The notes under the pieces: model-generated
What the model was told of the DNA's origin: nothing
Database searches by the model: none
Seen by the model: the letters and a program-made list of their open reading frames with translations, nothing else
Made by a program: the position numbers and the translations under genes
Shown: positions 1-64,000 of the stretch, one piece after another
Numbering within the stretch: the first letter of the stretch is position 1
Layout: every line of letters begins with the position of its first letter
Assembly: GCA_951406725.2 (NCBI GenBank)
Contig: OX597820.1
Location: 82,708,001 to 82,772,000 of the forward strand
Direction of reading: 5' to 3'
DNA from: Octopus vulgaris
Taxonomy: Eukaryota
DNA: 64,000 nucleotides

Positions 1-43
1 ATCCACGCACATACATACATATTTATCTATGTTGGTAAGGATG

Positions 44-223
<180 letters not shown>

Positions 224-1211
224 AATGTATACTACGTATGCGGGTGTGTATCTGTTTGTGCGTTTGCGTGTATATGCATATATGTTTGATTCCACGCAGA
301 TCCGTTATCTCCGACAAGTACACACACACACACACACGCGCGCGCGCGCATACACCACACTCATATATCTAAACATATATATTATACATACATGTACTTT
401 AAGTTCGATAGAAAAGGTAGATATATTTTGAGATTGGTATAAAAGTGAATGGATAGAAACATGTAAAGGAAATCGAGAAATGTTAAAAGGGGAATCAGAC
501 GTTAAGAATATTCATGCATTGATATACGCACATAAATATACATATATTCAGGCATTGTACGAGAAAGTATATATATATAGAATTGCGTGCGTATGTGAGT
601 TTTTAAATGGATGTGTGTGTGTGCGCGCGCCTGTTGCTATGTTCGTGTTTGCCAGTGTTCTTGCAAGTGTGTTCTTCGTGAATGTGCAAATGTATAAAAT
701 TTATGAATATTCCAATGTTAAGTATGATAAATTAAATCTTGTCAAAGCAGATAAGAGATAGAAAAAATATCTATGAATTTAAATGAATATCGGAACACAC
801 GCAGACACATACACGTATACACCACCGTATACACATTCAACGCACTACAACAACAAACACTCCCATACATACATAGAAATATACACATACATGTGTGTGT
901 GCATGTGTAGGTGTGTGTGTTTCAGGGTTGTTCAATGACTTGAGAAAAGAGTGAAGTGACAAGCTCTTATGCTACGCTGGAAAAGAGTAGACTTGATTCA
1001 ATTATTCACAGGTTCTTATAGTTCACTTGTTTGATGCTATGAACTGTTACATCTCGGATCAAAATTTGCATCGTGTGTCAAACATTATAATACTTCTGGC
1101 TTGCGATTTAATATAATTGTGAGTACAGATATAAGGATACACATTTATGTGTGTATGTAATACACACACACACACACGTGTATACATACATATATAAACA
1201 CATGATTCTTT

Positions 1212-1378
1212 AGCACGCCAGGCATTTCTTCCGTCTTTACGTTTTGGGTTCAAATGCGGCCGGAGTAAATTTTGCCTTTCACCTTTTCGGGCTCTATAAA
1301 ATAGATACCAGTAGGACACTGGGGTCGATTTAATCAATTTAGCCCCTACCCTGAAATTGTTAGCTTTGCTCGAAACCA
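1212..1378 (+). mobile_element. Degenerate tRNA-derived SINE, family A (core GAGTTCAAATTCCGCCGAGGTCGACTTTGCCTTTCATCCTTTCGGGGTCGAT)
   Basis: Matches the better-preserved copies at 38094-38315 and 60286-60515. Confidence 0.8.
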
Positions 1379-1419
1379 GCACACACACACACACACACAC
1401 GCATATATGTATTTATGAA

Positions 1420-3203
1420 CGCACCAGTCCTTTGGACGGTTTAAGTTGCTTTGGCAGTATTTTTTTTCACCAAATAACTGAACTACCAAGAAGGTTTATG
1501 AGTAGCGCGGCAATCTATGTTTCCGATTAACCTAGGAACAGAAGACCAAACTGAAGACTGATTATTGTGGAGGCCGTTGCACATTAATGAGCATAGAACA
1601 TATAAGGTTGCAAGCGATACAAAATAAAGCTACTGAAGTGTTTTGGGAGTAGATTTTGTGATAATGACTACAAACTATAGTTGTTCTACTAGAAAGTGAA
1701 ATTGTTTGTTAGATTCAGCCATATAAATGGTGTAAGAAAATTGAAGGAAGACGTTGAATCTCCCCCTCTGCGAGTTTTTCAGTGAGAAATATGGCTGCTA
1801 CGTTCAAAACTGGTAATATAATACCTACTTGAAAAAGTAGAGTTAAAGGAATGTATTTGTTACTTGCTTACAGTGTACGACAGTTCTGAAATTGACTTCA
1901 GGTAAGGAAAAATGAAGACATGAAGAGTTTGACTTCAGTTCACGAATACTACTTTGAACCTTTAGCATTTTGCAGTGAAAGGACGTCGCGTTGAAACGCA
2001 GAATGATAAATGTGTAGTTGCAATGACGGTAAAAGTGAACAGGATACACGTATATACGTACACAAAATAACCAGCATGAGTCTTATTGTGAGCAAAGAGT
2101 TTACTTAGAGTAGTCCTCCTGCCTATGACGACAGTCATTAATGAGCTATCATGAAGGATTGAAAGGGATCATGTCCGCCGGTAATGCACAATGAAAACTA
2201 GAGAATGATTGCATTGTATTCGAGTTTTTAGCCATTCAGACCAAAGTCGGAATATTGCCCAGTCCACACCGAGAGGGTGCAAATTCCCTTGCCAATCCGT
2301 GCTGTACCACGTCGGTGTATCGAAAGAGCTTCTAAAGAGTTAAAATGTTGATGCATTGGTGAAGGAGGTAGCCATATAGGTAACGGTGTGGTTTCATCAG
2401 GAGGGCAGTGCAGAACTGCATTTTCGTCATTTTGTGGCTGATTAAAGCATCCTTGGTGCTCTACGATAGACGTTCGGTCACTCTCTATGATAACTTTGAA
2501 GTTAGGCTCGTCTGTATGTCAGTGTTGTATAGCAATTTTGAAGCCCCTCCCGTATCGGTTGGTGGTGTGGAGCATTTCCTGAAATTAATTCAAAAGAGGC
2601 ATTTTTGCTGCAGGTGCCACCTGATCTCGGTGAGCCGTTTTTTCAGTGGTATTTCCCATTAAGCAAATTTGAAGGTTTGGTGTTCAGCGTTGTTGACAGG
2701 AAGAATAGAGCCGATCCGATGATAGGTTTAGCCCTGAATTTTGAACGTTGGCATATAGGAGTCTTCTTGAATGGGTTTGTGACCGAAACTTGTCATCTGA
2801 AAAGCAGAGTTTTAAGTGCGAAATTTTTGTATACATTGCTGCGAATCAGGGTGTTGATCTGGGAGCAAAGAAGATAAATCCCCCTCGAAGAGTGACGTAA
2901 TCCCCGGCAGAATGATAGTTGAGCGCCTTTGATGCCCATCGACTACTCGATGGCTTCCAATAGCCATGAGCAAGAACCATCCGGTGAACATAAGATTAAA
3001 AAAGTATGGAAGACCCTATATACAAAAAGCTATGTTCATTTACGTCTAGGAGCTCTAGGGAAAATGTTATAGTGCATGTCCATCCTCGGGACATAAGTGA
3101 TGTGTGTGTAAAGTTTGGTGAAAATCGGTTGAGAATTGTGGAAATGTATACGTTAGTTATACACACACATACTGTAATTTATATATACTATATATATATT
3201 AGA
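1420..3203 (-). mobile_element. Decayed Helitron (5' end plus Rep/helicase N-terminal remnants)
   Basis: Minus-strand translation at ~2650-2850 gives NSAFQMTSFG and SYMPTFKIQG*TYHRIGSILP, typical of the Helitron Rep N-terminus. The 5' terminus A|TC at 3203 is followed by ...CAACCGATTTTCACCAAACTTT, a Helitron-like subterminal motif. The left boundary is uncertain and no 3' CTAG/hairpin was found. Confidence 0.8.
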
Positions 3204-3281
3204 TAATAAAACGAATGGTTTACAGCTGGTAGCTTACTGGTAAAGCACGATCACTTTCACGATGTTCGTTATGTAGATGGT

Positions 3282-4165
3282 GAATGAAAAACGGAAGCTG
3301 GAATATACGGGAATTTTTAATAACCACAACAATTGTTTCGACATTCTTTTTAATAAGTATATATAACTCTTCTCCGAGGAATCCCTCTGTATTCTGTGGA
3401 CCAATGAGAAGATCATTAATAGAATTTCTGAAAGACTGTCAAGATACCTACCTGCCTATAAATGGACATTCGCTCAATGCAATGGGAATGAATTGAGTAA
3501 CTGTCAACATAATTTACTTGCTGCCGTTACGTTGTGAGTTCAAATTCCGCCGAGGTCGACTTTGCCTTTCATCCTTTCGGGGTCGATGTAATCGACTTAA
3601 TACCTATGTCTGTCCTTGTTTGTCCCCTCTGTGTTTAGCCCCTTGTGGGTAGTAAAGAAATAGGTATGGATGAATGAAGTTTAGCTTCAACCTCCCCATT
3701 CTTATAAACATCAAGTAGCTATTTAACTCGCCATGTGAACCTGTGTGCACTAAACCATGTGTGCGTATGCTTACATTTTCGTGTATGAGCGAGCGTACGC
3801 GCGTCATGCATCTTGCGCGAGGGCAGTTATGCATCCATATCTGTAAGCCGTTATTTTTTATACTTTTCTCACTGTATTGCATGTTCATTTCTTTTTTGCA
3901 TCTGTTATTTTATCATTCATCTTCTATATAAATGAAGATGTATCTTTTGTTTTCAGGCATCTCTTTCTACAAAATGAGAAGATACATTGCGGAACTGATA
4001 TTTTAACGAATTATACCTATTTACCACCCGATGACACACATCTGCACCACTGAATGCTCTTGAACCATTTGTTATGTGTTCCACCCGTGAGGAAACGGTG
4101 CTAGATGTGTCGAAAATGTGAATAATAAAAAATTCTCGTATATTCCAACTTCCGTCTTTCATTTA
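3282..4165. repeat. Inverted repeat pair (~60 bp arms at 3282-3345 and 4105-4165) enclosing a SINE
   Basis: Arms translate as MKNGSWNIREF (+) and MKDGSWNIREF (-); the left arm carries GAAACAATTGTT on the minus strand. Confidence 0.75.
3520..3665 (+). mobile_element. SINE family A, partial
   Basis: GAGTTCAAATTCCGCCGAGGTCGACTTTGCCTTTCATCCTTTCGGGGTCGA core. Confidence 0.9.
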
Positions 4166-4371
4166 GCACATATATGAGTACATATTTCCTTACGCGCACA
4201 CACATATAAGTATATACAGATATCCCTGCATCTCGGTCACCACGGTTACGGAATTTCGATCTTATGACCACTAATTTCAGGATAAAGCCTGCAAATTCAT
4301 CCTTAGAGAAACTCGGATAAGTTTTAATTTTAAAAACTACACCATCTTACCCAAAAGGCCACCTTATATAT

Positions 4372-4555
4372 GTCTGTGGTTGTCCCCCACCCACTATCGC
4401 TTAACAACCGATGATGGTGTGTTTACTTCCTCGTAACATAGCGATTCGGCAACAGGGGCCGCTAGAATATGTATTAAGTTTACAAAGAATTTGTTCGACT
4501 AAAGGCGGTGCTCCATTTTGACCGAAGTCAAATGACTGAAACAAATAAAATAATA
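4372..4555 (+). mobile_element. SINE family B, 3' half
   Basis: Ends GGCGGTGCTCCA...GTCAAATGACTGAAACAAATAAAA; reverse complement of the copies at 17690, 22680 and 24185. Confidence 0.85.
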
Positions 4556-4861
4556 AGAGAATATATATATATATATATATATAGATAAGAAAGTTTGTTT
4601 GGTAAAGCACGTGGGTGAATATATAAGAAAATAGTAAAGTGTGAAAAAACGACAGAAGGCTTAAATGTTAAAAAATATATATATTTGTGTCAAAATGTCT
4701 GGAGAATATTGGAAAAATTTTTTTCCTTTCCTTAAAATGACATAATTTTAAAATTTTTAAAGAAATTACCGGTTTCGCGTGTAGCTTTTCAAATTTCTTG
4801 TGACGTTATGTTTATATTGCATGGAGTTATCGTTGTATTTATTTTCAGGAGATTTCTAAAT

Positions 4862-4924
<63 letters not shown>

Positions 4925-4999
4925 GTGTGTTTGTGTGTGTATGTATATACGCGTGTATATATATGTGTGTATATATGTATATATGCGTGAGTGTATGAG

Positions 5000-6474
5000 T
5001 GTTAAAGAAGAAAATGAAGAATTTTAACAGATAACATCAATTCATTAACATATTGTCAACTTCGATTTGGATACAATTGTTTCCATATCCTACTGACTCA
5101 AATTACAAATTTATAAATTAAAATTGCATTTTGAAAATTGCAAGTTAAATATTTTGTCAGGACGAAAAATTGACACAAAAGAAATTACATCTTAATTGAT
5201 TGAGTCTTCCCAACAGACTAAACATATCACCTTTCGTATATTTATGTGTGCGTATGTTTAAGAAACAGAAGAAACTGTTATAAGTGTGTCGGTTTTTTTT
5301 AGTTTTTGTCTGCGTCTGTGTGTCAACATGCTTAGAAACAAAAGAACTCTTAAATTTGCATATGTATTATTTTCTGTTATGGTCAACAGTAAGTTAATCT
5401 ATAAATTTCCTTTAATAGATATTATCAACTGTGAGAACATGAAAAGAGAGTATAATTTATATTAATTAATTATTTTCTAAGTTAATTAGCCATAATTATT
5501 GGTGCGAAGGGTAAATTTTTATTCATTAAATTAATTTAATTTCTATTAAACTGGGGTAGATTTTATGATATATCATGTGATCGGGTTAGGTTTTATTATA
5601 GCTTACTTTGAATAGGGCTTCGCGTTCCACGACCTCAAAATTTGTGTTGCAATTATTTTTATTATTAGACTAATATCATAGGTCTACATTCAAGAACATA
5701 TATTATTATATTACCCAATTATATTTATCAATTAATTGATTTATATTTTATTCTATTATTTGTTGTTTTAATTCATTTTAATTGTATATTTTAAAAATAT
5801 TTTTAGACACATATTTAGATGAATGCGTGCAAGATAATCTTCTTGCTCGTAAACTATTTAGAAGTTAAAATCAGGAAGATTTCATCAATGCATAAATTAC
5901 TGTTTATCCCCTATTTCGTAGGGTTTTGTATGGCTTATTATTTCTCATTTTAGGCTATGGTCTTTAATTTTGTCTTTTCTCTCACATATTTCTTTGATTA
6001 AATTGGTGCTGGTTAATTTGTCTTTGTTGCTATACGTGCTTTCATGGTTGGTAATTCTTTATATAATTTTCCGTGCAACATATGTAATAATTTATTCCCT
6101 CTAATTCTCCTCTTATATTACGTGTTGTTGCTTGTAAACAATTTTAAACGGGCAGTTATTTTTAAATTTGCCAACACAACTTTTATTTACGGTTGTCATT
6201 ATAAAAATACTAACAGGCACATGCACGCATACATATACGACCGTTGATATGTTTAGTCTGTTGAGAAGACTCAATCAATTAAGATATATTAACTTTTGTT
6301 TCAATTTTTCGCTCAGGTGGAATATTTAACTCGCAATTTTCAAAATGCAATTTTAATTTGTAAGCTTGTAATTTGAATGAGTTGGATATGGAAACAATTG
6401 TAGGTAGATCTAAATTGACAATATGCTAATAAATTGATGTTTTCTGTTGAAGCTCACCATTTTCCTTTTCAACA
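5000..6474 (-). mobile_element. Decayed Penelope-like element bounded by ~230-bp inverted repeats (5000-5229 and 6245-6474)
   Basis: Arms align visibly. The interior minus strand gives only weak PLE-like remnants (NKPYK, ALFKVSY). Each arm carries GAAACAATTGTA. Confidence 0.65.
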
Positions 6475-6832
6475 TAGACTGATGTCTTGCAAACAGCTTG
6501 CATATGCAAGTGCTACCAGTCAAAAGCTCCTTATACCGGAAGCCAGCAAGTGTATGGGGTCATCAGGAGAGAATGTGCGCCGTTTCGGGGCCTACCTCTC
6601 GACAGCATAAATGCGTACCGGCTCCCCTCACTGATATGAGGCCGCGCTTGCTATATACATCGAAGTGAAACAAACATCTATTAAAATATACTCGGACTCC
6701 GTAATATTTGTGCCTATTATTAAACAATAGACACCAATACTAATAAGTAAAACGTGACTCAAGTATTTCATCGATATAAACCTGAGAAATTTGTGTGTTA
6801 ACATCCCTTTTAAGAGGAATCTGTATCCTCGC

Positions 6833-6881
<49 letters not shown>

Positions 6882-7300
6882 CACACTCACGTACACCAAA
6901 ATCAATGCAAAAACCAACATTATTAAACTACCAACTTCTTCATGACAATCAACAACGACGGTAACGATAGCAGGAACAAGATGATAAGCAACCGCATCTG
7001 AAACAGTAACATGAGATCATGTATCTTGGTGTATTTCAAAAGTTGAAAGACATTTCTTTCACTTTAGGTTAATGAGGATTGACTTGAGGCGAACATCAAC
7101 AAAAATATCGATGCAACCTCCCAAAACATTCCCCTCAAACCTCCAGTTCCTAACTCTGTCACCAAAAACTAATAAAACCAATACAAAGATCACCTCCACT
7201 ACCACCAACTCGGAAACGTTTGAATAACTAAATGGCAACATCTATAATAATATCAGCATTATAGCAATATCTGTAGCTACACATATAAGTTGACACAACG

Positions 7301-7337
<37 letters not shown>

Positions 7338-7589
7338 CATGTTAATAGGATGTGGAGATTTTATGGCTTAAGTCAGAGAATCAAAGGGGTGAATTGACCT
7401 TGAACCTGAGAACTCTTCAACTAACTGTAATCATACAATATATCTTCACACTCGCTCCTTCATTTCTTCAGTTTTTCGTTTCTATTCTTACATACGTAAA
7501 AAAAATAAGACATTTCCCCCTCACAATAATGTTCTGTCCTGGTGCTATTTTATTCACTAAATATCTATTTTAGATAACTATTGACCACT

Positions 7590-10097
7590 GTTGTTTTATG
7601 TAGAATTGAAAAGGTATCGAAAGAATTCATCAGAGGAAAGCGAAGGCAGTATGGCGAAAGGAGACCGACCATAATATCATTATACTGGATATTGAACTCA
7701 ACGTTGTATAAAGGCTTGATCTGGGAGAAAAATCAGTCATTTTACTAAAATATATAAAAAAAAGTTTAGAACTATGATTTTTCAAGAAAGAATACCGGAA
7801 TCACTGTTTATAACTTGAAAAACGCGTCTGGGGCTTCTTCTAAGGGAAGGGAATGCCACAGGTGATATGAAATTAAAATCTACTCTTCTATCACTCTGAA
7901 ACCCCAACGGCTTCTAGGTGTAACATATTCAAATAAAAAGGCATGGATGTCTAAGAGCATTTTTGAAGAAAGACTTGCAAACATGTTTTGTCTTGCTGTA
8001 TCAGGGCCTGCTGGACTCATCCACTATAACTTCTTAATACCCGGAAAAACCATTAATGCAGAAACATATTGTCATGAAACTGCCAATATGAACAAAAAAC
8101 TGCTACTCTTCCATCAACAGAAGAGGGCCAATCATTCTTCATGAGAAGGCTCAACCACACAGTTTTCAGTAATTACACCCCAGAAGTTGAGGGAACTTGG
8201 CTACGAATTCTTCCCCCACGCAGATTATTCCTCAGACCTTTCCACAGACTACCACATTTTCAAACACCTTGATGACTTCCTGTGAGAGGAGTTCAAAAAA
8301 CCAAAACGATGTTGAAAGTGTGTTCAAAGGGTTCATAAGCTCCAGAACTCCAGATTTTTATGCTACCGGAATAAAAAAAAACTTGTAACTCGTTAGCAAA
8401 AATGTGCTGATTGTAATGGTACTTACTTTGACGTATAAAATTTCCGCATTGTTGAAATATATTGTGATGAATTTCATGTTTCAAAAGGTTACTTACTTTT
8501 TACACGGTCTGATATTATATATAGACAAAGCAGTTATAAGTGAAGCAAAAGCTATAAAGAATAGCATGGATAGAATACAAGACATATTCCCACACTCGTG
8601 GATAAGTGAATGTTTGAGTATATTCAATATCACAGACAACACAAGAGAATTAATTAGATTTAGCATGAAGAAATGGGAAGTAGATCTCTATTCAGATGAT
8701 AGAGTATTAGGAGAGGTTAATATCAAGAGAATAATTTTCCAATGAGACTCGTTATTCTTTTTAATATTTGCTTATATTTAATACCCCTCAGTTTAATATT
8801 AAGGAAGGGAAATGTAGGATATCATTTCAGAAATAGTAAGGGAAAATTTAATTATTTGCTCTATAAGGGGGAAGTTATAAGAAGGGGGAAGTTATAAGTA
8901 TCTAGGAGTATTAGAATATGAAAGAGTACTAACTATAGAAATGAAAACACAAATTGAACACATAGGTCCGAATCTAGTGAAGGCATCTACTTGGGTAGAG
9001 TCGTTACTTAGATACTCCGCAGCTTTTGTAGATTGGACAAAATCTGAATTAGCAAAGCTAAACAAGAGAGCGAGGAAGGAATTCAATATGAACGGGTGAC
9101 TCCACCGAAAAGTAAAAGTATTAAGTTTATACTTAACTAGAAAAGAAGGTGGAAGAGGGTTAATATCAGCAGAAGACTGCGTGGAGTTAATTAGAGTAGA
9201 TATAATCTAGGTAATAATGAAGAAAATTTATTAATAGCTGCTAGAGTCACAGCAAGACATAGGAAAACCAAAAAGTTAGAAACCAAAAAAAAAGAAAGAA
9301 AGAACAAAAGTTATCTGGCAGCAAGAGAAGGCATTGCATGGTAGATTCTCAAAGAAAGTTGCAGGAAATAGTAATGAGATATAGTTATGGTTGCTGAAAA
9401 GAAGGCTGAAAAGGGAGACAAAACGTTTGTTAGTAGCAGCACAACATCAAGCATTAAGGACTAATTGGATAAAAGTCAACATATACAAAAATTATTCCCA
9501 AAGTTGGTTATGCAACTCAAAAGAGGAAAGTTTTACTCATATAGTAAGTGAATGTAGCATGCTGGCGCAGAAAGACATGGCCACCCACGGAGAGTAATCC
9601 ACGAGGAGTTATGTAGACAGCTAGGATGTAACCATATTGATAAATGGTATGAACATGAACCTAGTAAAATACTGGAAAGTAAGAAATTCAAGACTGACAG
9701 AGTAATAGAAACCAGAAAACCTGATTTAGTAGTAGTAAAGAGAATAGAAAATGTAAGATATAGACTTTACAGTCCTGAATGATGAAAAAAATTAATGTAG
9801 GGGGGTGTAGAAAAATACTAAAGTACCAGGGCCTAGCCATTGAATTACAGAGACTATGGAAAGTGAGGGTAAAATGTATCCCAGTAGTTATAGGTGTACT
9901 GGGAACTATCCCTAAAGATATTTTAACAGATGGATAGAGGAAATAGGCATAAAACCCAATTTAGTACAGCTTCAGAAAACAATGTTATTAGGGACAGCTA
10001 GGATACGTAGGACGGTTCTTGACATCTAAGGTTACTTGTTGTAGCCCGATGTTAGGATTTTTCTTATTCCAACCGTCTAATTTGTTGAACGTAAATG
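7590..10097 (+). mobile_element. Dong/R4-type non-LTR retrotransposon (RT plus RLE), decayed, interrupted by a mariner
   Basis: PHSWISECL, IFQ*DSL, YKYLG, LLVAAQHQALRT, C..KEESFTHIVSEC, KPDLVV, KYQGLAIELQRLW, PVVIGVLG, QKTMLLGTARI; followed by a (TAA)n tail. Confidence 0.88.
7930..8514 (+). mobile_element. mariner transposon, 3' half (transposase pseudogene)
   Basis: GLIHYNFLIPGKTINAETYC and PDYSSDL..DYHIFKHL (YSPDL motif); TIR-like end near 8490-8514. Confidence 0.85.
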
Positions 10098-10224
<127 letters not shown>

Positions 10225-10650
10225 ATTGCTTTTCATAGCTTCTAACACTGGAGATGTACTACGGTGTCAGCTGTTCACTACCAGTGAACTAAAGTAAAAC
10301 CTCTTATTTTTCGAGCGCCTTCCGGAGTATTCGAGCGGTTCGAAGAAGTGCTGTTTTCTGCAAGTGCTCCACCCTTATTGCAGCCCAGATTTGTTCCATG
10401 TACTTCTCGAGATTTTTACTCACTCTTCCCAGGGCTCGGACAAGTATTGGTACCACTACTAACTTTTTCATCGACTACAACTGCTTTACCTCCCAAGCTA
10501 ACCTGTCATACCTATCGACTTTTCTTTCTTCCTTATAGCATAACTTATCAGCTGGACATGCTATATCTATGATCCAGCATAGTTTGCTTTCTTTCTCAAT
10601 TAAGATCATGTATGGCTTCATATTCTCTATCTCATGGTCGCACTGAGCCT
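10225..10650 (-). mobile_element. Dong/R4-type LINE 3' fragment (same family as 60985-61430)
   Basis: Minus strand encodes VEHLQKTALLRTARILRKALE; the 3' UTR matches 61350-61430. Confidence 0.85.
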
Positions 10651-10678
10651 AGTATTATCATCAGCATCATCATCATTA

Positions 10679-13290
<2,612 letters not shown>

Positions 13291-13311
13291 AGAGAGTTAT
13301 TATTATTATTA

Positions 13312-13647
13312 TTGAGAGAGCAGTGCATGCCATCAAAGTGACACTGGGGTAAAATATACGAAGCCTAATATACCCATCATGACTACCCGTCTGATAAGGG
13401 TACACCAGGCACATGCATCACAACCATATGTGCGCGACATGGTGATCTGATATCAAGATAAACAGTGCATGACCTTGCAGGTGGGGCCCAGTTAGAATTT
13501 TCTTCAGGTCTAGTAGCCCATCCTGGTCAAAAGGTCCCCGAATAAGGATTGTTTAAGGATGTTGAACGAAACACCCCTGTTTCCAAAGGTGAATTATTCA
13601 AACCCCAAAGAATCCCTCTCAACTCATGGCTATGATGCTCCCCCACC

Positions 13648-13648
<1 letters not shown>
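13312..13648 (-). mobile_element. Non-coding (AAT)n-tailed retroposon (family C), 3' part
   Basis: Reverse complement of 61850-62187; flanked by (ATT)n on both sides. Confidence 0.85.
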
Positions 13649-13737
<89 letters not shown>

Positions 13738-13749
13738 CATTATTATTAT

Positions 13750-14335
13750 TGAGGTGGCATACTGGCAGAAATGTGAACACATCGGATAAAATGCTTAGCG
13801 CCATTTCGTCAGTTTTTACGTTTCTACGTTCAATTTCCGCTCAGGTCCCACGGTGCCTTTCATTCTTTTAGGCTCGATAGAATAAGTAATTTTAATACTG
13901 CGGTCGTTGTAATCGATTACTACTCTCATCTAGAATTTTAGTAGAAAAAGTTAGAGTTATTACTTTCAAGGTTGTGAACTGGCAGCGTCGTGCTGAAATA
14001 CCACCGTGGTCAACCTTTATCCTTTTGGGTCCATAAAACCAGTACCAGTCCATCAGTGCGGTTGATGCAATTGACTACCTCCCTCCTCATAAATTTCAGG
14101 TATTTTCCTTTTAGTAAAAAGATTATAAATATTTTTGATTCAATGAAACCGGCGAGCTGGTAGAATAATTATCGCACCCTGCAAATTGCATTCTGAGTTC
14201 AAATTCTGCCGAGGTCGATTTTTGCCTTTCACTTTTTTGGGTTCGATAAAATGAGTACCAGTTGAGCAATTGATTCGATATAATTGACTCACCGCACTCA
14301 AATTGCTGGCCTTGTGCCAAAATTTGAAGTCAATA
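13750..14335 (+). mobile_element. Three tandem SINE family A copies
   Basis: Core repeated near 13830, 14005 and 14195, separated by ATT-rich spacers. Confidence 0.8.
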
Positions 14336-15011
14336 TTATTGATGCAATCGTTTCTATTATAACCATTTTTCTTTTGCAGACTAGGCTAGGTGCCAGTGAT
14401 CATCTTTTACGGAGATGTATGATGTAAGTTCACTGGAAATGATATAGAATTAATCTGTCTGGTAACGTTTTACCCCAGAAGAAATTTATATCAATACTGT
14501 GAAGCTAACGAACACATACTAAAGGTATAATACTACAGATGCTTATAGGAAAGACATCACTGTGCAGTCTATCATAGCTACGTGGATGATTGTTTGATGT
14601 TTTGTCCAATAACAAAAAGTAGTGCCTGTTATAGCACATGAATATACTTCGAAATTGATATGATATGTTATATCATTCAAAGCCCTTTACTCAATATGTT
14701 AGATGTGATTAAATCAACAAAGCTATGTACTTAAATTGGTGATTGTCGTGTCTCCACATTGCTATTCTCTTAAAATCTTTCTCTTTTCCTGGCACTGCTA
14801 TTTCATTATAGGATTCCCTGTAGAGCCGACGAACTGGTTTCCATGGTGAAATCATTAGCCATCCGAAAGACCTTTGCTATACAAAAGTTAGTTGTAGTAG
14901 GCCTGTGTAATTCAATAAAAAGCATTAACTTACCAAATCAATGGAAAATAAGAGATAAGAAAACCTAATAAGTTTCACATAACTCTCCCACAAACATATA
15001 TGTGTATATGA

Positions 15012-15077
<66 letters not shown>

Positions 15078-15084
15078 ACACCAA

Positions 15085-15115
<31 letters not shown>

Positions 15116-15809
15116 ATATATATATATACACAAATACACACACACACATATATATAACTGTAAATGCATAGATATATATGTACGTATCTATAAGTGTAGA
15201 TGCATATAAAGTGATAACAAGGTAGAGAGAAGGCTATATGAGTGTGTATATATGTATGTATGTAACCGCACACACACACACACACGTATATAGATACACA
15301 TGAACATATAATGCATAAATATATATGTATGCATATGTGTATATGTGTGTTTGTCTGTGTGAGTGAGTTAGTGAGTGAGTGTGTGTGTGTGTGTGTTTAG
15401 TAATGTTATTAATTTAGGAAATGGATTCATTTATATGTTATTTTATTTTATACCACTTTTCCCCTACTTTTCTAAATTGTCTCACCAGGCGAGACAACAC
15501 TGGAATCCGCAATACAAATACGATTGCTATAGAAAAAAAGAAGACAATTTTTGTATGTGCTCTATGTAAGTTGAATAATTCATTGGAAAAATGCAATTGC
15601 TAATTTTATATTCCTTCACTAATATGGTTGTGTAGTAATTTTATACCGTCATGCTCCTGTGTTCCACATCTCAGTGCGAAACTCCGGGCAAATTTCTTCT
15701 ACCAAGCAGTGAGCATAACAGATACTTTATGAATAATATTTAAAAGAAAACTGTGCAATAAATACATTACATGCACACACACACACGCACACTCACACAC
15801 GTATGTATT

Positions 15810-16020
15810 GGTTTCAAATTTTGGCACAAACCCAGCAATTTCGACTGTGTGGATAAGTTGATTACATCAATCACAGTGCACAGTTGGTACCTATTTTATC
15901 GACCCCAAAATGCTGAAAGGGAATGTCAACCTTGGCGGAAATTGAATTCAGAATCTACTGACGGATGAAATACCGCTAAGCATTTTGTCCGGAGTGCTAA
16001 TAATTCTGCAAGCTTGCCAG
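15810..16020 (-). mobile_element. SINE family A
   Basis: ...GTCAACCTTGGCGGAAATTGAATTCAG... is the reverse complement of the core. Confidence 0.8.
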
Positions 16021-16026
16021 TTTATA

Positions 16027-17282
16027 TTAGGTTCCGAAAATAGTGGCAGCTCTAAGTGTTGTGATTTGAAACGCAATTTTATCATAGTATTTTAATTATA
16101 TTTTGGTGAATTTCGATATACTTAATAATTGATGTATGTTCTTGAATAATTTTCTACTTATTTCCGACAGGAAACATTCTTGAAGCATAGGTGCCCTTTA
16201 TTATGAACATCACAAAAAAGGACCTAAGCTTCTTTTCTTGGATGACTTCAAGCTTGGGCACAAAGTCTCCCAAACTGCTGCCAGTATCAACAGAGCATGG
16301 GGAGAGGTGTCCACAAGTGATTGCACAGTACGAAGGTGGTTTTAGAAATTCCGTAGTGGGGATGAGAACCTTGAAGATGAGGAAGGTAGAGGACGGTCAT
16401 GCAGTGTTGGCAATGAACAATTGAAAGCAATTGTTGACCAAACCCACGTCAGAGTGTCAGACAAATGTCTCAGGCACTTGGTATCGGTATTGCAACGGTC
16501 TCACGCAATTTGCAGAAGATTGGTAAGGTGAAAAAAAGTTCGATAAATGGGTACTGCTCAATGGAAATCAAAAAGTTTAGTGTTTTGAAGTGTGTTCGAT
16601 GCTCTTTCTGCGAAACACCATTGATCCCTTTCTTGATCGAATAGTCACTTGTAACGAACAGTGGATCTTTTATGATAACCGTAAACGATCAGGTTAATGG
16701 CTTGCTCGTGATGAGTCCGCCAAGCATTTCCCAAAGCCAAAGTTGCATCAGCAGAAGATTATGGTGACTGTCTGGTGGTTTGCAACTGGTGATGTCCATT
16801 ACAGCTTTCTAGAAGATAGTCAGAATATTACAGCAGAAGTTTACTGCAATCAACTCGATGAAATGCATGCTCATTTTCAAAGAAATGAGGCATGCATTGG
16901 TAAATAGGCGTAGCCCAATTCTGCTCCACGATAATGCAATGTCACATGTTGCAAGAATGATGCTCCAGAAACTCACAGATTTGGGATACGAGCCTTTACC
17001 ACATCCTCCATATTCTCCTGATCTTTCACCGACTGACTACCGTTTTAAAGCATCTAAGCAAGTTTGAAGTGATAAAAGTTTCAGGTCTAAACCAGAAGTG
17101 GAATCATCTTTCAAATATTTTTTAGCATCAAGCCAGTAAGTTTTTTTATCAACGAGGCATAAATAATCTGTTTGATCGATGGCAGAGATGCATAGATGTT
17201 CACGGCTAATACTTTGACTAATCAAAACATTATATTGTTTATTATGTTTCTGAAACCGGCCATTATTTTCGGAACAACCTAA
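16027..17282 (+). mobile_element. Full-length mariner transposon with frameshifted DD34D transposase pseudogene
   Basis: TIRs TTAGGTT(---)CCGAAAATAGTGGC and GCCATTATTTTCGGAACAACCTAA, TA on both flanks; motifs RIVTCNEQWIFYDN, LLHDNA, HPPYSPDLSPTDY. Confidence 0.93.
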
Positions 17283-17329
17283 TAAACGTATATAGTCAAT
17301 ACTATGTACTTAACTTATATGTGTTGTTC

Positions 17330-17662
17330 AAATGCTAGAATGATCAGAGTGAGTTTTCCGAGCTGCAATATCTTCTTAATCCCCATTAGACTCATCCAAC
17401 TCTTTCTGAATCCTTTGCACTGTCCTCTAATTGACACTCAAACATTCGAAATATTCGTATTGGAGCTTCAGCACGAATGCCAAGTTCAGCATGTCTTTTC
17501 GAAATTTCTGGCAGAGTGAATTGCGTTATGGTGCTGTCTTTCTCATAGACGGTGGCCAACTGTCCCTATCATACTGTGTAGTCGACAAAGTCAAAAACAA
17601 ACAATGCGTATGCGCGAAATTGGATATATAAAATGTCGACAATTTTCTCATCGCTTCTTACA
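17330..17662 (-). mobile_element. Tc1/mariner-like 5' fragment
   Basis: Minus-strand HTH-like remnant (RTVQRIQKELDESNGD) and a TIR-like end near 17630-17662. Confidence 0.55.
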
Positions 17663-17689
17663 ACATAGTAACGCCTATACATATATATC

Positions 17690-18185
17690 TTTTGTCTTTT
17701 ATTTGTTTCAGCCAGTTATATGCGTCCATGGTAGAGCACCACCTTAAGTAGCTTTAGTCGAACAAATCGACCACACGGCTTATTTTTAAGATCTCTACTT
17801 ATTATATCACACGTTTTTTTCCGAACCGCCAAGTTACAGGGATGTAAACACATCAGCGGCGTTGGGGGACAAACTTAGACACAAAGACACGCACATGCAC
17901 ACACACACTTACACACCTCGCAAATACAGATATGCTTGCATACATACATACATACATACATACATACATACATACATACATACATACACACACACACTCA
18001 CACCCACATACACACATAAGTATATGCGACGGGTATCTTTCAGGTGCCGCCGACCTATCCAAATCCACTCACAAGGCTTTGGTGGGCTTGAAGCTATAGT
18101 AAAAGGTACTTGCCTTAGGTGCCACACAGTGGGAATGAACCGGGAACCATATTGTTGGGAAGCAAGCTCTTACCACACAGCCACG
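17690..18185 (-). mobile_element. SINE family B (tRNA head, CORE-like GGCACCT..GGCAAGT, internal (TG)/(TATG) tract)
   Basis: Head GTGGCTGTGTGGTAAGAGCTTGCTTCCCAAC..GGTTCCCGGTTCATTCCC on the minus strand. Confidence 0.88.
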
Positions 18186-18194
18186 TCATTCCTA

Positions 18195-18247
<53 letters not shown>

Positions 18248-18773
18248 ATCAAAACCTCTCTCTGCATGCACAAGCAATATTTTACATTCATATATTTCAA
18301 AGCGCCCCTATCTGCAATATTAACCCCACCAGGATAACTCTTTTCCTAAACATGAACACAAATAACACACAAACTGCACACAAAGAAGAAATATTCCCCC
18401 TATGGCGAACAACCTCAGCATACATGTATAAGAACACCATGCCCACAACAAAAACAAAATAATGGAAACAAATTGACCACACAAATTTTTCCAAAAAGAC
18501 AAATCTAAGGGAGACAAACATCCAAAAGATGCCATCCAAGAATAACTTTCCTTAAATTAATTGAGTCATCGTTTTATTCAAGTGAAACGAGCCTCTTTTC
18601 CAAAATGGAGTTGAACAACTTTCTCCATGTGATTGGCTTGGAAAATTGTTAAGTCACTAGGATATTTTCCAGCTTTTTATTACATGTAACCATTGGTAGC
18701 CTTAATTCACAAATAAAGAGATTATAGCCATCAGTGTAGTGTTGAGCACGCGCTCCTTTTCATTTGACTTATG

Positions 18774-18823
<50 letters not shown>

Positions 18824-19298
18824 TGTTTATACACATTATTAATTTCCACTTCACTTTCTTGCATGGGTCAGCTAGAATTTCTCGTGGTAGGCCTTCTATG
18901 GGCAGTTGCTCATACCTTGGCTGCTTTCACTTTCAGCAAACCAGATAATGGCATGATAATGTTTTTAAGGAATACTGGTAAACTGTAACTTTGTTTGTTT
19001 TCGATTATTGGTCATTGTGAAGTTTCATCTAACAAACCTATGCACAAAGCTTTCATTTGTCCCACAGCTATAGAAAAGAGACTTACTTCGTATTGCAGTA
19101 CACATTGGACTAAACTCAAAAACATAGTGTTAGGAAACAAAATTCTTAACTACACAACCATACCTGCACTTGCTTGTCTCTCCCCCGCTCTATGATATAT
19201 ATTTGCTTTGAAATTCACCATTTCTAGAAAGGATTATTGCATATTCCAAAACTTTCTAAATACTTATGACATCAGGTATATATATATATATATATATA

Positions 19299-20061
19299 TA
19301 AATTGATCAAAATAAAATAAAAACATGATGCGAAGGATTCAGCGGTACATATGTTTCGGGCCTTTATTAGACAGATTTATAACAATGCATAATGTATGTC
19401 TGTGGCCTTCTTCAGCCGCGCACAACAGCTTCCGCAAGGACATGTGTTACATCAAAAATTCTTGGTTGGGGATGCAAATCCTCTCATCCACGTACGACAT
19501 AATGCGGCAGCAGCATAGAATTGAAGCGTCCATCTCTTTCTTCTCTCAATGTAGAATGAGGAAAATTGGATGTTGAGGTAATGTAAATAAATAAATACAT
19601 ATATAGAGGTGAAGATGGAGGGGCGAGAGTTCGGGACGAGGGATAAAAAATGTATAAAAATTGTAAGTATAGAATAATATAAAAATGTAGAGGATAAAGA
19701 GTTGTAAGGAGATGTAAAGGGGGTATAAAGAAATATAAAGAAATGTAAATAAATGTAAAGGCATAAGGTTATAAAGTAAAAATAGAAATAGAAATAAAAA
19801 TAAAAATAAAAATAAATAGAAATAAAAGTAAAAAAATCTGATAAAACCATGATAAAAGTGTAAAAGAATGTAAAGATAAGGGATGTATAGAGGTTACGGA
19901 CCAAGCATGGTGGTCAGGAGATTGATAAAATATGTTGTGCGCGGCTGAAGAAGGCCACAGACATACATTATGCATTGTTATAAATCTGTCTAATAAAGGC
20001 CCGAAACATATGTACCGCTGAATCCTTCGCATCATGTTTTTATTTTATTTTGATCAATTTA
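19299..20061. mobile_element. Foldback element with 129-bp apparently identical inverted arms (19299-19427 and 19933-20061), probable non-autonomous PLE derivative
   Basis: Arms are reverse complements (identical ORF starts MMRRIQRYICFGP on both strands); left arm abuts (TA)n; each arm contains a hammerhead motif. Confidence 0.85.
19941..20018 (+). ncRNA. Minimal type-I hammerhead ribozyme motif (mirror copy at 19342-19419, minus strand)
   Basis: GCGG-CUGAAGA-AGGCC...GGCCC-GAAA-C(AUAU)G-UA-CCGC: stem I GCGG/CCGC, full core, palindromic CAUAUG stem III, GUA triplet. Confidence 0.8.
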
Positions 20062-20273
20062 CTCCACCACCTACACCACCAAACGGTATACACAGGTGCT
20101 TATAATTATCAAGTACTCACCCCGAATTTCTATACTCAACTATATATATATATATATATATATATTTATACTGGAGTAAGCATATAAATGTGAAACAAGG
20201 TGGAAAAAAGAGCACTCAAATACCAGAGGTAGAGTAATATGCTTTATTTAAAAGCAACAGAAATATAACAAAA

Positions 20274-20313
20274 GCTGTTACTCAGAGTTTCACGTTCCCG
20301 TTCCTCGAACAGC
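20274..20313 (-). ncRNA. Compact hammerhead-like motif with variant core
   Basis: GCUGU-UCGAGGA-ACG(GGAA)CGU-GAAA-CUC(U)GAG-UA-ACAGC. Confidence 0.65.
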
Positions 20314-20314
20314 T

Positions 20315-20366
<52 letters not shown>

Positions 20367-20410
20367 CACACACACACATATATATACACATACATACACA
20401 CACACGCACA

Positions 20411-20493
<83 letters not shown>

Positions 20494-21094
20494 TTATACA
20501 TACATACATACATACATACATACACATACACACACAGATATATATATGTATGTATGTATGTATATATTATTTAAAACAGTGTGATTCGGCCCCATGTGAC
20601 TTCAAGTTTCATGGGCCTTTAACAGAAGCATGTTGTATTCAGTCTTTAAGTTTGAACATAAAACAGGTAGATTGTTTGGGCCTGATATGTTTGGTTTATA
20701 AACCTTAGAAGTTAAATTCAACTGTTGAATACTGTGTTGTTATCAAACGTATTCAATGGTTTTTAAAGAACATATACAGTTTGTTTTTTAGCCTTTAGTT
20801 TAGTTTACCAGGAAAACATCATTTCCGGTTAGCTACCGACACATGATCTGTCTGTGTCCATAAACTGTGAGCAAGGGAGTCTACTGCCCCCTTTCTAACC
20901 TTAGCAATACTCGTAGACAAATGGTTTCTTGGTTATTTCTTTTCTTTGGTACATAACAATCACCGCACAACCTTGCTCGTAGTATATACTTTTAAAGCCA
21001 CACACAGTTGCTGATCTCGTAAAGAGAAAAACAACTTGTTTTAAATCTCTGATTGAGATCTATATAGTAAAAGTACCATATAGTAAAGAGTGTT

Positions 21095-21291
21095 TGTGAA
21101 CAGAAATATTTTTGAAATACTTTCCTTACTTCAATTAATTTTAAAAGAATTTTGAATGTGTCTTTATTCAGCTGATGCTTCATATATCAACATAAAATTT
21201 AAGGGAAAATTTTAATTTAGATCACTTTAAGCAGATAGCTTGTTATGGTAGAGTCATGACTCTTTTAAGTGGGTTGCTATGAAAAGGATTA
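21095..21291. mobile_element. Decayed piggyBac-like MITE
   Basis: Ends ...GAAAAGGA|TTAA (GGG|TTAA-like) and interrupts the 54-bp array; family recognised from memory only. Confidence 0.45.
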
Positions 21292-21794
21292 AAGCCAAAA
21301 AAAAAAAAAAATTCAGCAGTCTCTAATTATTACGACTAATCTTGCATTCCAAGTCATCAAGGAAATATAGTGGACATTAAAGAGCAGGCAGACTCTTGTT
21401 TTCAAAGTGAATTGTTAGATATCGTGGATTCAAAGATCAGAGTAACTGTGGTTGATAATAACAAATGTTATAATATATATAGCTAATTTAAATTCATGTC
21501 TTCATGTTCTCTGAAATCAACTGTTGAATATACTAAACTTTAAACACTAGATCAACTCTGGTTATAAAAATCAATGCTAAATATAGTGAATATTAAAGAC
21601 ATCTGGTGAATAGAAGAAGAATTTTTAATACCAGATTTTTTGAGGGTTTGAAGTTATCAGGTGAATGCAATTAAATAGTAGATTAAAGAATAGATTTGTT
21701 CTAATTTTGTAAAGTCAATTGATGAACATAATGATTTTAAAGATCTAGTCCATACTGTTTTTTAAACATCACTTGGGAAATATTGTGAACATAA

Positions 21795-22014
21795 ATCGTT
21801 TAGCATACAAATTACTCTATCAAATGTAATGCTTATTTAGTCACATTATTTAAAATTAATCATGCATTATCTCACAGCTTCACGATTTTGATGATGTGAC
21901 TGCTTATGTTTAGATGACATTGTAGGGTAGGTGTGAGACGCTAGATCTGACCACTTTTAACATAAAATGGATAGTTTATTTGGGTTAAATTTGGCTGCCT
22001 TAAATGCTAAAGGG
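21795..22014. mobile_element. piggyBac-like MITE
   Basis: Right end AAATGCTAAAGGG|TTAA; left end (T)CGTTTAGCAT is a degenerate inverse; related fragment at ~20650-20715. Confidence 0.7.
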
Positions 22015-22679
22015 TTAAAGACCAGATGCACTCTGGCTTTTAAAGTCATCTAATGTTAACTGTGAATATTTTACAACAGATCCACTTGTTCTGCCAAGTC
22101 AGCTGGAGAAAATAGTGTATGTCATGGAACAGACGCACTCTGGTCTTTAAAGCTAACTAGAGTCAACTGGTTAATATAGTGAACTTCAAAGACAAGACCC
22201 TGTATGGCTTTTCAAGGCAATTGATGAATATATTGGACTTTGAATAACATATACACTCTGGTTTCAATGTCAAACGGTGAATATAAGGGATTTTTAGACC
22301 AAATCCACGTGGGTATTTAATGATAATCGGTGTATATATGCACAGTAACTTTAAAGTCAAGTGCTAAATATAGTCTTATTTAAAGACTAGAAGCACACCG
22401 GTTTTTAAAAGCAACTTAAAAGTGTAAAACCACCTTGATTTTTTAAAGCAAATGATGAAAATAGTAGACTTTAAAAAGGAAATCTCCTCTGGGTATTAAG
22501 ATCAAATGATACAGATTTTCACTGAAGTCAACTTGAGCATAAAATAAACTTTAAACATGATATAAAGTCTGGTTTAAGATTTAACGTTTAAAAAAAGTGA
22601 CCAGATGCGTTCTTGTTTGTCTTCAATGTCGATTTTCCCTTTTTTAAACTTCTTCATCCATCTGTTATCTCTCATCTTT

Positions 22680-23105
22680 TCTCTCATTTACTTGTTTCAC
22701 TCATTAGAGTGCACCCTTGCCTGGGCACCACCTTGAGGAATTTTAGTTGAACAAATGAAACTCGGGATTTATTTTTTAAAAACATGGTACTTATTCTATT
22801 GATCATATCGCGAAGCCTCTAAGTTGCAGGGATGTAAATACACCAACACCAGTTGTCAAGAGTGGATGAGAGACAAGCATAGCCAAAAACACATGCTCAC
22901 ACACACATGCACACACACACATGCAAACACACATATGCACAGACACACGCACACAATTTGCTTCTTACTGTTTTCGTCTTCCAAATCCACTCACAAAGCT
23001 CTAGTTAGCCCAAGGCCAGAGGAGAAGGTAAGGTGCTACACAATGGGGCTGAACCTGGAATTATGCAGTTGGGAAGCAAACTTCTTACCATAAAACCACA
23101 CCTGA
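22680..23105 (-). mobile_element. SINE family B
   Basis: Aligns to 17690-18185. Confidence 0.85.
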
Positions 23106-24184
23106 TCTTATCAATGGTGTCATGGAAAATATAGTAGCCACCATTGACCAAATTTAATCTGGGAACTAAATTCAAATTGTGAGCATCGTAGCTTTTAAAA
23201 TCTGATCCACTCCTGTATTTTATGTAATCTAGTGTATATTGAGAATCACTTGGGTTTTTTAATTCAACTGGTGAATACAGTGCATTTTAAAAAAAGAGAT
23301 CCACACAGATTTTTAATGTCATCTAGTGAATATGTTGGACTTTAAAGACCTAATGCACTCAGGTCTTTAAAGGGAAGTGGTGAATATTATGGATTTAATG
23401 ACTAAATCCACTCTACTTTATGAATGCAATTAAAAGCCCATGGATTCTTGTATTTAAATTCAATTAGTGAATATCATAGACATCAAAGAACAGATCTCCT
23501 TTGGTTCGTAAAGCCAACTGCTGAACATGGTTTCTTTCAAAGATAAAAATCTCCTCTTATCAGTTAAGCCAACCATTGAATACATTAAATTTTAAGCATG
23601 ATATCTATTCTGGTCTGTCTAATTGAAGAATTTGTAGACATTAAAAATCATGAAAACCTTGGTTATTGAAGCTATATCTTGTATAAATGAACTTAAGATT
23701 AGAATTGTGTTCCTTAAATACCTTTAGTGAATATAATGAATTTGAAAGGTTTGGTCCACGCTGAGGTTTTGAAAACCAATGGGCAAATTTATTGGATTTA
23801 TAAGCCAGATCCACCCTGATTTTTAAAATCAAATGGAGAATATAGCGTTCTTTAATGTCCAACAACCTTCTAGTCTTCAAATTCAACAGTTGAATAGAAT
23901 GGGCATTCAAACCTGCTAATGAAGAGGATTATAAAAATGAAGTGTATTATAAAAATACACTTTAAAGTTTGTGCTTTTACATACTGTAGTTAGTAAAGGC
24001 CTGATACACTCATGTTTCAAAGACCCATCTGGTAAACATAATTAAAAAATCAGATAGATTTTGAATTTTAAAATTCAACTGTTAAACATAGTGGAATTTA
24101 AAAATAAATTATGGTCAAGTGCTGAATGAAGTGTAATTTATAGACAACTCTAGAATTTAGAAGTCATTTGGAGAGATATTTTTT

Positions 24185-24660
24185 ATCTTTTATTATTTAC
24201 TTGCTTCAGTCATGAGACTAGTCATGCTGGGGTACCCCCTTGTACAATTTTTATTCGAATGAACTGACCACAGAGCTTCTTCTTAAAGTCTGGTATTTCT
24301 TCTATTGGTCGCTTTTACCAAACTGCTAAGTTACATTGGGCATAAACACACCAACACTGGTTGTCAAGTGGTGGTGGGTGGTGGGGGACAAAGCAGGCAC
24401 AAAGACATATATACGCATGCACACACACAGACTTACACACACACCTACACACACACACACTCTATCTCTCTCACAGGAACACACACACACTTATATGATG
24501 GGCTTCTTTTAAGTTTATATTTATCAAATCCACTCAAGGCTTTGGTTGGCCTGGTGCTATATTAGAAGACATTTGCCGAAGGTGCCACATAGTGGGACTG
24601 AATGCGGAGCCATGTGGTTGGGAAGCAAACTTCATACCATACAATCACATCTGCACCTAT
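24185..24660 (-). mobile_element. SINE family B
   Basis: Aligns to 17690-18185. Confidence 0.85.
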
Positions 24661-26549
24661 GGACTTTAAAATTATAACTGTGTTCCTTAAACTCCTTTGA
24701 TTAATATAAGGGACTTGAAAGACCTGGTCCACACTAAGTTTTTATCGGATTTATAAACCAGAACCACCTTGATTTTTAAAGTCTTACGGTTGACTTTATA
24801 GACATCATTCACTCATCATCTACTCAGGTCAGTAAAGTCTATTGATGAATATAGTGGAGTTTAATGACTGATCCACTCTAAATTTTTAATAATGTCAGCT
24901 GGTGAATACCATGGACTTTAAATGACCAAATTCATGCAAGTTTCGATGTTTAATTGTTAATCTGTTCTAGTTTCTAAAGTTAATAAACAAATATGGTAGA
25001 TGTTAAAGAGCACTTGCATCCTGGTCTCTGAAGCTAAATGGCAAATATGTAAAAATATTTATACTCAGAAGGATATTATTGTGATCATTCTAGCCTTCAC
25101 ATACAGCATACCTAGTATTTTGTGCTATCGATGGTATAGTTGACATTAAATAAATAACTGGAACCAATAAAATGATGACTCACTAAAGTTTTTAAAATTA
25201 CATGTTGAACACAGATGGCCCAAAGACTAGCTCTACTCTGGGATTTAAAATAGTGGTTATAGTCACATTTTATAACCATATTCAAACTGATTTTTAAATT
25301 TAATTGTTGAATACAGTTAATTTTAAGAACAATATTCACTCTCATTTTCTATCACATGTGCATATGGTAGATGTAACAGATCTACTTCATCCTGTATAAC
25401 CAATTGGTAAGTATAATGAACCAGATTCACCCTCGTTTTGTGAAGTTATCTTGTGGATATAATGTACTTTAAAGGCCAGTCCACACTGGTGAGTACATTT
25501 GTTTCAAAAGCAATATCTCTTTTATATAAAAATCCAACAATTTCAACTCAATTTTGCAGACCAGATATATTCTGGTCAGTAAAATCTGCTAGAGAAGACA
25601 GTGGACTTTGATGACCAGTTCCAGTTTAATGTATACTGGAATTTAAAGGCAGATTCAGTCTGTTGTGGAAAGTCAACTGATAAATATAATGGAGTTTGAA
25701 GAGTAGATCTGTTCATGTTTGAAGCCAGCTGACAAATATAGTTGACATTAAATATCAAATACTCTCTGGTTTTAATCACAGCTTGTGAATATACTAAATT
25801 TTACAGACCAGATCTATTCTGGTCAGTAAAATCTGCTAGAGAAGACAGTAGACTTTGATTACCAGGTTCCTTCTACTCTTTAATGCTACCTGGTGAACTT
25901 TTAAGTTGATCAGATTCACTATGGTTTTTAACACCAAATTTTGATGAAAATTGTAAATCTAAATAACTACACCCAGTCTTGTTTTGGAAAATTCCTGGTA
26001 AATATCATGGGATTTAAAACCAGACAGAGGTTTTATGTGAACTTTAAAAAGCATATCATACATCTCAGGTATATGATACCAACTGGTGAATGTAGCAAAT
26101 GTTAATGGTAAAATCTATTCTGGATATAGCAGACTGTATTGGGCAGGATCCTTTCTGATATATGAAGTTAACTGTTGAATATTGTGGTGAACTTAACTTT
26201 TTCTTTATTACCTGATAAATATAGTCATATTAAAGACAATGAATAAGCCATAACCTGGTCAGTCGATAAGATAGAAATAAGAGCCAGTACCCTCTTAAAT
26301 TACACTATACTTTCTTAGAAAAGGTACAATGGTTCAAATGTTCCAAAGTATATTTAATTTGTGTGTAAATACAATGTGGGAATGTTTTTGGTCAAAGAAA
26401 TGTTCTACCGAGACTAACTCTGATCTTAGCAACAATTGAAGATTTATATAAAAAATTTTAACTTTCACATTAAAACCATCCGAAATGATTGCATAACTAT
26501 TCTATTATATCGGGTACAAGCACAGATAACCACAATAACTGTGTGCGAA

Positions 26550-28230
26550 TTTTGAGCGTAACGTTATCAAAGAAAAATGGAATACTTTCTACGAAAAACT
26601 CAGTGATATTAGCTGAATAAGAAAATATGAAAGAAGAAGTAATGAAGCACAACATAGCGGGCAATGGCAACGGACGATAATGGATATCACACAAAAAACC
26701 GTCAAAACACGTGCTACACAACAATACGACATAATCGCAGTAACTTAAAACAAGGGAGACACAACAACACACTTAAGTACGAATTAGGTAAACCAAATAG
26801 GACATTAATACGTGTTAATGAAAAGCCAGCTGTAAAGTTCGAGAGAGGATATCAAAATAAAAAAACTGAAGTGATAACATTCATAAAAGACTAGGAAGAT
26901 AATGTTACATCTGAGACTAGAATACCTACTTAGGTAAGTTAACTTTGCATTATAAATATTTCTAGAAGAAATAAAAGGCACAAGTATATTGGGTATGAAT
27001 AAACTAATGTACACTACACTGTGTGTTATAACTAAACTAATGGCGTAGAAATATGTGGGAAAATAAGAAAACATAAATCAGAAATTAGCGTCGAGACGAA
27101 AACTTGAACAGGAAATCAACAGAAAAAGAAAAGATATAACAATACATAACAATTGAGTGCCAGAAATATAACAAAGAATATAAAAAAAGTAAGTAAAAAA
27201 AACAACCAATGCTATATAGAAGTTTTAACATTAATGATGAACAACTGAAATAAAGAAGCAATGATTAATTTATCAGGTGAAAACGGAATTTTTAGAATAC
27301 ATCGATTTGATAAAAGAATGAAGCAAAGAAACAAAATAAAATGTTTCAGGAAGATAAAGGAAACATTTTACAGAGAGTTTAACAAAATATAACAAAATAC
27401 AAATTAGAGAACAAGAAATACTGACATTTTGAAAAAATATATTGGAAGCTGATAACAAAACATAAAACAAGAGAAATATTGAATAGTATCATGAGAAATA
27501 AGAAATATTACAGCGGAACATATAATGCAAGAGATAAAAGCAAAACGCTATTAGATGTAAGCTGGATTAGACAAAAATCTAACATTTCTGGATAAAACGT
27601 CTCCATATTTCATTCACACATTGCACCAATCTCTTAATGAGATAATAAAATGTCCATCTCAAATATTTGGGCAACAATGATCCTACCAATGAGAGCAAAA
27701 CGAGTGGCTGCAAAAACACTAAAGTAATAACTTACTTCTATTAAGAGTAAAATGTGGTATCAATGTCTAGATAGTATAATATTCTGTCCGTTAATAAAGA
27801 TATATCAGATCACAGTAAGTAGCTGACGAAGAGAAGGTCAGCTGAACATGTTTACTTGGCTGTAAAGAAATAAAATATATATGAATAATGCAGACTGGAA
27901 AACAAAATAACATTCATGCTACCTCGGTAGGTTTCGAAAAATCATACAAGCACCAAAATAATGACTTGACCACATTCTAGAGATCGCAGCCAAAATGTTC
28001 TTGAATAACAAATTACCGTCATTAACATTAGAAAGATCAGGTACTGTAAAGCGGTTTGAGATAAAAAGTTTGATAAACGTTTAAACGATGGGTTGGTCGC
28101 AGCCGAGTCATCTTTATTCAGAGATATGCTGGACGATGTCTAATCTGGAGCTAAATAACGACTCAAAGAAATGACACTGCAGATAATATAGTCTTGAATA
28201 CATTATGTTTACATAAAATACCGGACGATC
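26550..28230 (+). mobile_element. Highly decayed non-LTR retrotransposon, probably Dong/R4-like
   Basis: A-rich sense strand with fragments such as GLDK..FWIK near 27565-27600; many stops. Confidence 0.45.
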
Positions 28231-28599
28231 AAAGCTGGAATACCTGATTATTGATCTGCTCGTTCACAGGTAATCTGGGGTTAAATATCATTAAGAAATA
28301 TTGGTCGTAAGATAGCTTAACACATTCATTGATGTTTAGATGGACAATGATATGTAAATTATTTTGTCCTGTACAATCATTTTATCAAGCACAACCACGC
28401 TTAACACTGATTTAAAAATATATGTGTGACTAACTTTCATCCATCAGAAAATAGTTGAGGAAATGACGTTCTATTCCTGCCACCTCTACAATCATCACAA
28501 TTACTACCATCAATAGTTGAAAAGAGACCGAAAAGAGGAATGAAAAATATGACGTACATTTGGGGCGAATATGTAGAGGACTGTATATTATATATCTTT

Positions 28600-28959
28600 A
28601 TAAACGATGAGATACCCAGATCCTGTTACGAAGCATATGATAATATTTCAGTAAAGGAATTTAAGAAAAAACAAAACAAAAAAAGGTGGTGGGCAACTGT
28701 AATTTTGTAATTTCAAGGATAATTACTATATTTCATACACATAATTTGAAATATTAATATTTGGAGGATATAAAGTTAAGATGATTCTGCTGGATAGAAG
28801 GAAATTTAAGAAGATTGTTCTAGGAAGTGGCAATAATTTGGCAAATGTGTTATCAATAGACACCAACATATCTGGGTGATTAAGAAGTTATTTTTGCCAC
28901 CAGATGATTTGGTTTTCGGTACCAATGCACAGGACCTATGGAAGTACTATGGAAACCTG

Positions 28960-28990
<31 letters not shown>

Positions 28991-30190
28991 CATACATACA
29001 TACATACACACATACATACATACATGCATGCATGTATACATACATCGTTGTGACCAATGACTGTAGCGAGTTGATGCCTTTGACGAGAATGGCTTTTATT
29101 TTGAGATGATCAAAGATGTTTGAGTGAATAGTTTGTGTACCATTCCAGGTATGTGAACAATATAATAAAGGATGTGATTCGTAGTTGATATTGGTAGAAG
29201 CCGAGTGACGCACTAGACCTTAAATAGTTATTATAACTTAAATGGAAGCGTAACTTTTCAAAAGTAACTTTATGTGATATTAATATGATAGAACTTTTGG
29301 TCGTTTGTTTTGGGCACCATAAATTATTCTGTATTTTAGGGATTTAGCTGTGTCCTATTTATGAATAGGTAGGGTGTTGTAAAACGTTGTCTCTGTTACA
29401 TAGTAATAATTGTTCTGCTAACAGTGTTGGGCATCGCATCCAATACATAGATTTCTAGTGTAAGGTGTCAAGTTAATCGTGCAGAACATTGTCTTGGAAA
29501 AGATCAAAGGAAATTTGTTTCTGTTTAAAGGTAAGGTAAAACATATTATAATACATATTTTACACTATAGTTCATAGAAATTCAATCCAAAATTTTGTGT
29601 ACAATAGTGGCAATGTGGTTCTTATGCGAAAAACATGTTAACAATTTCGATTCCCTCGAAGGTCTTTGGGTCGAAAAAACAGTAGTAAATAACGTGGAAT
29701 AATACAATTCTGCTAGATGTGAATCTACAGATACTGTCATTGAGGGATGGACAAAAAACAAAGAATTTAGAGGTTTGGTGTTATCAATACAGCATATGAG
29801 TAGAGAATGAGGCCGACTAGGAGATACAGATGAGAATAGCACTGAACTCGACCCCTGCGTGAAGGATATAAACATACAAGGAATATGAGAGATAGGTAAG
29901 ATGAGATTCAATATAAATTAAAAAGGACGAGTCAAGGCTTACGTGACAAAGAAATTCGTTTTCCTGTAAAAGCTGATAATAACTTTTGAAAGACATGAAA
30001 ATTGATGTTCAGCTTGGCCATACAGAAATGATTCAAAGCACAGAGTGAGGGTTTTAGGTATTAACCAAAAATAAGACAAAACAGATTGCGTGTTTGGAAG
30101 TATTTAAAAATAATGATGCAAAAGGCGGATTATTTGGAGTAGATTGTTACTTATTGATTTTGACAGGATTTGATATGGTTGTTAATAAAC
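28600..30190 (+). mobile_element. Highly decayed LINE remnant (RTE-like)
   Basis: PDDLVF near 28900 (YADD-like) and weak C-terminal similarity. Confidence 0.35.
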
Positions 30191-30843
30191 ATAAAGTTTT
30201 GAAGAAGAAGAATAAAGGCATCATTAATACTTCTGCTAATCATTAAGTAAACAATAATTATTAGTCCACTTCAAGAACATTAAAACCTGGAAGTTGGATA
30301 GCTTATAGTTATTGGTTGAGAGGGGCAAAAGTTTCGCAAATTGAATGCAAAGCAAACGTTTTAACGGCACAGCATGTCTGCACTTTAAACTAAAGATTTT
30401 GCATACAGTACCAAAGTTTCTCAAAGGTCACCGTGTAACTAATTAAATAGGCTCGACCTTACGTAATATCACTGATCAAAAGAGAACTTTTGTTTTCAAT
30501 GTGATATGGCCGCAAATCTTTCTCTGTCTCTGTCTCTATCAGTCAGCCTGCTTGTCTGTCTCCCTCACCCTCTCTCTATGTATATAATTTTCCTTATGTT
30601 GCCCCATATCCGTATGTCTTGCGGCTCTACGTTATTTGTTGTATATGTATATTTTATTTTATCCTGTTTGTTTTCATCATTGTCTTGTACGTTCATTAGT
30701 TATTCCCAGTGGATTTTCTCGACTGGCGCCACAAGAGGTGAACAATATCAATGTTAAAGGCATGATATTGTAATGATCTCTTAGTCGTTGAGTGATGAGG
30801 AATTAATTACTCACTTTTTGTTTGTCATGCTTCTGTTGTTGTG

Positions 30844-30938
<95 letters not shown>

Positions 30939-31208
30939 GTGTGCGTGTGCATGTGAGTGCCTCGTGTATATGTAATCAACAGGGTTACCCCTACTGAATT
31001 ACAGTTTCGTTTGAAGGTCTGACAGTCGACTCTGCACGTCAGCAGGTTATCAAGTGCCGGACTTTCTAAACGAAACCTCAATTCGGTTTTCTCAACTAAA
31101 TCAAGCTCCTAAATCCAGTAATAAGTTGCATTCACCAGATTTATATTTTCAAACAATAATGTGAAACTATGTAAGTATGTATGGCTGTATGCGTTTATGT
31201 ATGTGAAA

Positions 31209-31284
<76 letters not shown>

Positions 31285-32119
31285 GTCTACATATATGCAT
31301 ACATGTGTGTGCGTGTGTTTGCATTTGAATCGAGTATTTACATACATCTACTTGTGCATACATATGTGCATGCATTGTTGTTCTGCCTTGTAAAGAGAAA
31401 CTGATCAAAGGGAATCTGAGAAGTTAAGATAACTTAATGAACAAAAGGCGTTGTTTAAATCTCAAATCCTACACAATTCCCCGTTCATTTTCTTGAAATA
31501 GATACGTTTAAGCTATAAATACATTCATCTACCGTTCAAATGTCACAACAGGTCACTTATTCCATAGTCTATCATTCCTGTTTCACATTATTACGTTCAG
31601 ATTTTTCCTTCAATTTTCTCTATATTTTTCTATCGAGAAAATCTCTTTTCTCTTTTAGCTATTTTGATAAACTCTTTGAAATCTTGACAGCTTACATTTT
31701 ATTAAAAACTTTTTCACACTCAATGTTTTAAAATATTTTATTTTTTACAGATTAGTCACCTTCACCAGTTCCAATACTCCAATACTAGATGAACAATAAG
31801 TGTTGTTCTGTAATAACAGCTTAATCAAAGCAGTTAGGTAAGTATTATTGATACATAGTTTGTAGGTAAACGGTATTGATATATAGCAGAGAGCAGCTAC
31901 TATTTCCCTATATCTCATCTAAGATTAGAATATTTTCTATAAAGAGTTGGAATAAACGTTAGAATAAATCGTTGACCTCTTTGAACTCGAGCACTGAAAA
32001 CGTATATTCTTCACAAGGCTCAGACTACCAAATTTCATGTTGTTATCATACTAAATTCTATCTCTCAATTTATCGTTGTATCTCTCTTTCTTTCTGTCTC
32101 AAACTCACTCAGTCCCTGT

Positions 32120-32236
<117 letters not shown>

Positions 32237-32379
32237 CTAACAGTATTGTAGGAATTCAATACTTATATGCGTATATACAATATTTGTGAGTACACATAAA
32301 GGAATGTAAAAGCAAAGAAAGGATATCTAATCCTCGTGGTGTTTACTACATTTGATCTTTTTGTTCCTATCTATTTATT

Positions 32380-34170
32380 AGTTAGACAGTGAGAGAAGGG
32401 AAATTCTTACGACCTTTACAGTTCGTCCATACCGGTGAAATCAATATATTTGATGTTCAGTTAAATCCTTTGGTGGACAACTTCAAAAAGTAGTGTTGGT
32501 GGTAGAAACATTTCCGAGAGTAACAATTATGGGAAGAAATATTTGGACAATACATTTTGTGTGGAGCTTGAGAATAAGGACGCCGTATGAGTCATTCGAG
32601 AAACAGACCGTTGTATTGGACGGACCTAAATTAGGGGCCCACGTCCACATTAACACTTACGGAAAATCCTGTCTGAGTAGGTTTGTAAGGATTTTGTACC
32701 CCCTCTTCTCTCCACTAGCCCCCACATGGTCTAGCCATGGCTCTAAGACGGCATTTCAACCGCTCACTAACGCCAAAAATCGAGACGTTTCCAGGAAGCC
32801 TCTGCAGTTCCACTCCCCATCCTGGTTGACATGGAGGTAAATAAATCTTGTATCCACTGAAAATGGATAGGAAATCCCGTCGGTCGGAGCGTCTGGTTTT
32901 ACTGATAGCCACAGAATCCACAATTAGTAACCTGAGGTTCTTGGGTACATGACTTTGTTTCCAAGGCGACCCCAGGCTAACTGCATTTATACTGCTCACT
33001 CTGAGCAATGCTATGTTAGATTAAGGAATAGGAGCGGAAAAGGTATTTACAGTGATTTTGTTGAAAGGTGAGGATAGATGTTCCGTACCCATGGTTATAT
33101 GCGGATATTTTCATGAGCAGTTCCTTATATAGTCTTTTGTTGATATTTCTTCTGAAAGCTCCAACTCCTTCAGGATATTCAGTTTTTATGGCATTGTATA
33201 TGTTTCTTGATGTTTGGATGAATTTTATGTGTGCTGGTGTACTAAAATCGGTGTGTATGATGTCTGTAAGGTTATGTATGTTCCAGCAGTTCTTTATTGT
33301 TCTTATTTATTGCTGTGCAGTTATAGATGTTTAAATTTTGTTGGTGTTGGGATGTGAGATCTCAGAGTTGTGTGTGTATATTATTTTTTTCATAGGTCTG
33401 TTCTCTATTTGATCATACCTGCCAATTTTTGTGTTGATGTCGGTGTGATTTTGTTTCCTTTTCTTTTGCTAGACCTACTGACTTCTTGCCATTTAGGCTC
33501 TACGTCGTCCTCCTTACCAAAGGACATGTTCTACTGGTCCGAACACGGGAGATGCATCTACTGTTACTGTTGTTTTTGCAGTTGTAGCCGTCATCTGCCG
33601 CTGTCGCTGCTGTTCTTGTTGTGGTGGCGTCGGCAAAAGTCGGAACTCCCTTCTCTCTGTTGCTGAGGACAAAAAGCCTTCAGATGATTTATGTTACTAC
33701 TCAGGTGACAACTCTGTTTTCTGTCATCAATGGGTTCATGGAGGTTGGTGCCATCTGGAAAATTTATGGTGTCCAGGATTGCTTCTAGATTTACGTGAAT
33801 TATCTGAACTTCATGACTCGCCGAATTTTGTTTTTGCAGTTTTCGCACCTGCAGGATATTTGTTTTGTCCTCTATGTGCGAGAAGACAGTCCGCTAACCG
33901 GCAGATGTTTATTTCTGGTGGTATATCTGCAATTTTTATTTTCTCCACTCTACGACCAAGATACAAGGAACAGGGTTTTCATTTTCTAGAAGCAAAAGTG
34001 GAGTCCTTCCTTACCTTCTTCTCTGGCAAATCTCATCCCTACTGTGCCACATCGCTACACTTAACAACGTACGTTTTCTTGCCGCCTGTTCTAATTTACA
34101 AGTTTTTACTCCTATCATTTTGTATGTTATTGTTTATCTCAGTGTGTCCTATACAACGACGTCAGGAGTG
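32380..34170 (-). mobile_element. Decayed Penelope-like RT region
   Basis: Minus-strand fragments SHIP (~33350), ITMGT (~33090) and PYKPTQT (~32680) occur in PLE RT order. Confidence 0.5.
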
Positions 34171-34561
34171 TTAACAGCAAGCTTTCTTCAATAATTTTAA
34201 TATGCCTCTTGCTTTTCTAAATCGTCCATTGACAGCTTTATAATTTTTGCGCCTGACGCACCGCAGCTGAGAAATCACTTGATTTGTGTTTTTTTTGTGT
34301 CGTTTTCAAGACTGTGTTGTGGTAGTGGTGGCGGTGATTGTTGAATTAGCGCGTGTTATGCATGAACATTTTTTTCCTGTTTTTCTTGTGTATTTTTGTT
34401 GTTGCTTTGGTTGGCTTTTGTGATGGTGGCGGTGCTGGTGCTGTTGATTTCATGTTTTTTCCTGTATATTTTTGTTGGTGTTGGTGTTGGTGTTGGTGAT
34501 ATTGTCACTACTACACTGTTGGTTATGCTGCTAGTATCTCTTTCTGTGGTTGTTAGATTAT

Positions 34562-35167
34562 CATGGCTCAGTGGTTCGAGCGTCGGGCTCACAATTATGA
34601 AGTAGTGAGTTCGATTCCCTGAGCGACTGTGTGTTGTTTCGCATTACTCCAAATCACACAGAAATGAGCTGCAACGTCACTGCTGCCAAGATGTATAGGC
34701 CTTTGTCTTTCTCCTAGATAACATCGGTGGGGTGGAGAGGGGGCTGGTATGCATGGGCGACTGCTGGTCTTCCATAAACAACCTTGTCCAGACTTGTGCC
34801 TCGGAGAGAAACTTTCTAGGTGCAATATCATGGTCATTCACTCCTGTTCTTCAGTCCTGCTCCAGAGCGTCGGCTGCGGGGTCACTCCGAAAAGCTCTAT
34901 CTGCGACAATTTCATCTCAATTGAAGGAGAGGGGCTTTCTCCGTCCGGGTTGCGGATCCGTGGAATAAGCTGCCGGACGAGATAGTGAAGATGCCGTCGA
35001 CCGTTCGGTTCAAAGTCTCTCTTGACCAGAAATGGCCTGAACTCTTTGCATAAACACTCTCCCTGTACATAACTCCATGTCCCCCTACATGGCCTTGCTT
35101 TTTGCTTTTTGAGCCAAAAAATTAACTTAACTTATCTTAACATTCATGACCGAATGGAATCTTTACC
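34562..35167 (+). mobile_element. tRNA-derived SINE (family D) split by a CR1 insertion
   Basis: A-box TGGCTCAGTGG and B-box GAGTTCGATTCC; tail resumes CATTCATGACCG at 35141. Confidence 0.75.
34841..35140 (+). mobile_element. 5'-truncated CR1-type LINE
   Basis: LRGHSEKLYLRQFHLN*RRGAFSVRVADPWNKLPDEIV..FKVSLD; (ACTTA)n-like tail; CATTCA duplicated at 34835-34840 and 35141-35146. Confidence 0.85.
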
Positions 35168-35494
35168 AATTAGATCAGCCGGGGAATTTTGACTGTGAAA
35201 GCCAATTTTGTCTTCAAAACTATCTCCCACCAGCTTCTCTTCTCCTTTTAGTGAAGAAGCTTCAGCCATACTGAAGTTTCTAAACAATATTTTGAAGAGA
35301 AAGGCTTTCTATTCGAAATTTTGCACCTTAAGGCAGATAAATTTTTTTGCTCGAACACTTATGGTCTACTCAAAATACGACTCACAATACACAAAAGAAT
35401 AAAACAAAATTAGACTCATAACAATGAAAACAAGTCAATAACTCACGGAGCACTTGTGACATGTTTAATCCTGGCCACAAACAATAATAATAAT

Positions 35495-36656
35495 CATTTC
35501 TACAGATACATAAGGCATGAAAATTTGTGGGAGGGGACTTGTCGACTACATTGACCCCAGTGCTTCACTGGTATTTAAATTATCGACCCTGAAATAAGTG
35601 AATGGCAACGTCGACCTCGGCGGAATTTGAACTCAGAACGTAAAGACGGACGAAATACCACCAAGCATTTCGCGCAAGTGCTAACGATTCTACCAGCTCA
35701 CCGCCTTAAACAGTAATGATGATAATCTTTTCCACTATAGGCACAAGGCCTGAAATTTTTTTTTGGGGGGGACTAGTCGATTACATCGACCCCAATGTTT
35801 CACTGATGCTTAATTTATTCTCTCCGAAATGATGAAAGATAAAGTCGACCTAAGCAGAATTTGAACTCAGACCTTAAAGACGGACGAGATAACCCAAGCA
35901 TTTCGCCCAAGTGCTAACAATAATAATAATCATTTCTACTATAGGCCTGGATTTTGTGGAGAGGGAGACTGTCAATCACACCAACCCAAGTACTTAACTG
36001 GTACTTAATTTATCGACCCCCGAGAAGATGAAAGGCAAATTCGACCTCGGAGGAATTTAAACTCAACAGCAATAATAATGATTTCAAATTTTGGCACAAA
36101 GCCAGTAATTTTGGGGAGGGAATAAGTCAATTTTATCGACTCCTGTATTTGTCTGGTACTCAATTTATGAACCCTGAAAAGATGAAAATCGACCTCGGTG
36201 GAATTTGAACTCAGCAAGAATGATAATAATGTGTGTCACTTTGAAAATTATATATATATTTTCGAACAGTTTTTCTGTACTGAGGAAGGGAAATAACCTA
36301 GATACCGCGGTTCACAGATATTGATTTGTGCTGAGTGGGGATGCTAAACTCCCCTGTTCGAAAATATAAGGACACAGATAGTGTGTCGTATAGTCAGCTG
36401 GAGACGATATTTCCTGGGGCCAAATAACAGTAACATTCGTCTTTACTTTAGAGTACTGTTACTGAATGTCTCTCGTTGAGAAATTTATAAATTATAATGT
36501 TTCTAATAATAATACTTTCTGCTAAAGGCACAAGGCCAGAAATTTGGGGACGGGAACTAGTCGATTACATTACATCGTCCCCAGTGTTTAACTAGTACTT
36601 ATTTAACGGCCCCGAATGGATGAAAGGCAAAATCAACCTCGGCAGAATTTGAACTC

Positions 36657-36660
<4 letters not shown>
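35495..36660 (-). mobile_element. Cluster of five same-orientation SINE family A copies separated by (AAT)n
   Basis: Core GTCGACCTCGGCGGAATTTGAACTC near 35610, 35844, 36042, 36190 and 36633. Confidence 0.88.
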
Positions 36661-36691
<31 letters not shown>

Positions 36692-38093
36692 TAATAATAA
36701 TAACAATAATAATAACAATAATAATAATAAAATACCAACAAAACTGCTGTGACAGTTCTAGAAGTGACATTACGTTAAGTAATAAAATTGTTAGCCACAC
36801 CGACCTTGGTATTATATTAATTCCTCGAAGGAATTAACTCACCTCTGCTTTTCAACTCAATAACAATGTTGGCCCGGTACCAAGGAGTCTTGTCACCAAT
36901 AGAGAGCGTCAGTCAAATTAACGGGTGAGCTGTAGACTGATTAATTAAAGTTATTGATTAACGGCTAACTAGGTGATGAGAATTAATTTTTCCAGCTAGT
37001 TGAATTTAGTGCCTAAACTGTTTAGCCAAGACTCTATCTGCCAAACTGTTACCATAGCAATTATGAATTACCAATCATGTTTTCATTATGTCCTGATTCA
37101 CACCACGTGTTCTGTCAATTAAACCTTTGACTCTTCCTTCATCTTGCAATTAAATTTCTATTATTTAGTATCGCTATTTTACTCTAGCTTCTTATTTTTG
37201 TTTTCAAACTTTTCCTTTTCTTATTCGGTTTTATTTAGTAATTTGTACAATTACTTTTTTTTGTTAAATCACTCAAATATTTTTCTCTCTTATAGTTACA
37301 GATACTATTTCAGATGATACAGAATGATTGTCTTTTTTTCTTTGTTCTTGCTGATCTTATTGTTGTTAGTGTTGCTCTTACTTGCGTGTGTTTTGTTTCC
37401 TTTTATAATTTCTATTTCTGTTTTATTAAATCACTAGAATCCTTAGTCAATTTGTTCATTAGTCGGGCTTAACCTCTGCTCACTCTTGTTTGTGACCATC
37501 TAAAAAAATACACAATGCAATTATCACGCCACCAGGAAAGTTGATAAAACATAACTGTTTCATTACACATTCCACTAAAAACGAAATATTGGAATTTAAT
37601 CAAGTATGAAACGTTCCAAAATTAGATACATTCGCCATTTTTCTTCTGCCACATTTTGTCTTCTTTTGTTTTCCGTTTCTTACTCGCTCTTTTCACTCTC
37701 CCTAGTAACACACTCACATACACTCCAGCTCTCTAATTCTCTCTCAAACCCGTTCTCTCTTTCTTTGTCTCTGTCTTTTTGTTTCCATGTGCAACATAAT
37801 ATTTCACATTTAATATCATGTACTTGCACGAATTTTCAGCTTGAATGTCTGATACCTGTAGGTCACAATTCATCGTACTGTTGGTTCCAATTATTTGTTA
37901 TGCCTTACTAATTCATCGCCCGTTTCTGCAGAAACGTTCTGTAAAGTAACGTAAAAATAATTAACATGTAGCGTGTTCGGTATCCCGTTTCATTTCCTGC
38001 TGAGATACCAACCCGTTTCACTTGTGACATGAGCAGGCTGATAAAAAATAGAATGTTACAACGTCTTAGGAGCCCCGTGTTATAATATTCTAA

Positions 38094-38315
38094 TGCGGTA
38101 AGTTGGCAGAAACATTAGCAGGCTCGGCGAAATGCTTAGCGGTATTTCATCTGCCGCTACGTTCTGAGTTCAAATTCCGCCGAGGTCGACTTTGCTTTTC
38201 ATCCTTTCGGGGTCGATTAAATAAGTACCAGTTACGCACTGGGGTCGATATAATCGACTTAATCCGTTTGTCTGCCTTTGTCTGTCCCCTCTGTATATAG
38301 CCCCTTGTGGATAGA
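38094..38315 (+). mobile_element. SINE family A, near full length
   Basis: Head, B-box-like GAGTTCAAATTCC, core and tail AGCCCCTTGTGG. Confidence 0.92.
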
Positions 38316-38929
38316 AAAGAACCAAGAAAGAAACAAACGTGCACGCATGCACACACACACACACACACACACACATACTCCATCTCTCTCTCTGTCATAC
38401 ATATATTAAAATCACAGTAAGCAACGATGATTAATCTGTTTAAATGTACACTAATGTCCCAAATATAAATAAGAACAGCCTTGTCTTAAACGTCACTGCT
38501 AAATGTGCCTTGAGTTAATTTTATCTTGACAAAGATTTTACGACAGGAAAATTTTTATTTACATTCACGATTGCAAGAAGATTGTGGTTACAATTCGCGG
38601 AACAGAGGCTGCATTTTGCTCTTGAGCAAAATATTTAATATCACGTTGCAACATGTCTACTCAACTGTAAATGCATATATACATACGTATATATACATAC
38701 AGATGAAGACCGAACCCCTTGATCACAAACAACCTAGTTTTATTTTAAAAGATCACAAACGATTTATTTCAATAATCCATCCTTACGACATATTTGTCCT
38801 TCTAGCTCTGATATCGGTGTACTTAGCAAAAATATTCTAGATAAATATATTCCTAACTTAGTTAAAAACATTAAAGCTTAATTCATGGTCTAATTCGTTC
38901 CAAGTGGTCGACTGGTTCAGTTCTATTAA

Positions 38930-40860
38930 TAATAAGAAGTACACTAAGTTTATCCACTCTGACATTTCTAGTTTTTAATCCTCTATCAACCACTGTACTT
39001 AACAAAGCACTCTGGCTCGCACACAACAAAGCAGGTCTCACCAGGGGTGAAATGAATGTCGTGTCAGCCGCCAGAAAATCTATTGTTGAATTTGATAACA
39101 AGCTGTAGGTCCGTAAAGACACGCACGGCAGTTTTGATGTTACGATGCGAAGTTCTGATTCAGCACATATCTCTGATTTGGTCGGTATATATATACTTTA
39201 TGAGATTGCTGTCCAATTCCCAAATATCAATGGAGGCCTATATCGTGATAATTGTCTACTTTACCTTCAAAATGCTTGTAACCAAAAATTACAAACGGTT
39301 AAAAATAGGTTCCTCAAATTTTTCCGAAACATGGGCTTAAGCAGTATTTTTAACGATGATATAACTAAAGCCAACTTTTTGGATATTAGCCTTAACTTAC
39401 ATAATGATTCATGTTTCCCATACCATAAACTCTCAACTAATTTAAGATTTATTAGCTCTTTCTAAGGCTATTACAACAAATTTAGTTAGGAATATTTCTA
39501 TTAGAATCTCTAGATTATCTGCTAATGTTCATATCTTCAACGATAAAGCTGAACTTTATAAATCTGCCTTACTTAAAGCAGGTTATAAAGAAAACATTAC
39601 CAATATTTAGCCTATTGACATTAATTTTACCTCTATTAATCATAGCATGAAATCAAGTCATAACGATAATAACAATATAAATTTTAGTTCGAATAACACT
39701 AAAACGAGTATTGTAATTCTACAGCATAAGGGAAATAACCGTTCTTTAAGAGCATTTTTTCGTTATAAAGTACATCTAGGACTTTTAAAGATAAATACCC
39801 TAATAACATGGTATGTCCTAGCAAACCTCTTTGGTTGATAATAACATATGGTAAGCAGATCAAATCCAATCTCCCTTATCAGTTTCGTAACGCTATAAAT
39901 ATGAATTTTCCCCAAAATTCAAGATACTATTCAATTATTAATTCACACCGAATCAGGATAGGGTTTTCAAACACCAAAAACCTTTCACAAATCATCTCTT
40001 CGCATAACAATAAGTTGTTAAATACAAATCCACTTAATGAAAATAGTAACATTGATATTATCAACACTAACCATTCTTTGAATAATAAAAGCAACAATAT
40101 TAGTATTTCTGATATAAAATCCAATCGCATTCGTTTTCTTAGCAGTAATTCTAAGACTACAAGCTATATATATATCAATGTAAAATTACTTCCGGTTCTG
40201 ACGTATTTCTATATATAAGTATTTCTTCATTTTAGTTGTCCCAAAGAATATCTAATCATTACTCAACATATAGACATATCAATAAACGTAACAAACATGG
40301 GCATAGTAAATTTGGTCTCTAATTTAGAATGGAATATTCTATTTAGATCCTTTCTTTATGATAAAGGTAAATCATTTTGTTCGTTCTATAACGATGAACT
40401 GTATTCCATCCTGTTCTCAGAGAATCTTCTTGTAAATACGTTTATTGTTGCATATATTGGCAAAATCATACATTTAGTTCCTATAAGTCTATTCCACTTT
40501 TAACTGTCTTCTTACATTTCACTTCCACTAAATATATCTATTTCCACACCTTTAATCTTTATTCCTCTTCACCTATCGCAATATATTTCTCCACTTTTAG
40601 TTTTTTGTTAATTTCTTTTTTCCTCCCCCTTCTCTTTCTAGAAATTGCATTTGACGTTATATCTATTAACGTATTTTTTAAAAAATAACGTACCAGTGTT
40701 CCCTTCTTCATATATGCAGTAACCACATTCGGTTAAAATGTCTTATTGATGCGTTTTGTTTCTCTTTTTTCCCTGATGAGAATATTGCATTATTTTACAC
40801 CATTTTATTCCTTCTGGAATTATATCAATGTTTTCTTCGAAAGGTATATCGGAAGTATAA
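38930..40860 (+). mobile_element. Penelope-like element (RT pseudogene plus 3' region with hammerhead remnant at 40769-40854)
   Basis: ARKSIVEF..FDVTMRSSDSAHISDLVGIYIL..GGLYRDN..ANFLDISLNL..PYHK; IRIGFSNTKNLSQIISSHN. Confidence 0.88.
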
Positions 40861-40900
40861 AGATTTGAGTAACACCTGCGTTTAACTCCATTTATATATT

Positions 40901-40953
<53 letters not shown>

Positions 40954-40959
40954 TTGTGT

Positions 40960-41494
40960 GTGTGTGTGTGTGTGTGTGTGTATAATTCCAGTTATTTATT
41001 TATATATGTACATAGATATACACGCATTCAGATACATATATATGCATACACACATGCATATAAGGACATACATGTATACACAAACTCAACTATACGTGTA
41101 CACATGTGCAGATACACATATATACATATGCACAGATATATATAAATATGCGTATAGATACGTACGTAGTCCTAGATACACACACGCAAACCTGGACATA
41201 TATATATTTGTATAAATATATATGTGTGTATGATACGAGTGTGTATGGTTGTGTCCAGGTTTGCGTGTGTGTATCTAGGGCTACGTACGTATCTATACGT
41301 ATATTTATATATATCTGTGCATGTGTATATATGTGTATCTGCACATGTGTACACGTATAGTTGAGTTTGTGTATACATGTATGTCCTTATATGCATGTAG
41401 GTGTGTATGCATATATATGTATGTATCTGTATGCGTGTATATCTATGTACATATATAAATAAATAACTGGAATTATACACACACACACACACAC
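40960..41494. repeat. Long inverted repeat (~240-bp arms, ~52-bp spacer) of low-complexity sequence
   Basis: 40960-41198 is the near-perfect reverse complement of 41251-41494. Confidence 0.9.
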
Positions 41495-41739
41495 ATATAT
41501 ATATACATAAATATATATATTAATACATTTATACATATACTCATGCACATACATATATAGATGCATATATCTATATACATATACACATCTAAATTGAAAA
41601 ATTAGTGTGTAGGTACTGTTCTTTTTAAATCAGGTGAATTATTCCGAGCTGTGGGCATTAGGTTTACATTAGTTAGGTATGGTTAAGATTGTAATATGTA
41701 AATGTGTGTTTAGCTGCATATAGGCATCTGGGTAATTGT

Positions 41740-42079
41740 TCTGAGAACAATATGTAGAGTGACTCTTCGGAAGATGGCTGGCATTTCCAGGATAATGTGT
41801 TGTAGCGACTCGCGTATCTAATTAGAGACCAGGTCAAATTATATTTGCCTTTTCTTTCTTGAGACTCCAGATAAAATCAGCCAGCGGTGTTTCATGGCAT
41901 TTGAGGATTTTTCGAAAGCTGCAAATGCGGTTACGATATGTATGTATATATCACCGTTACCGAACAGGCTATCAGATGTTGCTACACATTGCTGGTCTCA
42001 ATGCACCTGGTCTGGGAATCGAAACCGCGATCCCACGACCGCGAGTCCTCTGCCCTAACAATTGGGCCATTGCGCCTCC
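41740..42079 (-). mobile_element. SINE with tRNA-Arg-like head (family E)
   Basis: Minus GGAGGCGCAATGGCCCAATTGTTAGGGCAGAGGACTCGCGGTCGTGGGATCGCGGTTTCGATTCCCAGACC. Confidence 0.7.
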
Positions 42080-42109
42080 ACATGTATGTATATATATGTA
42101 TGCATATAT

Positions 42110-42129
42110 ATGTCTGTCTACCTACCTAC

Positions 42130-42166
<37 letters not shown>

Positions 42167-42167
42167 A

Positions 42168-42261
<94 letters not shown>

Positions 42262-42262
42262 T
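42110..42262. repeat. (TATC)n microsatellite
   Basis: Direct reading; another tract at 31209-31284. Confidence 0.95.
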
Positions 42263-42299
42263 ACAGTTATGACGTTTTCGCATCCTAACAACCCTATAC

Positions 42300-44777
42300 T
42301 GTATTTCGATGAATAATTTCATAGAAGTCAGGAAACTAACATTATTTTGCTCTATTTTAAAAAAAAAAACGGTCAACCTCAACTTAAGAAATCAATCACC
42401 ACTTTTGATCCAAATTATGCCAAATTCTAGGGTGGCTCATAACGTCTGCTCAAGCTTTTATCAAACTTGCGGAAATAGTATATTTGAAATTCCAGCTTTC
42501 AATGTTGAAGTAGTTTCGGAGTTATTGGCATTTAAATCTATAATCACTAAATGGCACTAGATTCACACTTCAATATTTCCGCTGCCCAAATCCTTATAAA
42601 CGTAACAGAGATGTGGAATAAAAGTGTAGTTATACATTTTTAAGATTACTGAATTGAAATTGCACTATGCAAAGGTTAAAACCTAGGGTATTTGAAGACA
42701 AAGGCCACTACAAGTATTCGATAGCATGCAAAATTTAAAAATTACATATTTTTAACTTTATAGGTTTAATTCCAATTTCAAATAACTGTATAAGAAAAAG
42801 AGTGCTGAATGTTAGCAAATTTTTAAACATAACAAAGAATTAATATATTTTGTTAGATAAAATAAATCGATGCTGAAGTTGCTCCTTCTTTTTACAAACA
42901 TCATAAAGATTTGAAGCCACGTGATTTCCCGTACTGCACTCTGATTTGTTTTTTACAGAGTTCAACTTTATTTTGTTTTGAACTTGCAGGATACCACATA
43001 ACTTCTGATAATCATGTGCATCGAATACTTGGCCAGTAAACCAAAAATATTCCTATTTGTAAGAGATAAATCGACAAGCATTGAGAAGGAAAAATCTTTT
43101 CTCTAGTAGAAGAATAAATGCCAAAAAGCTAATATTGCTCGAGAATTCTATCTGGTATTAGTTAAGTTGGGTATTTTTTGAAACTTTACAGTAGGAAATT
43201 TGTCGGTTTCTTCAAAGAAATGAAAAACGCTGGTCAAATGAAATAGAAATTTCATGTCATCTCACAATCCTGCTGATTCAGTAATATTTTCTTCACCATT
43301 GTTGAAATTAGCCTGGAGTTTTTCGTAATTATTTAGAAGCACTAGGATGGATGTATATTCAATATTGTGAGATTACTTTTTTCTCCAAGTTCGTTATACA
43401 TTACAACATGAAGATATGATACTGACAACCAATAAATTGCAGTTCTTTCAAATTATTTTGAGTAAACAGTCTTTGCAACTGAATGACAATGCCATTTCTT
43501 TTTCCAGTGTTCACACCCGTTGTATCAGCGACAATCATCTTTACATAAATTCTTATTGCTTTAACAACAGCATCGGCTTTTCCGGTCACTCCGTTCTCCC
43601 AGTTCATTCTTTAAAACTATCACTTGGTACTCTTGGTCATCAATACGTTTACCACAAAAATGCAATTACCAGTTTTATGAATGCAGTGTTTACTTTATTT
43701 TCTTTTTTAGTTTAACAGCTTCTTTGATAGTCGATCAGTAAATACCAGATTGGGAAGGAGTCTTGACATTTATTCCATTTGTCGACAAGCTGTTGATAGC
43801 TTGGAAGATATTACCAACTTGGTTGTAGTTCCAGTTTTACTATACTTCCCCCTTGTTTGTGTGGATTCTTCATCTGATTAATTGGACTCTTGATATTCAC
43901 TTTCAGTCTCTGCTTCAGACATTGATGATGACTCTGAAGATGCACTAGTTGAAGTTGGCATTAAAGAACACTCTTCCTCTTTTGGATGGATGGATAGTTT
44001 TGGAACTGGATGCCTTTCCAGTTACATATCCAACCTGTCTCTTGCTTTCAATTTGAAGATAATATAACGTTGTGTCATTCACCATTTGTCTTTGTAATGT
44101 CAAAAATTCCTTTCAATGAATCGTATTTTCTTCGTTTTACACATTTATCGTAGATATTCCGAATTGATAAATATAGGAAATTTAATTTCTTTTGCCTTAA
44201 AAAAGTTACTTCTTTCGAATTTTCTTTGTGCTTTCTTTACTTCCTTTGATGGTACATCCAGGGAACAGGTAGCGACTGACAATTTGAAGTTCCATTGGTA
44301 TCCTGCTGTGTTTTCCCAAGAATACTTTTCTAGAAGAACAGGTCTCTTTTTCCTTTTTGTTCTTTGAGTGACACAAACATTTCTCTTAAGAGCCATTATT
44401 TTAGATACTACTATTCTGAAAAACAGTTAATATAGTCAGAGTTTTTAGCGTCACAGAAATAAAAAGGAGAGAAGAAGAGGATATTTCATAAAGTAGGGCT
44501 TAAGTGGTAAGAAATTAAAAAATGTATAACTTCTAAACTACTCAAATTTGAAAGCTGAAATTTCAGATATACTGGTTCTGCATTGCATTAAGTCAGTACA
44601 CTAAGCTTGGTAAAAACTTCAGTGGGCGTTACGAAGCCCACTCCTTAGAATTTTGAATGATTCGAGTCAAAAGTGTTATTAAATTTCTTCAGTTGCGAGT
44701 GACGTTTTTTTAAAAAACTTAAAATAAATCTTATTTTCCCTATTTATATGAAATCCTTGATTGACCATTGATACAGG
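42300..44777 (-). mobile_element. hAT-like (hATm-type) DNA transposon, decayed, with ~230-bp imperfect TIRs
   Basis: Minus MIVADTTGVNTGKRNG..LQ..FIGCQYHI (DTT-NTG / CxHH motif) and PNLTNTR*NSRAILAF; 42300-42525 is the inverse of 44525-44777. Confidence 0.75.
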
Positions 44778-44910
44778 AAATTGTTTATTTCTAAAAGAAT
44801 GGAAAAGACATAACCTAATATATACATACACAAACATATATATACAATACATGTATACTATACTATCTATTGTCTGAAATGGGAGACAACCTCTACAGCA
44901 AACGAGAGCT

Positions 44911-45072
<162 letters not shown>

Positions 45073-45176
45073 CATGAGTCATCCATGAGTCCAAAAGTCA
45101 CGGATAAGATCCACTTGTATATCTGTCAACAGAGTGGGTATATCATCCGAAATGTAGTGTATTATATATCAAACAC

Positions 45177-45759
45177 GGCTGATCTTACCAATTAGTTTCG
45201 CCCTGCGAATACAATGGTGTGTTAGATAACAATCCGATTATATAACCTTACACTCATCAGAGTTAGCAGATATGGAAGGGAATATGGTGACTGCTCTCTA
45301 TTGTCGGAGGTAAATTGACACATCCGGTTTGCAGTTGCTGTGAAAAAGATGGTGAAACGAAAACGAGCAGAGGATTAGGTAAGGAGTTATATCCCTTGGT
45401 TGGACTCGTCGTAAATCGCTAACAGTTATCTTGAAATGTTTGTGAGACATTACACATATCACGTACCCCATCTCCACAGGAGCACCACACATAATAAGGC
45501 ATACCCTTCTAACAAACACTTCAAGAAAACTCTTACCGGCTTTACACCGAATCTAACTAAAGGACATAACTTCTAACCTAATCCCTGCCCCCTTTTTCGT
45601 TTCACAGCAACCACAAACCGGATGTATCAATTCACCTCTGATAATAGAGAGCAGTCATCATATTCCCTTCCACATCGGCTAACTCTGAAGAGCATAAGGT
45701 TATGTAATTGGATTGTTATCTAACACTCCATTGCGCTAAACAGATTGGTAAGATTAACC
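45177..45759. mobile_element. Foldback element, ~170-bp inverted arms, each with a hammerhead motif
   Basis: Minus CUGAUGA...CGAAACUAAUUGGUA (45177-45267); plus CUGAAGA...CUAAACAGAUUGGUA (45677-45759). Confidence 0.78.
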
Positions 45760-46302
45760 TTGATGAACATGTAATACTGTACATTTCGGAATATATATAT
45801 GTACATGATAATACACACACACGTGAATATGTATGCATGTGTATGAATAAATGTATGAGTGTATGTGTATGTAAGAATGTATTATGTATCTATATGTTTG
45901 CATTTAATTATGTAAATCTTCACATATGATTTTGTTTTAAATTTGGAATTGCCAAGTACTTTGTAATTGTTTTTACTTAAATAACCAAAACAATATTTCT
46001 TTTGAAATAACGTAATTTCAGGTCAGTTTATTCTATACCTTGGTTTATATTTGTACTAATAACACGAGAAATTTTAACCTTTTATTAGTGAAGCTGGTGT
46101 TGTGTGGTAGTTGCTTGGTGCAGTCGCTTATATGTTGCTGCTGCTGCTGTGTATGATGCTATGTGCAATGAAGCTACAACACTATTCAATTATATATTAC
46201 TTTCTTTACTCTTCACAAGTCATATTTCGAGTTGGCCAAAAATTATAACAGCCTTCACATTAAATCAACACGACTGTAAGAAATATATTGTAACGTGGTA
46301 TG

Positions 46303-46421
46303 ACTTACGGCCATAACAAGTTGAATGCATCGGTTCTCGTCCGATCACCAAAGTGAAGCAACGTCGAGCCTAGTGGGTACTTAGACGGGTGACCGCTTGG
46401 GAAATCTAGGTGTTGTAAGCA
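46303..46421 (+). rRNA. 5S rRNA-derived sequence (pseudogene or SINE3 head)
   Basis: CTTACGGCCATAAC..TCTCGTCCGATCACC.AAGT.AAGC..GTACTTAGACGGGTGACCGCTTGGGAA..GTGTTGTAAGC; single diverged copy. Confidence 0.88.
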
Positions 46422-48142
46422 TCTCATACATTTTTAAGGCAATGCTCCAGCATGGCTGCAGTCAAATGTCTGAAACAAGTAAAATAATAAAATAGTAACA
46501 TGTGTATTAAGATGGACACAATGGCTTGGTAGAGGAGCTTGATTAAATTTTAGAATCTGTACAGATCGAGTCATATCTGACAAATATAACACATATCCAG
46601 GTTAAGCATGGGATCGTTCAAACGACTACGTCCAGTGCAAGGGATGTGTGTAAAGTGGACCGCAGTTTGGCACAAACTGAAAGCTGGCGCTCAAACAAAC
46701 CATATTTATAACCCTCGTACTTAGGACATTCAAGGTGGGTCCTGAATGATCCATCACTTGAAGACAGGCTGCACATTGGCTAATTACTCGGCCTTTCACG
46801 TAATTAGGGTTGAGGGATGTCGTGGCTAAATCTTCATTATCTAGCGACACTGTTTCGGGTCTTTTAACCCTCGAGCTGTTTTCAATTATCACTTTCTAAT
46901 ATGAAACTGCTCCAGACTCAGATGTATTTCGATTTAATATATTCGATATAATACACTCCGATCCATTAAGCACTGTAGTATACACAAATAACATTGAGTT
47001 GTATTTGCGAAACACACAAGAAATTACACGCATGCACACACACGCACACACATACACGTGTGTGTATATGTATGTATGTTTATAGATTTGTGCGCATATG
47101 CTTGTGTATCTCTGTGAGCATGTGTGTATATATATCAGCTCCACTCACTAAAACAAATCTTTGGATATAAAAGTGTACTATTTAAATACACACATACACA
47201 GGCGTACACACATACCCAATTACTCGCAAAGACATACAACCAAGAGAAAACAAATGGTGATAAATGGTTTCCTTCATACTTTGTTCACAACAACTAAATT
47301 TTAGTTAATGTTTTGTACTTCTCTAAACTTTTGTTTCCTGTAATTACTTTGTTCTTTTCGTCTGAACAATTTCTACTTGATTGTATTATTGCCGTATATC
47401 TTTATAAACAAAGTAGGAATGATAGTATTACTAAGAGAATAGTAGAAAATGATTGTGTGACTAACGTAAAGAGATTCAGTCATACAAGGTAGGAAGAGAG
47501 AAAATAAACCTGAAGCGAGTAAAATGAAAACGGAGTGAGAGAGAAAAGAGCACAGAATTACTGACGTAAACGGTTTGATATAATATAATATAATATAATA
47601 TAATATAATATAATACACACACTCACACACACATATTATTAAAAAAGCTACTCACAATTTAAAACCAAAAAGCACAAGTACAATCGTCGTTAAAGTGGCT
47701 AAGAGTGAAAGTCATCACCAACATTGTTAGAAATAAGAATATGAGCAACTCTTAGCCACGGGCAAAACACTATCTATTGACTGACAAGGAAGACAACCTA
47801 TCCACAGCAACCGAAAGCATACACATACACACACAAATAAATAAATAAAAACATGGATATGCGTCACTTCATCACAGCTGTTTCCAGAGGATTTGTTTAA
47901 TATATTAATGAGTATACTACTTTATATCTAAAAATAAAATAAAATAAACGCTTTCATCATATGATGCATAACATTTCAAAACAATATAAAATCAGTACTT
48001 TACCACAATAAAACTTGATTCCTGCCGAAGCTGGCTTGAAAGAGATATTTTTAGTTATGATATAATGTACTCAGTAATCTATTAAAGAAATCCGCTGGAA
48101 ACCACTTGTTCCTCTTAATACTTAATATTGTGTATATACTGC

Positions 48143-48218
<76 letters not shown>

Positions 48219-48501
48219 GACACCTACAATAGTTTCAATTCATCGCTTAAAGTATAAAATCAATGAAATTTAATTTAATTACATCAATTTGGTTTTTAAC
48301 TCACACACACATATATATATATCCAAATGAAAGTAAGATGAAAGTAAGTAACGACATTTTACGCATAAATACGAATTAAAAATTTACATAATGTTTACGG
48401 TTTTAGACTTTAGAGAGGCACATCATAAGACGTGCATCAAAGGTATCTTGTCACCATACTGCACGGCTTCTAGACCTTGTTTCCGGTTTATATCGGGAGG
48501 A

Positions 48502-48591
<90 letters not shown>

Positions 48592-48827
48592 GGCGGTGCC
48601 CCAGCATGGCCACAGCTCATGAGCTGAAACTAGAATCAATCAATATATATATACATATGCATATACATGCGTATAATACGCATGTATTTCAATATATATA
48701 TATTACAATATATAAACATATATGCGTATTATACGCATGTATTATATCTCTATATGCTAGGCTAATGGTTTTAAATTGATGTTAATTAAATTAATATTCA
48801 ATTTATCACCCTCATTATTTAAAATCT

Positions 48828-48888
<61 letters not shown>

Positions 48889-48949
48889 CATACACGCACA
48901 CAATTAAGCTCGCCTATGCAGTTGGCTCTGTTTACGCAATACTTACCTT

Positions 48950-51350
48950 TTGCTGAATTAGAGAGTGTGCTGCCACTGTCTTTAGTAGCATTTGGTTCAT
49001 CTCAAATCGCAGATGCTTGGTTATCTTGGTGCTTCTTGTTTTCATCTGTATCCACTCCATGTAGATTTCTCAATTTGTGTAACAAGGTATTAAAGGGTGT
49101 CAGCCTTGGAAACCATAGGCTGTTGCAGTATTTGGTCATAATTTTCGATGAAGAGAGTAGAAGCTTCAGATCATTGCACTATAAAACCTGTTGAGGACCT
49201 TTAAGGAAAAGATCACTGCTTATCTTTACAGTATTCTCTCCAGAAGTTTAATGCTTTCAACATCTCTCACTAAATTAGTTGTTGTACTGAGGTGGTTTTT
49301 ACGCGGGGAACTTTTGGGTTCCTTCTACATTAGCCGTTTGTTAAATGCTATCACAAGCGCTATAATTGTGAACATCAGTTCAGGCAGATAAGAAAAATGT
49401 TCTCCACAAAAAGCGTAAAATGTCCAGCTCTTCTTACTGTATAATCTCAGTATCCATTCCGCCATACTTTTGCAGATCGTTGTCATCTTGGTAATGTACA
49501 CGAATAGATATTTTATTATCCATTTTTTCCTCAGATCACGAACAGAGTGCAACTTTGGAATTGCAATTTCTCCATGTCCTGTGTACCCTTGTTTTCCAGT
49601 GAGTGACTTTATCGAAGGCCTTTGTAAAGTTGCATGACTTAAATACCTAGTTCAGCACCAAGTCGCAATGTTTCAGGAGTTATGTAAGGTCACTTACGAA
49701 ATATGCGTTTTAGTCAGTGATACATTTTATTTCAAGAACGTGATTAATTTTTGTCTGATGATTAGCCCACTGAAGTTCCTGATATGCGAAATCATTGAGA
49801 TAAGCCTGTATTTTTCAGCATCAGCTCTCCTTCTTTATAAATCGGGAAATTACATCTTTTAAAAACTTTGGCGCTGATTTCCCATTTGTCAGAGAGCTTG
49901 GAAAGAGTATTTAGAATGGCTTAGCAAGAGTTTGTTTACACGATTTTATGATGAATGCAGGGAATTTACCAGATCCTGTTGCAGAATTTAAGTTCGATTC
50001 ATCTTTAACTGATTTTACATCTTCCTCCTTTATGTCATGATAGCTTCCACCACTCTATGTTGGGATGCTTTGTTAAAGAACTACAATGGTTTACTTACCT
50101 GCGTGTGTCCCAGTGAGGAGGTAGAAATACTTTTGTCCTTTTCATTCAGTACTTCATATACCGTTAGGGTTTGGTATTAGTGAGTTATCTGTTTAGGACA
50201 ATTGCCTTATTTTGTGATGCACAGAGACTGATTTCATAGCAAATTTTTCTATAGACATGGTTGCTTTATCTGGTCTTCTTATAGCGTAATAATTCTTTGT
50301 TTTTTTTTCTCTGCGTCTTCGAGCGTTCTTCTTAAGCGGGGTTGTTTAGTTTCTATTTTTTACTTTCTATTTACTCATGGTTTATCCCATGGTTTCTGTC
50401 TTCTATATCAGTATGAATATGATCTACATCAGTATTCAAATCTCCCAATCTTCTATATTACTATTTGATGGGTTTCTGTGATTGGTATGCTTATCTTATT
50501 ACCTGATTGCATTTGATAAAGGGAATTCGCTTTAGTTCTAACGGGTAGCAGTTCTTTAACATTTAGTAGTAATATCAATGTGGTGATTCGATGCGTATTG
50601 GTGGCAACCATCTCGGGACGGCCTATTAACGCAGACTAGCGTACAAACATACTTTGTTATTATTAGATGCAACGAAGCTAACTTCCGTATAATCTTTTGT
50701 GTAATGCTTAAAAATATGCGACTCTATGCTGCTTCACTTCCATGAGGTAGATGGTGTGTGTTTACTTACTTTTTTATGTGGATGCTCATGTCTTTGAGCT
50801 TCGGTTATCATGTTCTACTGAAGATATTCTGTCAGAAGCTGGGTATAATTTTCTACCCTTCGGTTGTTTTCTGAGGAAAGAGTTTCCCCTTTCAGCATAG
50901 TTAGTTGAAGGTTAGAGCGAGCAAAAAGAATATGTGTCCCGTCTTCTCCATACAATCAGGGTGCAATTTAGCTGGAACTTACAGGATTTTCATAGTTATT
51001 TTCCTGGTGTAATTTTTGAACATGAAATCTAAAAGCTTATTTTTAATTTTGCTTTTTATCACAAGTCTGTCTGTTTTAAATGCATCTCGTTTTTGTAGTT
51101 GATGACAAAGCTAACTTCATCTTGTTCAGCATCTGCCTCTTTACTACTTTCCTCATTAATGGTGTTGGAACCTATTGTGTTCGCAGTGGAATTCTTGGCA
51201 CCCCCCATTGATCATAGCAGACTCTTCTTGACTACACTGGAATCTTTGGCATCACCACTATTGCTTCTTTTATCGTCTGCATTTTATTTTCTTCTTTCAT
51301 GATAACTATAGCAGGTGTAAATATGGTATGACAAGGTCATAAGGGCAGGT
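48950..51350 (-). mobile_element. Decayed APE-RT non-LTR retrotransposon
   Basis: Minus-strand fragments in the expected order: GDLNTD (~50440, APE GDFN-like), ATGSGK (~49970), KAFDKV.H (~49610). Confidence 0.6.
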
Positions 51351-53193
51351 AAATTTATTGCTTTTCCTGACAATTTGCGCCATTGACCTATGGTGTCTAT
51401 AAATTGTGAGAAAATCTAGACTGATTGAAAGAGAGCGCCCAATATTATTCTACACTATTAAGAAAGTGTACAACTCACCTACTCGCCAGCTTAGCATCTT
51501 CTAATTCTTATTTGCTTGAGTCTGTTGTTAAATAAGCTTACAGTTTGTTTTGTTTCATAAAGAAATTTAGTCAACTTGTCTGTGAGCATATATGTTCAGA
51601 TTTGGCTTCCTAGTTTGAAGAATATTTTAGAAGAAATTCAGATGCGAAACAGAGTAAAAGGGTTCAATATGTTTTGAAGAGAATAATGTGATACGGAGAA
51701 GAAATAGAGGATACATGTTCAATTCATTAGTCATACATGAGAAGATAAGAAGGGAGAGACAGAGAGAGTGACAAACAGAGAGTAGTAGGCTGTTCCATGA
51801 CAGCTATGGTACATTCTGAGTTAAAATTATTTCATTGTGCACTGCGTAGCGAGAGAAACGAGAAACGAAACGAGAAGAAAGGAGAAAGAGAGAGAAAGAA
51901 AAGGAGAGAAAGAGAGAGAGAGAGAGAGAAAAGGAGAGAAAGAGAGAAAGAGAAAGAGCGCAATAACATAACTTAATAGTCTCATTACTTGGAGAGAAAT
52001 ATATAGAGAAAACAGTGGATCAAAATTTGCGGATATGAAGAGGAACAATTAGTATTACTATGAGGAAAGAGAGAGAGGAAGAGAGATAGAGAGAGAAATA
52101 AAGAGAGACAGAGAGACAGAGAGAGCAATATGAGGAGGGTGTGGAACTGAGTATCTTGCTATGTACCATAGAAACTCGTTGGAGAGACCCAGTGAGAGGG
52201 CTGTATTGATATCAGTTTGTTGATCTCACTCTAGCAAAAGATAGGAGAGAGAGAGAGAGAGCGAAATATATAAGAACTATGAATTTGCTTTATTCCAGTA
52301 TTACGTGAGCGAGAAAGGGGAGAAGGTAACAAGTTATCTAACTATAATATAATAGGCATTAATTTTTGTTTACTCCACTCTGAAAATAAGTGATGGTGAG
52401 AACGAAGCAGGTTACTTTTGAATGGAGAAAGACAGATGGAATCCAACTACGCCATTAAAGAGAATAAAAATGTAGAAAGTTTGACAGATATTAATCGAGA
52501 AGACCGAGATATGAAATCAAAGAAATTTTCACGAAAGATTAAAATCAATAAACGAATGAAATTAAAAGTAAGACAAGAAGAAAATAAAAAGTGACGATAG
52601 ACCAATGTTCAGATTAGGTTTGAAATCAAAATTTGAAGGTGTGAGAAAAAAATAACAGAGCGTACTTTACATCGGATATTTCTGCATAAATGAAATAATT
52701 AAATAATTTATTTGAAACCTGTGATGAGAAAGAATTTCGTTGAATCGTGTGATAAGTACTTAGAAGTTGATATTATCAACAGCGTAATAATCATAACACT
52801 ATATGTGTGTGTGTGTGTGTTTGTGTGATTGTGTGCGTGTGTGCATGTCTGTGTATGTGTGTGTGTGTGTGTGATTGTGTGCGTGCGTGCGAGTGTGTGT
52901 AAAGATAAAATGATGCATATATGTTGTACTATTTTAAGTTAATTATAATAAGGTGATATAAACAAAAGATAAGAACAAAACGAGAGGAAAAATATGTATG
53001 GCAATGTAGAAATGTAAAGGTTGCATTTCAAATAAAAACACAGAAGAAAAATGCAAGACAGCGTTTGTTACACTAAAGTTTAATATATAAATAAATGAAT
53101 AAATGTAATTAAATTATTTAGTTTGATCGCGTAATGAGAACAACGTTGTAAGGTGATATCTTGATAGGCATAAATATATATATATATACACAC

Positions 53194-53224
<31 letters not shown>

Positions 53225-54147
53225 TGTATGTATGTATGTTTGTATGTATGTATGTATGTATGTATGTATATGTGTTTGTGTATGTGTGTATGTATATATT
53301 GCAGTATAGGTTCGTAGTTACAAGTAATATAGAAAACACAATATAGAAAACAGAAACATGGATTACAGATTCGAATCGATAAATGAACTCAGAATTAAGA
53401 CAAGTAACGAGAAAAGGAAGAGATAGAACACAGTGCAACGACGATCTAGAGATACAAAGATAATACTTGAGTATTGAAGAATGTAAGAAGAAATATAATA
53501 AATATCAAATAAGATTCTAAGATACTCTAGAGCTAAAAAATAACTAATAGCACACTTGTGGTTTTAGAATGGTTCTCTTTATATATTTCAACGATCTTGC
53601 AAAGAAATGGAACATAATTCCACCTGCACTTTCTCGTGTATGAATTGATGTTAACATGATATCTGTACAGTGAACCAAAGACATATTTTCGTCATACATG
53701 TTGCGTAACTGATATAGTAAACGCAAACACACACACACACACACGCACACACACACACACACATACACACACACACTCACACAGATGTAATTGAAATGAA
53801 GTAAATTTAATTAATCTTTCAAGACAAAATTTGAACTTTGAGATAAATGTCATGAAAGTTGAATTTAATCTGATTTATTTTAATTTATATTCCGTCTTCT
53901 TGCAGTATGACTAAGCTGTCTTTTAAAACGATGGAAACCGGTAGTCTAATTCGTTAAAGTGTAAGGATTTTCGTTTTTGTGCAAAATGTGAAGAATATAA
54001 AACTAGTATTGGATGCATATTCTTAACTTTCCACACACTTCATCTGCCAACATTACAACTATTATGTAATTCCGAGCCCCCAGAAACAGCTGTCTGACCC
54101 AAATACCATGCCCTCTGCCTTTAATTTTCTGTATTTTGTAATCCATG

Positions 54148-54584
54148 TAAATTCGTTCTGTAAATATAGGAATATTCATATGCTTATACATGAACGTTCA
54201 TCTTCTGAACATTTTCAGTTTTTGTTTGTCTCTCTCTATATCACTATATATATTTATATGCATTTATATATGTATATTTTATATATGAAACCCAAACGTG
54301 TTAATTTCTTTATTTGCATTATTATCTCTATCTCTGAAACTTTGCAGAAATATATAAGTATATATATATATATATATACTTATATATTTCTGCAAAGTTT
54401 CAGAGATAGAGATAATAATGCAAATAAAGAAATTAACACGTTTGGGTTTCATATATAAAATATACATATATAAATGCATATAAATATATATAGTGATATA
54501 GAGAGAGACAAACAAAAACTGAAAATGTTCAGAAGATGAACGTTCATGTATAAGCATATGAATATTCCTATATTTACAGAACGA

Positions 54585-54589
<5 letters not shown>
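54148..54589. repeat. 442-bp apparently perfect palindrome centred on (TA)n
   Basis: The same peptide appears on both strands (ORFs 54108+ and 54279-). Confidence 0.95.
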
Positions 54590-54635
<46 letters not shown>

Positions 54636-54654
54636 TGTGTGTGTGTGTGTGTTA

Positions 54655-56515
54655 AATAAAAGGTATGAGATTTTCAGGACATAACGAGAAAGTTAGTCTT
54701 ACAGCTGTTTCTGGGACATCAGGGACATCCCTTTATTAGAGATGATGAGAGATGGTTAGATAGAGGGAAATAGTAGAGTTCAATATAAGGAGCTATTTTG
54801 GAAAAGGACGGAAATAAAAAGTATAGAAGGAAATAAGAGGGTAAGTATAAAGGGAAATAAGTAAAGCTAAAAATTAAAAAAATCTAATGTCATAGTTGCA
54901 GTTTTTTATCCAAGAAAATTATTATGTAGAAGTGGCAGAAGTGCTTTGGTATGGAAGACTTTGGTATGGAAGCCCTGAATCTATTATGGATGATGACAAG
55001 ATGTATGGAATATTTCTATTTTTGAAATGATGTGTGTGACTGGCGAGTGTTGTGGATTTACTGTTTCTTATATCTAAAAGAATTGAGATGCAGAGCGCAT
55101 CGTTGTTTAAAATTTATAGTTGACCCTATATACATGGTTGTAGAATTGTGTAATATGTTGTGGATGGTGCATTTATAAATTACAATAGACCTTTAGCAAT
55201 GGGTTTGTAGAGGGAAGATGGTCCCAAGACGGTAGTTACATTGTAATGCATTGTGGGGATTATTCTCAGGAATGGAGGAGGTAATATTGTCTGAGGAGAG
55301 GTTAGAGACGGGGGTAGATTGGTCTATGTTATTAACATTATTATTGCTTTTATCATTATTATTATATCTATCATTGTTGTTATTTATCCTATCTGTAATA
55401 GTGGTAGTAGTATTATGGTTAGTGTTAGTGGGATTGATTTTCATTGATGGGATTCGATATTGGAGCTATGTATATGTTAGGCGTTTGTGTATTCAGAGTT
55501 GTTAGAGTGTAAGTTTTGATAATAGAGGGAAATATTTCTTTTATTAGAGGCTGTTATGATAGATTTAGTGTTGGGCGGGGAGGAGCAGGATAGCTTTAAG
55601 TTAGATCTATTAAATGCAGAGTAATATTTATGTTGACGAGGGAAGTTTGAGTCCAGTATATTAAAAAAGGATTTAGCTGAGTTGATAACGTTTAGTGAGA
55701 AGCGGAGTGTATACCATAGAATAGAGCGTCCACCGCTTTTTTTGGTTATTTAGGGGTAGTGTAATCTATATTTTTAGAAATCAGAGGTGGGTTATATGGT
55801 CCGTTAATGTCAGCTGCTTTGGTTTTTGACCTAGTGTTATATTTTGCGTGTGAGGTCTAAGTTGTCTTAATCCGGGTTCTCCTGGCGTTCTAGTATAATG
55901 TATATGTGGTCTGTTGTGATTCTGATGGTTGGCATGTCGTTGTGATATGATTTGAGATATATGTTGCTTGATCCTAGTATTAGAGATGTTGGGAGAAGCC
56001 ACTGGCAGCGAGCGCTTGGTTGTAATATGCGGCGTGATTATTTCCTCTGGACAATGGGTCAGATATACGGATCTGCTTTTTTTATTACCCATGCGGGCCA
56101 ACATAGAGGGGAATATATATAGAGGGGTTCAGATATACGTATCGAGATACCCTTAACTATATTACCAAAGGTGGATTTATGGTGATTGGAATTAATGTTT
56201 AACTGCTTAAGGTATTGGTTAGGTTTGTGATATTGGGAGTATTGGGAGGTTTTTAAGTTTAAAGTTATGTCTAAAAAATTAGTGGTTTTGTGGGAATTTT
56301 CAAAAGTAATAGATATATTGAAGTTCGATGAAAATTTGTGCAGATCATTCCTAACGTATTCTAAAGAGGCTTTATTAACGCCCTTGGTGACTAGCAAAGC
56401 GTCATCACTGTAGAGGCCTCCGTTGATGTTAGGGAAATGTATTTGGAGGTGGTGGAGTATGTTTAGTCCAACGAGGCCGATGACTTGGGCGGACCCGGAT
56501 GATCCCATAGTAATA
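54655..56515 (-). mobile_element. Penelope-like element (RT C-half, linker, GIY-YIG, 3' hammerhead remnant at 54697-54742)
   Basis: MGSSGSAQVIGLVG..GGLYSDD..TNFLDITLNL..YHKPN..SNH; CNYR..PLQTHC..VIYKC..GST. Confidence 0.88.
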
Positions 56516-58179
56516 TATATATATATATATATATCATACATATGAGAGGGTTTACCACTATGTGGATACCCTAATGATAGAAGTATACTCCTCATATATA
56601 TGTAATACTATTTACTGAATCTCAGTTTTTCAATATGCTAGACTACTGGTCTTAAATGGATGTTATCAAATTAATATCCAATTTTTCACCCTCATTTTAA
56701 TTTTAATTATACATATATATGTTCATTATTAGCGAAAGAAGTACTATTAGTTCACAATATTAATCTGTATGTTAGACTGAAAGCAGAAATCTTTGAAAGT
56801 CTACTAAACTGATATTCTTCCCGACAAATCATTTGTATAGTGTTAAAAAGCACTATATATACAATATCATAAAACAAGGAAAAATATCAGTAGCAGACGA
56901 AAATCGTCCTGCAGTGACAGTAGATTTGCTAAATACGTAATTCTGCTTCTTTAAGCTTTGCCAGTTGCAAGTATCTACCAACACCACATGCTAAGAAAAA
57001 ATAGGCCACAACTGATATAGTTAAACAGTGAATGAAAGATCACTGACGTCGCACTAGCTGGCAGATCATTAAAAAGTCATAGAATTAAATCTTGGTACAT
57101 ACGACAAACTTTCATTGTTAGTTGAATTAGTTTACCAATTACTAAATTAATTAGTATTATTCATTGACTAATCTAATTAAGTGATAATAAATCAGCTGTT
57201 AATTATAGTAATTTCCTGTGTGTTATTGCAGTATAATACGACAAAGTACTACAATAACCATTTTAATACAATTTTGTATCAAGAACTTGCAGTACATAAT
57301 CCACACGCACCTATACACCACACACACACATACGTGTATATGAGTGCCTGTTGACTAGAATCGACAGTCATATTTGTAAAAAAATAACTGTAGATGATAT
57401 AGTGATTCGTTAGCATGATGACGAAAATATACAATTAAAGGACATGTCCAAGATTCCCTTTCCAGCCACCCGACAACTACCATGTGGCTAACCAGATAGT
57501 CTCTGCTTTTATCGCCTTGATTACAATTTCTCTTCCATAGCATTAAAAAAATGCTACAAAACTGGTAGCAATTCTTAATCGTTGATGGATGATACTCCGT
57601 CACTAAAACGAATAACCTGCTGTTTTCTTGTCTTTTGAAGCTTGAGTCATAATTTGCGCTTGGTACGAAGTGTTTCCTAAAATACCTATGCTTCAAATTT
57701 TGAGTACTTTTCATCTGCTTGCATTTGTACACACACACACATGCATGCATTATACACCATGTCGGATTGTCACTGACTATTTTGATTACATTTACCTTTT
57801 GAAAGATTTCGTATTTCATTTTGATCCGTTTTCCTGTGTTCAAAATTCACAGTTCTTCTTAGTCATGTTTAGTAGTGTTGTCTGATTAGTATATATGTAT
57901 TTGCTATGTGTATGTATGTGTTATGTTTAGTTTCTATATTTGATTTCGTTGAAGTTTCTTGGCTGTATATTAATTGAGTATTTAGGGTCATTTCATCTTT
58001 AATCTTCAAGACGGTATACATATTGTATAATTTTTCAGAAACATTACTCTGTGTATGAAAACATATTATACATATATGACATATATTATATAGATTATAC
58101 ATATATTATATATATACAATTATACAATTAATACTATATATATTATACATATATATACAATCTATTTATCATCATGTAT

Positions 58180-58370
58180 TTTTCGGTACATTGTGTCCAC
58201 GCACCACGGTATTTGAAATTTTCAACTACCTTCAGCGACTTACCGTCTCTCTCTTTCACTGACACAGGCATTTCGTGGTTGAATACTTGTAGCTCTCTTT
58301 TCTTTTCGTTACAGTACAGTCCTACCTTCCCCGATTCTAAAACTGCTAAATCGTTTTCACTTCCACACAA
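58180..58370 (-). mobile_element. RTE-type LINE RT fragment
   Basis: KVGLYCNEKK..LKVVENFKYRGAW. Confidence 0.7.
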
Positions 58371-58632
58371 TGTTGCAAAGTTGACGGGAAACAGACGATG
58401 TAGTGTTACTCATTTTGTTAAATACTATTGTTGTAGTTTTTCAAGATCAAGCAGTGACACCTTTCTGCGTCCATTGAATCTATTCAAAATAAAAGCAACA
58501 GTGTCCCTCTACCGTAGGCGTGGTAGGAAGTTTGCTTCTCAGCCGTATAATTCAGTCTCACGGTGCGGAACATAAGGCAAACCGTCTACTATAGGTCCGG
58601 GTTGACTAAAGCTTTCAGGGCAACATAAAAAA

Positions 58633-58852
58633 TTCCAATGCCAAATATACCGAAAACAGACTTAAATCGTCAATAACCAGATATAATTCATCACTATAAG
58701 CACGCGTCCCGATGCAAGCCGACAGAAATTTCTAAAAAAATTCCGTTATCACCGAAATTTCTGTCGGCTTGCTTCGGGACGCGTGCTTATAGTGATGAAT
58801 TATATGTGGTTATTGAGGATTTAAGTCTATTTTTGGCATATTTGGCATTGGA
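58633..58852. repeat. Inverted repeat, ~98-bp arms, ~22-bp loop
   Basis: TTCCAATGCCAAATAT...GCAAGCCGACAGAAATTTC versus GAAATTTCTGTCGGCTTGC...ATATTTGGCATTGGAA. Confidence 0.9.
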
Positions 58853-59630
58853 AATATTTTCTTTTACCCTTATTTATAAGTTTATAAATTTAACCTTAAA
58901 AGGTATTTTTTTATTTGCTTGCTTCTGATAAAATTTTTTCGAAAATGTTATCCTATATTAGATATATATATATACACACACACACAGAGGGAGAGGTGAA
59001 ACTACCTTTATTCACGAGTCTACTTGATCGATTACCTACAGCTTAAAGAGATGAAGTCATTTGGTATGGTAAAGAATGGAACCTGTGCATTGGGAAACAA
59101 ATCAAAATACCGCTGTCTGTGGAGACCAAAACTCACTCCCGAAATTTACCATCATGTAAACATTCTTCAAATACCCATCAACAGATTCCTTTATTCGTTA
59201 TATTTCGTGTTCATTCTAAAATATTACTTGTCAGGGAGAACGGCGTCTGGTTAATTTGTTTCTCAACAATTTTAATAAATGTATGTATGCATGTATGTAT
59301 GAATGTATGCGTGTGTATGTATATTGTATGTCATGAATATCTGTGTGCATGTATGTGTGTGTATGCGTGTATATATATATACATATATACATATAAATAC
59401 ATAAATAGCTAAATACATACACATAAATCTGTACAAGCGATCACATGCACACGCACGCGCAAGGGAGTCTGTTGTGATTTTGTCAATGATTTTCTTGAGA
59501 TGAATCTCTGCTTTATAGTGTTTATTGTGGTGATGGGGTCAAAGCAGACAGGAGTTAAGACGGGAAATTGCTTCATATGTATATAGATATATATATGTGT
59601 GTGATATATACATGTGTGTGTTGATGGATG

Positions 59631-59682
<52 letters not shown>

Positions 59683-60285
59683 TGTATGTGTATTCCATAC
59701 ATACACAGAGACACACACAATCATATATAAGCATGTATTATATGCTGTTCATATTCATGTGTTTGTGTGCGTATAGGTATGGGTATGTGTGTGCGCGCGT
59801 ATATGTGTGTGTGTATATTTGTGTGTGTGTGTGTGTGTATGTGTTGTGCTGTCCCCTAAGGCAATGAAGAGCTGCGGTCATGTTTGAAAAAATGTGAAAG
59901 ATGACTAATGATTTTCTTAGAAACATGAAGGAGATTTAACAATAAGTTTATTCCGTAGAGGAATTAATAATGTATCTTAAAAGGAACATGGCGAATCTAT
60001 TTTTCTCATTACATTTGCCAACACTATATTCATTTTGTAAAGAGAAAATGCCAGTGTCGTTCAAGTGACATAAATACGCTTGGAAGGATTCCAAACGTTA
60101 GTTTCTTCTAAAGGGGAATGGTAATTGAAAACAAGATTGGATAAGTGGGTGGGTAGCGACGAAAAAGTGGTGATGAGATTCAACGGTCTTGTGCATAGAT
60201 CTAAACCGCTGGATATATTTGTATCTGGGTGTGTGCGCGTACATGTATGTAAATATATGACTGTATTATATATACATACACACAT

Positions 60286-60515
60286 GAAGGCGGCGAGCTG
60301 GCAGACACGTTAGCGCGTCGGGTGAAATGCTTAGTGGTATTTCGTCTGTCGTTACGTTCTGAGTTCAAATTCCGCCGAGGTCGACTTTACCTTTCATCCT
60401 TTCGGGGTCGATAAATAAATTACCAGTTTCACACTGGTGTTGATGTAATCGACTTAATCCCTTTGTCTGTCCTAGTTTGTCCCCTCTATGTTTAGCCCCT
60501 TGTGGGCAATAAAGA
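60286..60515 (+). mobile_element. SINE family A, full length
   Basis: AAGGCGGCGAGCTGGCAGA head through AGCCCCTTGTGGGCAATAAAGAAAT tail. Confidence 0.93.
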
Positions 60516-60538
60516 AATATATATACATACACACACAT

Positions 60539-60601
<63 letters not shown>

Positions 60602-60619
60602 TGTATATATAACGCACCA

Positions 60620-60975
60620 TTCTCCGAGCCTTCCGGCAACTCCAGTCCGTCCCCTCCATCTCGCACATATTCCCTAACCTACCCGTTTCCGCCTTCAAAC
60701 GAGCCCACAACCTGCGTGACACCTGGTCCTCAGTTTTTTTCCATGCCATCGCCTCCCAACATGGATCCTTTCACTGCTGCTGCCCACGCTGTTGCAGTTG
60801 CCCCTACCTCTCCAACACCATCATCCTCAAAGGTACCCATTACCGTCCCTATCACGTCACCGACTCCTTTACCCGCACCTCTAGTAATGTCAATTACTGC
60901 ATCTCCTGCTCTCCCTGTCCTTCCCTGTGCATTAGTCAAAGGGGACACCGCTTGACTGACCGCTTGTCGAAAATA
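60620..60975 (+). mobile_element. Penelope-like GIY-YIG endonuclease fragment
   Basis: HIFPNLPVSAFKRAHNLRD..C..RC..C..SFTRTSSNVNYCISCSPCPSLCISQRGHRLTDRL (frameshifted). Confidence 0.8.
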
Positions 60976-60984
60976 GTAATGCAA

Positions 60985-61430
60985 AGATCCTACGAAATTT
61001 TATGATTCAGTGCGACCATGAGATAGAGAATAGGAAGCCGGATAATAGTCTTAACTGAGAAAGAAAACAAACTATGTTGGATCATTGATATAGCATGCCC
61101 AGCTGACAACAAGGTATGCGATAAGGAAGAAAGAAGAGTCGAGAAATATGACAGGTTAGCTTGGGAAGTTAAGAAGCTGTGGTCAATGAAAAATGTAGCA
61201 GTAGTACTAATAATTGTCGGAGCCCAGGGAACAGTGAGCAAGAATCTCGAGAAGTACGTGGAACAAATAGAGGCTGCAATAAGGGTGGAACGCTTGCAGA
61301 AAACAGCACTGCTAGGAACCGCTCGAATACTTCGGAAGGTGCTCGAAAAATAAGCGGTGTTACCTTACTTCACAGGTAGTGAACAGCTAACAGTGTAATG
61401 CATGTCCAGCGTTAGAAGCTGTGCAAAGGC

Positions 61431-61478
<48 letters not shown>

Positions 61479-61487
61479 AATAATAAT
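60985..61487 (+). mobile_element. Dong/R4-type LINE 3' fragment with (CAA)n(TAA)n tail
   Basis: RKPDN..CWIIDIACPAD..KYDRLAWEVKKLW..LQKTALLGTARILRKVLEK*. Confidence 0.88.
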
Positions 61488-61648
61488 TCTTTCTACTTAA
61501 GGCACATCGACTCTAGTGTTTCGCTGGTACTTTACCGACCCCGAAAGGATGAAAGGCAAAGTCGAACTTGGTGGATTTTGAACTTAGAACGTAACGACGG
61601 ACGAAATGTCGCCTAGAATTTTGCCCAGCGCGCTAATGATTCTGCCCT
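61488..61648 (-). mobile_element. SINE family A, partial
   Basis: GACCCCGAAAGGATGAAAGGCAAAGTCG. Confidence 0.82.
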
Positions 61649-61650
61649 AT

Positions 61651-62221
61651 GCAGTACCAGGCAGTGGCTCTCATGGCTTTGAATCATAACTGCGTGGAAA
61701 TGTTAGAATGTACGTGTTAAGTCTAGGTATAAAAAGATAGGCTACAGCGAATATTCTACTCATTACCACAGATTTACTGGTCAGTATCTTGGCCATAACC
61801 AGTTGAGCATGTACCTTAGTGGCTGATGATATGTGCATTACTGATCATAGTGGGGGAGCATCATAACCATGTGTTAAGATGTATTCTTTGGGGGTTGAAT
61901 AATTCACCTCTGGAAACATGGGTGTTTCGTTCAACATCCTTAAACAAGCGTTATTCAAGGGGACTTTTGAGTAGGATGGGCTACTCGACCTCAAGAAAAT
62001 TCTAACTGGCCCCCACCTACAAGGTCATGCAATTTTTCTCTTGATATGAGATCCCCATGTCTCGCACAGTATACAGATGGTTGTGATGTAGGTGTCTGGT
62101 GTACCCTTATTAGACGTGTAGTCATGATCGGTATATTGGGCTTCGTATATTTTGTCCCAGTGTCACTTTGATGACACTCACTCACTCGATAATAATAATA
62201 ATAAAAATAATAATAATAATG

Positions 62222-62270
<49 letters not shown>
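61651..62270 (+). mobile_element. Non-coding (AAT)n-tailed retroposon (family C), long copy
   Basis: 3' ~340 bp match 13312-13648 in reverse; tail at 62188-62270. Confidence 0.82.
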
Positions 62271-62273
<3 letters not shown>

Positions 62274-62283
62274 ACGCATACAT

Positions 62284-62330
<47 letters not shown>

Positions 62331-62392
62331 TATACATAGATATGTATATATGTATATATATATAAGCGTATTTATATGTATATATATATGCA

Positions 62393-62427
<35 letters not shown>

Positions 62428-62447
62428 ACATATATACAAATACATAC

Positions 62448-62491
<44 letters not shown>

Positions 62492-62691
62492 TATGTCTGT
62501 ATACTGTTCCATGGAGTTAGGATCAACAAGAACAGTACTATATTTTGTGAGAGATAAATATTGTTTGATAAACACCATACATATTTTCATGCGATGAAAA
62601 TGACTCAGACAACATTTTATAATATACTCAAAGCGTAGCCTGAAGATTCCATGAAGGCATTAGGCGTGTTAAAAGAGACAAAAGAAGCGTG

Positions 62692-63297
62692 TTTACTGAA
62701 AAATAATGTTTATCGCCATCTAAACATAGACGTTCTCTAAGAACAAACTGCTATTTTGACTGCTGGAGGAGGCCCCTTCCAGTTGCTTATTTAGTGCGCT
62801 TCGCACTCTTTGTATATTGCAAGCGGGGAGAAAACTCTCTACTATGCCAGCCATCGAGATCTCCAGACTGCGCGGTTTCGACCTTTTATGGTCATCGTTG
62901 GTAATGGATACTCTCCAGCTAGACACAGCAGTAGTTCATCTCCAGCTTAAAATAAACAGAAAATAAGTGGCACAAAGTTACTGATTCTGCAAGAAGCAAA
63001 CCAGTTCGTTACGAAAATCTCTATAAGAGACGAAAGCAGCATTTATACTGAGAATAATGTTTATTGTCATCTAGACATGGGTGTCCTCTAAGAACACCCG
63101 ATACTGCTATTTTAAACCCAGTAGGGCGCCTCCTCTTGTGGTTATTCAGTGCACTTTACCTTCAATATATATTTTAAGTGGAAAGAGAACTCTGTGCTAT
63201 TGCAGCTATCGAGACGGCGTGGTTTCAACCTCATCATGGCCATGCTTGGTGATGGATACTCATCCGCTAGGCATAGTAGTAGTTCACCCCAGCTTGC
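62692..63297. repeat. Diverged direct tandem duplication, period ~351 bp
   Basis: AATAATGTTTAT at 62702 and 63053; both units end GTAGTTCA.C.CCAGCTT. Confidence 0.85.
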
Positions 63298-64000
63298 AAT
63301 ATATTGAAAATAAGTGATACACAGTCTCTCTCTCTCTCTCTGTCACACTGTCCTTCTCTCTCTCTTTATATATATATATATACACACACACACATAAAAT
63401 GCACACAAACATATGTTCTTAATTATGCACAAAATATGAGAACAATTTTTAAAATTTCTAATCTTTTCTTATTCCCTAAATTTTGATTTTCTATTTTTAA
63501 TATTCTATAAAATGGACTTATACATCGAAAGGTTTATAAATGTCACTCAATGTTACATATTAAAAATAATCTTTAAACATACTTGCACGCTCTTTCCACC
63601 TATATTTTTAGCCATAACTTTTGATTTGCTTAGATGTTTAACCCCTTTTCAAATATACATACATACACACACATACATACATACACACACACACAAAGAC
63701 AGACAGACACACACACACACATACATACACACACACTTACAGACACATATACACACATTCACACACTCATTCACATATTCAACATGTGTGTCATATATAT
63801 ATATATATATATATATATACAGTGTGTGGGGGTGAGAGAGAGAGAGAAAAAGAGAATGTGTGGAAATTATTCGGAGAACGAGGAAGTTTACAATAAGAAA
63901 AGCGTAAATGAAAGAGACTAATAGAGAGGGAAAGATATATTCTGTTGTCACATATTTTCAAATTTTGAAATTTAGCGAAAATTTTCAAATTTTGCTATGT

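What the first reader, a model, noticed from the sequence alone, without database searches (positions are those of the whole stretch)
20570..26250. ~5-kb hidden array of ~54-bp hairpin-forming units
Seen in sequence: what looks like unique AT-rich DNA is a head-to-tail array, very roughly 70 copies after subtracting insertions. The eye-derived consensus is GGTGAATATAGTG-GACTTTAAAGACCAGA-TCCAC-TCTGGTTTTTAAAGTC-AACT. Each unit is a ~16-bp stem with a 5-nt loop plus a ~17-nt linker. Units are heavily diverged, yet period and orientation persist. At least one unit (23338-23371) has the altered but still pairing stem GACCT/AGGTC. Inference: this is either an old minisatellite or a structured array. 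If transcribed it would give a string of short hairpins (small-RNA precursors, RNA-binding-protein scaffold, or A-to-I editing substrate, which is relevant in cephalopods); as DNA it could form cruciforms or repeated protein sites. It has no variable spacers, so it is not CRISPR-like. I do not recognise it as a described repeat.
Basis: partly seen in the sequence, partly recalled or inferred. Interest (0 to 1): 0.75.

Follow-up and report, generated by a model that had tools for sequence, protein, structure and literature searches.

The report
Fossil minisatellite from folded-back retroelement piece
This is a real but decayed run of about 60 copies of a 54-letter unit made of a short piece of an old, dispersed jumping element joined to its own mirror image; today's copies no longer fold into hairpins and change as fast as the DNA beside them, so it is likely a genomic fossil without a present function.

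Summary
The array is real. It has a 54-bp period, one orientation, about 60 unit-equivalents (52 near-full) and 72% identity to its majority sequence. Five interspersed insertions break it up, and I found it at one locus only.

The hairpin exists only in the majority sequence (-24 kcal/mol). Real units average -5.8 against -5.4 for shuffles, and RNAalifold finds no shared structure. In two related organisms the array is syntenic but diverges no more slowly than its flank, and stems change as often as linkers.

The unit's origin is identified. All 54 bases map to an old dispersed repeat (at least 136 copies) that carries a type-I hammerhead core and often sits head-to-head, like Penelope pLTRs and retrozymes: 23 nt forward (22 match), 26 nt reversed (24 match) and a 9-nt piece from near its 3' end. 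Array and family are about equally decayed, and the units form a near-star.

Best reading: a fold-back of that retroelement, amplified in one burst and then left to decay. A weak excess of compensatory pairs and a weak codon-like signal remain unexplained. Earlier notes of this scan held no look-alike. Ordinary kind; low interest.

The parts
20712..20790 (+). two partial 54-bp units, cut off from the main array by insertions
   Evidence: E 2e-4
20808..21105 (.). insertion: ~300-bp copy of another old dispersed repeat (68 matches listed, many as tandem or inverted pairs)
21340..21792 (+). array block 1 (about 8 units)
21793..22014 (.). insertion: ~220-bp dispersed repeat; TTAA end and terminal similarity suggest a MITE (label by eye, recalled)
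22015..22575 (+). array block 2 (about 10 units)
22610..23120 (.). insertion: abundant SINE-like repeat with CA tract
   Evidence: up to 12 other copies per base in the DNA fetched
23123..24104 (+). array block 3 (about 17 units; 24105-24170 is also unit-like); holds the best-folding unit of this block, 23327-23380
24170..24655 (.). insertion: second copy of the SINE-like repeat
24660..26187 (+). array block 4 (about 25 units); holds a later 247-bp-offset duplication (about 25551-25625 and 25798-25872); 24660-24785 resembles 23680-23830
23338..23360 (+). example of the forward arm, unit columns 12-34 = donor family columns 210-232 (majority match 22 of 23)
23359..23384 (-). example of the reversed arm, unit columns 33-54 and 1-4 = donor columns 225-200 (majority match 24 of 26); overlaps the forward arm by 2 nt
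23329..23337 (-). example of the linker, unit columns 3-11 = donor columns 394-386 near its 3' end (majority match 9 of 9, p about 0.01)

Best explanation
The array is a decayed minisatellite whose 54-bp unit matches a ~33-bp internal piece of an old hammerhead-bearing dispersed repeat in both orientations; it likely arose by fold-back of that element, was likely amplified in one short burst and has likely decayed without constraint since. Shown: the sequence match of both arms, the loss of folding in present units, neutral-level divergence in relatives, and a single locus at the sensitivity tested. Inferred: the donor is a Penelope pLTR-type or retrozyme-type non-autonomous element; the junctions formed by template switching at 2-nt microhomologies plus snap-back pairing; amplification happened while the family was active. 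Whether amplification was by rolling circle of a 54-bp circle or by fast slippage or unequal exchange is not resolved.
For: Donor. A 21-nt arm motif pulls a dispersed family; all 30 loci fetched share homology beyond the motif. The 12 unit bases next to the motif, which were not searched for, match the family majority 5 of 5 and 7 of 7. Using only the 47 of 80 copies found by other queries, the arms match 22 of 23 and 24 of 26. At the two reversed-arm mismatches the family base is still carried by 14 of 53 and 13 of 51 units, against a 10% background (p 0.0007, 0.0015). In the family the segment is single and not a hairpin, so the direction is family to array. Age. Identity to majority is A/T 0.79 and G/C 0.60 in the array, 0.82 and 0.64 in family copies biased to the best. 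Burst. Shared derived states are 2.07 for neighbours and 1.91 for units more than 10 apart. No constraint. Organism E differs at 65 of 848 array bases and 187 of 2980 mostly-flank bases (p 0.16); organism D at 18 of 876 and 13 of 1217 (p 0.07, array faster). Of 28 E differences listed for 24736-25158, 15 fall in 218 stem bases, 4 in 65 loop/linker bases and 9 in 140 bases outside units. D has 28-, 30- and 80-bp gaps; in E 356 bases are replaced by 2915 letters. Own halves fold no better than chimeric halves (-6.0 and -6.0). Base-controlled conservation is -0.008 for the core stem and +0.013 for the linker. Single locus. Two calibrated motifs recover 6 and 5 in-array hits as predicted, with 5 and 5 elsewhere against 4 and 4 control hits; none of 12 outside loci holds an array.
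Against: Cells with a change on both sides of a pair are slightly in excess: 36 against 26.1 +/- 4.9 on 33 chosen units (15 of 500 shuffles; this set holds one duplicated pair), and 40 against 33 on 57 units (p 0.09). The other four measures are not in excess. Column conservation is uneven (chi2 138 on 50 df), more than in a SINE control (1.8 per df at lower depth). One of six reading frames shows conservative amino-acid change (p 0.003 before correcting for six frames). At forward-arm column 13 no unit keeps the family's G. The 9-nt linker match is only p about 0.01 and was noticed after the fact. No reverse transcriptase or GIY-YIG frame was linked to the donor family. No flanking remnant of the donor is significant (best p 0.01 among 32 tests). 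Constraint was measured on the right-hand 1.5 kb of the array only.
Confidence: 0.82

Rival explanations
1. The array is, or until recently was, a functional structured RNA or DNA element (hairpin scaffold, editing or small-RNA substrate, cruciform or protein-binding array) that was co-opted from the retroelement piece.
For: The majority folds into a 21-bp stem. There is a mild excess of double changes. Period and orientation persist at 28% divergence. It is syntenic in organisms C, D and E.
Against: Real units fold like shuffles, 2 of 46 at or below -10 kcal/mol. No consensus structure. Divergence equals or exceeds the flank, and stems change as often as linkers. Five insertions and lineage-specific deletions are tolerated. 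No Rfam match in the array.
Confidence: 0.06
2. The array is the fossil of a protein-coding 18-residue repeat (54 bp = 18 codons).
For: Second-position-like columns are the most conserved (raw p 0.013). One plus-strand frame shows higher BLOSUM similarity (p 0.003-0.004) and fewer new stops (22 against 31-32; p 0.02-0.045) than simulated decay.
Against: That frame has a stop codon in the majority of every unit. The only open frame shows no signal (p 0.33-0.47). The phase effect falls to p 0.09 once base type is controlled. Most indels are 1 nt (34 of 56). The unit is fully accounted for by an inverted donor piece.
Confidence: 0.04
3. The array was the internal repeat of a larger mobile element or viral origin-like palindrome array (for example Helitron or foldback type) that took up the donor piece, and other copies have decayed beyond detection.
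For: Satellites often arise inside or from transposons (PMC12692304, passages). Array ends are hidden by a microsatellite and insertions.
Against: No second array in the genome at a sensitivity that recovers 5-6 hits per array of this age or within 100 kb either side. No exact hairpin motif in the viral, metagenome or prokaryote collections (exact match only). No element ends found.
Confidence: 0.08

Closest known systems
Transposon-derived minisatellites and satellite DNAs (review PMC12692304, passages read)
   Same: Tandem unit of 11-60 bp made by tandemisation of part of a mobile element; the review lists Penelope elements among sources and names inverted or palindromic motifs as aids to tandemisation.
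   Different: No longer homogenised (28% from majority, against about 10% usual within arrays per the review); one locus; the unit is a fold-back composite, not a direct copy of a donor segment.
Animal non-LTR retrozymes (PMC7229834, passages; bioRxiv 10.64898/2026.07.22.740005, part 1 of 5)
   Same: The donor family is non-coding, about 300-450 bp, AT-rich, has a type-I hammerhead core and occurs in tandems.
   Different: The array unit is 54 bp, not 150-450, and lacks the ribozyme: it begins about 7 nt past the predicted cut site. The array is not a retrozyme.
Penelope-like element pLTRs with minimal hammerheads (PMC4209133, parts 1-2 of 4; PMC8557442, passages)
   Same: The donor has the core, a G-C pair closing helix II, a short palindromic helix III, and partial tandems with inverted copies adjoining the 5' side.
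   Different: No RT or GIY-YIG frame was linked to it. The repeated tail-to-tail junction of the array unit is rare in the family (1 of 71 loci).
Short fold-back inverted duplications at DNA breaks (PMC11724301, abstract only)
   Same: 5-34-bp inverted copies formed through microhomology, the size of the arms here.
   Different: Single events in yeast, not amplified into arrays.

Membership tests
Minisatellite (decayed) | Head-to-tail non-coding units of 11-60 bp | tested here: met
   54-bp period, one orientation, about 60 units; frameshifts and stops in all frames
Transposon-derived tandem repeat | Unit homologous to part of a dispersed element | tested here: met
   22 of 23, 24 of 26 and 9 of 9 against the family majority; at least 136 dispersed matches (lower bound)
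Conserved structured RNA array | Members fold into a shared structure | tested here: not met
Conserved structured RNA array | Covariation beyond chance | tested here: inconclusive
   one of five measures at 15 of 500; p 0.09 on 57 units
Conserved structured RNA array | Slower change than neutral flank | tested here: not met
   right-hand part of the array only
Conserved structured RNA array | Transcribed and processed | not testable with these tools
   no usable RNA run was available for this stretch
Non-LTR retrozyme (the array itself) | Type-I hammerhead in each 150-450-bp monomer | tested here: not met
   unit covers donor columns 200-232 and 386-394; the core lies at 162-192
Penelope pLTR / retrozyme-type element (the donor family) | Type-I hammerhead core with helix II and palindromic short helix III | tested here: met
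   present in the majority of 80 copies. Rfam HH9 core hit in 1 of 2 single copies tested, 17.9 bits, E 0.042, far below the gathering score. None among the 150 of 186 rows shown for 20 loci. Helix II covariation not significant (p 0.1)
Penelope pLTR / retrozyme-type element (the donor family) | Partial tandems and inverted copies at the 5' side | tested here: met
   13 of 71 loci head-to-head, 1 tail-to-tail; stricter count 9 opposite-strand and 7 same-strand second copies of 71; one family locus in the 264 kb around the array
Penelope pLTR / retrozyme-type element (the donor family) | Linked RT and GIY-YIG frame, or a known autonomous partner | tested here: inconclusive
   homology ends about 200 bp upstream and 250 bp downstream of the motif; no consistent tblastn link to 7 Penelope-like fragments from this region
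Penelope pLTR / retrozyme-type element (the donor family) | Self-cleavage and circular RNA | not testable with these tools
   bench test; the family is old and no young copy was found
CRISPR array | Unique spacers between repeats | tested here: not met
   units abut; the commonest start-to-start distances are 54, 53, 55 and 51

The most novel reading that the evidence does not exclude
The array is the fossil of one retrotransposition accident: a Penelope-type (telomerase-related) reverse transcriptase stopped just short of the ribozyme cut site, jumped to the RNA's 3' region, snapped back on its own cDNA and then copied the resulting 54-nt dumbbell some 60 times in a row. That would be a natural record of rolling-circle or reiterative synthesis on a minimal template by this enzyme class.
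Probability: 0.2. Interest if true: 0.55.

Novelty: new member of a known kind. Interest (0 to 1): 0.2.

Why it matters
As it stands it is a clean worked example of how a palindromic minisatellite is born from a retroelement and dies, and a warning that a hairpin seen in a consensus of diverged repeats records the ancestor, not a present structure. It matters more only if the same three-piece, fold-back unit design recurs at other loci or in other Penelope-type families, because that would expose a step of their poorly understood transposition cycle.

Tried and rejected
TRF found no 54-bp period, and the whole-window repeat finder was swamped by microsatellites. BLAST of 651 array bases found only the array itself. 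Two window-exact patterns found 1 and 3 matches, at control level.

Rfam at gathering scores: only a 5S rRNA in the window. No RNA holder listed among 24 runs; this says nothing on expression. Reads were laid on 24650-28900 only, so the left two-thirds of the array were not compared across species.

Exact hairpin motif: 0 in viral, metagenome and prokaryote collections. The control count was high (70 against 86), so that count alone is no evidence; the family was shown by homology beyond the motif.

A protein reading of the donor's opposite strand led nowhere. Pfam gave one weak hit in 8, 7993 candidates gave none at E up to 1, and the representative search gave 4 hits, three repetitive and one 69-residue sequence that looks like a translated copy of the same repeat. 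The Tc1/mariner-end idea was dropped once the motif proved internal to the donor. A protein search with the array units themselves was not completed (one search failed on frames).

Pfam on 63 of 733 ORFs within 100 kb found only transposon domains and weak hits, so no host gene was placed; intronic against intergenic is open.

Literature searches listed no paper on this array or on a fold-back array from a Penelope-type element; Repbase and Dfam were not available. No supplements were read; those of PMC4209133 and PMC8557442 may list mollusc hammerhead or Penelope families. Earlier-findings look-ups near the place and by sequence were blank.
Full report
Setting. The window lies at G000:C7:82708001-82772000 of a 2.8-Gb genome. 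Other notes of this scan call the genome octopus; I did not test that. The region is rich in microsatellites and old repeats. No host gene was placed.

The observation. 5-mer distances peak at 53-55 bp in the three sub-blocks tested between 21340 and 26250. A circular-profile parse found 79 segments, 52 near-full, 59 unit-equivalents and 71.6% identity to the majority. All 73 model matches in the window fall in 20751-26174. Insertions break the array: a ~300-bp dispersed repeat at 20808-21105, a ~220-bp repeat at 21793-22014, two SINE-like copies, and about 125 unassigned bases at 25049-25176. The array is real and is older than these insertions.

The hairpin is ancestral only. The majority folds at -24.4 kcal/mol. 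The 46 units with at least 45 columns average -5.8 (base shuffles -5.4; halves from different units -6.0), and 2 reach -10. RNAalifold predicts no pair on 33 of the better units, and a 775-nt block has z = -0.68. On 57 units (segments under 30 columns and one duplicated pair dropped) 57.5% of stem cells pair, against 56.5% after permuting arms (p 0.18), and stem and linker are equally conserved once base type is controlled. Against this reading, double changes are a little in excess: 40 against 33 (p 0.09) and 36 against 26 (15 of 500, with a duplicated pair in the set). Occasional hairpin-templated repair or early variants spread during amplification could give this without selection (inference).

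No constraint in relatives. Contigs of four runs were laid on 24650-28900. Organism E differs at 7.7% in the array and 6.3% in the mostly-flank part; organism D at 2.1% and 1.1%. Among the 28 E differences listed for 24736-25158 (the call showed 40 of 268 rows), rates are 6.9% in stems, 6.2% in loops and linkers, and 6.4% outside units. D carries 28-, 30- and 80-bp gaps, and in E 356 bases are replaced by 2915 letters. Corrected distance from the majority (about 0.35) is roughly nine times the per-lineage distance to E; this is rough, since G/C sites are near saturation. The flank is taken as neutral: it looks like an old LINE by eye, but Pfam found nothing there.

One locus. Two degenerate motifs, calibrated to give 6 and 5 hits in this array, returned exactly those, plus 5 and 5 elsewhere against 4 and 4 control hits. 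None of 12 outside loci held an array, nor did 100 kb on either side or any other of the 137 loci fetched by then.

The donor. A 21-nt motif for one arm alone returned 86 places. All 30 fetched belong to one dispersed family of about 300-450 bp, with at least 136 matches (150 of 477 candidates scored) and no young copy among them. In the family the segment is single and unfolded. The family continues on both sides of the motif with exactly the unit's neighbouring bases, 7 of 7 and 5 of 5. From the 47 of 80 copies found without the motif, unit columns 12-34 match family columns 210-232 at 22 of 23, and columns 33-58 match the reverse of 225-200 at 24 of 26. Columns 3-11 match the reverse of 394-386, near the family's 3' end, at 9 of 9 (p about 0.01, noticed after the fact). 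The three pieces cover all 54 bases with two 2-nt overlaps. At the two reversed-arm mismatches a quarter of units still carry the family base; at the forward mismatch none does. One of 2000 shuffled units reached the single-strand alignment score, so the case rests on the unsearched flanking bases and on both strands matching, not on that score.

What the donor is. Its majority holds a type-I hammerhead core at columns 162-192, with a 5-bp helix II, a short palindromic helix III and a plausible helix I. These features match those described for metazoan and Penelope hammerheads (PMC4209133, parts 1-2 of 4 read). Rfam support is weak: one of two single copies gave an HH9 core hit at E 0.042, and none showed in the 150 of 186 rows listed for 20 loci. 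Copies cluster head-to-head in 13 of 71 loci and tail-to-tail in 1, the arrangement described for Penelope-like insertions (PMC8557442, passages). Short non-coding hammerhead repeats in animals are reported as non-autonomous Penelope derivatives (bioRxiv 10.64898/2026.07.22.740005, part 1 of 5; PMC7229834, passages). No RT or GIY-YIG frame was linked, so I say it works like a pLTR or retrozyme-type element and do not file it as a member.

How it most likely formed (inferred). Array and family are about equally decayed, so the unit came from a then-young copy. The reversed arm ends about 7 nt short of the predicted cut site. The linker's last bases can pair with the end of that arm, which would prime copying back along it and give the near-perfect forward arm. 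A second switch at a 2-nt microhomology closes the unit. Fold-back duplications of this size are documented in yeast (PMC11724301, abstract). Both loops keep one orientation in all units, which fits head-to-tail amplification of one unit, not repeated mirror doubling. Neighbouring units share hardly more derived states than distant ones, so amplification was fast relative to mutation, with two later local duplications. Rolling circle and rapid slippage both fit.

Coding rival. One of six frames shows conservative change (p 0.003 uncorrected), but it has a stop in every unit; the open frame shows nothing, and 34 of 56 indels are 1 nt. I leave the signal unexplained and give this rival 0.04.

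Verdict. A fossil, transposon-derived minisatellite: a known kind (PMC12692304, passages), with an unusually legible fold-back origin. Eight literature searches listed no description of this array. Expression is untested. Interest 0.2.

Noticed in passing
window 46303-46421 (+): Isolated full-length 5S rRNA match, 84.9 bits.
   Followed up: no
window 54145-54592: Perfect palindrome with 224-nt arms and no spacer; very young or an assembly artefact.
   Followed up: no
window 19316-19440 and 19896-20050: Near-identical inverted pair around an A-rich stretch, of the look of a young Penelope-type insertion (label recalled); no Pfam hit.
   Followed up: partly
window 20808-21105: A second old ~300-bp family whose copies elsewhere also come as tandem and inverted pairs.
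   Followed up: partly
L048-L137: Old hammerhead-core family, at least 136 matches in G000, not found in earlier notes of this scan; class not settled.
   Followed up: partly
window 26300-29000: A-skewed stretch with LINE-like words by eye; no Pfam match with stops read as X.
   Followed up: partly
L022:4795-8249 (-): Fairly intact LINE with endonuclease, RT and zf-RVT domains about 60 kb downstream of the window.
   Followed up: no
L010:5023-6516 (+), L012:4426-4884 (+), L013:5484-5789 (+): A 498-residue Ser/Thr-rich frame, a hydrophobic stretch and a Cys-spaced frame 40-75 kb upstream of the window; possibly exons of one secreted or membrane protein; no Pfam hit.
   Followed up: no
array 21340-26187: Strand-asymmetric decay: T to C 10% against A to G 5% from the majority; could reflect transcription-linked mutation or early variants at a few columns.
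   Followed up: no
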